From Bacteroidales bacterium (lineage in GTDB: Bacteria > Bacteroidota > Bacteroidia > Bacteroidales > UBA1556): 41,988 bases of DNA. Below the pieces are notes generated by a model. It was given only the letters and a program-made list of their open reading frames with translations. It did no database searches and was not told where the DNA came from. Location: positions 4,463 through 46,450 of the forward strand of contig JAOZPM010000004.1 in the NCBI GenBank assembly GCA_029932765.1. Direction: 5' to 3'. Made by a program: the position numbers and the translations under genes. How positions within the stretch are numbered: position 1 is the stretch's first letter; each line of letters begins with the position of its first letter. This document shows positions 1 to 41,988 of the stretch, piece by piece.

Positions 1-63
1 TTTTTTCGCTTATTTTATAAAAGTGAAAAATAAATAAATGGGAATTCAGCATATCTACTAAAA

Positions 64-1002
64 TTATAGCGATAATGAAACACCTATGCCAAATGTTTGT
101 TTTGATTGCAGACGAGGACCAACAATTTCCTTTATTCCATCGCCGTTTATGTCTTGTTTAATAATAGCATCATCATCATAAAGTATATCTAATGAGAATG
201 TTGCTATGAAATGTTCAGAGATTTTATAAGTTAAAAATGTGACCCAATTAATATCTATATTTTCAGGATTTTCTACAAAAGAGGAGAATAGCTCTAGCTT
301 AGAACTAATACTAAAACCATTTTCAAATTCTTTTTGATAATGAAATTTCACAAAAGCCCCAGGCTCACTTCTGAACCGTTGTGCAGGCACTATTATATTC
401 CCACTAGTATCCAATATCGCTTTTTTCACTCCGAAGTTTCCATCATTAGCTAATTCTATATTATTTACAATTGTTAGCTTATATGTAAGAGGATTCACTA
501 GAATTGATAGTTCTTCAATTGGGTGATAATCCATTCCTGCACCAGCCATAAAATAACCTGGTGCCATGAAGTCTGATACTATTGTTGAGTCGTTAGGGTA
601 TTTATAACCAGCAGAAAATTGTGATGAAAAACTAAGGTAATATGAATATCTCCATTTTTTATGAACTTCATAACCAAATTTAGAGGCATAATCTAATTTG
701 TCATCAGTCTTTTTGGTGTTCATATCTGAAAAGAATAGGGTGCCATACTTGGCCTCAATATTATTTTCCCATGTGGCTTTATCTTTTGAATATTGTAATC
801 TATAATGTAGAATCGTATTTATGTTTATTTGATTTTCACCACCATTAGCCCAATTTGTGAAAGAAGTTTGACCCACATTTAATGAAAATATACCGCTGGA
901 GCGCCAAGTGCTATCACGAGATAGTATTCTTTCGCTCTGAGATATTGCCTCGGTGCTAACTAACAGCAATATGGAGAATAATATGTAGGTAAGTCTTAAC
1001 AA
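64..1002 (-). CDS. DUF3078-family outer-membrane beta-barrel protein
   Basis: TTG start and signal peptide. Family-like motifs QTSFTNWANGG, WENNIEAKYG, KTDDKL, SQFSAGYKYP, SDFMAPGY, ENIDINW, LDILYDDD and a terminal beta-strand GIGVSLSL. Confidence 0.8.
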   Translation of the reverse strand: MLRLTYILFSILLLVSTEAISQSERILSRDSTWRSSGIFSLNVGQTSFTNWANGGENQININTILHYRLQYSKDKATWENNIEAKYGTLFFSDMNTKKTDDKLDYASKFGYEVHKKWRYSYYLSFSSQFSAGYKYPNDSTIVSDFMAPGYFMAGAGMDYHPIEELSILVNPLTYKLTIVNNIELANDGNFGVKKAILDTSGNIIVPAQRFRSEPGAFVKFHYQKEFENGFSISSKLELFSSFVENPENIDINWVTFLTYKISEHFIATFSLDILYDDDAIIKQDINGDGIKEIVGPRLQSKQTFGIGVSLSL

Positions 1003-1024
1003 ATGTTCTTCAAATTATAGTTGG

Positions 1025-1032
1025 CAAAAGTA
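1025..1032 (-). promoter_or_regulatory. Bacteroidota -7 promoter element (TACTTTTG) for the DUF3078 gene
   Basis: Matches TAnnTTTG about 22 nt upstream of the start codon. Confidence 0.55.
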
Positions 1033-1067
1033 AATAAAAACTATAGATGCATTAAAATTTAAAAGAT

Positions 1068-1114
1068 AAAAAAAGCACCATTATAATAACAAAAAGTTGG
1101 TATAATGGTGCTTT
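1068..1114 (-). terminator. Intrinsic terminator after the LKR-like gene
   Basis: Inverted repeat AAAGCACCATTATA (1072-1085) / TATAATGGTGCTTT (1101-1114). The A-run at 1068-1074 gives a U-tail on the minus strand. Confidence 0.75.
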
Positions 1115-1136
1115 ATATAACGAGGTCCTCTATGTA

Positions 1137-2441
1137 TTATTTTAAGAAGTCTTCCATATATTTATAATTAGGAGTAAAATCTCCTTTATGAAGTATTAAT
1201 GCTCTTTTAAAAGGCTCAGGAATATCTAATTCGTCAAAACTTAAGTCAAAATTAGTATTAGCTAAACCTGTGATATATGGTTTTAATGCTTCACTAAAAG
1301 CCTCTGAAGCTTCTTTTGGTAGTTCTGATGGTAATATGTCTACAGCCATAGTTAGTATTCCTTTGCCCGAAAACCCCATAGTAGCGGCTCTAGTTTCAGG
1401 ATTATAAACATATACAGGGTCTTCTATATAAGTGCCCAAATGTGTAGATTCAATAGAGCCATCAGGGTCGCAAGTTACATCTCCAATTACACATAGTTTA
1501 GAATTACCTTCTTTGTTTAATTTATAAAGAAGATCCTTTGTAATGATTCTAGGGTATTCAGGAGCCCAGTACATACAATTCATAAGTATGCTTATTTCTG
1601 GAACATACTGTTCAAAGTTGTTTTTGTAAAATTCTGGATGATTATAATAATGTTGTAATTCAAAATCCATTGAACTATCCTTTGGTTTTGAAATATGCTC
1701 TTCTTTAAATACCACTTTATATACACAATCGTTGCGGTATTCTTTATTTGTACGTAATGAAAGTAGCTCTTCAGGGCTTATTTCTACCGTTGGCATTATA
1801 TCTGAAATCTCTTGTGCGCCTTTTGATACGTTTCCATAACCAGTAAATCCAATTGTAAGAGGAGCTAAATCATCATTTAGTCCATTTTGTTTTAGATTAT
1901 TTGCTGCAATTTTGATATCACTAATTGCATCTTCTAAACTTTTGTATTTATGCGATTGCTTTAGATGATTAAAAGGAGACTCAACACCATTTAGTTTACA
2001 GCGTTGACCGTATGACCAAAAGGAGTTAATCATTCCTGCTAAACCAGCAAAACGACCAAAAAAGATAAGACGTTTGCCTTCATCATCGGTTATTTTTTCA
2101 TATTCAATAAGGTTGATCTTCTTTTCTATCATACGTTTCAATAAAGGCATATTATAATCTTGTCCTTTAATGGTATGCGAGAAAAAAACATAAGTCTTAT
2201 CTTCTTCAAAAAAATCAATAGGCATTTCTTTAACCCCAAAAATAATATCAGGCTTATCTAATTTAGGGACTACGCTAATTCCTGATTTTTTATAATCTTC
2301 ATCTGAGAAAACACGTTTAGAAGAACTCTCTACTTCGAAAGTAATGTCATTATGACTTAAGTCAGACATATGCTTTGGAATAATAGCAACCCTTCGTTCC
2401 ATTAAATATTTATCCTCTATACGAATGCCTATTTTTTTCAT
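1137..2441 (-). CDS. Lysine-ketoglutarate reductase / saccharopine dehydrogenase-like protein (AlaDH/PNT family)
   Basis: Motifs ERRVAIIP, GVKEMP, FFSHTIKGQ..NMPLL, IEYEKI..G.RLIFFG.FAG.AG, GFTGYGNVSKGA, GDVTCDPDGSIE and MAVDILPSELP.EAS resemble the LKR domain of AASS-like enzymes. Confidence 0.85.
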   Translation of the reverse strand: MKKIGIRIEDKYLMERRVAIIPKHMSDLSHNDITFEVESSSKRVFSDEDYKKSGISVVPKLDKPDIIFGVKEMPIDFFEEDKTYVFFSHTIKGQDYNMPLLKRMIEKKINLIEYEKITDDEGKRLIFFGRFAGLAGMINSFWSYGQRCKLNGVESPFNHLKQSHKYKSLEDAISDIKIAANNLKQNGLNDDLAPLTIGFTGYGNVSKGAQEISDIMPTVEISPEELLSLRTNKEYRNDCVYKVVFKEEHISKPKDSSMDFELQHYYNHPEFYKNNFEQYVPEISILMNCMYWAPEYPRIITKDLLYKLNKEGNSKLCVIGDVTCDPDGSIESTHLGTYIEDPVYVYNPETRAATMGFSGKGILTMAVDILPSELPKEASEAFSEALKPYITGLANTNFDLSFDELDIPEPFKRALILHKGDFTPNYKYMEDFLK

Positions 2442-2518
2442 TTATAAATATTTTTTATGATTTAATTGTGTTTGTTTCTATGTCTAGAGTCAAACTTGCT
2501 TATTGTTTATCAGGGTGG

Positions 2519-2526
2519 CAAAGATA
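2519..2526 (-). promoter_or_regulatory. -7 element (TATCTTTG) for the LKR-like gene
   Basis: TAnnTTTG match on the minus strand in the divergent intergenic region. Confidence 0.5.
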
Positions 2527-2646
2527 GCTAAAATGCGTAATAATATAACATTAGTGATGTGTTTTGTTTTTATTTGTATAATATTATTAATCAAAGCAAT
2601 ATCCTAAATTGAGGGATTTCTTTTAATCATATTTTTTAAAAAAAAA

Positions 2647-2682
2647 TATATTTGACTTTAGGGTTTTATATTTGTATATTTG
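2647..2682 (+). promoter_or_regulatory. Bacteroidota sigma-A promoter for the beta-helix/T9SS operon
   Basis: TTTG (2651-2654), a 20-nt spacer and TATATTTG (2675-2682) fit the -33/-7 consensus. TATATTTG occurs three times (2647, 2667, 2675). Confidence 0.65.
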
Positions 2683-2741
2683 TAGTTCGAAGTTGCAGAA
2701 TAGAATTACCTTATATTAATTATAATAAAAATATAAATCTT

Positions 2742-3767
2742 ATGAAAAAGTTACTCCTTCTTTTAACTGTTATCCTAATAACAACAAACTTAAACGCTAC
2801 AATAATAAATGTAGATAGCGACCCAAATAGACCAACAGGCTATTATGGTGATTTGCAGTTAGCCTTAAATAATGCATCGCCTGGCGACAGTATTTACCTT
2901 TATCCGTCCAATAATTCCTATGGAACTATAACTATTGAAAAGCAAATTCATATTTTTGGTGTTGGCTTTGTAGGTTCCTCTGGAGGCTCTCTTTCGCGAA
3001 TTGGAAATATTAATCTTGATTCTTCAACTACTGTATCGGGCAATCCATCGGGTTCATCATTTCAAGGCTTATATTTTTCATCTTTAAGCTGTCAAAGAAA
3101 GAATATTACTAATATTATAGTTTCTGGAAATGAGTTTTCTACAATATCGTTACAATACAATTGCTCAGGTTGGTTAATTGTAAATAATTTATTATCGGGA
3201 TATATTTCTGTTAATAATAACTCTTCAATGATAATCACTAATAATATTTTTAGAAGTAGTACATATGGTATTAGTTCAAGTAATTCTACCTCTGTTATCA
3301 TATCGCATAATATGTTTTTTTATTGGCAAAATTTTAATTCAGTTCATAATGCTATTATCTCTGATAATATATTTATGTTTAATACCGCAACGCCCACCAG
3401 CTCATCAATGTCACATAATATTTTCAATAACAATTTGGGGTGGCGATCTGCATTAAACCCTGCAGTATTACCTCCTGAGGGTAATAGCGGAAGTGGTAAT
3501 ATCCCTAATCAAGATCCTTTATTTGAAACTGGTCCTTCTAATACGTCTTACGACTATACCAAAGATTATCATTTACAGAGTACATCTCCAGGCAAGAATG
3601 CGGCTTCAGATGGAAGCGATATTGGTATTTATGGAGGGAGTACTCCTTTCGTTTGGGGAGGGATTTATTCTATTCCTAAAATAACTATGACTAATATTAC
3701 CAATCCAGTAATAAACCAATCTACACCAATTAATGTAAATATTAAAGCCAAGAAAGCAGGGCTATAA
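2742..3767 (+). CDS. Secreted right-handed parallel beta-helix protein, paralog A (341 aa from ATG 2742)
   Basis: MKKLLLLL signal peptide at 2742; the TTG at 2652 lies inside the promoter. N-cap LQLALNNASPGDSIYLYP, Asn-ladder repeats (IIVSGNEF, LIVNNLL, IITNNIF, IISHNMF, IISDNIF), C-cap DPLF..DYHLQSTSP..DGSDIG. No T9SS CTD. Confidence 0.85.
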   Translation: MKKLLLLLTVILITTNLNATIINVDSDPNRPTGYYGDLQLALNNASPGDSIYLYPSNNSYGTITIEKQIHIFGVGFVGSSGGSLSRIGNINLDSSTTVSGNPSGSSFQGLYFSSLSCQRKNITNIIVSGNEFSTISLQYNCSGWLIVNNLLSGYISVNNNSSMIITNNIFRSSTYGISSSNSTSVIISHNMFFYWQNFNSVHNAIISDNIFMFNTATPTSSSMSHNIFNNNLGWRSALNPAVLPPEGNSGSGNIPNQDPLFETGPSNTSYDYTKDYHLQSTSPGKNAASDGSDIGIYGGSTPFVWGGIYSIPKITMTNITNPVINQSTPINVNIKAKKAGL

Positions 3768-3809
3768 AAATAAATTGAATCATTATAAATTATTTAAAAT
3801 TATAAAATT

Positions 3810-4835
3810 ATGAAAAAATATATACTTTTTGCCTTAATGCTTACTTTTGCTATAATAGCTGAAGCTACAGTAATAAATGTTGATAATAAATCTAATAGAC
3901 CCAGTGGATATGTTAAGAGCTTGCAACTTGCAATCACTAATTCGTCGGTAGGAGATACAATCTATGTTTATCCATCGAACCAATCATATGGTGCTATAAC
4001 TATTACAAAAGAATTGCATATTTTTGGTTTTGGCTATGATGGCACTAGTGGTGCTGTTTCTAAGGTTGATCATATTTATCTTGATACAATAGCTACGCCT
4101 TCAACCACATCGTCAGGCACAACAATACAAGGGTTTACCGTAGGCGCTTTAACTTGTTCTAAACCTTATATATCGGATATTGTCATTTCAGGAAATAGCT
4201 TTACTAGCTATTTAAATTTGGGTGCAAATTGCTCGGGTTGGTTAATTACAAATAACTACCTAGACGATATAAGTCTAAATAATAATACATCCATTGTTGT
4301 TTCTAATAATGTATTTAGAAGTCATCCTTATGGCATATATACAAGTAATTCTTCATCTGTAGTTATTTCCAATAATTTATTTATGCAATGGTCTCGTTTT
4401 AGCAATGTTCATAATGCAACGGTAAGCAATAATATATTTATTTGCAATGCAAATACTTATGTCGGTACAGATATGACAAATAATGTTTTTAATAATAATA
4501 TTACTTATTGTTCTAATTCAAGTTATTCTTATACACTGCCTACAAGTGGTAATTCAGGTGCTGGAAATCTTAGTAATCAGAATCCAGTTTTTGTTACAGG
4601 AACAATAAATTCAACTTATGATTATTCAAAAGATTATAATCTACAATCCACATCGCCAGGAATAGATGCAGGAACAGATGGGAGTGATATTGGTGAATAT
4701 GGTGGTAATAACCCATTTGTTTGGGGTGGTGCTTTTACTATTCCAAAAGTAACTCAACTTAATATTGTTAACCCTATTATTAATCAAGGAACTAATATAG
4801 ATATAAACGTAAAGGCAAAGAAAGCAGATTTATAA
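3810..4835 (+). CDS. Secreted right-handed parallel beta-helix protein, paralog B (341 aa)
   Basis: Signal peptide; colinear with the upstream paralog (LQLAI..GDTIYVYPS, CSGWLI.NN, YDYSKDYNLQSTSPG, GSDIG.YGG..PFVWGG, IPK..KAKKA.L). Confidence 0.88.
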   Translation: MKKYILFALMLTFAIIAEATVINVDNKSNRPSGYVKSLQLAITNSSVGDTIYVYPSNQSYGAITITKELHIFGFGYDGTSGAVSKVDHIYLDTIATPSTTSSGTTIQGFTVGALTCSKPYISDIVISGNSFTSYLNLGANCSGWLITNNYLDDISLNNNTSIVVSNNVFRSHPYGIYTSNSSSVVISNNLFMQWSRFSNVHNATVSNNIFICNANTYVGTDMTNNVFNNNITYCSNSSYSYTLPTSGNSGAGNLSNQNPVFVTGTINSTYDYSKDYNLQSTSPGIDAGTDGSDIGEYGGNNPFVWGGAFTIPKVTQLNIVNPIINQGTNIDINVKAKKADL

Positions 4836-4853
4836 ACTCAAAACTTAGGAATT

Positions 4854-7800
4854 ATGACACGACTTATCCGAAATACTATCGGAGTAGTGCTTTGCCTTTT
4901 CTTTGTTTTGCCACAGTTAAATGCCCAGCAAATACAATATGCAGAATATTTCTTCGATAACGACCCCGGCAGAGGTAATGCAATATCAGTTAGCATCACC
5001 CAGGCCAACACAATAGATGCTTCGTATAGCATCTCAACATCTAGCCTTAGCTCAGGCATGCACTTTTTGTACTTTAGAGTGCAAGATACAGATGCAAATT
5101 GGAGTTTAAGTGATTCACGGCTTTTATATATTTCTAGCACAAATGCTTGTGATATTTCTGCCGCAGAGTATTTTATTGATAGCGACCCTGGTAAAGGGGC
5201 CGCAACATCAGTGTCAATAAGTGCTGGTGCTAATATCGATATTACAGAATCTATTGCAACATCAGGCCTTAGTACGGGCATTCATTTTCTTTATTTTAGA
5301 GTTAAAAATGATGATGGTGTATGGAGCTTAACAGATTCTAAATTATTATATATATCTGCAAATAGCTCTACACAAGATATTACTAAAGCAGAATATTTTA
5401 TTGATACTGACCCAGGTTTTGGAAATGCTACTGATGTTTCTATAAGCGCGGGAGCAACTATTAATATTAATGAGAGTATTAATACATCTAGCTTAGGAAC
5501 AGGTATCCATTTTCTTCATTTTAGAGTAAAAGATGCTAATGACGTTTGGAGTCTTACCGATTCTAGATTATTGTATATTTCTGCAAATAGCTCTACACAA
5601 GATATTACTAAAGCAGAATACTTTATTGATACTGACCCTGGTTTTGGGAATGCTACTGATGTTTCCATAAGTGCAGGAGCAACTATCAATATAAATGAGA
5701 ATATTATTACATCAAGTTTAGGTGCAGGTATTCATTATCTATATTTTAGAGTAAAAAATGCTGATGGAGTTTGGAGTCTTACCGATTCTCGTCTAATGTA
5801 CGTTACAGAGAGTAATTCGAGCAGCGATATTGTAGCTGCAGAATACTTTTTTGATAACGACCCAGGAATAGGGAATGCTTCTTCGCTTACTGTTGCTGCT
5901 GATAGTGCTGTGGATATTAGTTCATCTGTATCTATATCGGCATTAAATGCTGGTTTGCATAATTTATATGTAAGGGTAAAAGATGGTAATGGTAAATGGA
6001 GTCTTGCTGCACAGCAGTTATTATATAAATCAGAAAGTATTATTAATGGTAATTTAATCTCTGCAGAATACTTTTTCGATACTGATCCAGGTTTTGGAGC
6101 TGCTTCATCAATTTCTATTACTCCTGCTGATAGTATTAATATTATAGCTACTCTCAATACAAATGGTCTTGAGGCTGGTATTCATAAGCTTAATATAAGA
6201 GTTAAGGATGTAAATGGACTATGGAGTTTGAACTCTAAACGTATGCTTTATTTAATGGCAGGAGAATTATCTTCACCCAGAATTACTGCTCTTGAATACT
6301 ATTTTGACCAAGACCCAGGATTAGGTAATGGAAGCTCTATTAGCCTTACGCCAAATGATGTTATTGATGTTACTGATGCTATTGCATCTTCATCATTAAC
6401 TATGGGAAACCATATGTTTTATGTAAGAGCTCAAGACTCATTAGGGCGATGGAGCCTAAGCGATAAACGCTTGGTTTATGTTAGTCCTGATATGGCTAGT
6501 CAAGTAATTGTTGCCATAGAATACTCTGTGGATACAATAATGCCATGGGGGCAAGGAACTATTGTAAATGTAAGCTCAGCTGATAGTTTGGATGAAATTT
6601 TTACTTTTAATCATGGATTGTCGGATACGCTATATCATGCTTTATATACTCGCGTAAAAGATGCTGGTGGAAGGTGGAGTATGCTAGATTCTATACATTT
6701 TAGAATGGAAAATTGTATTATTCCTACTGCAATATTTTATGTAAATAATTTATGTTTAGGCGATTCCATAACCTTATATAATAACTCATTGGATATTGAT
6801 ACAGCTACTGTTTACGAATGGAATATTGGTAATAATAACATTGTAGAATCTACCGACTCCATAGAGTTTAAGATAGGGTTTGCACAAGTTGGCACTTACG
6901 ATATTCTATTGAAAGTAACAAATATGGTTTGTATTGATACAATGCTTAAATCTATAACAGTACACCCTCGACCAGCAAAAGATATTTCTTCTTTTGGAGA
7001 TGTGAACTTTTGCCCCGGTAGTTTTAGTGTGCTTTCTGCAAATACTGGTGTTGGTTATCAATACCAATGGTATAAAAATGGAAGTATGATTACTAATGCC
7101 AATTCAAGTTTCTACCAGGCTCAAGACTCTGGTAGTTATTCTGCCGCAATAAGTAATATTTATAATTGTAGTGATACAACTGCAGCTATTGATATTAGTG
7201 TATACGACTTGCCAACAGCAACAGTAACCTTAATGGGGAATAATTCTTTCTGTAATGGTGATTCTGTAGTTTTAAGTGCAAATCAGGATGCTGGTTTAAC
7301 TTATATATGGTATCGTAATGGAAGTATTATTATTGGAGAAAATTACTCTACAATAGCTGTTAGCAATGCTGGCGACTATAAAGTTGAAATAAGTAATACA
7401 AATGGATGTAGCGATATGTCGTCAACAATAAGTATTAGTGTTAATCCACTTCCAACCTCAGGAATATCATCGGGTGGAGCACTAACATTCTGCGATGGCA
7501 ATAATGTACTTCTTTATGGAAGTAATGGTGTTGGCTATTCTTATCAATGGTATAAAAATGATACTGCCATTTCTGGCTCTACTTCATCATTTGTTTCAGC
7601 ACTAGAGTCGGGAGAGTATAAGGTGTATATCGAAAACACTTATCAATGTGGAGATACCTCATCAAGCTTAACCGTAATTGTGAACCCAAGCCCAGTTTCA
7701 AATATTCAATTATTAGGAACACAGGCTATATGTATGGGCGATACTGCTGAGTTAGTAGCACCTACAATGCAAGGATTAACATATCAATGGAGAAGCTATG

Positions 7801-10502
7801 GTACTGATATAAATGGTGCAAATGATTCTGTTTATTATGCTTTGCAAACAGGAAATTATAGTTTGATAACAACCAATGGGTTTAATTGTAGTACTGAATC
7901 AGCTCTGCAATTAGTAACCGTGAACCCAAACCCTGGGGCTTCTATATTGCCTCTAAGTGCAACAACTTTCTGCTCTGGCGATTCGGTATTATTACAAGCA
8001 AATACAGGGTCTAATTTAACTTATCAGTGGTTTAAGGATAATGCTGCGCTAGTTAATGATACACTTAATGGCCTTACTGCAATGTCCTCAGGAGCATATA
8101 TAGTAGAGGTTAGCAATGAGTTTAGTTGTATAACTACTTCATCGGTGACTGATGTTACTGCTTTTGATATTCCAACTTCTATTTTTAGTGTAGATGCTGA
8201 GGTTTGTTCTTCAGATACTATTCAAATTCAATATATGGGTACAGCAACTTCTAGTGCTTTTTATAATTGGAATTTTGGTGGTGCAACTATTATTGGTGGA
8301 GTGGGACAAGGACCATATAGTGTAATATGGAATAGTGCTGGTCATAAAAGCATTTCACTTACAGTAAATGAAAATAATTGCTCTTCAATAGAGTATATTG
8401 ATACAACTATGGTTAATTCTGTAAGTGCGAGTATTACTGCACCAATTACATCTGTTTGTCAGGGTGATACTGTATTGCTTACTGCTAATAGTGGTTCAGG
8501 GCTTCAGTATCAGTGGCTTCAGTCTGGCAATAATTTATCTGGAGATACACTTTATTCGGTAAATATAACAACTACGGGAATTTATCAAGTAGAGGTTATT
8601 GATGCTAGTATTGGATGCACGCAAAAGTCAGCTCCAGTAAGTGTAGTTATTAATGCAACAGATTTTAGTTTGGATTTTGCAGCTTCTACGGTTAATTTTA
8701 CTCAGCCTCCTTTTGATGTTACATTTAGTAATTCCACACCAAATATGAATGAATATAATTTTCAGTGGGAATTGGGAGATGGAAATACATCAACTTTCTA
8801 TAATCCTATACATACTTATCAATATAATGGTAATTATTCGGTGGCTATGTTTGCTGAGAATAGTACCACAGGTTGCCGAGATACTCTAATAAAAGTAGAT
8901 TATGTTAATTGTGCCGGTGGTGCGCCAAATCCTTGTAATATTATAGCTGCAATTACTCCAACAGGGCCAGCTACTGTTTGCCAGGGTGATAGCGTATTGC
9001 TCCAAGCGAGTGCAGGAACAGGCTATACATATCAGTGGGTTTATAATAATGTTATAATCCCCAATGCCGATAGTATTATTTACTATGCTAAACTATCTGG
9101 TAATTATCGTGTAATTGTTGCCGATTTGATTTGTTCTCAAACGTCACCAGCATTTATACTTAATAATTATCCAAGTATCTTTCCTGTAATACAAGCTAGT
9201 GGATTAATACAGCCTTGTACTACCGATAGCCTTGAGCTAAGTTTATTGGTTAATTATACTAACTATAACTGGAATACAGGACAAATTGATGCAAGTATTT
9301 ATGTAAGTCAAACTGGATATTACCAAGTTGCAGTTACTGATAATTATGGTTGTAATATGACATCTACACCTTATATAGTTAGCAATTCATACCTAAATCC
9401 TCCTGACCTTTGTTTAATAGGTGTTGACACAAGTAATCATAATCAGCTTGTGTGGGAACGACAATCCAATGCACTAATAGATAGTTTCTATGTGTATAAA
9501 GAGGGATTTATTGCAGGGCAATATGATAAAATAGGAGCAGTTCCATTTAATCAAACTTCGGTATTTGTTGACCAAAATTCTAATCCAGCAGTTAAAGCAT
9601 ATAAGTATAAGATAGCGGCAGTAGATACCTGTGGAGGTGTTACCCTATTAGGTAATTTCCATAAAACTATTCACCTTACTATTAATGCTGGTTTAAATGG
9701 TAGTTGGAATTTGATATGGGATGGATACGAAGGTTTTGCTTTTAGCACTTATCGTATTTATCGTGGTACAAACACCAATAATATGAGTTTGCTAACTCAG
9801 TTGCCAAGTTCTGCAACTTCTTATACCGACTTGAATCCGCCAACTGGCACTGTTTATTATCAAATAGAGATAATAAAAACTACAGGATGTTATCCTGATA
9901 CAACAGTTGCAAAGGTGAATACAAATTATAATTCGTCGAGGAGTAATACTGCAAATAATGCCAATATAAACCCTGTATATTTAACAGCAGATTTCTCTGC
10001 TGATATACAGACTGGTGTTTGGCCTATTCAGGTAACATTTGAAGATGCCTCTTCTGGTGGCCCCGATGCATGGCATTGGAACTTTGGCGATGGTAATACA
10101 AGTGTAGAGCAAAACCCTAATCATACATATAATAATACAGGTGTATATACTGTAAGTCTAGCAATATGTAATGGCGAAATTTGCGATACTATTGTCAAAA
10201 CTAATTATATAGAAGTTCTTCCAAATGGTATGGTAGAAATAGGAGTGGAGATGAGCGCTAAGCTATATCCAAATCCTAATGATGGAAACTTTACTCTGGA
10301 GATAAATGATAGAAATAGTCATCAACTGGAAGTGCATATATATAACACATTAGGCGCGGAAATTTATTCTGAAAGCTTTGTGTCAAATGGTAAAACTTTG
10401 AAGCACTTAAAGCTAAATGACCTTTCCAATGGAGTTTATTTTATCCATTTAAATACTAAGGATAAGGTGGTTTATAGATCTAAGTTTATAAAGCAAGACT
10501 AA
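4854..10502 (+). CDS. Large T9SS type A cargo surface protein: 8 EYFxDxDPG repeats, Ig-like/PKD stalk, FN3-like pair, PKD, CTD
   Basis: Signal peptide ending LNA-Q. Repeats AEYFxDxDPGxG; Ig-like units FCxGDSVxL..YQWYKNG; PKD motifs WELGDG and WNFGDG. C-terminal LYPNPNDG..IYNTLG..LSNGVYFI..KFIK is typical of the type A CTD. Confidence 0.9.
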   Translation: MTRLIRNTIGVVLCLFFVLPQLNAQQIQYAEYFFDNDPGRGNAISVSITQANTIDASYSISTSSLSSGMHFLYFRVQDTDANWSLSDSRLLYISSTNACDISAAEYFIDSDPGKGAATSVSISAGANIDITESIATSGLSTGIHFLYFRVKNDDGVWSLTDSKLLYISANSSTQDITKAEYFIDTDPGFGNATDVSISAGATININESINTSSLGTGIHFLHFRVKDANDVWSLTDSRLLYISANSSTQDITKAEYFIDTDPGFGNATDVSISAGATININENIITSSLGAGIHYLYFRVKNADGVWSLTDSRLMYVTESNSSSDIVAAEYFFDNDPGIGNASSLTVAADSAVDISSSVSISALNAGLHNLYVRVKDGNGKWSLAAQQLLYKSESIINGNLISAEYFFDTDPGFGAASSISITPADSINIIATLNTNGLEAGIHKLNIRVKDVNGLWSLNSKRMLYLMAGELSSPRITALEYYFDQDPGLGNGSSISLTPNDVIDVTDAIASSSLTMGNHMFYVRAQDSLGRWSLSDKRLVYVSPDMASQVIVAIEYSVDTIMPWGQGTIVNVSSADSLDEIFTFNHGLSDTLYHALYTRVKDAGGRWSMLDSIHFRMENCIIPTAIFYVNNLCLGDSITLYNNSLDIDTATVYEWNIGNNNIVESTDSIEFKIGFAQVGTYDILLKVTNMVCIDTMLKSITVHPRPAKDISSFGDVNFCPGSFSVLSANTGVGYQYQWYKNGSMITNANSSFYQAQDSGSYSAAISNIYNCSDTTAAIDISVYDLPTATVTLMGNNSFCNGDSVVLSANQDAGLTYIWYRNGSIIIGENYSTIAVSNAGDYKVEISNTNGCSDMSSTISISVNPLPTSGISSGGALTFCDGNNVLLYGSNGVGYSYQWYKNDTAISGSTSSFVSALESGEYKVYIENTYQCGDTSSSLTVIVNPSPVSNIQLLGTQAICMGDTAELVAPTMQGLTYQWRSYGTDINGANDSVYYALQTGNYSLITTNGFNCSTESALQLVTVNPNPGASILPLSATTFCSGDSVLLQANTGSNLTYQWFKDNAALVNDTLNGLTAMSSGAYIVEVSNEFSCITTSSVTDVTAFDIPTSIFSVDAEVCSSDTIQIQYMGTATSSAFYNWNFGGATIIGGVGQGPYSVIWNSAGHKSISLTVNENNCSSIEYIDTTMVNSVSASITAPITSVCQGDTVLLTANSGSGLQYQWLQSGNNLSGDTLYSVNITTTGIYQVEVIDASIGCTQKSAPVSVVINATDFSLDFAASTVNFTQPPFDVTFSNSTPNMNEYNFQWELGDGNTSTFYNPIHTYQYNGNYSVAMFAENSTTGCRDTLIKVDYVNCAGGAPNPCNIIAAITPTGPATVCQGDSVLLQASAGTGYTYQWVYNNVIIPNADSIIYYAKLSGNYRVIVADLICSQTSPAFILNNYPSIFPVIQASGLIQPCTTDSLELSLLVNYTNYNWNTGQIDASIYVSQTGYYQVAVTDNYGCNMTSTPYIVSNSYLNPPDLCLIGVDTSNHNQLVWERQSNALIDSFYVYKEGFIAGQYDKIGAVPFNQTSVFVDQNSNPAVKAYKYKIAAVDTCGGVTLLGNFHKTIHLTINAGLNGSWNLIWDGYEGFAFSTYRIYRGTNTNNMSLLTQLPSSATSYTDLNPPTGTVYYQIEIIKTTGCYPDTTVAKVNTNYNSSRSNTANNANINPVYLTADFSADIQTGVWPIQVTFEDASSGGPDAWHWNFGDGNTSVEQNPNHTYNNTGVYTVSLAICNGEICDTIVKTNYIEVLPNGMVEIGVEMSAKLYPNPNDGNFTLEINDRNSHQLEVHIYNTLGAEIYSESFVSNGKTLKHLKLNDLSNGVYFIHLNTKDKVVYRSKFIKQD
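4926..6710 (+). repeat. Eight tandem ~225-bp (75-aa) intragenic repeats (7 canonical, 1 degenerate)
   Basis: Consensus I..AEYF.D.DPG.G.A..(V/I)SI.....I.I...I....L..G.H.LY.RVKD..G.WSL...RL.Y. Repeats 3 and 4 start at 5376 and 5601, exactly 225 nt apart. Confidence 0.92.
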
Positions 10503-10518
10503 ACTCTAGCATAATTAG

Positions 10519-10559
10519 AAAGCCCCTAATTACAACTGTAATTAGGGGCTTTATTTTTT
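10519..10559. terminator. Intrinsic terminator, probably bidirectional, between convergent T9SS cargo genes
   Basis: Perfect 16-bp inverted repeat AAAGCCCCTAATTACA (10519-10534) / TGTAATTAGGGGCTTT (10537-10552), followed by a T-run. Confidence 0.85.
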
Positions 10560-10595
10560 GTAATTTTAACTGCAAGTATAATTGAAGAGTAGATA

Positions 10596-12866
10596 TTACT
10601 TGAGTAAATGTATAGTTCCTTTTAGAATATATTGCTCGCGGAGAGTTTCCGTAATTTCAAAAACGTAAGTATAAACTCCAGAAGGAGCCTGATCCCCTTT
10701 ATAAGTGCCATCCCATTTTATTGATGGTTCATCAGATTTGAATATTAACTCTCCCCATCGATTAAAAATATACATTCTGAATCTATCTATTGCGGCATAT
10801 TGTCCCACAATACCAAATTCATCATTTAAACCATCGCCATTAGGGGTAAAAGCATTAGGAGCATAAAAGAAATTACATCTTTCAACATTTAGTGTAAAAG
10901 AAGTATCATGCGTACATCTAGTTTGGTTATATACATTTGTAAGTTGTAAAGAATAAGTTGTTTTTTGCGTTGGTTGTACTATAATATATTGGCTCATTTC
11001 TCCAGTATTCCATAGGTATTCGTCAGCAACTGATGCTCTAAGTTCAGTAGATTTTCCAAGGCAAAGAGTATCATCAATGGTGCTAATTATTGCTGTAGGA
11101 ATATCAAGTACATCTACTAATAAGGATGCTGTATCTATACAATTGCTAATATTGGTTACTGTTACAGAATATCTTGTTAATGAAGAAGGACTTACATATT
11201 GGGTTCTAGAATTAGCCCCATTGCTCCAGCTATAATCTGCATAATTTCCTAATGCGCGTATATAAGCCGATGATCTATTACAGATTGTTGTATCTAAACT
11301 TACCATTGCAATAGGAGAGTCAAGAGCTTTCACATAAGTACTATCAGCTACAGTACATCCAAATGTGTCGGTTACAACAATACTATAATACTCACTACTA
11401 TTTACAAGAAATGAAATATCAGATGTTAGTTCTCCATTGTCCCATAAAAAAGTATACGAAGGGTCACCAACTGCTGATATATGTGCTGTGTCGTTTGAAC
11501 ATACCGAATCTCCAATAATAACTATTTGAGGGCTTCCATCATAAATAATAATTTGATCAAATGTGTCAGTATTGCATATATCAGTTATAGTTAAAGTATA
11601 TGTAGTTGTAATGCTAGGGTCTGACAATAAAGTGGAGGTTGTGTCGCCTGTACTCCACGTATAAGAATAAGGCAAATATCCACCTACTATATTAGGATTA
11701 ATAGTCATAGTATCACTATTGCATAGTACAGTATCAGATGGTAAATTACATTCTAAGGTTTTATTGTCGGCAATATAAATTGTTAGTGTATCATAAGTAC
11801 ATGATGAAGTTGCAACGAATAATTCAATATATTCCAATCCTTCATTTATTCCATCAATAATAGGTTCTATAAGTATTGATGTAGAATCTGAGCCCGCAGG
11901 AATAGTTACAGTTCCTGGTAAATACACATAATCAACACCATTAATAGCATCTCCTGAAGTAGCATAATAAAGTACTTTATCCACAGGAGTAATATATGGT
12001 ATTTGTATTCTTACTATTGCATTATTACAGCCTTCAATTGCCATAGTGTCAATAGAGTTTGTTGTAGTTGTAGATAAATTAACGGTATTGCTCGAAAAAC
12101 TGTTTGCTTCAAGAAATACACCAGAATCAAAAATGGCATCAGAAGCGTCGCCAATTACTAGCTTAATATGATAAGTAAAACAAGGCACCACAAGAAAAGT
12201 AGCATATAAAGGTGTAGTATAGGCATCGTAAGCAACATATGGACTTGCAGAATTATTTACATAATATGAACAATTGACACAAGGCCCTGTACCCCAGGTT
12301 CCATTATTAATATTTGCAATAGAAACAGCTGTAGAAGTGCCTGGTAATAAGGCCACATTCTGATTAGTATACATTCCTCCACTAGGATTATATCCACTTA
12401 TAAAAAAACCAAAAACATCATTAAAGCTAGATAATGAAAATTCGGGGTATTCTTCAGAGCCAAAAATATATTTGAATTTTACAGTATCAGACAAAGGAAC
12501 AAAATCAAATTCTAGTATTGCAGCATCATTTATAGTAAATGTAATTAGGTTAGCTAGTAGAGGGTCTGAACCGCCAGAAGTTGATGTGCTGGCAAAGGTG
12601 CTTGCAGCTCCCGCTACTTGGGTTGCATTGCCAGTGCATAATATCAAGCCATCGGTCATGCCTAAGGTTGTAGCATTAGCTCCTGTAGTAAATTTAGCAA
12701 TGCTTTGTAAGTCGCCTGTATATGTTACATTACTTACTGAAACCCCAGTTCCAGTAAGTATATTCTGAACCCACTGTGCAACTGTTCCTGTTTGACTCAC
12801 AACTAATTGTCCTTTAGAACTAATTAAAAATAGCAAGAAGAAGGAGGTTAATATATATTTAATCAT
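10596..12866 (-). CDS. T9SS type B (gliding motility-associated CTD) protein with N-terminal choice-of-anchor L-like domain
   Basis: N-terminal DAAILEFDFVP..F.Y.FGSEEYPE..FNDVFGFFISG..YHIKL.IGD..D..FDSGVFLEA; Calx-beta-like and Ig-like stalk; C-terminal APNAFTPNGDGLND.F..IFNRWGE..WDG..GVY.Y. Confidence 0.88.
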   Translation of the reverse strand: MIKYILTSFFLLFLISSKGQLVVSQTGTVAQWVQNILTGTGVSVSNVTYTGDLQSIAKFTTGANATTLGMTDGLILCTGNATQVAGAASTFASTSTSGGSDPLLANLITFTINDAAILEFDFVPLSDTVKFKYIFGSEEYPEFSLSSFNDVFGFFISGYNPSGGMYTNQNVALLPGTSTAVSIANINNGTWGTGPCVNCSYYVNNSASPYVAYDAYTTPLYATFLVVPCFTYHIKLVIGDASDAIFDSGVFLEANSFSSNTVNLSTTTTNSIDTMAIEGCNNAIVRIQIPYITPVDKVLYYATSGDAINGVDYVYLPGTVTIPAGSDSTSILIEPIIDGINEGLEYIELFVATSSCTYDTLTIYIADNKTLECNLPSDTVLCNSDTMTINPNIVGGYLPYSYTWSTGDTTSTLLSDPSITTTYTLTITDICNTDTFDQIIIYDGSPQIVIIGDSVCSNDTAHISAVGDPSYTFLWDNGELTSDISFLVNSSEYYSIVVTDTFGCTVADSTYVKALDSPIAMVSLDTTICNRSSAYIRALGNYADYSWSNGANSRTQYVSPSSLTRYSVTVTNISNCIDTASLLVDVLDIPTAIISTIDDTLCLGKSTELRASVADEYLWNTGEMSQYIIVQPTQKTTYSLQLTNVYNQTRCTHDTSFTLNVERCNFFYAPNAFTPNGDGLNDEFGIVGQYAAIDRFRMYIFNRWGELIFKSDEPSIKWDGTYKGDQAPSGVYTYVFEITETLREQYILKGTIHLLK

Positions 12867-12889
12867 AATACTAGACTTAATAATTATTG

Positions 12890-12897
12890 CAAAGTTA
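12890..12897 (-). promoter_or_regulatory. -7 element (TAACTTTG) for the type B cargo gene
   Basis: TAnnTTTG match about 23 nt upstream of the ATG. Confidence 0.55.
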
Positions 12898-13023
12898 TCA
12901 AAATTAAGATGCAGTTTAGGTAAAAAAGTTGCCTTGAATAATAAATAGTATTTGAATTAAAAAAAAATCATAAATTCGTAGCTTGAAAATAAAAGTAAAT
13001 AAATAATATAAAACAAATATAGA

Positions 13024-14394
13024 ATGGATAAATCAAAGAAATTTTTAGAAGAGAACAAAGATCGTTTTTTGGAGGAGCTTTTTGAGTTAATTAGAATACC
13101 TTCAATTAGTTCAATAGCTGATCATAAACCAGATATGATACGTATGGCTGAAGCTTTAAAAGCTTCATTATTGGCTGCTGGTGTTGATAAGGCTGGTGTA
13201 TACGAAACAGAGGGTAATCCAGTAGTTTATGCTGAAAAAATAATTGATAAATCAAAACCTACTGTGCTTGTTTATGGTCATTATGATGTTATGCCTGTTG
13301 ATCCATTAGACTTATGGGATAGCAAGCCTTTTGAGCCAGAAGTAAGAGATGGTAAAATATGGGCTCGTGGTGCAGATGATGATAAAGGTCAATCGTTTAT
13401 GCATGTTAAAGCTTTTGAAGCTATGGTTGCTAATGATGAGCTTCCTGTAAATGTGAAGTTTATGCTTGAAGGTGAAGAGGAAATAGGTTCTCCAAGTCTT
13501 GGGAAATGGTGTGCTGATAATAAGGAAATGCTAAAAGCAGATACAATTTTGGTTTCTGATACTGGAATTATTGCACCAGATATTCCTTCAATTACTACTG
13601 GTCTTAGAGGCTTGAGTTATGTTGAGGTTAAAGTTGTAGGCCCTAATAGAGATTTGCATAGTGGTTTGTTTGGCGGGGCTGTTGCTAATCCAGCCAACGA
13701 ATTGGCAAAAATAATTGCTGGTCTAACAAATGAGGATAATTATATTACTATTCCTGGTTTTTATGACGATGTAATTAATGTTAGTGCCGAAGAAAGAGCA
13801 TTAATGGCAAAAGCTCCTTTTAATCTTGAGGAGTATAAAAAAGCTATTGATGTAAAAGCAGTTTCTGGAGAAAAAGGATATTCTTCAAATGAACGAACTG
13901 GAATTCGTCCAGCATTAGATGTTAATGGTATTTGGAGTGGTTATACTGGCGAAGGTGCAAAAACTGTATTGCCTTCAATTGCTCAAGCAAAAATTTCTAT
14001 GCGCTTAGTTCCTAATCAAGATAATGAGAAAATAAGTCAATTGATAAAAGATCATATTGAGAAAAATGCGCCTGATTATATAAAGGTAGAAGTTACACCT
14101 CTACATGGTGGTCAAGGTTATGTTTCTCCTATAGATTTGCCTGCTTATGTTGCTGCTGATAAGGCTTATACTGAGTCTTTTGGTAAGAAGCCAGTTCCAG
14201 TACGTAGTGGTGGAAGTATTCCTATTATATCTACATTTGAAACTGTACTTGGTATTAAATCTATTCTAATGGGATTTGGTTTGGAAAGTGATGCTATTCA
14301 CTCACCAAATGAAAATTACCCTCTTTTCAATTTCTATAAAGGAATGGAAACTATTGTTAATTTCTATAAGTATTTTGCTGACGAAATGAAATAG
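13024..14394 (+). CDS. M20 family dipeptidase
   Basis: YGHYDVMP, ARGADDDKGQ, EGEEEIGS, DLHSG.FGG, GGSIP and IHSPNE motifs. Confidence 0.93.
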   Translation: MDKSKKFLEENKDRFLEELFELIRIPSISSIADHKPDMIRMAEALKASLLAAGVDKAGVYETEGNPVVYAEKIIDKSKPTVLVYGHYDVMPVDPLDLWDSKPFEPEVRDGKIWARGADDDKGQSFMHVKAFEAMVANDELPVNVKFMLEGEEEIGSPSLGKWCADNKEMLKADTILVSDTGIIAPDIPSITTGLRGLSYVEVKVVGPNRDLHSGLFGGAVANPANELAKIIAGLTNEDNYITIPGFYDDVINVSAEERALMAKAPFNLEEYKKAIDVKAVSGEKGYSSNERTGIRPALDVNGIWSGYTGEGAKTVLPSIAQAKISMRLVPNQDNEKISQLIKDHIEKNAPDYIKVEVTPLHGGQGYVSPIDLPAYVAADKAYTESFGKKPVPVRSGGSIPIISTFETVLGIKSILMGFGLESDAIHSPNENYPLFNFYKGMETIVNFYKYFADEMK

Positions 14395-14432
14395 GTATAT
14401 TTTATATAATCCTGTTTGAAATAAGAATAATT

Positions 14433-14462
14433 GAGGCTGTCTTTTGAGATAGCCTCTTTTTT
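14433..14462 (+). terminator. Intrinsic terminator
   Basis: GAGGCTGTCT-TTTG-AGATAGCCTC hairpin followed by a T-run. Confidence 0.8.
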
Positions 14463-14533
14463 GTTTAATTTAATAAAGGCAAAATTAGAATCATTTTGAA
14501 GGGTTGCCAACAAATAGGTATTTTAATAAATAC

Positions 14534-15091
14534 TTAAAAATATAAATGCTCAATCAGTATTTTTACTCCAATAGAGATAAGAACTATACCTCCAAAAATT
14601 TCAATAAATTTACCAAAGCGTGCGCCCATAAACTTGCCAACTTGCAGCCCAATAATTGATGCCAAAAAAGTAATAACTCCTATAATAATTACAGGCATAA
14701 CTATATTTATATCAATCAATGCAAAGCTAATACCCACAGCAAAAGCGTCAATACTTGTTGCGATGGATTGTGCTATTAATTTTGAGTTCGTTAAAGTTTC
14801 ATTGCCCTTGTCATCATCGTCAGATAAAGTATCGTAAATCATCTTTAATCCGATTATTGATAATAAAATAAATGCAACCCAATGATCAATTTCTTTAATA
14901 TAATCTGCAATTTCTATTCCTGCATACCATCCTATCAATGGCATTAAGGCTTGAAAAACAGAAAGGGTAATTGCAATTTTTAGCTTCTCAACCCACGATA
15001 TGTTTTTTATTGCCAATCCATTTGCAACAGATACAGCAAAAGAATCAACTGATAAACCTAATGCTACTAATAATATTATTAATAAATCCAT
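14534..15091 (-). CDS. mntP: Manganese efflux pump MntP family
   Basis: Two repeats, LSVDSFAVS and ATSIDAFAVG, plus FQALMPLIGW, IDHWVAF and EIFGG.VLI.IG; hydrophobic, 185 aa. Confidence 0.92.
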   Translation of the reverse strand: MDLLIILLVALGLSVDSFAVSVANGLAIKNISWVEKLKIAITLSVFQALMPLIGWYAGIEIADYIKEIDHWVAFILLSIIGLKMIYDTLSDDDDKGNETLTNSKLIAQSIATSIDAFAVGISFALIDINIVMPVIIIGVITFLASIIGLQVGKFMGARFGKFIEIFGGIVLISIGVKILIEHLYF

Positions 15092-15188
15092 CTAATTTTT
15101 TTAATCTGATTGAAACAAAAATAACTAAATATGGCGCCTTATATAATTAAGTTCATTGAGATAATAATATGAGCATGATTTATTATTC

Positions 15189-15226
15189 AAAAAAAAAGTG
15201 ATTATGATTAATAACCACCTTTTTTT
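15189..15226 (-). terminator. Intrinsic terminator after the Rrf2 gene
   Basis: Minus-strand stem GGTGGTTAT / ATAATCACT (with G-U pairs) followed by a long U-run. Confidence 0.65.
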
Positions 15227-15228
15227 CT

Positions 15229-15642
15229 TTAAAAATTATTATCTAGATAATACTGCAATGATTTTTCTTCTAAATATATTTTAAATTGCTCCGACATATC
15301 GTTAACTATTGTGCCCAATAAGCACTTTTTGAAAGGACAATGGTCGTATCCCATTGGGCAATTCATTTTTGGTAGTTTTCCTTCTATTGCTTCGTAAATA
15401 TCCAATAAACTTATGTCTTTTGGTTCCATTTTTAAAAAGAAGCCACCTGAAGGTCCTCTGCTACTATCTAGCATGCCAAATTTGTTTAGTCGTTGCATTA
15501 CTTTTGCAACATGATGCTTAGAAAAATTAAACTCTTCAGCAAGTTTATTTACATTTACACGGTTTTTATTTTTAGCAATAAATACCATAGAATGAATACC
15601 TATGCTAGCGGCTTCGGACATATTAAATAAACTGTTTGACAT
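15229..15642 (-). CDS. Rrf2 family transcriptional regulator, probably Fe-S binding
   Basis: Winged HTH with KVMQRL..S.RGPSGGF.L..ISLLDIYEAIEG; three Cys in C-x6-C-x4-C. Confidence 0.9.
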   Translation of the reverse strand: MSNSLFNMSEAASIGIHSMVFIAKNKNRVNVNKLAEEFNFSKHHVAKVMQRLNKFGMLDSSRGPSGGFFLKMEPKDISLLDIYEAIEGKLPKMNCPMGYDHCPFKKCLLGTIVNDMSEQFKIYLEEKSLQYYLDNNF

Positions 15643-16024
15643 AAGATTGTATTGTGAATTCTTATTAATTATTTGCAGCGGTAAAAGTACATAATTTTAG
15701 CCCATTATATTACTCAGTATACTTTTAGATTGTTTATTTAGGAATATAGATTATATATCTTATTTGCCTTATTTTTTATTGTTTTTGCTATTGTTTGCTT
15801 GTTGTTTAATGATTATAAGTCTATTAGGTTTTGATTATTGTTACACCTCTTTAAAGGCTGTTTAATTGTCAAATAAGTAAATAAGTACTTTAATTGATTT
15901 AAGTCAATTTCAATAGTGAGTTATTTTGTTCGAAAGTTGTGCCTAATGTTTTGTTTGTCATTAGTCGTAAATTATCTAATAATTAGGGATTTTTTATTAT
16001 ACCTTAGCTTGAAATTAATATCAA

Positions 16025-19000
16025 ATGAGCTTAGTAACTTATAAATCATCAGCGGGATCAGGTAAGACTAGTACTTTAGTAATTGAATATCTTGCAATTG
16101 CGTTGCAAAAACCTGGGCAATTTAAACAGATTGTGGCACTTACTTTTACACAAAAAGCAACTGCTGAGATGAAGGAAAGGCTTGTGGAATATCTTATTTC
16201 CATAAAGGAAATGGATGCAAAAAAGCCTGATGGGTCAATTCTGTATATTATAGAAGCTATTAGAGATAAAACGAGATATAACTTTCATGAAATTAAAAGT
16301 AGAGCTAAGGTTCTACTTACAAATATTCTTCATAATTATGGTGATTTTGGATTCTCTACAATTGATAGTTTTGTAGTGAAAATAGTGAGAAGCTTTGCTC
16401 ATGACTTAAAACTATCTGCTAATTTTGAGATAGAGTTGGATAGTAGTATAATAATAGAAGAAGCAATAGGTCAGCTTAATGAGTTAATTGGTAAGAATGA
16501 GGAAATTACCAATTTTATGATAGCTTTTACTCTCGATCAACTTGATAATGAAAAAAGCCCTGATTTGGATGAACCTTTAGCTAATTTGGGGAAACTTATT
16601 TTTGATTCCAAACATTATAATAATATTGATTTATTGAAAGATATTCCATTACAGAATTTTTTAGAAATAAGAACACTATTATTAAATAAAACTAGAGAAT
16701 ATGAAGCAAAAATAGAGAGCTTTGGTAAAAAAGGTCATGAATGCATTTCTAATAAGGGTTTAAGCAAAGGAGATTGTTCTAGTAGTTGGCTTTGGAGTTA
16801 TTTTAATAAGTTAAAAAATAGAAAAGAGACCGAAAATATAGCGAAGCTAGAAACAGCTTCTTTTCTTAAGTTTGTGGAAAATGGAAATGATTGGTACGCT
16901 AAATCAAAACCCATTAGTTTGAAAGAAAGCATTGATTCGGCAAAAGGAGAATTATTAGATATAATTTTAGAAGCAAGAAAATTCTATATGGAAGGAATTC
17001 CAATATACTTGGCAAACAAACTTATACTTCAAAGAATAACACCATTGGCATTAATTCATCAAATGAAACAAATAATAGAGATGAATTATGAAGAGAATGA
17101 TATGATTCATTTATCGGAAGCCAACCGAAAGATCTCTGAAGTTGTAAACGAACAGCACGCTCCTTATATATATGAAAGAATCGGTCAGCGATTCAATCAT
17201 TTCTTGATTGATGAATTTCAAGATACATCAGTAATACAATGGAATAATATGTTGCCACTTATTGATAATAGTTTGGCATCTAATTTCCGAAATCTATTGG
17301 TTGGAGATACTAAGCAATCAATATATCGTTGGCGAGATGGCGAGGTAGAGCAATTTGCGTCGCTTCCTAATATTATTGGCGAAAATAAATCGGTTATAAC
17401 TAAAGAAAGAGAAACGCTTTTAAAAGCAATGTATGAGGAGGTTATTCTTGATACAAACTATAGAAGTAAGGAGAATATTGTAAATTTTAATAATAAGTTA
17501 TTCTCATTTATACTTAATAATGAAGATGATTATGTAAAGTCATTTTTTCAGAATCATATTCAAAAAACTCATAAGAAGTTTAACTCTGGAGTTGTTAAAT
17601 TAACTAATGTTGCGAAAAATAAAAATGAAGAATATAAGAACGAAGACCTTATTAATAGCATTATATATAGTATAAAAGACCTTACAGTAAATCAAAACTA
17701 TGAATTTGGTGATATTTGTATTTTGGCCCGTAAGAATAAGTTTCTTTCTCAGCTTGCATACAAACTTATTGATAATAATATAAAGGTATATAGTTCTGAT
17801 GCGTTATTTCTAATATCCTCAAATACTGTTAATGTGATTATTAACTTTATGAATATTATTATTGACAATAATTTTGCTATTAATTCATATAGTGCATTAC
17901 GATATTTTTATAAACAAAATAATAAAGGAGAGCCTGGCGAAAATATAAATTCCAAAAGTGATTTTATTAATAAAATAAATAGTATTGGTTATACATTTGA
18001 TTTAGAGTTGATGGACAATATGGATGCATATGAACTATGCGAATATGTTGTGTCAAATCTAAAGTTAGAAAATTCTTCAAATCCATTCATATATAGTTTG
18101 CTTGATGTTATAATTGAATTGAGTAAAAAGAAAGGTGCGAGTATATCCCAGTTTATCGATTATTGGGAAGATAATAAAGGAAAACTAAAAATAGATTTAG
18201 CTGGTGATAAAGATTCAGTGCAATTATTAACCATACATAGAGCTAAAGGCTTGGAATTTCCTGTAGTTATTTTTCCAATAATAGAAATTGATTCAATACT
18301 AAATGGACGAGATATTTTGTGGGTAGAGCCTGATGAAGAAATTAAGGAGAAAGTTCCTAAGGTTTTAATAGGTGATTATAAATATGGCTTAAATAGTCAG
18401 TTTGCTGATATAATAAGTCAGGAAATGCATCGCAAAGAATTAGATGCTATGAATATGATATATGTGGCTTGTACACGACCGACACAAGAGTTACATCTAT
18501 TTTTTAATAAGGAAAAGGATTCTCAAAAATATTGGAATGCATGTAATTCTATTAATTGGGAAGATGAGCGAGTATTTGTTAAGGAAGATAATATGGTTCA
18601 AATAGGGGAGGATAAAGAAAACACCAAGCATATTGATAAAAATGAAAATAGTGTTTCCATAAATAGTTTTATAAGTAATTTCTGGAAAGATAAGATACAT
18701 CTGCAGCGAGATATTAGTAAAAATAAAGCACTACGTGATAAAGGTACTCAGCTACACTATTTACTTTCTATAACCGATAGTGAAACAAATATTGAAGACC
18801 TTATTAGTACAAACCTTAAGAAAGGAATGATTTATGAAGAATATGCTTTGGAGTTTGAGACAATAATAAAAGGCTTGCTCGCAAATTCCGAAACTAAATA
18901 TTTATTTTCTACAGAGAATGAATATATAAATGAAAAAGAAATTATTACTCCCGATAATAGAATAATTAAGCCAGATAGAATATTGCTAAACAAAAATGAA

Positions 19001-19177
19001 ATTATAGTAATAGATTATAAGTATGCAAGTTTTGGGACTATTAGTTCAAAAGATATGAATAAGTATAAGAAGCAGCTTGAAAACTATCAGGAGGTATTAT
19101 CTAAGATATATGGAAAACATGTACAAGCATTGATTTTATTTTTATCTCCCATTAAAATAGTTGATGTAGTTAGTTAA
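16025..19177 (+). CDS. addA: UvrD-family helicase with C-terminal PD-(D/E)XK nuclease (AddA-like)
   Basis: SAGSGKT, LTFTQKAT, IDEFQDTS, VGDTKQSIYRWR, TIHRAKGLEFP, YVACTR; C-terminal PDRI..IDYK..QLENY. Confidence 0.85.
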   Translation: MSLVTYKSSAGSGKTSTLVIEYLAIALQKPGQFKQIVALTFTQKATAEMKERLVEYLISIKEMDAKKPDGSILYIIEAIRDKTRYNFHEIKSRAKVLLTNILHNYGDFGFSTIDSFVVKIVRSFAHDLKLSANFEIELDSSIIIEEAIGQLNELIGKNEEITNFMIAFTLDQLDNEKSPDLDEPLANLGKLIFDSKHYNNIDLLKDIPLQNFLEIRTLLLNKTREYEAKIESFGKKGHECISNKGLSKGDCSSSWLWSYFNKLKNRKETENIAKLETASFLKFVENGNDWYAKSKPISLKESIDSAKGELLDIILEARKFYMEGIPIYLANKLILQRITPLALIHQMKQIIEMNYEENDMIHLSEANRKISEVVNEQHAPYIYERIGQRFNHFLIDEFQDTSVIQWNNMLPLIDNSLASNFRNLLVGDTKQSIYRWRDGEVEQFASLPNIIGENKSVITKERETLLKAMYEEVILDTNYRSKENIVNFNNKLFSFILNNEDDYVKSFFQNHIQKTHKKFNSGVVKLTNVAKNKNEEYKNEDLINSIIYSIKDLTVNQNYEFGDICILARKNKFLSQLAYKLIDNNIKVYSSDALFLISSNTVNVIINFMNIIIDNNFAINSYSALRYFYKQNNKGEPGENINSKSDFINKINSIGYTFDLELMDNMDAYELCEYVVSNLKLENSSNPFIYSLLDVIIELSKKKGASISQFIDYWEDNKGKLKIDLAGDKDSVQLLTIHRAKGLEFPVVIFPIIEIDSILNGRDILWVEPDEEIKEKVPKVLIGDYKYGLNSQFADIISQEMHRKELDAMNMIYVACTRPTQELHLFFNKEKDSQKYWNACNSINWEDERVFVKEDNMVQIGEDKENTKHIDKNENSVSINSFISNFWKDKIHLQRDISKNKALRDKGTQLHYLLSITDSETNIEDLISTNLKKGMIYEEYALEFETIIKGLLANSETKYLFSTENEYINEKEIITPDNRIIKPDRILLNKNEIIVIDYKYASFGTISSKDMNKYKKQLENYQEVLSKIYGKHVQALILFLSPIKIVDVVS

Positions 19178-19690
19178 TATTTATTATAGTTATTTAACCA
19201 CTATTAACATTTGCCACGCAATTTTTTAGAAACTAATCCGAATTTCTATATTTTTTTTGTTAAAATTTCAACAAATCATGTATTTAGCCTATTTATTTAT
19301 ATAATAATTAGGCTTATTACCTAGAGCTATTGAATAAAATAACAACTTTAATATTTTAATAGGTAACAGGTGACAGATATTTTATCGAAACCCTAATATA
19401 CAATGTTTTATGCTTTCTTTTACGGTTAGATAGGGTTATTATTAAATTAAGATTATCTATGTTTATTGTCTATAAATATAATTAATTGTTCAATTTGTTA
19501 AAATATTATCCACTTTTTTTTGCAATTATTAATAATCTATAGTATATTGCAGTCTTAAAATCTACATAAAAGTATTTTTTAATAAACTGGTTTTTATGCC
19601 AGGAACAAAGTACAGAATACAATTTATTAAATATATAGATTTTATTATAAATACAGTTTAAAATTAATTATTAACAAACATTACATTATT

Positions 19691-22600
19691 ATGCGAAAAA
19701 TTATGTTTTTACTTGCACTCTTCTTATTTACAGGAATGCAATTAGTACAAGCGCAAAAAACTGTAACCGGAAAAATTACTGATGCCAAAGATGGTAGCGG
19801 AATTCCTGGTGTGACAGTCCTTGTGAAAGGAACAACTATTGGAACTATAAGTTCAATGGATGGTACTTATGAAATCTCATTCGACGAAAAGTACAATGTA
19901 CTAGTATATTCGTTCGTAGGAATGGGAACTCAAGAAATAGAGGTTGGTTCGCAATCTACTATTGATGTTAAGATGGAATCAGGCATCACTGAAATTGAGG
20001 GAGCTGTAATTACAGCACTTGGTATTTCTAGAGAGAAGAAATCTCTAGGTTATTCTACTCAAGAAGTGAGCGGAGATGATCTTAATACTGTTAAGAACGA
20101 AAACTTTGTAAACTCTATCTCTGGTAAAGTTTCGGGTGTTCAGGTGAAAACTAATAGTAATTTTGGTGGTTCTACCAATATTATTATTCGTGGTACTACA
20201 TCTTTAACAGGAGACAACCAAGCATTATTTGTTATTGATGGTGTGCCTGTTAATAATTCAAACACAAATGCATCTTCTCAAAGACAGGGTGGAAGTGGTT
20301 ATGACTACGGTTCAGCTGTATCAGACATCAACCCTGATGATATTGAGTCAATCAATGTACTTAAAGGTGCAGCTGCAACGGCTCTTTACGGATCACGTGC
20401 TGCAAATGGTGTTATCATTATTACTACCAAAAAAGGTAATAAAGTAAGAAAAGGTGAAGACGCTATAGGTATTACTTTATCTTCTTCAGTAACTATGGGA
20501 ATTATTGACAAATCAACTTTCCCTGAGTATCAAACTGGCTATGGTGCTGGTTATGGTCCTTATTATAGTGGTGGAGATCACCCAGGTTTATTCGAGCATA
20601 TTGATTTTGATGGCGACGGAAACCCTGATTTATCAGTTCCTACAACTGAGGATGCTTCTTATGGTGAGCAGTTTGATGAGAACCTAATGGTTTATCAATG
20701 GACTTCTTCAGTACCTGAGCACGAAGATTATGGTAAAGCTACTCCATGGGTGAATGGCGCTAAAGGTCCTATTGATTTTTTCAATAATGCTTATACTTTT
20801 AGAAATAGTGTTGCTGTAGATGGTGGCTCTGAAAAAGGTTCTTACCGTGTTTCTTATACAAACACTACTCAAACAGGTATCATGCCTAACAGTAAGTTGA
20901 CTCGTAATAATCTTTCTGTTTCAGGCTCTCATGAGTTTGGTAAAGGTCTTACAGTTTCTTCAAATGTAAACTATATGAATACTTTAACCACAGGTCGTAA
21001 CTCTACAGGTTATTCTAATAATATCCTTTCTAGTTATCGTCAGTGGTGGCAAACAAATATTGATATTGCTGATATGGAGTCATTATATATGGATTTACCA
21101 GAAGGACAAAAAAGAAACGTAACTTGGAATCCTCATAGTTTAACAGACGGAACTCCTGAATATTGGGATAACTTCTATTGGTCACGTTACGAGAATTATA
21201 CAACTGATGTTCGTGACCGTATATTAGGTAATGTACAAGCTGATTGGAAAATCACTGATTACTTAAGTATTTTGGGTAGAGCTTCTGTAGATTATTATTC
21301 TAGTATTCAAGAAGAAAGATTAGCAGTAGGTAGTACTTCACGTCGTTGGGGTATTTCTAGATTAGATGCTGGTTCAGGTTATTCTCGTTATAACTATAAC
21401 TTCCGCGAAACTAATTTCGATATCATGGCTAATTTTACTAAGAACTTAACAAAAGACCTTAGTTTAAATGCTATAGTAGGTTGGAATGTAAGAAGAACAA
21501 ATATTAATACAATATATGCTTCTACAAATGGTGGACTAGTAGTTCCTCAATTATATGCAGTATCAAATTCTATTAATCCAGTAAATGCACCTGTTGAAGG
21601 ATCTCGTATTTATGGTGTTGATGGTATTTATGCTAGTGCTTCTTTAGGATATAAGAATTTCTTATATGTTGATGCAACAATTCGTAGAGATCATGCTTCA
21701 ACTTTACCAGAAGAAAGCTCTTCTTATTTTTACCCATCAGTAGCAGCTTCTTATATTTTCTCTCAACATTTAAAAGCTGATTGGTTAAGCTTTGGTAAAG
21801 TTAGAGTAAATTATGCTGAGGTTGGAAACAGTGCTCCTTTTGCGAGTATTTATGATGTGTATTCTAAACCAAGTCCATTTGGTTCTACTCCTATGTTCTC
21901 TGTACCTAGTGTTAAGAATAATATTAATCTTATGCCAGAAAGAACTAAGAGTATTGAAGCTGGTATTGAGATGATGTTCTTGCAAAAGCGTGTTGGATTC
22001 GATTTCGCTGTATATAAGACTAATACTATTGATCAAATTCTTCCAGTATCAGTTTCTACTGCTACAGGTTACAGCTATAAGTATGTTAACTCTGGAGAGA
22101 TTGAGAATAAAGGTATTGAGCTTGCTGTATTTGCTACACCAATGAGACGTGATAACTTCTCTTGGGATGTAAGATTAAACTTCTCTAAGAATACTAACGA
22201 AGTATTATCTCTTTATGATGATGTTGATAACTTAGTTCTTGGTAGTTACCAAGGTGGTATTACTATTAATGCTACAGTAGGTGAAGCTTATGGTACAATT
22301 AAAGGTACTGACTATGTTTATGTAGATCCAGAGGATAGAAATAGTGACAAAATTATTAATGGTAATAATGGTCGTTATTTAAGATCTGCTAAATCAGATG
22401 AAACTATAGGTAATATAACTCCTGACTTTAATATGGGATTAACAAACACTTTTACTTTCTTTAAGAACTTTAGATTTAGTTTCTTATTAGATTGGCAAAA
22501 AGGTGGATCAGTATTTTCACTTGACCACTGGTATGGTGATGCTACAGGACTTTATAAGTTCTCTGAAGAAAATAATGACCTTGGTAACCCTCGTCGTGAC

Positions 22601-23056
22601 CCAATCGTATTGATTGATCCTAGTACTGGTGATCATTCAGCAGCTAATATAGATCCTAGTAGTGGTGGTATTATCAATTCTGGTGTTATTCCAGTACTTG
22701 ATGCTGCAGGAAACCCAACAGGAGAGTATGAAGAAAATGCTATGAGAATAAGAGCTAACTGGTACGGTACTGATGGTTATGGTGTAAGCCCTAATGCTCG
22801 TTTCGTATATGATGCTTCTTACCTTAAATTAAGAGAAATGTCTTTAACTTATGTTCTTCCTAAAGAAATATTAGGAGAAGGTTTCTTTAAAGGTGCTTCA
22901 TTTAGCTTAGTAGGTTCTAACATATGGATTATTTTTAAGAATCTTCCAGATGCAGATCCTGAAGCAGGTTTAAGCTCAGGTAACCTTCAAGGTTTCCAAA
23001 GTGGTGTGATGCCAACTACTCGTAATTTTGGTTTTAACGTAAACTTACAATTTTAA
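19691..23056 (+). CDS. SusC/RagA family TonB-linked outer membrane transporter
   Basis: Signal peptide, CarboxypepD_reg-like N-domain, ITALGI.RE, DINPDDIES..VLKGAAATALYGSRAANGVIIITTK, L.PE.T..E.G, DASYLKLRE, terminal Phe. Confidence 0.95.
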   Translation: MRKIMFLLALFLFTGMQLVQAQKTVTGKITDAKDGSGIPGVTVLVKGTTIGTISSMDGTYEISFDEKYNVLVYSFVGMGTQEIEVGSQSTIDVKMESGITEIEGAVITALGISREKKSLGYSTQEVSGDDLNTVKNENFVNSISGKVSGVQVKTNSNFGGSTNIIIRGTTSLTGDNQALFVIDGVPVNNSNTNASSQRQGGSGYDYGSAVSDINPDDIESINVLKGAAATALYGSRAANGVIIITTKKGNKVRKGEDAIGITLSSSVTMGIIDKSTFPEYQTGYGAGYGPYYSGGDHPGLFEHIDFDGDGNPDLSVPTTEDASYGEQFDENLMVYQWTSSVPEHEDYGKATPWVNGAKGPIDFFNNAYTFRNSVAVDGGSEKGSYRVSYTNTTQTGIMPNSKLTRNNLSVSGSHEFGKGLTVSSNVNYMNTLTTGRNSTGYSNNILSSYRQWWQTNIDIADMESLYMDLPEGQKRNVTWNPHSLTDGTPEYWDNFYWSRYENYTTDVRDRILGNVQADWKITDYLSILGRASVDYYSSIQEERLAVGSTSRRWGISRLDAGSGYSRYNYNFRETNFDIMANFTKNLTKDLSLNAIVGWNVRRTNINTIYASTNGGLVVPQLYAVSNSINPVNAPVEGSRIYGVDGIYASASLGYKNFLYVDATIRRDHASTLPEESSSYFYPSVAASYIFSQHLKADWLSFGKVRVNYAEVGNSAPFASIYDVYSKPSPFGSTPMFSVPSVKNNINLMPERTKSIEAGIEMMFLQKRVGFDFAVYKTNTIDQILPVSVSTATGYSYKYVNSGEIENKGIELAVFATPMRRDNFSWDVRLNFSKNTNEVLSLYDDVDNLVLGSYQGGITINATVGEAYGTIKGTDYVYVDPEDRNSDKIINGNNGRYLRSAKSDETIGNITPDFNMGLTNTFTFFKNFRFSFLLDWQKGGSVFSLDHWYGDATGLYKFSEENNDLGNPRRDPIVLIDPSTGDHSAANIDPSSGGIINSGVIPVLDAAGNPTGEYEENAMRIRANWYGTDGYGVSPNARFVYDASYLKLREMSLTYVLPKEILGEGFFKGASFSLVGSNIWIIFKNLPDADPEAGLSSGNLQGFQSGVMPTTRNFGFNVNLQF

Positions 23057-23068
23057 TAACAATCGACT

Positions 23069-24520
23069 ATGAAGAAAATTTTATTTATATTATTAGTATT
23101 TGTTGTAGCATCTTGTTCAAAAGATTTTGAGGAGATGAATACCAATACTAAGAGTCCGGTTGCCGTTTCCGGTGAGACGTTGTTTACCAACGCACAAAAA
23201 AATCTGGCAGATCAATTAGCAAGTGTTAACGTGAACACCAATATTTGGAAATTATGGGCGCGTTATATCACTGAAACTACTTATGTGGATGAGGCTAACT
23301 ACGATATAGTTAATCGTACTCAACCAGGCAACGCTTTTCGTACATATTACCGTAACGTTTTACGCGACCTTCAAGAGTCAGCGGTTATCATGGAAGAAGC
23401 AACTTTTGCAGCTCCTGAAGATATTGCTGCTAAGGCTAATAGATTAGCAATTGTTGAAATACTTAATGTATATGCGTATCAAAGACTAGTAGATATGTTT
23501 GGAGATATTCCTTACACTGAAGCTCTTAAAGTTGATGAAACAACTACACCTAAGTATGATGATGCTGAAGGTATCTATTCTGATTTATTTAGTAGATTAA
23601 ATACAGCTATAGCAGAATTAGATGATGCTAATGGTAGCTTTGGATCTCAGGATATTTATTATGGTGGTGATGTAGCTATGTGGAAGAAGTTTGCAAACTC
23701 TCTAAAACTTAAAATGGCTATTACTGTTGCTGATGTATCTTCTTTAAATCCTAAAGCTGCGGCTGAAGCTGCTGTTACTGATGGAGTTATTACTGATGCA
23801 AGTGAAAATGGTACTTTAGTTTATTTAGGTGCTTCACCTAATACTAACCCATTATATCTTGATTTAGTTGCTAGTGGACGTCACGATTTCGTTGCTACTG
23901 CTGACATCATTGATACTATGAAGTTTTATGTTGACCCTCGTATGGATCTATATTATGATTTGGCTCCTGGTGCTACTGCGCAATTAGGTGGTGCATATGG
24001 TTATAGTAATGCTTATGACCTTTATTCTCATCTTACAGCTACAATTGAAGAACCTACTTTTGAGTCAATGCTTATAAGTGTTGAAGAAGTTGAGTTTTAC
24101 TTAGCTGAAGCTATTGAAAGAGGCTGGGCTGTTGGCGGAACTGCTGAAGACCATTATAATGCTGGTATTACTGCTTCTATTATGTACTGGGGTGGAGATG
24201 CTGCTGCTGCAACGGCTTATTTAGCTGATGCTAATGTTGCTTATACTACAGCTCCTGGTGCTAATTGGAAAGAGAAAATTGGTATTCAATCTTGGTTAGC
24301 TTCTTTTAACCGTGGTTTTATCGGTTATACAACTATGCGAAGATTAGATTTCCATACTTTCCCTCAACCTCCTCAAGCACGTACTGATGATGGTTCTACT
24401 CCTGTAAGATATACTTATCCTATTGATGAGCAAACTCTTAATGGAGCAAACCTTGATGCTGCTGCTGCTGCAATTGGTGGAGATAATATGTTAACTAAAT
24501 TATTCTGGGACGCAAACTAA
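23069..24520 (+). CDS. SusD/RagB family nutrient-binding lipoprotein
   Basis: Lipobox VASC; D.FGDIPY.EA, P.YD, WKKFANSLKL, E..F..AEA, RRLD, P.R..YP; 12 nt downstream of susC. Confidence 0.93.
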   Translation: MKKILFILLVFVVASCSKDFEEMNTNTKSPVAVSGETLFTNAQKNLADQLASVNVNTNIWKLWARYITETTYVDEANYDIVNRTQPGNAFRTYYRNVLRDLQESAVIMEEATFAAPEDIAAKANRLAIVEILNVYAYQRLVDMFGDIPYTEALKVDETTTPKYDDAEGIYSDLFSRLNTAIAELDDANGSFGSQDIYYGGDVAMWKKFANSLKLKMAITVADVSSLNPKAAAEAAVTDGVITDASENGTLVYLGASPNTNPLYLDLVASGRHDFVATADIIDTMKFYVDPRMDLYYDLAPGATAQLGGAYGYSNAYDLYSHLTATIEEPTFESMLISVEEVEFYLAEAIERGWAVGGTAEDHYNAGITASIMYWGGDAAAATAYLADANVAYTTAPGANWKEKIGIQSWLASFNRGFIGYTTMRRLDFHTFPQPPQARTDDGSTPVRYTYPIDEQTLNGANLDAAAAAIGGDNMLTKLFWDAN

Positions 24521-24544
24521 TAAGTTTATCCTAATATAATATAT

Positions 24545-24575
24545 AGAGGCTTGCCATTTGGTGAGCCTCTTTTTT
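24545..24575 (+). terminator. Intrinsic terminator after susD
   Basis: AGAGGCTTGCCA / TGGTGAGCCTCT hairpin (G-U pairs) followed by a T-run. Confidence 0.85.
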
Positions 24576-24700
24576 GTTTTTAATATTTTAAAAAGGAAGC
24601 AAATAAATACATTGGAAGCATTGAGAGTGTTGATTTTTTATTATTTTAGAATTCTATTGTTAAAAAATATGATTTAATTTAATTGATTTATGAGTGGCAA

Positions 24701-24779
24701 CTAAGTCAGGGCGTGATTTATTTCCCTATTTGAGAGGTTAGTCATAACGCGCTCAAAGTCGCACCCTGACATGCTTAGA
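24701..24779. other. GC-richer imperfect inverted-repeat element (candidate sRNA or REP/MITE-like remnant)
   Basis: GTCAGGGCGTGATTT (24705-24719) pairs with AAGTCGCACCCTGAC (24756-24770); flanking CTAA/TTAG; inner TGAG/CTCA and GTTA/TAAC stems. Confidence 0.45.
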
Positions 24780-24908
24780 GTTTGTATTAGGCCTATTATG
24801 CATTGCTGACTTGAACAAGGTGAAGCTAATAATATGCAATCTATTTTTAAGGATTTCGAAATAATTTTGAGGCAATTTAGTAGTGGAATTTTGATGGAAA
24901 ATGTAAGT

Positions 24909-24945
24909 AAAAAGCCACTAAATAAATTATTTATTTAGTGGCTTT
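24909..24945 (-). terminator. Intrinsic terminator after the acyl-CoA dehydrogenase
   Basis: Perfect 16-bp inverted repeat AAAGCCACTAAATAAA (24911-24926) / TTTATTTAGTGGCTTT (24930-24945). Confidence 0.8.
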
Positions 24946-24977
24946 GTGTTTTATAGCTATAGAGTTTTTCTATAAAC

Positions 24978-26120
24978 TTATAATTTCATAATTTGTTTAG
25001 AGATAACCAATCTTTGAACTTGATTTGTACCTTCATATATTTGGTTAAGCTTAACGTCGCGCATTATTTTTTCTACTAGGAAATCTTCTGAATAACCATC
25101 GCCTGCCATTATCTGTACAGCATCTGTGGCAATTTTCATTGCATTATCAGAAGCGTAAAGTTTAGCCATTGCTGAATACATAGAGGCTTTTCTGTCTCCA
25201 TTATCGTAAGCTACAGCAGCTTTATGTACTAACGCACGAGTTGCTTCCAAGGAAGTAGCCATATCAGCAAGAGTAAACCCAATAATTTGTTGTGCAGAAA
25301 TAGGTTTTCCAAACTGAATGCGTTGTTTAGACCAATCACGAGCAGTTTCGTATGCAGCACGAGCTGCTCCTAAAGCTAAAGCACCAACACCATTACGAGT
25401 ACGATCAAAAGTCTTCATAGCAATTAAGAACCCATGTCCTTCACCTCCTAGTAGATTCTCTACAGGAACTTCTACATCGGTAAAGATAATCTCATTCTGT
25501 ACCGAAGCCTTTTGCCCCATCTTTTGCATACGTGGCTTCATTTCAATACCTGGAGCATCAGTAGGAACTACAATTGCTGATAAACTACGGCTTCCACGAT
25601 CAGGATCAGTAAGTCCAAATACAGTTAAAAAAGTTGAAACTTCAGCGTTGGTAATAAAACGTTTATGACCATTAATTATGTATTTATCACCTTTTTTAAT
25701 AATAGTAGTCTTAATACCTTGAACATCACTACCTGCATTTGGCTCTGTTAAAGCATATGCTGCTACACCTTGCTCTTCATGAATTCTGCCAAAAAAACGT
25801 TTTTGTTGATCCTCATTAGCAGCCAAAATAAGTGGAGTAAGTGCTAATGTGTTAGCCTCTATGCCAATTCCAATTCCTATACAACCAGCTCCTAACTCCT
25901 CAGCAGCAATTGCTCCTTGTATTAGTGAGTATCCGTTGCCTCCAAATTTTGTTGGAATAGGACCATTCATTAAGCCTTCACTATAAGCAGTCTTTACTAC
26001 TTCCCAAGGGAATTCAGCAAGTTTGTCATATTTTCTTGCATTAGGGATAATTATCCTGTTTGTAAAGTCGCGATATTTTTCTTGAATCTCTTGCTCTACT
26101 TTGTTTAAATTAAAATCCAT
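24978..26120 (-). CDS. Acyl-CoA dehydrogenase (short-chain/butyryl-CoA type)
   Basis: YALTEPNAGSD, NGHKRFITN, KMGQKAS, R.QFGKPI, AVQIM.GDGY, IYEGT. Confidence 0.93.
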   Translation of the reverse strand: MDFNLNKVEQEIQEKYRDFTNRIIIPNARKYDKLAEFPWEVVKTAYSEGLMNGPIPTKFGGNGYSLIQGAIAAEELGAGCIGIGIGIEANTLALTPLILAANEDQQKRFFGRIHEEQGVAAYALTEPNAGSDVQGIKTTIIKKGDKYIINGHKRFITNAEVSTFLTVFGLTDPDRGSRSLSAIVVPTDAPGIEMKPRMQKMGQKASVQNEIIFTDVEVPVENLLGGEGHGFLIAMKTFDRTRNGVGALALGAARAAYETARDWSKQRIQFGKPISAQQIIGFTLADMATSLEATRALVHKAAVAYDNGDRKASMYSAMAKLYASDNAMKIATDAVQIMAGDGYSEDFLVEKIMRDVKLNQIYEGTNQVQRLVISKQIMKL

Positions 26121-26251
26121 ATTATTCTGTTTTATATGTTTTTATGTGGTTTATGTTCATCTCTCTAAAAGAAGCGCAATTTAGTAAAATTTTCAGCTTG
26201 TTTTATAGATATTTTATGGCTATTCGTAAATTAATTAATTAGGAAAAGAAG

Positions 26252-26259
26252 TATATTTG
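26252..26259 (+). promoter_or_regulatory. -7 element (TATATTTG) for the DUF2779 gene
   Basis: TAnnTTTG about 32 nt upstream of the ATG. Confidence 0.55.
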
Positions 26260-26291
26260 CATACTTAGTAATTTAAAATAAGGCCGCAGCA

Positions 26292-27689
26292 ATGGAGAAA
26301 CATATTTTATCAAAAACTACATATATAAAGGGTGTACAATGTATGAAACAATTGTACTTAACAAAGAAATATCCAAAGCTAAGAGATAGGCTACCTGCAG
26401 AACGACTAGCTATTTTTAGTAGAGGAACCAATGTTGGAATATATGCTCAAGATTTATTTCCTGGTGGAATTGATGCAGGACCTAAACATTATACACAATA
26501 TCAAAAAGCAGTTGCTCGAACTAAAGAATTGATGGAAAATGGCCAAGAGGTGATTTATGAAGCTGCATTCCAGGCTAATAGAACTCTTATACTACTTGAT
26601 ATCTTGCTTAGAAATGGTGATAAATGGGATGCCTATGAGGTTAAAAGCTCAGTTAAACTTTCTAGAACGTATTATAATGATGCTGCGTTGCAGTATAATG
26701 TGATTGTAAATTCTGGCATAGCTTTAAATTCATTCTCTCTAATTTATATAAATAAAGATTATAAACTCGATGGAGATATTAATATTCAGAAACTGTTTAT
26801 TATAACTGATGTTACACAAGATTGCATTAAACAGCAAAGCTTTGTAAAAGATAAAATAGGAGAGGAATTATTAATGCTGAATCAGGATGAGCCTCCAATA
26901 ATAGGGATAGGTAAACAATGCTTTGAGCCCTACGATTGTGATTTTATTGGTCATTGTTGGAAGGGTATTAAGAGACCTTCTGTTTTTGATATTCCATCCA
27001 TAGATATTAGTCGTCAATTTGTTTTATATAATAAGTACGGTGGTTTGCCCAATATTCTGCAAAATGAAAAATCAATAGACGAATTTGAGACTATTGAAAT
27101 GAACTGTCAGATAGAGAAAATGCCACATTTAGATCTTTCTGAAGATACATTGAATGATTTTGAGGAATTATATAATTCAGAGAATCAAAAATATGCAGTA
27201 AAGATATTGTATTTTACTCCAGCTTTGCCATTGTATTCAGGAACTAAACCATATCAAAAGATTGCTTTCGCATATTCATTAATGCCACTTGATGGCTTAG
27301 GTAATGTGGAATTATTTATAGCTAATGGACAAAATAATCCTAATGAAGAAATATTTGATAGGTTATTGAATGATTCTAAGAATATAGATTTGTTGGGATA
27401 TAATATTAACACAAATTATATAGAAGTATTAGACCTTCAGCAGATAGTAGATAATGGTGAGTATTATCATCCTGCTATGAATACGGATTATTCTAATAAA
27501 TTGCTCTCTAAAGCAATGGATATAAGGCCACAATGGGGAGCTATAGAGAGTGATATTGTTGCAGCTCAGTATTATGATGAGATATTAAGAGGCCATAAAA
27601 AAAGTAAAGAGAAATTATCGCTTATTAAAAACTATTTGCAAAAGGAAGTGGAGTTGGTTGGGAAATTCTTTGATTATTTAAGCCAATAA
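26292..27689 (+). CDS. DUF2779-family protein: Cas4/RecB-like nuclease plus degenerate RNase H-like domain
   Basis: LSKT.Y..G.QC.K.L.L, G..VG..A..LFPGG, IYEAAF, DIL..YEVKSS..D.A.QY, IG.QC..PY.C.F..HCW, P.Y.GT.PYQ.I.F.YS. Confidence 0.75.
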   Translation: MEKHILSKTTYIKGVQCMKQLYLTKKYPKLRDRLPAERLAIFSRGTNVGIYAQDLFPGGIDAGPKHYTQYQKAVARTKELMENGQEVIYEAAFQANRTLILLDILLRNGDKWDAYEVKSSVKLSRTYYNDAALQYNVIVNSGIALNSFSLIYINKDYKLDGDINIQKLFIITDVTQDCIKQQSFVKDKIGEELLMLNQDEPPIIGIGKQCFEPYDCDFIGHCWKGIKRPSVFDIPSIDISRQFVLYNKYGGLPNILQNEKSIDEFETIEMNCQIEKMPHLDLSEDTLNDFEELYNSENQKYAVKILYFTPALPLYSGTKPYQKIAFAYSLMPLDGLGNVELFIANGQNNPNEEIFDRLLNDSKNIDLLGYNINTNYIEVLDLQQIVDNGEYYHPAMNTDYSNKLLSKAMDIRPQWGAIESDIVAAQYYDEILRGHKKSKEKLSLIKNYLQKEVELVGKFFDYLSQ

Positions 27690-27717
27690 TAACTGAATGA
27701 TAAGAAATATATTGTAA

Positions 27718-27760
27718 AAAAAATAGAAGAATTATAATTATTATAATTCTTCTATTTTTT
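27718..27760. terminator. Bidirectional terminator / long AT-rich palindrome between convergent genes
   Basis: AAAAAATAGAAGAATTATAAT-T-ATTATAATTCTTCTATTTTTT, perfect 21-bp arms. Confidence 0.7.
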
Positions 27761-27774
27761 AAACAGTTTTCTTT

Positions 27775-28434
27775 TTAAAACGCTCTAATGGTATAACCCA
27801 CACTTACTTGAAATGATTTGTTTAATATTGATGGAGCTCCGTCATCTGATTGAAACACCTTATTTGTGCCTACTTCATACCTAAAGTCAAAATTTAATCC
27901 ATTAGCAACTAATCCTATTCCTAAGGCCCAACTTAAATCAAAGTTTGCTGGAGATTGGTCTAATTCAAATACCTCGTTCTCATAAATAACCTCTCCTTTA
28001 TCATTCTCAAGATCAATAGTTCCTGTAAAGCTATCGTGAATTAGATAATTAGAAACAATCCCTCCATCAAAATGGAAGTAGTTAGACCTATCACCCATTT
28101 TTAATTGTAGTATAAAAGGGATACTAAGGTACCCTAGTTTTTGCTCCATCTTTAATAAACCACGTCTAACTTTGTCCTCGTAATAGTACTGAAATGCGGA
28201 TCCTTTTCCTGAATATAGCAATTCCGTTTGCAATGCAACATGGTCTCCAAAAGAATAATTTATAATAGCACCTCCTAAAAATTTAACTTTTGGATCTGGA
28301 ATAAAGTCTTCCATACCCACACCAGTTAAATTTGTTGAAGCTCCACCAATTTTGCCACCGACGCTAAGTTGCCCCATAACACTTGATGTGCCTATAAAAA
28401 TAAATATAATTAATATTGAGAATATCCTTTTCAT
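27775..28434 (-). CDS. Outer membrane beta-barrel ('porin family', OMP_b-brl_2-like) protein
   Basis: Signal peptide; G.K.G, LQTELLYSGKG, L.YL.IP, D.RY..G, FQVSVGY and terminal Phe. Confidence 0.8.
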   Translation of the reverse strand: MKRIFSILIIFIFIGTSSVMGQLSVGGKIGGASTNLTGVGMEDFIPDPKVKFLGGAIINYSFGDHVALQTELLYSGKGSAFQYYYEDKVRRGLLKMEQKLGYLSIPFILQLKMGDRSNYFHFDGGIVSNYLIHDSFTGTIDLENDKGEVIYENEVFELDQSPANFDLSWALGIGLVANGLNFDFRYEVGTNKVFQSDDGAPSILNKSFQVSVGYTIRAF

Positions 28435-28624
28435 TATATGTTTAGTTATTGATTTATTATTTATGTTTTCAGAATGCTAAAATATATAAAAATCTAATCA
28501 ATAATATATACAAGTTATATTCATTTAGATATTTATATTTTTAGTAAATTAATATCGTATTAATAATGTAAAAAGGAAACAATGTTAATACTACATTTGC
28601 AGGATAATTATAAATACATTAAAG

Positions 28625-29968
28625 TTGCAAGATTTAACAAAAGGTAGTGTAGGTAAGAATATTCTTCTGTTTTCATTGCCATTATTAGCAGGTACTTTAT
28701 TTCAACAATTATACAATGTTATTGATAGTATAGTTGTAGGAAATTATATAGGTAAAGAAGCACTTGCTGCAGTAGGAGCGTCATTTCCTGTGATTTTTGT
28801 TGCAATTTCGTTACTTATTGGCGTATCCTCAGGCATATCTGTGGTTATTTCTCAATATTATGGAGCAAAGCAGTTCGATAATGTTGTTAAAGCTATAAAT
28901 ACATTTTATGCATTTGTTTTGGTAACATCTCTCTTTTTCTCATTTTTGGGAGTTTATTTTGCAAGAGATGTTTTTGAGTTACTTAAACTTCCAGCAGAAT
29001 TACTTGATGATGCAACACTATATCTTCAGATTTATCTTGGGGGAATGGTTGCTATGTTTGGGTTTTTTGGTACAAACGCAATATTGCGTGGTATGGGAGA
29101 TTCTAAAACACCTTTATACTTCACTATAGTATCTACAGTGTTGAATATTGTACTTGACCTTTTATTTGTATTAGTATTTCATTGGGGAATTGCTGGTGTT
29201 GCCTATGCTAGTGTAATATCTCAAGCAGTTAGTTTTATTGGTGCAGGAATTTATTTAAATAGAAGCTCATCACTTATAAAGTTTAGTTTTAAGAATTTGG
29301 TAGTAGATTTTGATATACTTATTAAAAGCTTAAAAATTGGTTTGCCTACAGGTTTACAACAGAGTTTTGTAGCCCTTGGTATGATTGCTATTATGCGTAT
29401 TGTAAATGATTTTGGAACAGATACTATTGCTGCTTTTACGGCCGCTAGTAGGTTAGATTCTTTTGCCTCTATGTCGGCAATGGCATTTGCTTCTGCTTTG
29501 GCTACTTTTGTTGGTCAAAATCTTGGTGCTAATAAGATTGATAGAATAAAACAAGGCTATAAAATCACCCTACTTTTTTCATCAATTATGTCGATATTGG
29601 TTTCAGTACTTATGTACTTCTTCGGTAGAGAGCTTATTATGCTGTTTTCTACAGATCCTAATGTAATCGAAATAGGGTATAATTACTTGGTAATTGTAAG
29701 TAGCTTTTATGTGTTATTCTCTGCAATGTTTGTAACTCAAGGTTTATTGAGAGGTGCTGGTGATACACTGATACCAATGTTTATTACTCTTTTCGCATTA
29801 TGGTTACTTAGAATCCCTATTTCATACTACCTCTCAAGACCAGAGATAGGTTTAGGTGCTGATGGTATTTGGTGGGGTATTCCAATAGCTTGGACTTTTG
29901 GTTTCTCGGCATCATTAATATACTTTCTTTCTGGTAAATGGAAAAAGAAAGGCATTATTAAACATTAG
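28625..29968 (+). CDS. MATE family efflux transporter
   Basis: TTG start; DLT.G, QQLYNVIDSIVVG..G..ALAAVG, LRG.GDSKTPL, GQN.GA, RGAGDT..PM. A -7 element TACATTTG lies at 28592-28599. Confidence 0.93.
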   Translation: MQDLTKGSVGKNILLFSLPLLAGTLFQQLYNVIDSIVVGNYIGKEALAAVGASFPVIFVAISLLIGVSSGISVVISQYYGAKQFDNVVKAINTFYAFVLVTSLFFSFLGVYFARDVFELLKLPAELLDDATLYLQIYLGGMVAMFGFFGTNAILRGMGDSKTPLYFTIVSTVLNIVLDLLFVLVFHWGIAGVAYASVISQAVSFIGAGIYLNRSSSLIKFSFKNLVVDFDILIKSLKIGLPTGLQQSFVALGMIAIMRIVNDFGTDTIAAFTAASRLDSFASMSAMAFASALATFVGQNLGANKIDRIKQGYKITLLFSSIMSILVSVLMYFFGRELIMLFSTDPNVIEIGYNYLVIVSSFYVLFSAMFVTQGLLRGAGDTLIPMFITLFALWLLRIPISYYLSRPEIGLGADGIWWGIPIAWTFGFSASLIYFLSGKWKKKGIIKH

Positions 29969-30001
29969 GTTTATTATTTGCTTTGTAATGAAGTAATATA
30001 A

Positions 30002-31177
30002 TTAGTAACTCAACTTCAACCTTAAGAAAGCAAAATTAAACTGTTTTTTCACACTTGAACCGGTAATAGGATCAGTAGTATTCCCTTTAAAATATTGATA
30101 TACAAAGCTGAATTCTAGGTTATCAGAAAGTGAATAATCAATACTTGGATTAATAAATACACTATTTGCATCAGGATAATACATTCCACCTAGTGATATA
30201 TTTAGTAGTGGAGTAATTGGGTATTTGGCATTTATAAACATATTCCAAGGCGAGAAAGAAAGGTATTTAGCATTTAAATTTGAAGAATAGAAAGTAGAGA
30301 AATCAGAGATTGGATTGTCTTTTGTGATTTTAGTATACAGTACTTGAGCCATTATATTTAAGGAGTTTTTGAATGTATAATCAAAAGATGCTGTTGCACT
30401 TATGGAAGCTTCTCTTGTTGTATCATTTGCATCAATTGGATGAAAATAAGTAGCTTCACCTCTAAATCCTATACTTTTAAGTGCTCCCGCCCAACCAAAG
30501 CCGGCTATATAATCTCTTTGCTCCATTTCGCCTATAATGAATTGCCAATCGTAGCTCCATTTATTTACTAATAACTTAGCCGCAGTAGTTAACCTTTTTT
30601 CGTAATTTACTGATGAGGCAAGCTCAATAGACGAAGCTGCGCCAGTATAATATTGTACTCGTAATGCATCACTGCCAGGCTTTTCGGTATAGTCAAAATC
30701 AAAATATGAGTATGTATTGAAAATGTCGTTTGGGTTCCAGATTAGTGTTCGCCCCCAGTTTATTCTCTGACGACCTAGCGATATATCCCAATCTCCTTTT
30801 GTATATTTAAAGAAAAGGCGGTCCATATTAATATTAAGTAAAAAATTCTGTTCACTTATTATATTTTTATTCATGTTTAGATAGCCCGTCTCTGTTTCAA
30901 TCATAATATCATAATTTGGAATTAGAAGAACAGAATTGCCATAAATAAACCTAGTTCTGAGCTGTGCAGTAAATGTTAGATTGTTATTAAAAAAATAGTT
31001 GAAGTTAGTTCTGTTATGCAGTTGGTTGTCTATTAGCCACTTATTTGAGATGCTATCAAAACTATTTGTGTTCATAAAAGATGTATAGCCACAAAGTGAC
31101 CACTTTTTATCATCATTTTGTGAATACAAAATAGAGCTAATCATTAATAATAGTAGAACTATAATAAACTTGCGCAT
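30002..31177 (-). CDS. Hypothetical outer-membrane beta-barrel protein
   Basis: Likely start is ATG 31177 (MRKFIIVLL signal peptide), because TTG 31207 overlaps a TATTTTTG -7 element. Motifs DRL..GRQRINWG..WNPNDIFN..FDY.E.PGSDA; terminal strand LRLKLSY. Confidence 0.75.
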   Translation of the reverse strand: MRKFIIVLLLLMISSILYSQNDDKKWSLCGYTSFMNTNSFDSISNKWLIDNQLHNRTNFNYFFNNNLTFTAQLRTRFIYGNSVLLIPNYDIMIETETGYLNMNKNIISEQNFLLNINMDRLFFKYTKGDWDISLGRQRINWGRTLIWNPNDIFNTYSYFDFDYTEKPGSDALRVQYYTGAASSIELASSVNYEKRLTTAAKLLVNKWSYDWQFIIGEMEQRDYIAGFGWAGALKSIGFRGEATYFHPIDANDTTREASISATASFDYTFKNSLNIMAQVLYTKITKDNPISDFSTFYSSNLNAKYLSFSPWNMFINAKYPITPLLNISLGGMYYPDANSVFINPSIDYSLSDNLEFSFVYQYFKGNTTDPITGSSVKKQFNFAFLRLKLSY

Positions 31178-31343
31178 CAATTTCTTTGATTTAATACTGT
31201 AAAGCAAAAATAATGAATAAATTGCTATAGTTTTAATTTATTAAAGTGTTGTAATACTTATTTTATAAGCTCTTGTAGTCTCTTGTAATGTAAGCCATAA
31301 TATAGTTATATGCTAGTTTTTGCAAGTCAATATTGAGAGAATA

Positions 31344-31766
31344 CTATTTAATCATCGAATCAGTAATTTTAATTCTACATTCGCATACTCCTCCGCCTCC
31401 AGCTGACTTGTCAATTACGTCAAACACCCAATTTGAGCAGTCATTCAAATCCAAATTAAGATACAAACTGTCAAAACCTATTATTTTGTAATTAAGAGAA
31501 TCATTAAATATACAACAAGAACTAAAACCATTAGTTGTACCAATACCTTGTTCGCTAGCAATAACAACAATGCTGTGCTTTTCAATCACTATAGTATCAA
31601 AATTATACATAGCATATGTTTCTGTATACGCAGTGTCAGTATATAAAGAAATATCATACTTTGAATTGTTTTGTATAACTTTACTATAGCTTACACCTGG
31701 GTCACATGCTGAGAAAAGCAATATAGCCATTCCTAAAATCAGTGAAATATAATGTATTGTTTTCAT
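31344..31766 (-). CDS. Hypothetical lipoprotein
   Basis: Lipobox FSAC followed by DP; I.N.S.Y.I motif; several Cys. TAGTTTTG -7 element at 31801-31808. Confidence 0.7.
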   Translation of the reverse strand: MKTIHYISLILGMAILLFSACDPGVSYSKVIQNNSKYDISLYTDTAYTETYAMYNFDTIVIEKHSIVVIASEQGIGTTNGFSSCCIFNDSLNYKIIGFDSLYLNLDLNDCSNWVFDVIDKSAGGGGVCECRIKITDSMIK

Positions 31767-31833
31767 AATGTATTATAATATTCTAGTATGATTTATGATA
31801 CAAAACTAGCACTTTAGTGTTAAATAATTAGAT

Positions 31834-32268
31834 TTATTCTATTCCCATTATTACCTCTTTTAATTGTATTTTGCCTTTATTGCTTACATCAGTTCTTGCA
31901 TCAATACACTGGGTCACTTTCTTTTTAAATTTCCAACAAGTCATTTGACGTAAGTCTATAGTAGTTGACAATTCTATAGAAGGTACTTTAGGATCCGAGC
32001 ACACCATATGTGCTATCTTAAAAGCGTCAGGAAGATAAATCCTACATCTATGAAATATTGTATTGGCAGTTGCTGATTCATCTTTTTTGCATTTAGTACA
32101 TCGTCGCGAGTATGGAGATTTGCCTTTGCAGTAATGAGTATGCCCGCAATTTTTGCAAACAAAGCCATCTTCCCATTTCTGTTTTGCAAGAAATGCCAAG
32201 CATTTTTCTTCGTCATTGAAGAATGAATGAAACTCTTTAATACTTATTTCGCCAAAAATTGTTAACAT
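31834..32268 (-). CDS. Stand-alone IS1595-type zinc-ribbon + HTH protein with no DDE domain
   Basis: EF...F..EE.C..FL...KW..GF.C..CG, R.C..C...S.TANTIFH, S.EL....L.Q.T.W.F..KV match the N-terminus of IS1595-family transposases. The ORF ends cleanly at 144 aa. Confidence 0.75.
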   Translation of the reverse strand: MLTIFGEISIKEFHSFFNDEEKCLAFLAKQKWEDGFVCKNCGHTHYCKGKSPYSRRCTKCKKDESATANTIFHRCRIYLPDAFKIAHMVCSDPKVPSIELSTTIDLRQMTCWKFKKKVTQCIDARTDVSNKGKIQLKEVIMGIE

Positions 32269-32406
32269 AAAAATGTAAAATACTGATAATAAACTATATT
32301 ACTTTCGATTTTGCAAAAGTAAATATAATTAGTGATATTTAAGCGCTAAATTAAAATAAAAAGACTATTTTCGCGCCTAATTATTAAATAAAGATATTAA
32401 AGAAAT

Positions 32407-32979
32407 ATGAAGAATAAGTTTTTATCAGTAATATTAGCAGGAACATTATTCTGTGGCTTAAGTTCATGTAATAATGTAGATGCTGAAGCGGCCCTTGATA
32501 ATCCTGAAGTTAAAGTTGAGGAAAATGTAGCAGAAGAAATTAGTGTTGAAAAAACAGTTGTATTAGAAGAAACTGTAACTACTGACAATGTTTCCGGAGA
32601 GATTGACAATAATGGTAAAGTAAAGCATATTAATACAGAAACATTTATAGCTGAGGTGTTTGACTATAAAGCGAATCCGCAAAAATGGGTCTATAAGGGT
32701 ACTAAACCTGCAATTATTGATTTTTATGCAGATTGGTGTGGTCCTTGTAAAAAGCTTAGTCCTATTATGGAGGAATTGGCCATAAAATATAAAGGACAAG
32801 TTAATTTCTATAAAATAAATACTGATGAAGAGAAAGAATTATCAGGAGGTGTTTTTGGAATTAGATCTATCCCAAGTATTTTGTTTATTCCTGTTGAAGG
32901 ACAACCTCAAATGCAAGCTGGATTGATTCCTGCTGCTGATTTAAGTAGAATAATTGACAATAATTTATTAAATAAATAG
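32407..32979 (+). CDS. Thioredoxin-domain lipoprotein (WCGPC)
   Basis: Lipobox LSSC, acidic linker, then IIDFYADWCGPC..FGIRSIP. Confidence 0.88.
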   Translation: MKNKFLSVILAGTLFCGLSSCNNVDAEAALDNPEVKVEENVAEEISVEKTVVLEETVTTDNVSGEIDNNGKVKHINTETFIAEVFDYKANPQKWVYKGTKPAIIDFYADWCGPCKKLSPIMEELAIKYKGQVNFYKINTDEEKELSGGVFGIRSIPSILFIPVEGQPQMQAGLIPAADLSRIIDNNLLNK

Positions 32980-33020
32980 TAACGAATGATCTGTAAATAC
33001 AGGTTTTAAAAATAGAAATA

Positions 33021-33377
33021 ATGACTGAGATATTATCAAAACAAACTTTCCTTGCGAAAGTATTTAATTACGAAGAGAATAAAGATTGGAAATTTGAAGG
33101 TGATTTACCTTGTATTATTGACTTCTATGCAGACTGGTGTCAACCATGTAAGCAAGTAGCTCCAATTTTGGAAGAATTATCAGACGAATATGCTGGTAAG
33201 ATAAATATTTATAAAGTAAATACAGAAGTAGAGCAGGAATTAGCTGGTGCTTTTGGTATTAAGTCAATTCCATCAATGTTATTTTGCCCTAAAGAAGGAC
33301 AACCTCAGATGGCTGTTGGTGCATTGCCAAAAGAGTCTTTAGTACAAGCTATTAATGATGTATTGCTAGCAAAATAG
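33021..33377 (+). CDS. Cytoplasmic thioredoxin (WCQPC)
   Basis: IIDFYADWCQPC, FGIKSIPS; no signal peptide. Confidence 0.92.
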   Translation: MTEILSKQTFLAKVFNYEENKDWKFEGDLPCIIDFYADWCQPCKQVAPILEELSDEYAGKINIYKVNTEVEQELAGAFGIKSIPSMLFCPKEGQPQMAVGALPKESLVQAINDVLLAK

Positions 33378-33405
33378 TATTTTAATATATATTATTACGA
33401 TATTG

Positions 33406-33436
33406 AAAAGGATAGATTAATTTCTGTCCTTTTTTT
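33406..33436 (+). terminator. Intrinsic terminator after the thioredoxin pair
   Basis: AAAAGGATAGA / TCTGTCCTTTT stem followed by a T-run. Confidence 0.75.
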
Positions 33437-33528
33437 GTGCCAAAGCTTTTTTGCTATAGTACAATTTAAAGAACATAAAAAATGTATATTTGCGCATACA
33501 CATTAAAAATTAATATTATAAAATAGAT

Positions 33529-34707
33529 ATGAAAATAGGAATACTAATAACGGCTTTACTTATTAGAAGTTTAAATATGGTAATTGCCCAAGAAGATAAA
33601 AATGATTCTACAGGTTTTGTGTTTGATACTATAGCTATGGTGCCAACTACTCCTGTGAAAAGTCAACATAAATCAGGTACTTGTTGGAGCTATGCAACAG
33701 CGTCTTATGTAGAAACAGAAGTATTGCGTCTTACTGATAAAGAGATTGATTTATCAGAAATGTATTTTGTTTATTATGCATATAAATCAAAAGCAGATAA
33801 CTATGTTCGTTTGCATGGAAAAGCAAATTTTAGTGCGGGTGGTCAAGCGCATGATGTATTAGATGTAATTGCAGATCATGGAATGATTACCGAAGATTAC
33901 TATAATGGTATTATTCCTGGTTTCGATAATCATGTACATGGTGAGTTAGATAATATTCTTTTTGGGTTTGTGAATAATGTAAAGAAAAACCCTAGTGGTC
34001 ATCTCTCTAAAGCTTGGAAAAATGGTTTTGCTCAAATGATGAACTCCTATTTAGGGGACGCAACAGAACTTGAGGAACAAGCACTAAATTTTGTAAAAGA
34101 AACTGGTTTTAATTCTGATGATTATATTGAAATAACCTCGTATATGTACAAAGACTACTATCAGCCCATAAGATTAGAAGTGCCAGATAATTGGAATTAT
34201 GCTAATTATTATAATATTCCTCTAGACGATATGATGAGCCTTATTCAATCAGCATTAAAGCAGGGTTATTCTGTTTGTTGGGATGGTGATGTGAGTAGTA
34301 AAGGTTTTTCTCATAAGAATGCTTTAGCAATATTGCCAGAATCAAAGAAAGAAAACCTTCAAGGAACAGAGCAAAGTCGTTGGGAAGATGTTTCGGCAAC
34401 TGATTTAAAGAAAAACATGTATTCTTTTGAGCAGCCAGTTCCAGAGAAAGTTGTTAGCGAGCAATTACGCCAAGATGCTTTTGATGATTATTCTATTACT
34501 GATGATCATTTGATGCATCTTACAGGTTTGTTGAAAGATCAAAATGGTACTTTATACTATGTTACAAAAAACTCATGGAAGGATAATTCTAATGATAATG
34601 GAGGTTATTTAAATATGTCTGATTCGTATTTAAGAATGGCAACTGTTGCTATTATGATTCATAAAGATGCCCTTCCAAAATCTCTAAAGAAGAAGTTAAA
34701 ACTATAA
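33529..34707 (+). CDS. Secreted C1 family cysteine aminopeptidase (PepC/bleomycin hydrolase-like)
   Basis: Q..SGTCWS (catalytic Cys), DDHLMH (His), KNSW (Asn). TATATTTG -7 element at 33485-33492. Confidence 0.92.
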   Translation: MKIGILITALLIRSLNMVIAQEDKNDSTGFVFDTIAMVPTTPVKSQHKSGTCWSYATASYVETEVLRLTDKEIDLSEMYFVYYAYKSKADNYVRLHGKANFSAGGQAHDVLDVIADHGMITEDYYNGIIPGFDNHVHGELDNILFGFVNNVKKNPSGHLSKAWKNGFAQMMNSYLGDATELEEQALNFVKETGFNSDDYIEITSYMYKDYYQPIRLEVPDNWNYANYYNIPLDDMMSLIQSALKQGYSVCWDGDVSSKGFSHKNALAILPESKKENLQGTEQSRWEDVSATDLKKNMYSFEQPVPEKVVSEQLRQDAFDDYSITDDHLMHLTGLLKDQNGTLYYVTKNSWKDNSNDNGGYLNMSDSYLRMATVAIMIHKDALPKSLKKKLKL

Positions 34708-34729
34708 TAATTAGTTATTCCAGAATAAT

Positions 34730-35995
34730 ATGTTTTTACTAATAGCTATTGTAATACTGTTTTCATTATTAATAGATACTATAAATTATTATGGTATAAA
34801 GCTTATGATGTATAGGCTTAAGAGTAGTGGTATTTATAATATAATACTTAAGTCTTATGTTTATATAAGTGTGTTATTATTGGGATATTTTATTATTCAC
34901 TTTATATATATAGGCTATCCAGGTAATGATTACGTAAAATTTCGAAGTTTCTTTTTTCTTTTTGGCCTATACCTTTTATTGTATATGCCAAGAATAGTGT
35001 TTATTATTTCGGCAATAATTCAATGGTTTTATTATGCTGTAAAGAATGTATTTGGTAATTCTAATAACTATAAAGTAAGTCGAATTCCTAAACGAAGTTT
35101 TATTATTCAGAAAATAGGGTTAGGACTTTCTGTTATCAGTTTTTTCTTAGTTTTATATGGTATGATATGGGGCAAGAGTGATTTTATTGCTCGCCAAACT
35201 ACAATATACTTTAAAGATTTGCCTAAGGGTTTCGAAGGTTTTAAGATAGCCCATATTTCTGATGTGCATTTGGGAAGTTTTAAAAACAGAAGTGATGTAT
35301 TAAAAGGGCTTAAGCTATTAGATACTCAAAATCCTGATATTGTTTTATTTACTGGTGATATGGTAAATAATATTGCTGATGAAATGGATGATTATATTTC
35401 CGATTTTGCAGCTATTAAACCCGCGTATGGTAAATATGCAATTCTGGGGAATCATGATATGGGTGATTATCTAAAATGGAAAAATGCAGATCTAAAGTTT
35501 AAAGAATTGAAACGTATGATAGATTATGAGCAGCAAATGGGATTTCAAATGTTGCTTAATCAAAATGATATTATTTATCGAAATGGGGATTCAATTGCTT
35601 TAGTAGGGGTTGAAAATTGGGGAAAGCCACCATTCAAACAATATGGGAATCTAGAAAATGCTTTAAAAGGTGTTGAAACAGTGGATTTTAAAATATTATT
35701 ATCACACGATCCAAGTCATTTTCAACAGAGAGTTAAAGGGAAGGAAAAAATCCAATTAACTCTTTCGGGACATACTCATGGTATGCAAGTAGGGATTAGG
35801 TGCTGTGCTTGGAAATGGAGCCCCGTTTCTTTTGTTTATGAGCTATGGAATGGCCTCTATCAATTTGGTGATAATTATTTGTACGTAAATCCAGGTTTTG
35901 GTTTTATAGGAATGCCTGCCCGAATTGGTATTCGTCCCGAAATTAGTATTCTTACACTTCGTAGTATAAGTAATAAGCCCCAAGGAAATGAATGA
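34730..35995 (+). CDS. Membrane-anchored calcineurin-like metallophosphoesterase
   Basis: N-terminal TM helices; SDVHLG, TGDMVN, LGNHD, LLSHDP, LSGHTHG.Q. Confidence 0.92.
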   Translation: MFLLIAIVILFSLLIDTINYYGIKLMMYRLKSSGIYNIILKSYVYISVLLLGYFIIHFIYIGYPGNDYVKFRSFFFLFGLYLLLYMPRIVFIISAIIQWFYYAVKNVFGNSNNYKVSRIPKRSFIIQKIGLGLSVISFFLVLYGMIWGKSDFIARQTTIYFKDLPKGFEGFKIAHISDVHLGSFKNRSDVLKGLKLLDTQNPDIVLFTGDMVNNIADEMDDYISDFAAIKPAYGKYAILGNHDMGDYLKWKNADLKFKELKRMIDYEQQMGFQMLLNQNDIIYRNGDSIALVGVENWGKPPFKQYGNLENALKGVETVDFKILLSHDPSHFQQRVKGKEKIQLTLSGHTHGMQVGIRCCAWKWSPVSFVYELWNGLYQFGDNYLYVNPGFGFIGMPARIGIRPEISILTLRSISNKPQGNE

Positions 35996-36491
35996 TAATA
36001 TCTTTCTTATTGGTTATATGGGCTCAGGAAAAACTACTCTTGGTTTAAAAATAGCAAATCAACTTAATCGAAAGTTTATTGATTTGGATCAAGAAATTGA
36101 GAATAGAGAAGGTAAATCCATTACTGAAATATTTGAAACAATAGGAGAAGAAGGTTTTCGGAAAATTGAAAGAAAATATTTATTAAAAGTGCTTGAGGAA
36201 AAAGAATCAATAATTGCTCTAGGAGGAGGTACGCCTTGCTTTTTTGATAATATGGAATTAATTAACAAAAACAATTGTACTGTATATTTAAAAGTGTCAG
36301 CATTTATTATACAACAGCGACTTGAGAAAGAAGTTGAAAATAGACCAATTCTTAATAATATGACTGCTCCAGAAATGATGGAGTTTATACAGCAACAAAT
36401 TGGTGAGCGAGAAAAATATTATCTTAAATCAAATATTATTAATGATGGTAATAGTTTGAATGAGTTGATTAAAATTATTCAAATTAATTAG
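35988..36491 (+). CDS. aroK: Shikimate kinase
   Basis: IGYMGSGKTT, FIDLD..IE, GE..FR..E, ALGGGTPC, RP.L. Overlaps the upstream gene by 8 nt. Confidence 0.93.
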   Translation: MNDNIFLIGYMGSGKTTLGLKIANQLNRKFIDLDQEIENREGKSITEIFETIGEEGFRKIERKYLLKVLEEKESIIALGGGTPCFFDNMELINKNNCTVYLKVSAFIIQQRLEKEVENRPILNNMTAPEMMEFIQQQIGEREKYYLKSNIINDGNSLNELIKIIQIN

Positions 36492-36624
36492 TATTCTCTA
36501 AAACAATAAACTTGTGTTTTCTAGTTATACATATCCTCTTTTATAATTAAAATAATGAATAAAAAGTACTCTAAAAAAAACTACCTTTGAGTTTTTAAAA
36601 CTATATAATAGTAATACAGTTATA

Positions 36625-37593
36625 ATGACATTTGAAGAGATAAAATCACCTGTAAAACAGGAAATTATAGATTTTAATGCTACCTTTAAAGATAGCATGA
36701 AAACTACTGTGCCATTATTGGATTTAATTACTCGTTATATAGTAAAGAGAAAGGGGAAACAGATGCGACCTCTTTTTGTTTTTCTGTCTGCTAAACTTTT
36801 TGCTAAAACAAATGAACATACTCATAGAGCTGCTGCATTAATAGAGCTGCTTCATACTGCCACTTTGGTACACGATGATGTGGTTGATGATTCAAATATT
36901 CGACGTGGCTTTTTCTCAATTAATGCTCTATGGAAAAATAAAGCATCAGTACTAGTTGGTGATTTTTTGCTTTCAAAAGGTATGCTTTTGGCATTAGAAA
37001 ACAAAGAGTATGAATTGTTAGAAATAGTGTCGTATGCCACTAAGCAGATGAGTGAGGGTGAACTGTTGCAAATAGAGAAAGCTCGAAAGCTTGATATTAC
37101 TGAAGAGATTTATTTTGAAGTAATAAAAATGAAAACAGCTTCATTAATAGCAAGTTGTTGTGCTGCAGGTGCTGCTTCAGTTGGCGCAAGTGAGCAAGAT
37201 ATCCTTCGTATGCGTAGTTTTGGAGAACATGTTGGTATCGCTTTTCAAATTCGTGATGATTTATTTGATTTTGATAGAAATACAAAAAGTGGTAAGCCTG
37301 TAGGTGGAGATATAAAAGAGAAAAAGATGACTCTACCACTTATTTATGCCCTTAATAATATGGGTGTTATCGAAAAGAAGAAAACTATACTTGATATTAA
37401 ATATAGAAACAATAAAACCACAATTAATAGAGTTATTGATATAGTTATTAAGTCAGGGGGTATTGATTATGCTCAGAGTAAAATGGATGAACATCTTGAT
37501 AAAGCTATGGATTTAATTAAAGATTACGATGATTCTGAAGCAAAGAAGGCACTTATCGCTTTGGTTGAATATTCAATAAAAAGAACAAAATAA
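36625..37593 (+). CDS. Long-chain polyprenyl diphosphate synthase (IspB-like)
   Basis: GKQMRP, ELLHTATLVHDDVVD..RRG, GDFLL, KTA, GIAFQIRDD, GKP.G.D..E.K.TLP. Confidence 0.93.
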   Translation: MTFEEIKSPVKQEIIDFNATFKDSMKTTVPLLDLITRYIVKRKGKQMRPLFVFLSAKLFAKTNEHTHRAAALIELLHTATLVHDDVVDDSNIRRGFFSINALWKNKASVLVGDFLLSKGMLLALENKEYELLEIVSYATKQMSEGELLQIEKARKLDITEEIYFEVIKMKTASLIASCCAAGAASVGASEQDILRMRSFGEHVGIAFQIRDDLFDFDRNTKSGKPVGGDIKEKKMTLPLIYALNNMGVIEKKKTILDIKYRNNKTTINRVIDIVIKSGGIDYAQSKMDEHLDKAMDLIKDYDDSEAKKALIALVEYSIKRTK

Positions 37594-37603
37594 AACTTAC
37601 ATT

Positions 37604-39277
37604 ATGTATAAAATAATTCTAATATTTTCTTCTATATTATTATCTATTTATGTATTCGGACAAGATACCCGAACTACATTTTATAAGGATAAAATGCCTC
37701 ATTTTACGGCAACTTATATTAATGATAGCATTTTTGATGGCTCGTATGTAGAGTATTATATGTCAGGAAGAAAACGACAAGAGGGAAGTTTTAAGAATAA
37801 TAAGATGGTTGGTCTTTGGGTACAGTTTTATGCAAATGGTGATACTCTAAGTACTATAAATTATACAAATGGGCCTTTTATTATTTGGTTCGAAAACAGA
37901 CAGATTCAAGTTATAGGCCAAGTAAAGGATGGCGAAAAATCTGGTAAATGGAAAGAGTATTATCCCAATGGTATTATTAAAAATACTGAGAATTATAGTG
38001 TTGGTAAACTTGATAAACTGTGTATTTATTATCGTGATGATTCAAGTGTAATTGATTCAGCTATTTATAATAATGGGCTACTACAGGGAGATTGGGTTTC
38101 CTATTATCCAAATAGCAATATTCGTATAAAAGGTAAATACGATAATAATAAGAAAATTGGTATCTGGAAGGAATGGTATCTCTCTGGTGAATTATTAGCA
38201 ATTTCGCCATCTGATAAAGGTAAATATATAAGCTATTATAGAAATGGAAATATAAAGTCTCACGGACAAATTAATAATAGACTAAAGGATGGTGTATGGG
38301 TACTTTTTTATTTAGATGGTCAGAAAAAGGAAAAATATGAATATAAAAATGGATTAAGAACAGGAGATACCTATAAGTTCTATCCGGATGGGTCTAATAA
38401 ATTTGTTGGGCAGTTTGTGAATGATAGCCTTAATGGCCCTGCTAAATGGTGGTATGAGAATGGAAATGTAGAAATGGAAGGTTTCTTAAAAGATGATTTG
38501 CAAGATTCATCATGGGTTTTCTATTTTGAGAATGGTCAAAAGGGTAGTAAGGGAAACTTTGCTGAAGGTCAGATGAATGGTGAGTGGGATTATTGGTATG
38601 CCAAAGGTGGTGCTTTATGGAAGCGTGGTAATTATAAAATGGGAATAAAAAATGGATTATGGTCTACTTGGTTCGAAGATGGACAAAAGCTTCAAGAGGG
38701 TGATTATAAAGATGGAAAGGAATCAGGATTATGGCATAGTTGGTATGATAATGGACAAGCATTAGCAACTGGTAGTTTTAATCAAGGGTTATTGGATGGG
38801 AAATGGCTTTCGTGGTTTAAAGATGGTACAAATAATTATGTATTTAATTATACTAATAATATTAAAAATGGTTCTGCAGTTCAGTATTTCTCAAATGGAA
38901 AAAAGAAATATGAAGGAGCATATAAAAAAGGAAAGAAGGATGGTAAATTCATGGAATGGTATATTACTGGTAATTTACGTGAGAAAGGAAAGTATGAACT
39001 AGGTTTGAAAGATGGTAAATGGGAGTTTTACGACAATAGAGGTAGATTGTATAAAAAACAAGGTTTTGAAGATGGAAAGCCTAGTGGTAAGTGGGTAGAG
39101 TATTATATTAGAGGTAATAAGAAAGCTGAAGGTGAGTATAATGGTGTTCTTAAAGATGGTGTTTGGTCGTATTGGGATAAGAAAGGTGATCTTGTGCTCA
39201 AACAAAGATATAATAATGGAAAAAAAGAAGAAATCTTGTTTGATATTAAATCAGGAGGATCTTTTCCAAGAAAATAG
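37604..39277 (+). CDS. Secreted MORN-variant repeat protein (YwqK-like annotation class)
   Basis: Signal peptide, then almost continuous ~24-aa repeats G.W..YY.NG....EG.Y..G.. Confidence 0.85.
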   Translation: MYKIILIFSSILLSIYVFGQDTRTTFYKDKMPHFTATYINDSIFDGSYVEYYMSGRKRQEGSFKNNKMVGLWVQFYANGDTLSTINYTNGPFIIWFENRQIQVIGQVKDGEKSGKWKEYYPNGIIKNTENYSVGKLDKLCIYYRDDSSVIDSAIYNNGLLQGDWVSYYPNSNIRIKGKYDNNKKIGIWKEWYLSGELLAISPSDKGKYISYYRNGNIKSHGQINNRLKDGVWVLFYLDGQKKEKYEYKNGLRTGDTYKFYPDGSNKFVGQFVNDSLNGPAKWWYENGNVEMEGFLKDDLQDSSWVFYFENGQKGSKGNFAEGQMNGEWDYWYAKGGALWKRGNYKMGIKNGLWSTWFEDGQKLQEGDYKDGKESGLWHSWYDNGQALATGSFNQGLLDGKWLSWFKDGTNNYVFNYTNNIKNGSAVQYFSNGKKKYEGAYKKGKKDGKFMEWYITGNLREKGKYELGLKDGKWEFYDNRGRLYKKQGFEDGKPSGKWVEYYIRGNKKAEGEYNGVLKDGVWSYWDKKGDLVLKQRYNNGKKEEILFDIKSGGSFPRK

Positions 39278-39333
39278 TTTGCTAAAATAGGAATTGAAAT
39301 TATTGTAAAAATTAGAATATATTTATTAATTAA

Positions 39334-41853
39334 ATGCGTAGTATCATAATCATATTTGTACTTTTTATAAGTATTTCAGTTTTGGGACAAAAAGCTGAGA
39401 TTTATGGCAACGTATTTGATGAAAATGGAAAAGTTTTTGATCCAGCAGTAAATATAGCTCTTAAAGGAATTGCAGGAGGTACTACTACTGATAGAAAAGG
39501 AAATTACAAATTAAATATTCCTGCAAATAGTGAAATTATAGTGCAGTTTTCGCATGTAACACATAAGTCAAAGTATAAAACACTAAACCTTAAAGTAGGA
39601 GAGTCTATTCAGTTAAATATTATATTAGATGAATTAATTCAATTTGATACGGTAAATATTACAGCCAAACGACATGAATATACTGGAGTAACTCATATTG
39701 ATCCTAAAGAAATTGAGGCAATCCCTTCTCCAAGTGGTGATGTAATTAGCGCTTTTGTTAAGCAAATCCCCGGTGTTTATTCTAATAATGAGATGAGTTC
39801 ACAGTACTCAGTTCGTGGAGGTAATTTTGATGAAAACCTTGTTTATGTAAATGGAATTGAGATTCAGCGACCTATGTTGGTGAAATCAGGGCAGCAAGAG
39901 GGAATGAATTTTGCAAACGCTGACTTAGTTGATAATATTGAGTTTTCTGCTGGAGGTTTTTCTTCTTATTATGGTGATAAAATGTCTTCGGTAATGGATG
40001 TAACCTATAAACGACCAACTAAGTTTGGAGGGTCAGCATCTGCTAGTTTACTAGGGGGAAGTGTGCATTTAGAAGGCTCTGCTGCTAAAAATAGACTTCG
40101 ATATTTAACTGGTATAAGATATAAAACTAATCAATATATACTAAGTGCATTGGATACGAAGGGTGATTACCATCCGAGCTTTACTGATATACAGCTCTTT
40201 GTTGCTTATGATATTACAGATGATTGGGAATTGAGTTTTTTAGGTAATTATGCAGTGAATAATTATGAAATTATACCTCAAACTCGTGAGACTAATTTTG
40301 GCACCATAATGGAAGCTCTTAGATTTACTGTATACTTTGATGGCAAGGAAGTGGATCGCTTTGTTAATTATATGGGTGCTTTAAATTTAAAGTATCATAA
40401 TAATGAAACAAACTTAGATTTTACGGGTTCGGTTTATCGATCCATAGAAAGTGAAACCTACGATATACAAGGGCAGTATTGGTTAGATGTGTTACAGAAT
40501 GACCTGGGGAAGGATGATTTTGGTGATGTTGCTTTTAATAAGGGTGTTGGAACTTATCTTAATCATGCCCGCAATGAACTAAATACATGGGTTGCTAGCA
40601 TTCAGCATCGTGGTAGTAAAGGTAGTTTGCAGTGGGGTTTTAATTTGCGTAGAGATATTTTGAATGATCGTCTATCAGAATGGAAGATGATTGATTCAGC
40701 TGGCTTTAGTTTGCCACATCCTGATGATAATATTGGAAATGCAAACCCTAATTATTCTCCTAGCAACGAAATACATCTCACAGAAGTAATTAAAGGGAAG
40801 CAAAATTTAAATACAAATAGATTCTCTACTTATTTGATGAATGATTGGGTCTTTCAGAAAAATGGTTCAACTAGTATTTATAAACTTAATGCTGGTGCGA
40901 GATTAAATTATTGGGATTTTAGTAATGAATTGCTTTTTAGTCCAAGAATTTCTCTATTAATTAAGCCTGCAAAAAATAAGGATATTTCTTATAGAATTGC
41001 TACAGGTTTATATTCACAACCTCCATTTTATCGTGAGATGCGTTATCATAATGGTGATATAAACCATAATATAAAGGCTCAGAAGTCTGCTCATTTTGTA
41101 ATGGGGACAGATTATGTTTTTCAAGCATGGAATCGTCCTTTTAAACTTACTGCCGAAGCATATGCAAAATATATGTGGGATCTTATTCCGTATGAAATGG
41201 AAGATGTTAGATTACGTTACTTTGCTGAGAATAATGCTATTGGTTATGCTGCAGGAGTAGATTTTAAGCTTCATGGCGAAATTGTAGAGCATGCCGATAG
41301 TTGGGTAGGAGTTTCGTTTATGCAAACTCAAGAAGATATTAAGGACGACTACTACTATGAATATTATAATGCTGCTGGAGAAAAGATAAGTTCGGGAATT
41401 ACTGTTGATAATGTACCAGCAGATAGTGTCAAAGTGGAACCCGGTTTTATTCCACGTCCGACTGATCAGAGATTTGTATTTAATCTGTTCTTTCAAGATT
41501 ATATTCCTGGTTACGAAAAGTTTAAAGTTCATCTTAATTTAGTTTATGCTACTGGTTTGCCCTATGGACCACCAACACATAAACGATATCAACAAACAAG
41601 GCGAATGCCTGCATATCGTAGAGTCGATATTGGGTTTTCGTGGCAGCTAATAGGGCATGAGACGGTTCTAAAGGCTAAAAATCCTTTACGAAATCTGAAA
41701 TCGGCTTGGTTAAGTATTGAAGTGTTTAATCTATTGGAGATAAATAATACTTTATCATATATGTGGATTAGTGATGTTAATGGGAATTATTATTCAATAC
41801 CTAATTATCTTACCTCGCGCCAAATTAATCTGCGTTTAAAAGTTGATTTTTAG
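39334..41853 (+). CDS. TonB-dependent receptor-like OM protein with carboxypeptidase regulatory-like N-domain
   Basis: Signal peptide; plug motifs NEMSSQYSVRGGNFDENLVYVNGIEI.RP..SGQQEG and FSAGGF..YGDKMSSV; Y.RVDIG; terminal Phe. Confidence 0.88.
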   Translation: MRSIIIIFVLFISISVLGQKAEIYGNVFDENGKVFDPAVNIALKGIAGGTTTDRKGNYKLNIPANSEIIVQFSHVTHKSKYKTLNLKVGESIQLNIILDELIQFDTVNITAKRHEYTGVTHIDPKEIEAIPSPSGDVISAFVKQIPGVYSNNEMSSQYSVRGGNFDENLVYVNGIEIQRPMLVKSGQQEGMNFANADLVDNIEFSAGGFSSYYGDKMSSVMDVTYKRPTKFGGSASASLLGGSVHLEGSAAKNRLRYLTGIRYKTNQYILSALDTKGDYHPSFTDIQLFVAYDITDDWELSFLGNYAVNNYEIIPQTRETNFGTIMEALRFTVYFDGKEVDRFVNYMGALNLKYHNNETNLDFTGSVYRSIESETYDIQGQYWLDVLQNDLGKDDFGDVAFNKGVGTYLNHARNELNTWVASIQHRGSKGSLQWGFNLRRDILNDRLSEWKMIDSAGFSLPHPDDNIGNANPNYSPSNEIHLTEVIKGKQNLNTNRFSTYLMNDWVFQKNGSTSIYKLNAGARLNYWDFSNELLFSPRISLLIKPAKNKDISYRIATGLYSQPPFYREMRYHNGDINHNIKAQKSAHFVMGTDYVFQAWNRPFKLTAEAYAKYMWDLIPYEMEDVRLRYFAENNAIGYAAGVDFKLHGEIVEHADSWVGVSFMQTQEDIKDDYYYEYYNAAGEKISSGITVDNVPADSVKVEPGFIPRPTDQRFVFNLFFQDYIPGYEKFKVHLNLVYATGLPYGPPTHKRYQQTRRMPAYRRVDIGFSWQLIGHETVLKAKNPLRNLKSAWLSIEVFNLLEINNTLSYMWISDVNGNYYSIPNYLTSRQINLRLKVDF

Positions 41854-41988
41854 AAATATACTTTTACATTATTAATCAAGTTTGATTTGCCTATACCTAC
41901 CTTTGTTGAAGTTTTTAAACCAATACTATTTATATCTTCTCATCAATTCCTCCAAAACGCGCCATTTGTCACTCTATAAACTTCAAAA

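Follow-up and report, generated by a model that had tools for sequence, protein, structure and literature searches.

Introduction

Several described systems share features with the locus analysed here. In the cohesin-dockerin scaffolds of cellulosomes, a surface-anchored protein carries tandem small β-sandwich modules, the cohesins, of about 140 aa, and separate subunits dock onto it through a short C-terminal element. In chaperone-usher donor-strand complementation and in the strand exchange of Bacteroidota type V pili, an Ig-like sandwich is finished or extended by one strand that a PapD-like chaperone or an adjacent pilin subunit donates. [quoted passage not shown] Proteins cross the T9SS in folded form, through the SprA barrel of 36 strands, and piggyback export has been described for the Tat pathway and peroxisomes; the cited part of this source gives no such case for the T9SS (PMC9251779).

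The locus lies in a 41,988-nucleotide stretch of DNA from a Bacteroidales bacterium, hereafter the window. It encodes two β-helix proteins and a repeat-bearing T9SS cargo, and we propose that the former dock onto the repeats of the latter. We found no printed description of such a system in the literature.

Results

Organization of the locus

The window carries a three-gene unit (2742-10502), with all genes on the + strand (Table 1). Gene 1 starts at an ATG internal to a longer frame (2652-3767), and gaps of 42 and then 18 nt separate the three genes. The gene content and gaps given in a preliminary description of this DNA were all borne out. Of the operon signals claimed there, a terminator-like hairpin was recovered, and terminator-like sites in the region number 11 vs 3.6 ± 2.0 in shuffles. 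The sigma-70-like site at 2652-2680 scores 10/12, but such sites are not enriched over chance (50 seen vs 45.1 ± 6.3 expected). Judged from the sequence, the tandem TATATTTG words located about 60 nt 5' of the first ATG are more relevant promoter candidates. The Bacteroidota -7 promoter motif is TAnnTTTG, which these words presumably represent.

Table 1. Features of the three-gene unit and its flanks (window coordinates)
Feature	Position	Strand	Basis
Tandem TATATTTG words, two copies	2667-2674 and 2675-2682	+	Read from sequence; candidate Bacteroidota-type -7 elements
β-helix protein 1, 341 aa	2742-3767	+	Signal-like N-terminus aa 1-19, right-handed β-helix, no CTD
Tail of β-helix protein 1, aa 311-341, IPKITMTNITNPVINQSTPINVNIKAKKAGL	3672-3764	+	Gap-free alignment in all 40 members
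β-helix protein 2 (P0002), 341 aa	3810-4835	+	Paralog of protein 1, 52% identical
Tail of β-helix protein 2, aa 311-341	4740-4832	+	DSSP strands 313-319, 332-337
Giant T9SS type A cargo (P0003), 1882 aa	4854-10502	+	Pfam/NCBIfam domains
Eight tandem repeats, ~75 aa, aa 27-626	4932-6731	+	Pattern EYFxDxDPGxG ... GxHxLxxRxxD ... W
Stalk of Ig_7, Ig_2 and PKD-type domains	6732-10262	+	Pfam Ig_7 (97 bits, 5 stretches), PKD_4, PKD, Ig_2
T9SS type A C-terminal sorting domain, aa 1804-1879	10263-10490	+	Por_Secre_tail, TIGR04183
Intrinsic-terminator-like hairpin, then T run	10519-10552	+	15 pairs, 6 GC; strong

β-helix proteins and their C-terminal tail

The two β-helix proteins are identical at 179 of 343 positions (E 2e-115). 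Both begin, as read by eye, with a signal-like sequence of Sec type in which a lipobox Cys is absent, and neither matches a CTD model of Pfam or NCBIfam, in agreement with the initial view of two Sec-exported proteins devoid of a T9SS CTD. Pfam searches also gave no match to Dockerin_1, or to any lyase or esterase family. The AlphaFold2 model of protein 2 is a right-handed β-helix (pLDDT 88) closing in two strands. Its Foldseek matches are the β-helices of PL6, GH136 and pectin methylesterases, with E from 1.8e-4 for the best to 1e-3 and TM of 0.3-0.4. Within the family, polar residues that reach at least 80% conservation occur in the two caps only and are absent from rungs 68-281, which speaks against a conserved catalytic groove. 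Outside the family, the closest sequences are NosD-like proteins beside ABC ATPases; the NosD models themselves score far under cut-off (14.1 vs 23.6 bits; TIGR04247 11.4 vs 300).

The tail aligns gap-free in 40 sequences with identity as low as 28% and is always terminal. Its Pro312 is invariant, and its conservation (0.52) compares with 0.49-0.59 for the β-helix body. In the model of protein 2, block pLDDT is 62-72 for aa 311-330 and 60 for aa 331-340, vs mostly >90 in the body. The two-strand end initially ascribed to each β-helix protein is thus seen as DSSP strands in protein 2 and as a conserved tail.

Giant cargo and its repeats

The sorting domain of the giant protein scores 50 bits with Por_Secre_tail (cut-off 27) and 48.5 bits with TIGR04183 (cut-off 23). 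Its repeats start near aa 27, 101, 176, 251, 326, 401, 477 and 552, and all eight match the repeat profile (72.7-105.9 bits), confirming the giant type A cargo with eight 75-aa repeats. SprA is encoded in the host genome (2670 bits), and 95 matches to the type A CTD were counted there.

Residues E5, Y6, D11, H44, R49 and W57 of the repeat are near-invariant. Three repeats modelled alone with AlphaFold2 gave a confident fold (pLDDT 86.8), with four DSSP strands of at least three residues per repeat. Of the five strands initially counted, four are therefore found paired, whereas the fifth, IDITESI, is confidently modelled yet unpaired; across 70 repeats, the hydrophobic residues of this segment alternate, at repeat positions 28, 30, 32 and 34. 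Structure alignment matched the repeat to complete small FN3, E-set and PKD domains over 57-74 residues, with Z of 5-6.2, under the level where such matches become specific, and also to starch-, agarose- and mannan-binding modules (Z ~4.8-5.0). Judging from these models, the repeats need not be incomplete domains.

Sequence search found no solved homolog of the repeat (best E 0.25). The closest families are Y_Y_Y (PF07495) and the small E-set domains of GbpA_D3 type: summed over all repeats, the region scores 30.3 bits with Y_Y_Y (cut-off 26.6), atlas neighbours of the repeat are auto-named Y_Y_Y, and many homologs have precomputed PF07495 or PF21868 matches. However, single repeats cover only positions 28-60 of the 65 in the Y_Y_Y profile, and the EYFxDxDPGxG half is covered by no model.

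Pairing of the two genes across the phylum

In a sample of 401 genomes of the phylum, the tailed β-helix protein (counted if near-full-length and tailed) occurs in 43 and the repeat in 47; all 43 are among the 47, so that no genome has the former without the latter. The four repeat-only genomes are explained exceptions. Two of them (G010, G123) carry, directly upstream of the repeat gene, a divergent β-helix gene with a YGG-plus-two-strand end, recognized by hhalign with a probability of 98.9 over 315 columns, tail included, in G010 and of 96 over the N-terminus only in G123; in the other two (G113, G220) the contig breaks off next to the repeat gene. The co-occurrence that had been put forward as a check is thus observed.

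The two genes are also adjacent. Twenty contexts of 20 kb, picked by β-helix score and blind to context, gave 19 loci with 20 modules, and in 20/20 modules the tailed β-helix gene or genes are followed by the repeat gene on the same strand. In five fully listed genomes, a β-helix gene lies directly upstream of 15/15 repeat genes, and 19/19 full-length β-helix genes adjoin a repeat gene. Because related genomes are not independent, all these counts are higher than the number of independent cases, and the repeat profile, built from copies beside β-helix genes, may be biased towards linked copies. The window's own genome has the tail family and the repeats at this locus only. Modules contain 1-3 β-helix genes and partners 2-8 repeats, the numbers not being matched; the repeats are not N-terminal in two modules (L041 and G039 at ~541.7 kb). 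Such adjacency and co-occurrence demonstrate a link in function rather than physical contact. Given so strict a recurrence of the pairing in the phylum, the β-helix and repeat proteins very probably work as one unit.

Partner ends and matched types

Repeat-bearing partners vary in length between 258 and >3000 aa, most of them terminating in a T9SS CTD: among 18 scanned, Por_Secre_tail was found in 11, CHU_C in 3, a probable CTD in 2 and none in 2 (L040, L044). The smallest (258, 329, 493 and 500 aa) consist of a signal, repeats and CTD, with nothing else. Conversely, some relatives of the β-helix proteins have their own CTD (L052, L062 and L064 by Pfam, L063 by eye). These match the β-helix profile only to position 225-311, and hence have no tail; no repeat match was found in their genomes. 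Both observations fit a carrier or anchor role for the repeats.

Tail and repeat types also appear matched by eye. Tails of the P-x-N-P ... A-Q type pair with non-DPG YW[FV]D repeats (L040, L042, L043, L045), and the remaining type pairs with DPG repeats; one genome, G039, has both matched types.

Tail-repeat complex prediction

Folding one repeat with the tail of protein 2 (aa 296-341) gave ipSAE values of 0.37, 0.37 and 0.35, vs 0.00 for the best of 3 control folds, with a partner pLDDT of at least 61 and at least 92% of contacts shared between runs. The tool rated this 'weak support' and reported no interface, stating that most passes at this grade are wrong unless the guess already had a good chance of being right. 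In calibration, 58/80 solved complexes and 2/110 mismatched pairs reached the mark, 7/80 solved complexes and both passing mismatches doing so at ipSAE of 0.60 or less; these counts hold only roughly here because our own alignments were used. The fold check proposed in the preliminary description thus gave a weak signal above controls. For its split-Ig idea, in which the tail supplies the missing strands A-B of the sandwich, the complex fold is a weak, indirect sign in its favour and the confident AlphaFold2 model of isolated repeats speaks against it. No protein with tail and repeat fused in cis was found, a weak negative. Gene pairing and co-occurrence, partner ends, the tail/CTD pattern and the weak complex fold thus give good reason to propose that the β-helix proteins dock onto the repeats, whereas complementation of a split Ig domain, display of eight heads on one scaffold and piggyback export are conjectural.

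Discussion

In our reading, the locus is an instance of a two-component module widespread in the phylum. Its first component is a set of 1-3 Sec-exported right-handed β-helix proteins of ~340 aa, devoid of a T9SS sorting domain and always ending in a conserved two-strand hairpin. The second, always encoded directly downstream, is a T9SS cargo with 2-8 FN3/E-set-like 75-aa repeats at the end farthest from its cell-anchoring CTD, almost always the N-terminus. We propose that in the periplasm the hairpin of the β-helix binds to the repeats without a covalent bond, extending or completing their small sandwich; the likeliest site would be the conserved amphipathic segment at repeat positions 28-34, which is unpaired in the AlphaFold2 model. 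Transport and surface anchoring would then fall to the repeat protein, while the β-helix would be a displayed head, probably ligand-binding rather than catalytic. Taken as a whole, this explanation has in our estimate an even chance of being right.

Strict pairing and co-occurrence would be accounted for equally by a dedicated periplasmic chaperone or assembly factor, modelled on donor-strand complementation by pilus chaperones. Its hairpin would transiently cap the repeats before T9SS export, the β-helix staying periplasmic and undisplayed. Such a role would also account for the Sec-only signal, the missing CTD and the weak tail-repeat fold, and an upstream gene with gaps of roughly 10-100 nt (ORF coordinates) would fit co-translation with the client. 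However, the smallest partners, made of repeats and CTD only, would be clients without an evident function of their own. A 300-aa β-helix with variable rungs would be an unusual chaperone, and its presence as 1-3 diverged paralogs per module also speaks against this role. Moreover, the tail-less relatives are T9SS cargo with their own CTD, suggesting that β-helix heads of the wider group act outside the cell. We consider the chaperone role rather unlikely.

Distinctly unlikely, in our view, are partners without contact, namely carbohydrate-binding-type repeats and a glycan-active β-helix enzyme or binder that are co-inherited because they address the same polymer. The resemblance of the β-helix model to polysaccharide lyases, GH136 and pectin methylesterases, and of the repeat to polysaccharide-binding modules, would be in line with this, and the near-invariant repeat residues could form a ligand or Ca2+ site. 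Yet the central rungs lack conserved acidic or basic residues, Pfam recognizes no lyase or esterase, and a periplasmic location would part the β-helix from its surface partner. The always-terminal hairpin and its loss when a CTD is present in cis would be left unexplained, and the adjacency (20/20 and 15/15) is in our judgement tighter than usual for enzyme and carbohydrate-binding module genes. Covalent modification or processing of the repeats by the β-helix, as a maturation enzyme, would agree with strict gene pairing and with the NosD-like neighbours; given the NosD scores, and as neither conserved catalytic-type residues nor a cofactor motif were seen, it seems very improbable.

The proposed docking module recalls cellulosomes in its tandem modules, its putative short C-terminal docking element and its matched types coexisting in one genome. 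The parts are, however, not homologous: in place of a duplicated Ca-binding dockerin there is a two-strand hairpin, the repeat of ~65 aa is smaller than a cohesin, and the anchor is a T9SS CTD. Strand addition to an Ig-like sandwich would recall pili, but here the donor would be a β-helix protein giving two strands, no lipoprotein signal or polymerisation logic was seen by eye, and AlphaFold2 does not clearly show an incomplete repeat fold. With ordinary T9SS cargo the likeness lies in the giant protein, a regular type A cargo, and in the single-chain relatives with their own Por_Secre_tail; here, by contrast, head and CTD stalk are separate polypeptides, at most non-covalently linked. As in hitchhiker export, a partner with a signal would take a signal-less subunit along across a membrane that lets folded proteins through. 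Perhaps the module mounts proteins on the cell surface in a new way.

Organization of the locus

The module comprises two beta-helix protein genes and the adjoining gene for a giant protein with repeats of about 75 aa. The three genes are arranged head to tail on the + strand, with intergenic gaps of 42 and 18 nt, and the ORFs and the sequence scan, which places a hairpin after the last gene, bear out the three-gene unit proposed in the preliminary description. Its promoter claim stands only in part: a sigma-70-like site is present, but the count of such sites is not above chance (50 seen versus 45.1 +/- 6.3 expected). Two tandem TATATTTG words in this region match what we take to be the Bacteroidota -7 motif.

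The flanking genes are housekeeping genes unrelated to the module, plus a convergent gene for a 756-aa cargo. [quoted passage not shown] Further away, no link to the module was seen for a SusC-like (Plug and CarbopepD_reg_2) and SusD-like pair or for a second TonB-dependent receptor at the window end. The genome encodes the T9SS translocon (SprA TIGR04189 at 2670.6 bits, cut-off 200, contig C179) and contains 95 Por_Secre_tail matches. The six listed sequencing runs that carry the sequence are DNA-type, labelled hydrothermal vent or sediment metagenome, and none is RNA.

Coordinates of the module and of neighbouring features, counted from the window start
Feature	Position	Strand	Basis or remark
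Sigma-70-like site	2652-2680		
Tandem TATATTTG words (x2)	2667-2682		
Beta-helix protein 1, 341 aa	2742-3767	+	ATG inside longer TTG frame 2652-3767
Beta-helix protein 2 (P0002), 341 aa	3810-4835	+	ORF
Giant protein (P0003), 1882 aa	4854-10502	+	ORF
Terminator-like hairpin, 15 pairs, then T run	10519-10552	+	sequence scan
CHU_C cargo, 756 aa	10596-12866	-	Pfam
SusC-like and SusD-like pair	19691-24520	+	
Second TonB-dependent receptor	39334-41853	+	

The beta-helix proteins and their tail

The two beta-helix proteins share 52% identity, and their N-termini appear by eye to be signal-like, without a lipobox Cys. In Pfam and NCBIfam searches taken to E 0.1, neither protein matches Por_Secre_tail, CHU_C or T9SS_Cterm, confirming the earlier claim that they have no T9SS C-terminal sorting domain (CTD); judged from sequence by this defining feature, they are not T9SS cargo. 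No Pfam or NCBIfam family scores above its cut-off either, since NosD reaches 14.1 bits (cut-off 23.6) and TIGR04247 11.4 bits (cut-off 300), and Pfam Beta_helix gives no match.

AlphaFold2, run on a 40-sequence alignment, predicts a right-handed parallel beta-helix of pectate-lyase-like fold (pLDDT 88, pTM 0.84). Foldseek matches in the PDB (7dmk, 7v6i, 6kfn and 2nsp; E 1.8e-4 to 1e-3, probability 1.0, TM merely 0.3-0.4) are generic PL6, GH136 and pectin methylesterase enzymes. Polysaccharide lyases and pectin methylesterases have conserved acidic or basic catalytic residues in a groove. In the 40 aligned sequences of this family, polar positions with at least 80% conservation are confined to the N- and C-terminal caps, with none between positions 68 and 281.

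The last 31 residues (aa 311-341) form a tail of two strands, 313-319 and 332-337, following the beta-helix in the AlphaFold2 model, where the pLDDT of this block falls to about 60-72; the chain ends 4-5 residues past the final strand. The tail is free of gaps in 40 of 40 alignment rows, at identities down to 28%, with Pro312 invariant and a mean conservation similar to that of the beta-helix body. A database search returned 90 relatives, 88 of them 330-392 aa long; one of the others is a 244-aa fragment and the last has 562 aa. Three beta-helix copies in the 401-genome phylum sample described below carry a single in-frame stop inside the match (G311:C12:257566-258642, TAA; G087:C172:7102-8109, TGA; G087:C143:132-1118, TAG) and could be pseudogenes or assembly errors. 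In L034 the stop takes away the tail of the second beta-helix paralog.

The giant protein and its repeat

The giant protein begins with a candidate Sec signal, MTRLIRNTIGVVLCLFFVLPQLNA-QQ (by eye), and contains five Ig_7 domains as well as PKD domains (Pfam). Eight repeats of about 75 aa span aa 27-626, and the chain terminates in PF18962 Por_Secre_tail (aa 1804-1879, 50 bits, cut-off 27), also matched by TIGR04183 (48.5 bits, cut-off 23). The preliminary description of a giant type A cargo with eight such repeats thus holds, and its CTD marks the protein as a predicted ordinary type A T9SS cargo.

Residues E5, Y6, D11, P12, G13, G15, G42, H44, R49 and W57 of the repeat are near-invariant. Y_Y_Y (PF07495) matches the whole 587-aa repeat region at 30.3 bits, above the gathering score of 26.6, in two stretches that each cover only the second half of the profile (positions 28-60 of 65); in a scan of the full giant protein it scores 13.6 bits. 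When solved structures were searched by sequence with the repeat profile, no match fell below E 0.25. The best matches at that non-significant value were antibody J-segment ends, YFDxWGQGTxVTVSS aligning to EYFfDtDpGvGnGtsisv; this resemblance, of a strand with a Gly bulge, is probably fortuitous.

When repeats 2-4 were modelled with AlphaFold2 on a 36-row alignment (pLDDT 86.8, pTM 0.43), the domains were confident and independently oriented. Of the five strands per repeat originally proposed, four were recovered as paired DSSP strands, while the fifth segment lies between them as a confident but unpaired stretch. This stretch is amphipathic, its positions 28, 30, 32 and 34 alternating as hydrophobic across 70 aligned repeats. 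Structure searches place the repeat near small sandwiches of FN3, E-set, PKD and CBM type: Foldseek finds tandem Ig-like arrays at E 5.5e-4 upward, and VIA aligns 57-74 residues at about 2-3 A with Z 5-6.2, values that are middling by the tool's own grading. Atlas clusters for both families are just 'hypothetical' or auto-named Y_Y_Y and beta-helix.

Pairing of the two genes across the phylum

One evenly drawn sample of 401 genomes of the phylum was searched with the beta-helix profile and with the repeat profile. The former reaches E 1e-5 or better in 140 genomes, mostly with partial matches, and near-full-length matches including the tail occur in 43. One more genome, G198, has a 655-aa frame that covers positions 1-311 alone. 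The repeat is present in 47 genomes, among which are all 43 with a tailed beta-helix protein, so the co-occurrence expected of tail and repeat genes is observed. As for the other four, G010 encodes directly upstream of the repeat gene a 461-aa protein that aligns through the tail (hhalign probability 98.9), G123 has a 399-aa upstream protein with an N-terminal alignment (hhalign probability 96) and a YGG-plus-two-strand end, and in G113 and G220 the repeat gene lies at a contig end.

Gene order is equally regular. Twenty of the best full-length beta-helix matches, picked by score from 19 genomes, were inspected in 20-kb contexts; 19 of these contain 20 modules, in which 24 beta-helix ORFs lie, and the twentieth is a fusion in G198. 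In 20/20 modules the repeat gene lies downstream of the beta-helix gene on the same strand (two repeat genes being recovered by six-frame search, outside the ORF calls), mostly after a gap of about 10-100 nt by ORF coordinates. In five genomes listed in full, 15 of 15 repeat genes are immediately preceded by a beta-helix gene and all 19 full-length beta-helix genes adjoin a repeat gene (18 upstream, one just downstream), these pairing counts being tempered by the non-independence of related genomes and by the training of the repeat profile on linked copies. The window's own genome has both families at this locus only. Collectively, these data almost certainly describe a real conserved two-gene module, and with linkage so strict in both directions a joint function of the two proteins is close to certain.

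An apparent excess of the repeat over the beta-helix family (more than 1267 versus 90 database matches) was overturned by the genome-level searches, whose near-identical distributions show that the gap came from the word-based search. Frames of 412-426 aa covering roughly the first 150-280 profile positions were considered as CTD-bearing relatives and rejected, as they are NosD-like and lie beside ABC ATPase genes. Four of these, 415-420-aa proteins (L056-L059; G111, G377, G137 and G060) that match only the first 230-280 or so profile positions, are the family's closest neighbours in sequence; by eye, from C-terminal sequences, an ABC-ATPase-like ORF comes next after each, an arrangement like nosD-nosF. 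A natural fusion of tail and repeat, which had been suggested as a check, was not found among longer relatives of P0002, a weak piece of evidence; the one weak longer match, P0214 (E 6.6e-4, 1232 aa), has its own CTD.

Partner proteins and tail-bearing versus CTD-bearing relatives

The 17 scanned partners from other loci are 258-2262 aa long, and the L038 partner, not in the scan, runs past 3154 aa to the locus end. Repeats mostly start 12-75 residues from the partner N-terminus, the exceptions being L041 and one G039 module. The L041 partner (L041:10573-17361, G237; 2262 aa) has repeats from aa 537, behind an N-terminal region of no assigned family, and three of them are near-identical. A CTD scan of 18 partners, including the giant protein, identified Por_Secre_tail in 11, CHU_C in three and, in two, a FlgD_ig-type match at a C-terminus that resembles a CTD; the remaining two, in L044 and L040, have no recognised CTD, the L040 chain finishing in sequence without an assignment. 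The middle parts vary (LRR, PKD, Ig_7, DUF7619, or nothing), and the smallest partners consist of signal, repeats and CTD only (L054, 258 aa; L045, 329; L033, 493; L039, 500).

Several arrangements deserve separate mention. In L044:8400-9494 (-) the 364-aa partner ends by eye in a dockerin-like D-x-N-G-D ... L-L sequence in place of a CTD, and that of L049:10708-14466 (+) has both Dockerin_1 (26.8 bits, cut-off 22.9) and a CTD; among the database homologs of the repeat protein, several likewise have precomputed PF00404 matches. In L040 (G039:C1:1574606-1579071), a gene for a 467-aa protein that has five repeats of YW[FV]D type but lacks a recognisable CTD is flanked by two beta-helix genes upstream and a third downstream.

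Some beta-helix relatives have a Por_Secre_tail of their own (L052, 39.4 bits; L062, 32; L064, 30.1; L063 by eye). Their match to the beta-helix profile ends at positions 225-311, hence they lack the tail, and the repeat profile search found no repeat in their genomes (G198, G285, G167 and G397). The L052 protein (L052:9784-11751, G198; 655 aa) combines beta-helix positions 1-311 without a tail, Laminin_G_3 (104.6 bits) and the Por_Secre_tail. Heads of the wider group would accordingly possess either a CTD in cis or a tail together with a neighbouring repeat-plus-CTD partner. The tail could itself be a minimal T9SS signal, which we rate unlikely: the T9SS is found widely across the phylum, whereas the genome searches find the tail only in repeat-bearing genomes.

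Predicted contact between tail and repeat

One repeat (70-row alignment) was folded together with tail residues 296-341 (40-row alignment). The three runs gave ipSAE 0.37, 0.37 and 0.35, against 0.00 for the best of three controls, with the verdict 'weak support'; they agreed in at least 92% of contacts with partner pLDDT of at least 61, and the output names no interface. Of 80 solved complexes, 58 reach the ipSAE mark, as do 2 of 110 mismatched pairs; with ipSAE of 0.60 or less, just 7 of the 80 and both passing mismatches reach it. These counts hold only roughly here because custom alignments were used. Chain pLDDT was 62 and 69-70 together versus 43 and 52-53 with unrelated partners, to which no weight was given. 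The split-Ig proposal, in which the tail completes each repeat, thus gains a weak contact signal, but the repeats model confidently alone; for this reason we regard true fold complementation as doubtful.

Tails and repeats also come in matched types, as judged by eye. Tails of P-x-N-P ... A-Q type (L040, three genes; L042, L043 and L045) accompany YW[FV]D-type repeats without the DPG loop, and all other fetched modules combine I/V-P ... K/Q-A-K-type tails with DPG repeats (EYFxDxDPGxG); both types occur in one genome, G039. The matched types fit cognate pairing, and fit simple co-inheritance of each operon equally.

Discussion

In the favoured reading the beta-helix does the work as a head, which the repeat protein carries or anchors, the two being joined via the tail. 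This reading draws on the partners made only of repeats and a CTD, on the trade-off of tail against CTD, on a tail that is conserved, always terminal and low-confidence in the monomer model, and on a helix that shows no conserved catalytic groove. Physical binding of the beta-helix protein to the repeats is probable, and binding together with surface display of the beta-helix has about an even chance. Other forms of joint function would be served by the same gene linkage. A dedicated periplasmic chaperone is unlikely, co-function on one glycan without contact is slightly less likely still, and enzymatic maturation is very unlikely.

The head-and-carrier reading can tentatively be extended to hitchhiking and display through the T9SS across the phylum. 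The CTD-less beta-helix would be carried over the outer membrane and held at the surface via its hairpin, inserted in the N-terminal repeats of the CTD-bearing carrier, as a cohesin-dockerin-like strand-complementation pair, and the matched types would allow several independent scaffolds per cell.

In its operation such a system would resemble cohesin-dockerin scaffolds or donor-strand systems, but it lacks the sequence features by which either kind is defined. A dockerin is a duplicated Ca-binding segment (PF00404), whereas the docking element here would be the two-strand tail modelled by AlphaFold2, and neither beta-helix protein matches Dockerin_1 in Pfam. The giant protein, with its 75-aa repeat, has no cohesin match in Pfam; in VIA, 2w1n, a cohesin-FN3 double module, aligns to the repeat at Z 5.2 through either its cohesin or its FN3 part. 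In donor-strand systems the acceptor is an Ig-like fold with missing strand(s) and an open groove; each repeat here is modelled, confidently on its own, as four paired strands plus the unpaired amphipathic stretch.

T9SS cargo is thought to require its own CTD. A conserved class of Sec-exported proteins without a CTD, encoded only beside repeat-bearing cargo, would be a concrete, testable case of trans-acting T9SS delivery or anchoring. The relevant parts of one source describe piggyback export for Tat and peroxisomes and not for the T9SS (PMC9251779), and a full-text literature search, whose reach stopped short of supplementary secretome tables, found no description of this module. Two uncharacterised families would gain a name and a role: the beta-helix family, for which neither Pfam nor NCBIfam has a model, and the repeat EYFxDxDPG, present in over 1267 large surface proteins according to a database search. 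If the contact between hairpin and repeat is real and type-specific, it would provide a compact natural docking pair of about 30 aa plus about 65 aa. One annotation rule is already usable: where a beta-helix gene encodes the tail, a partner with the repeat is to be expected immediately downstream.
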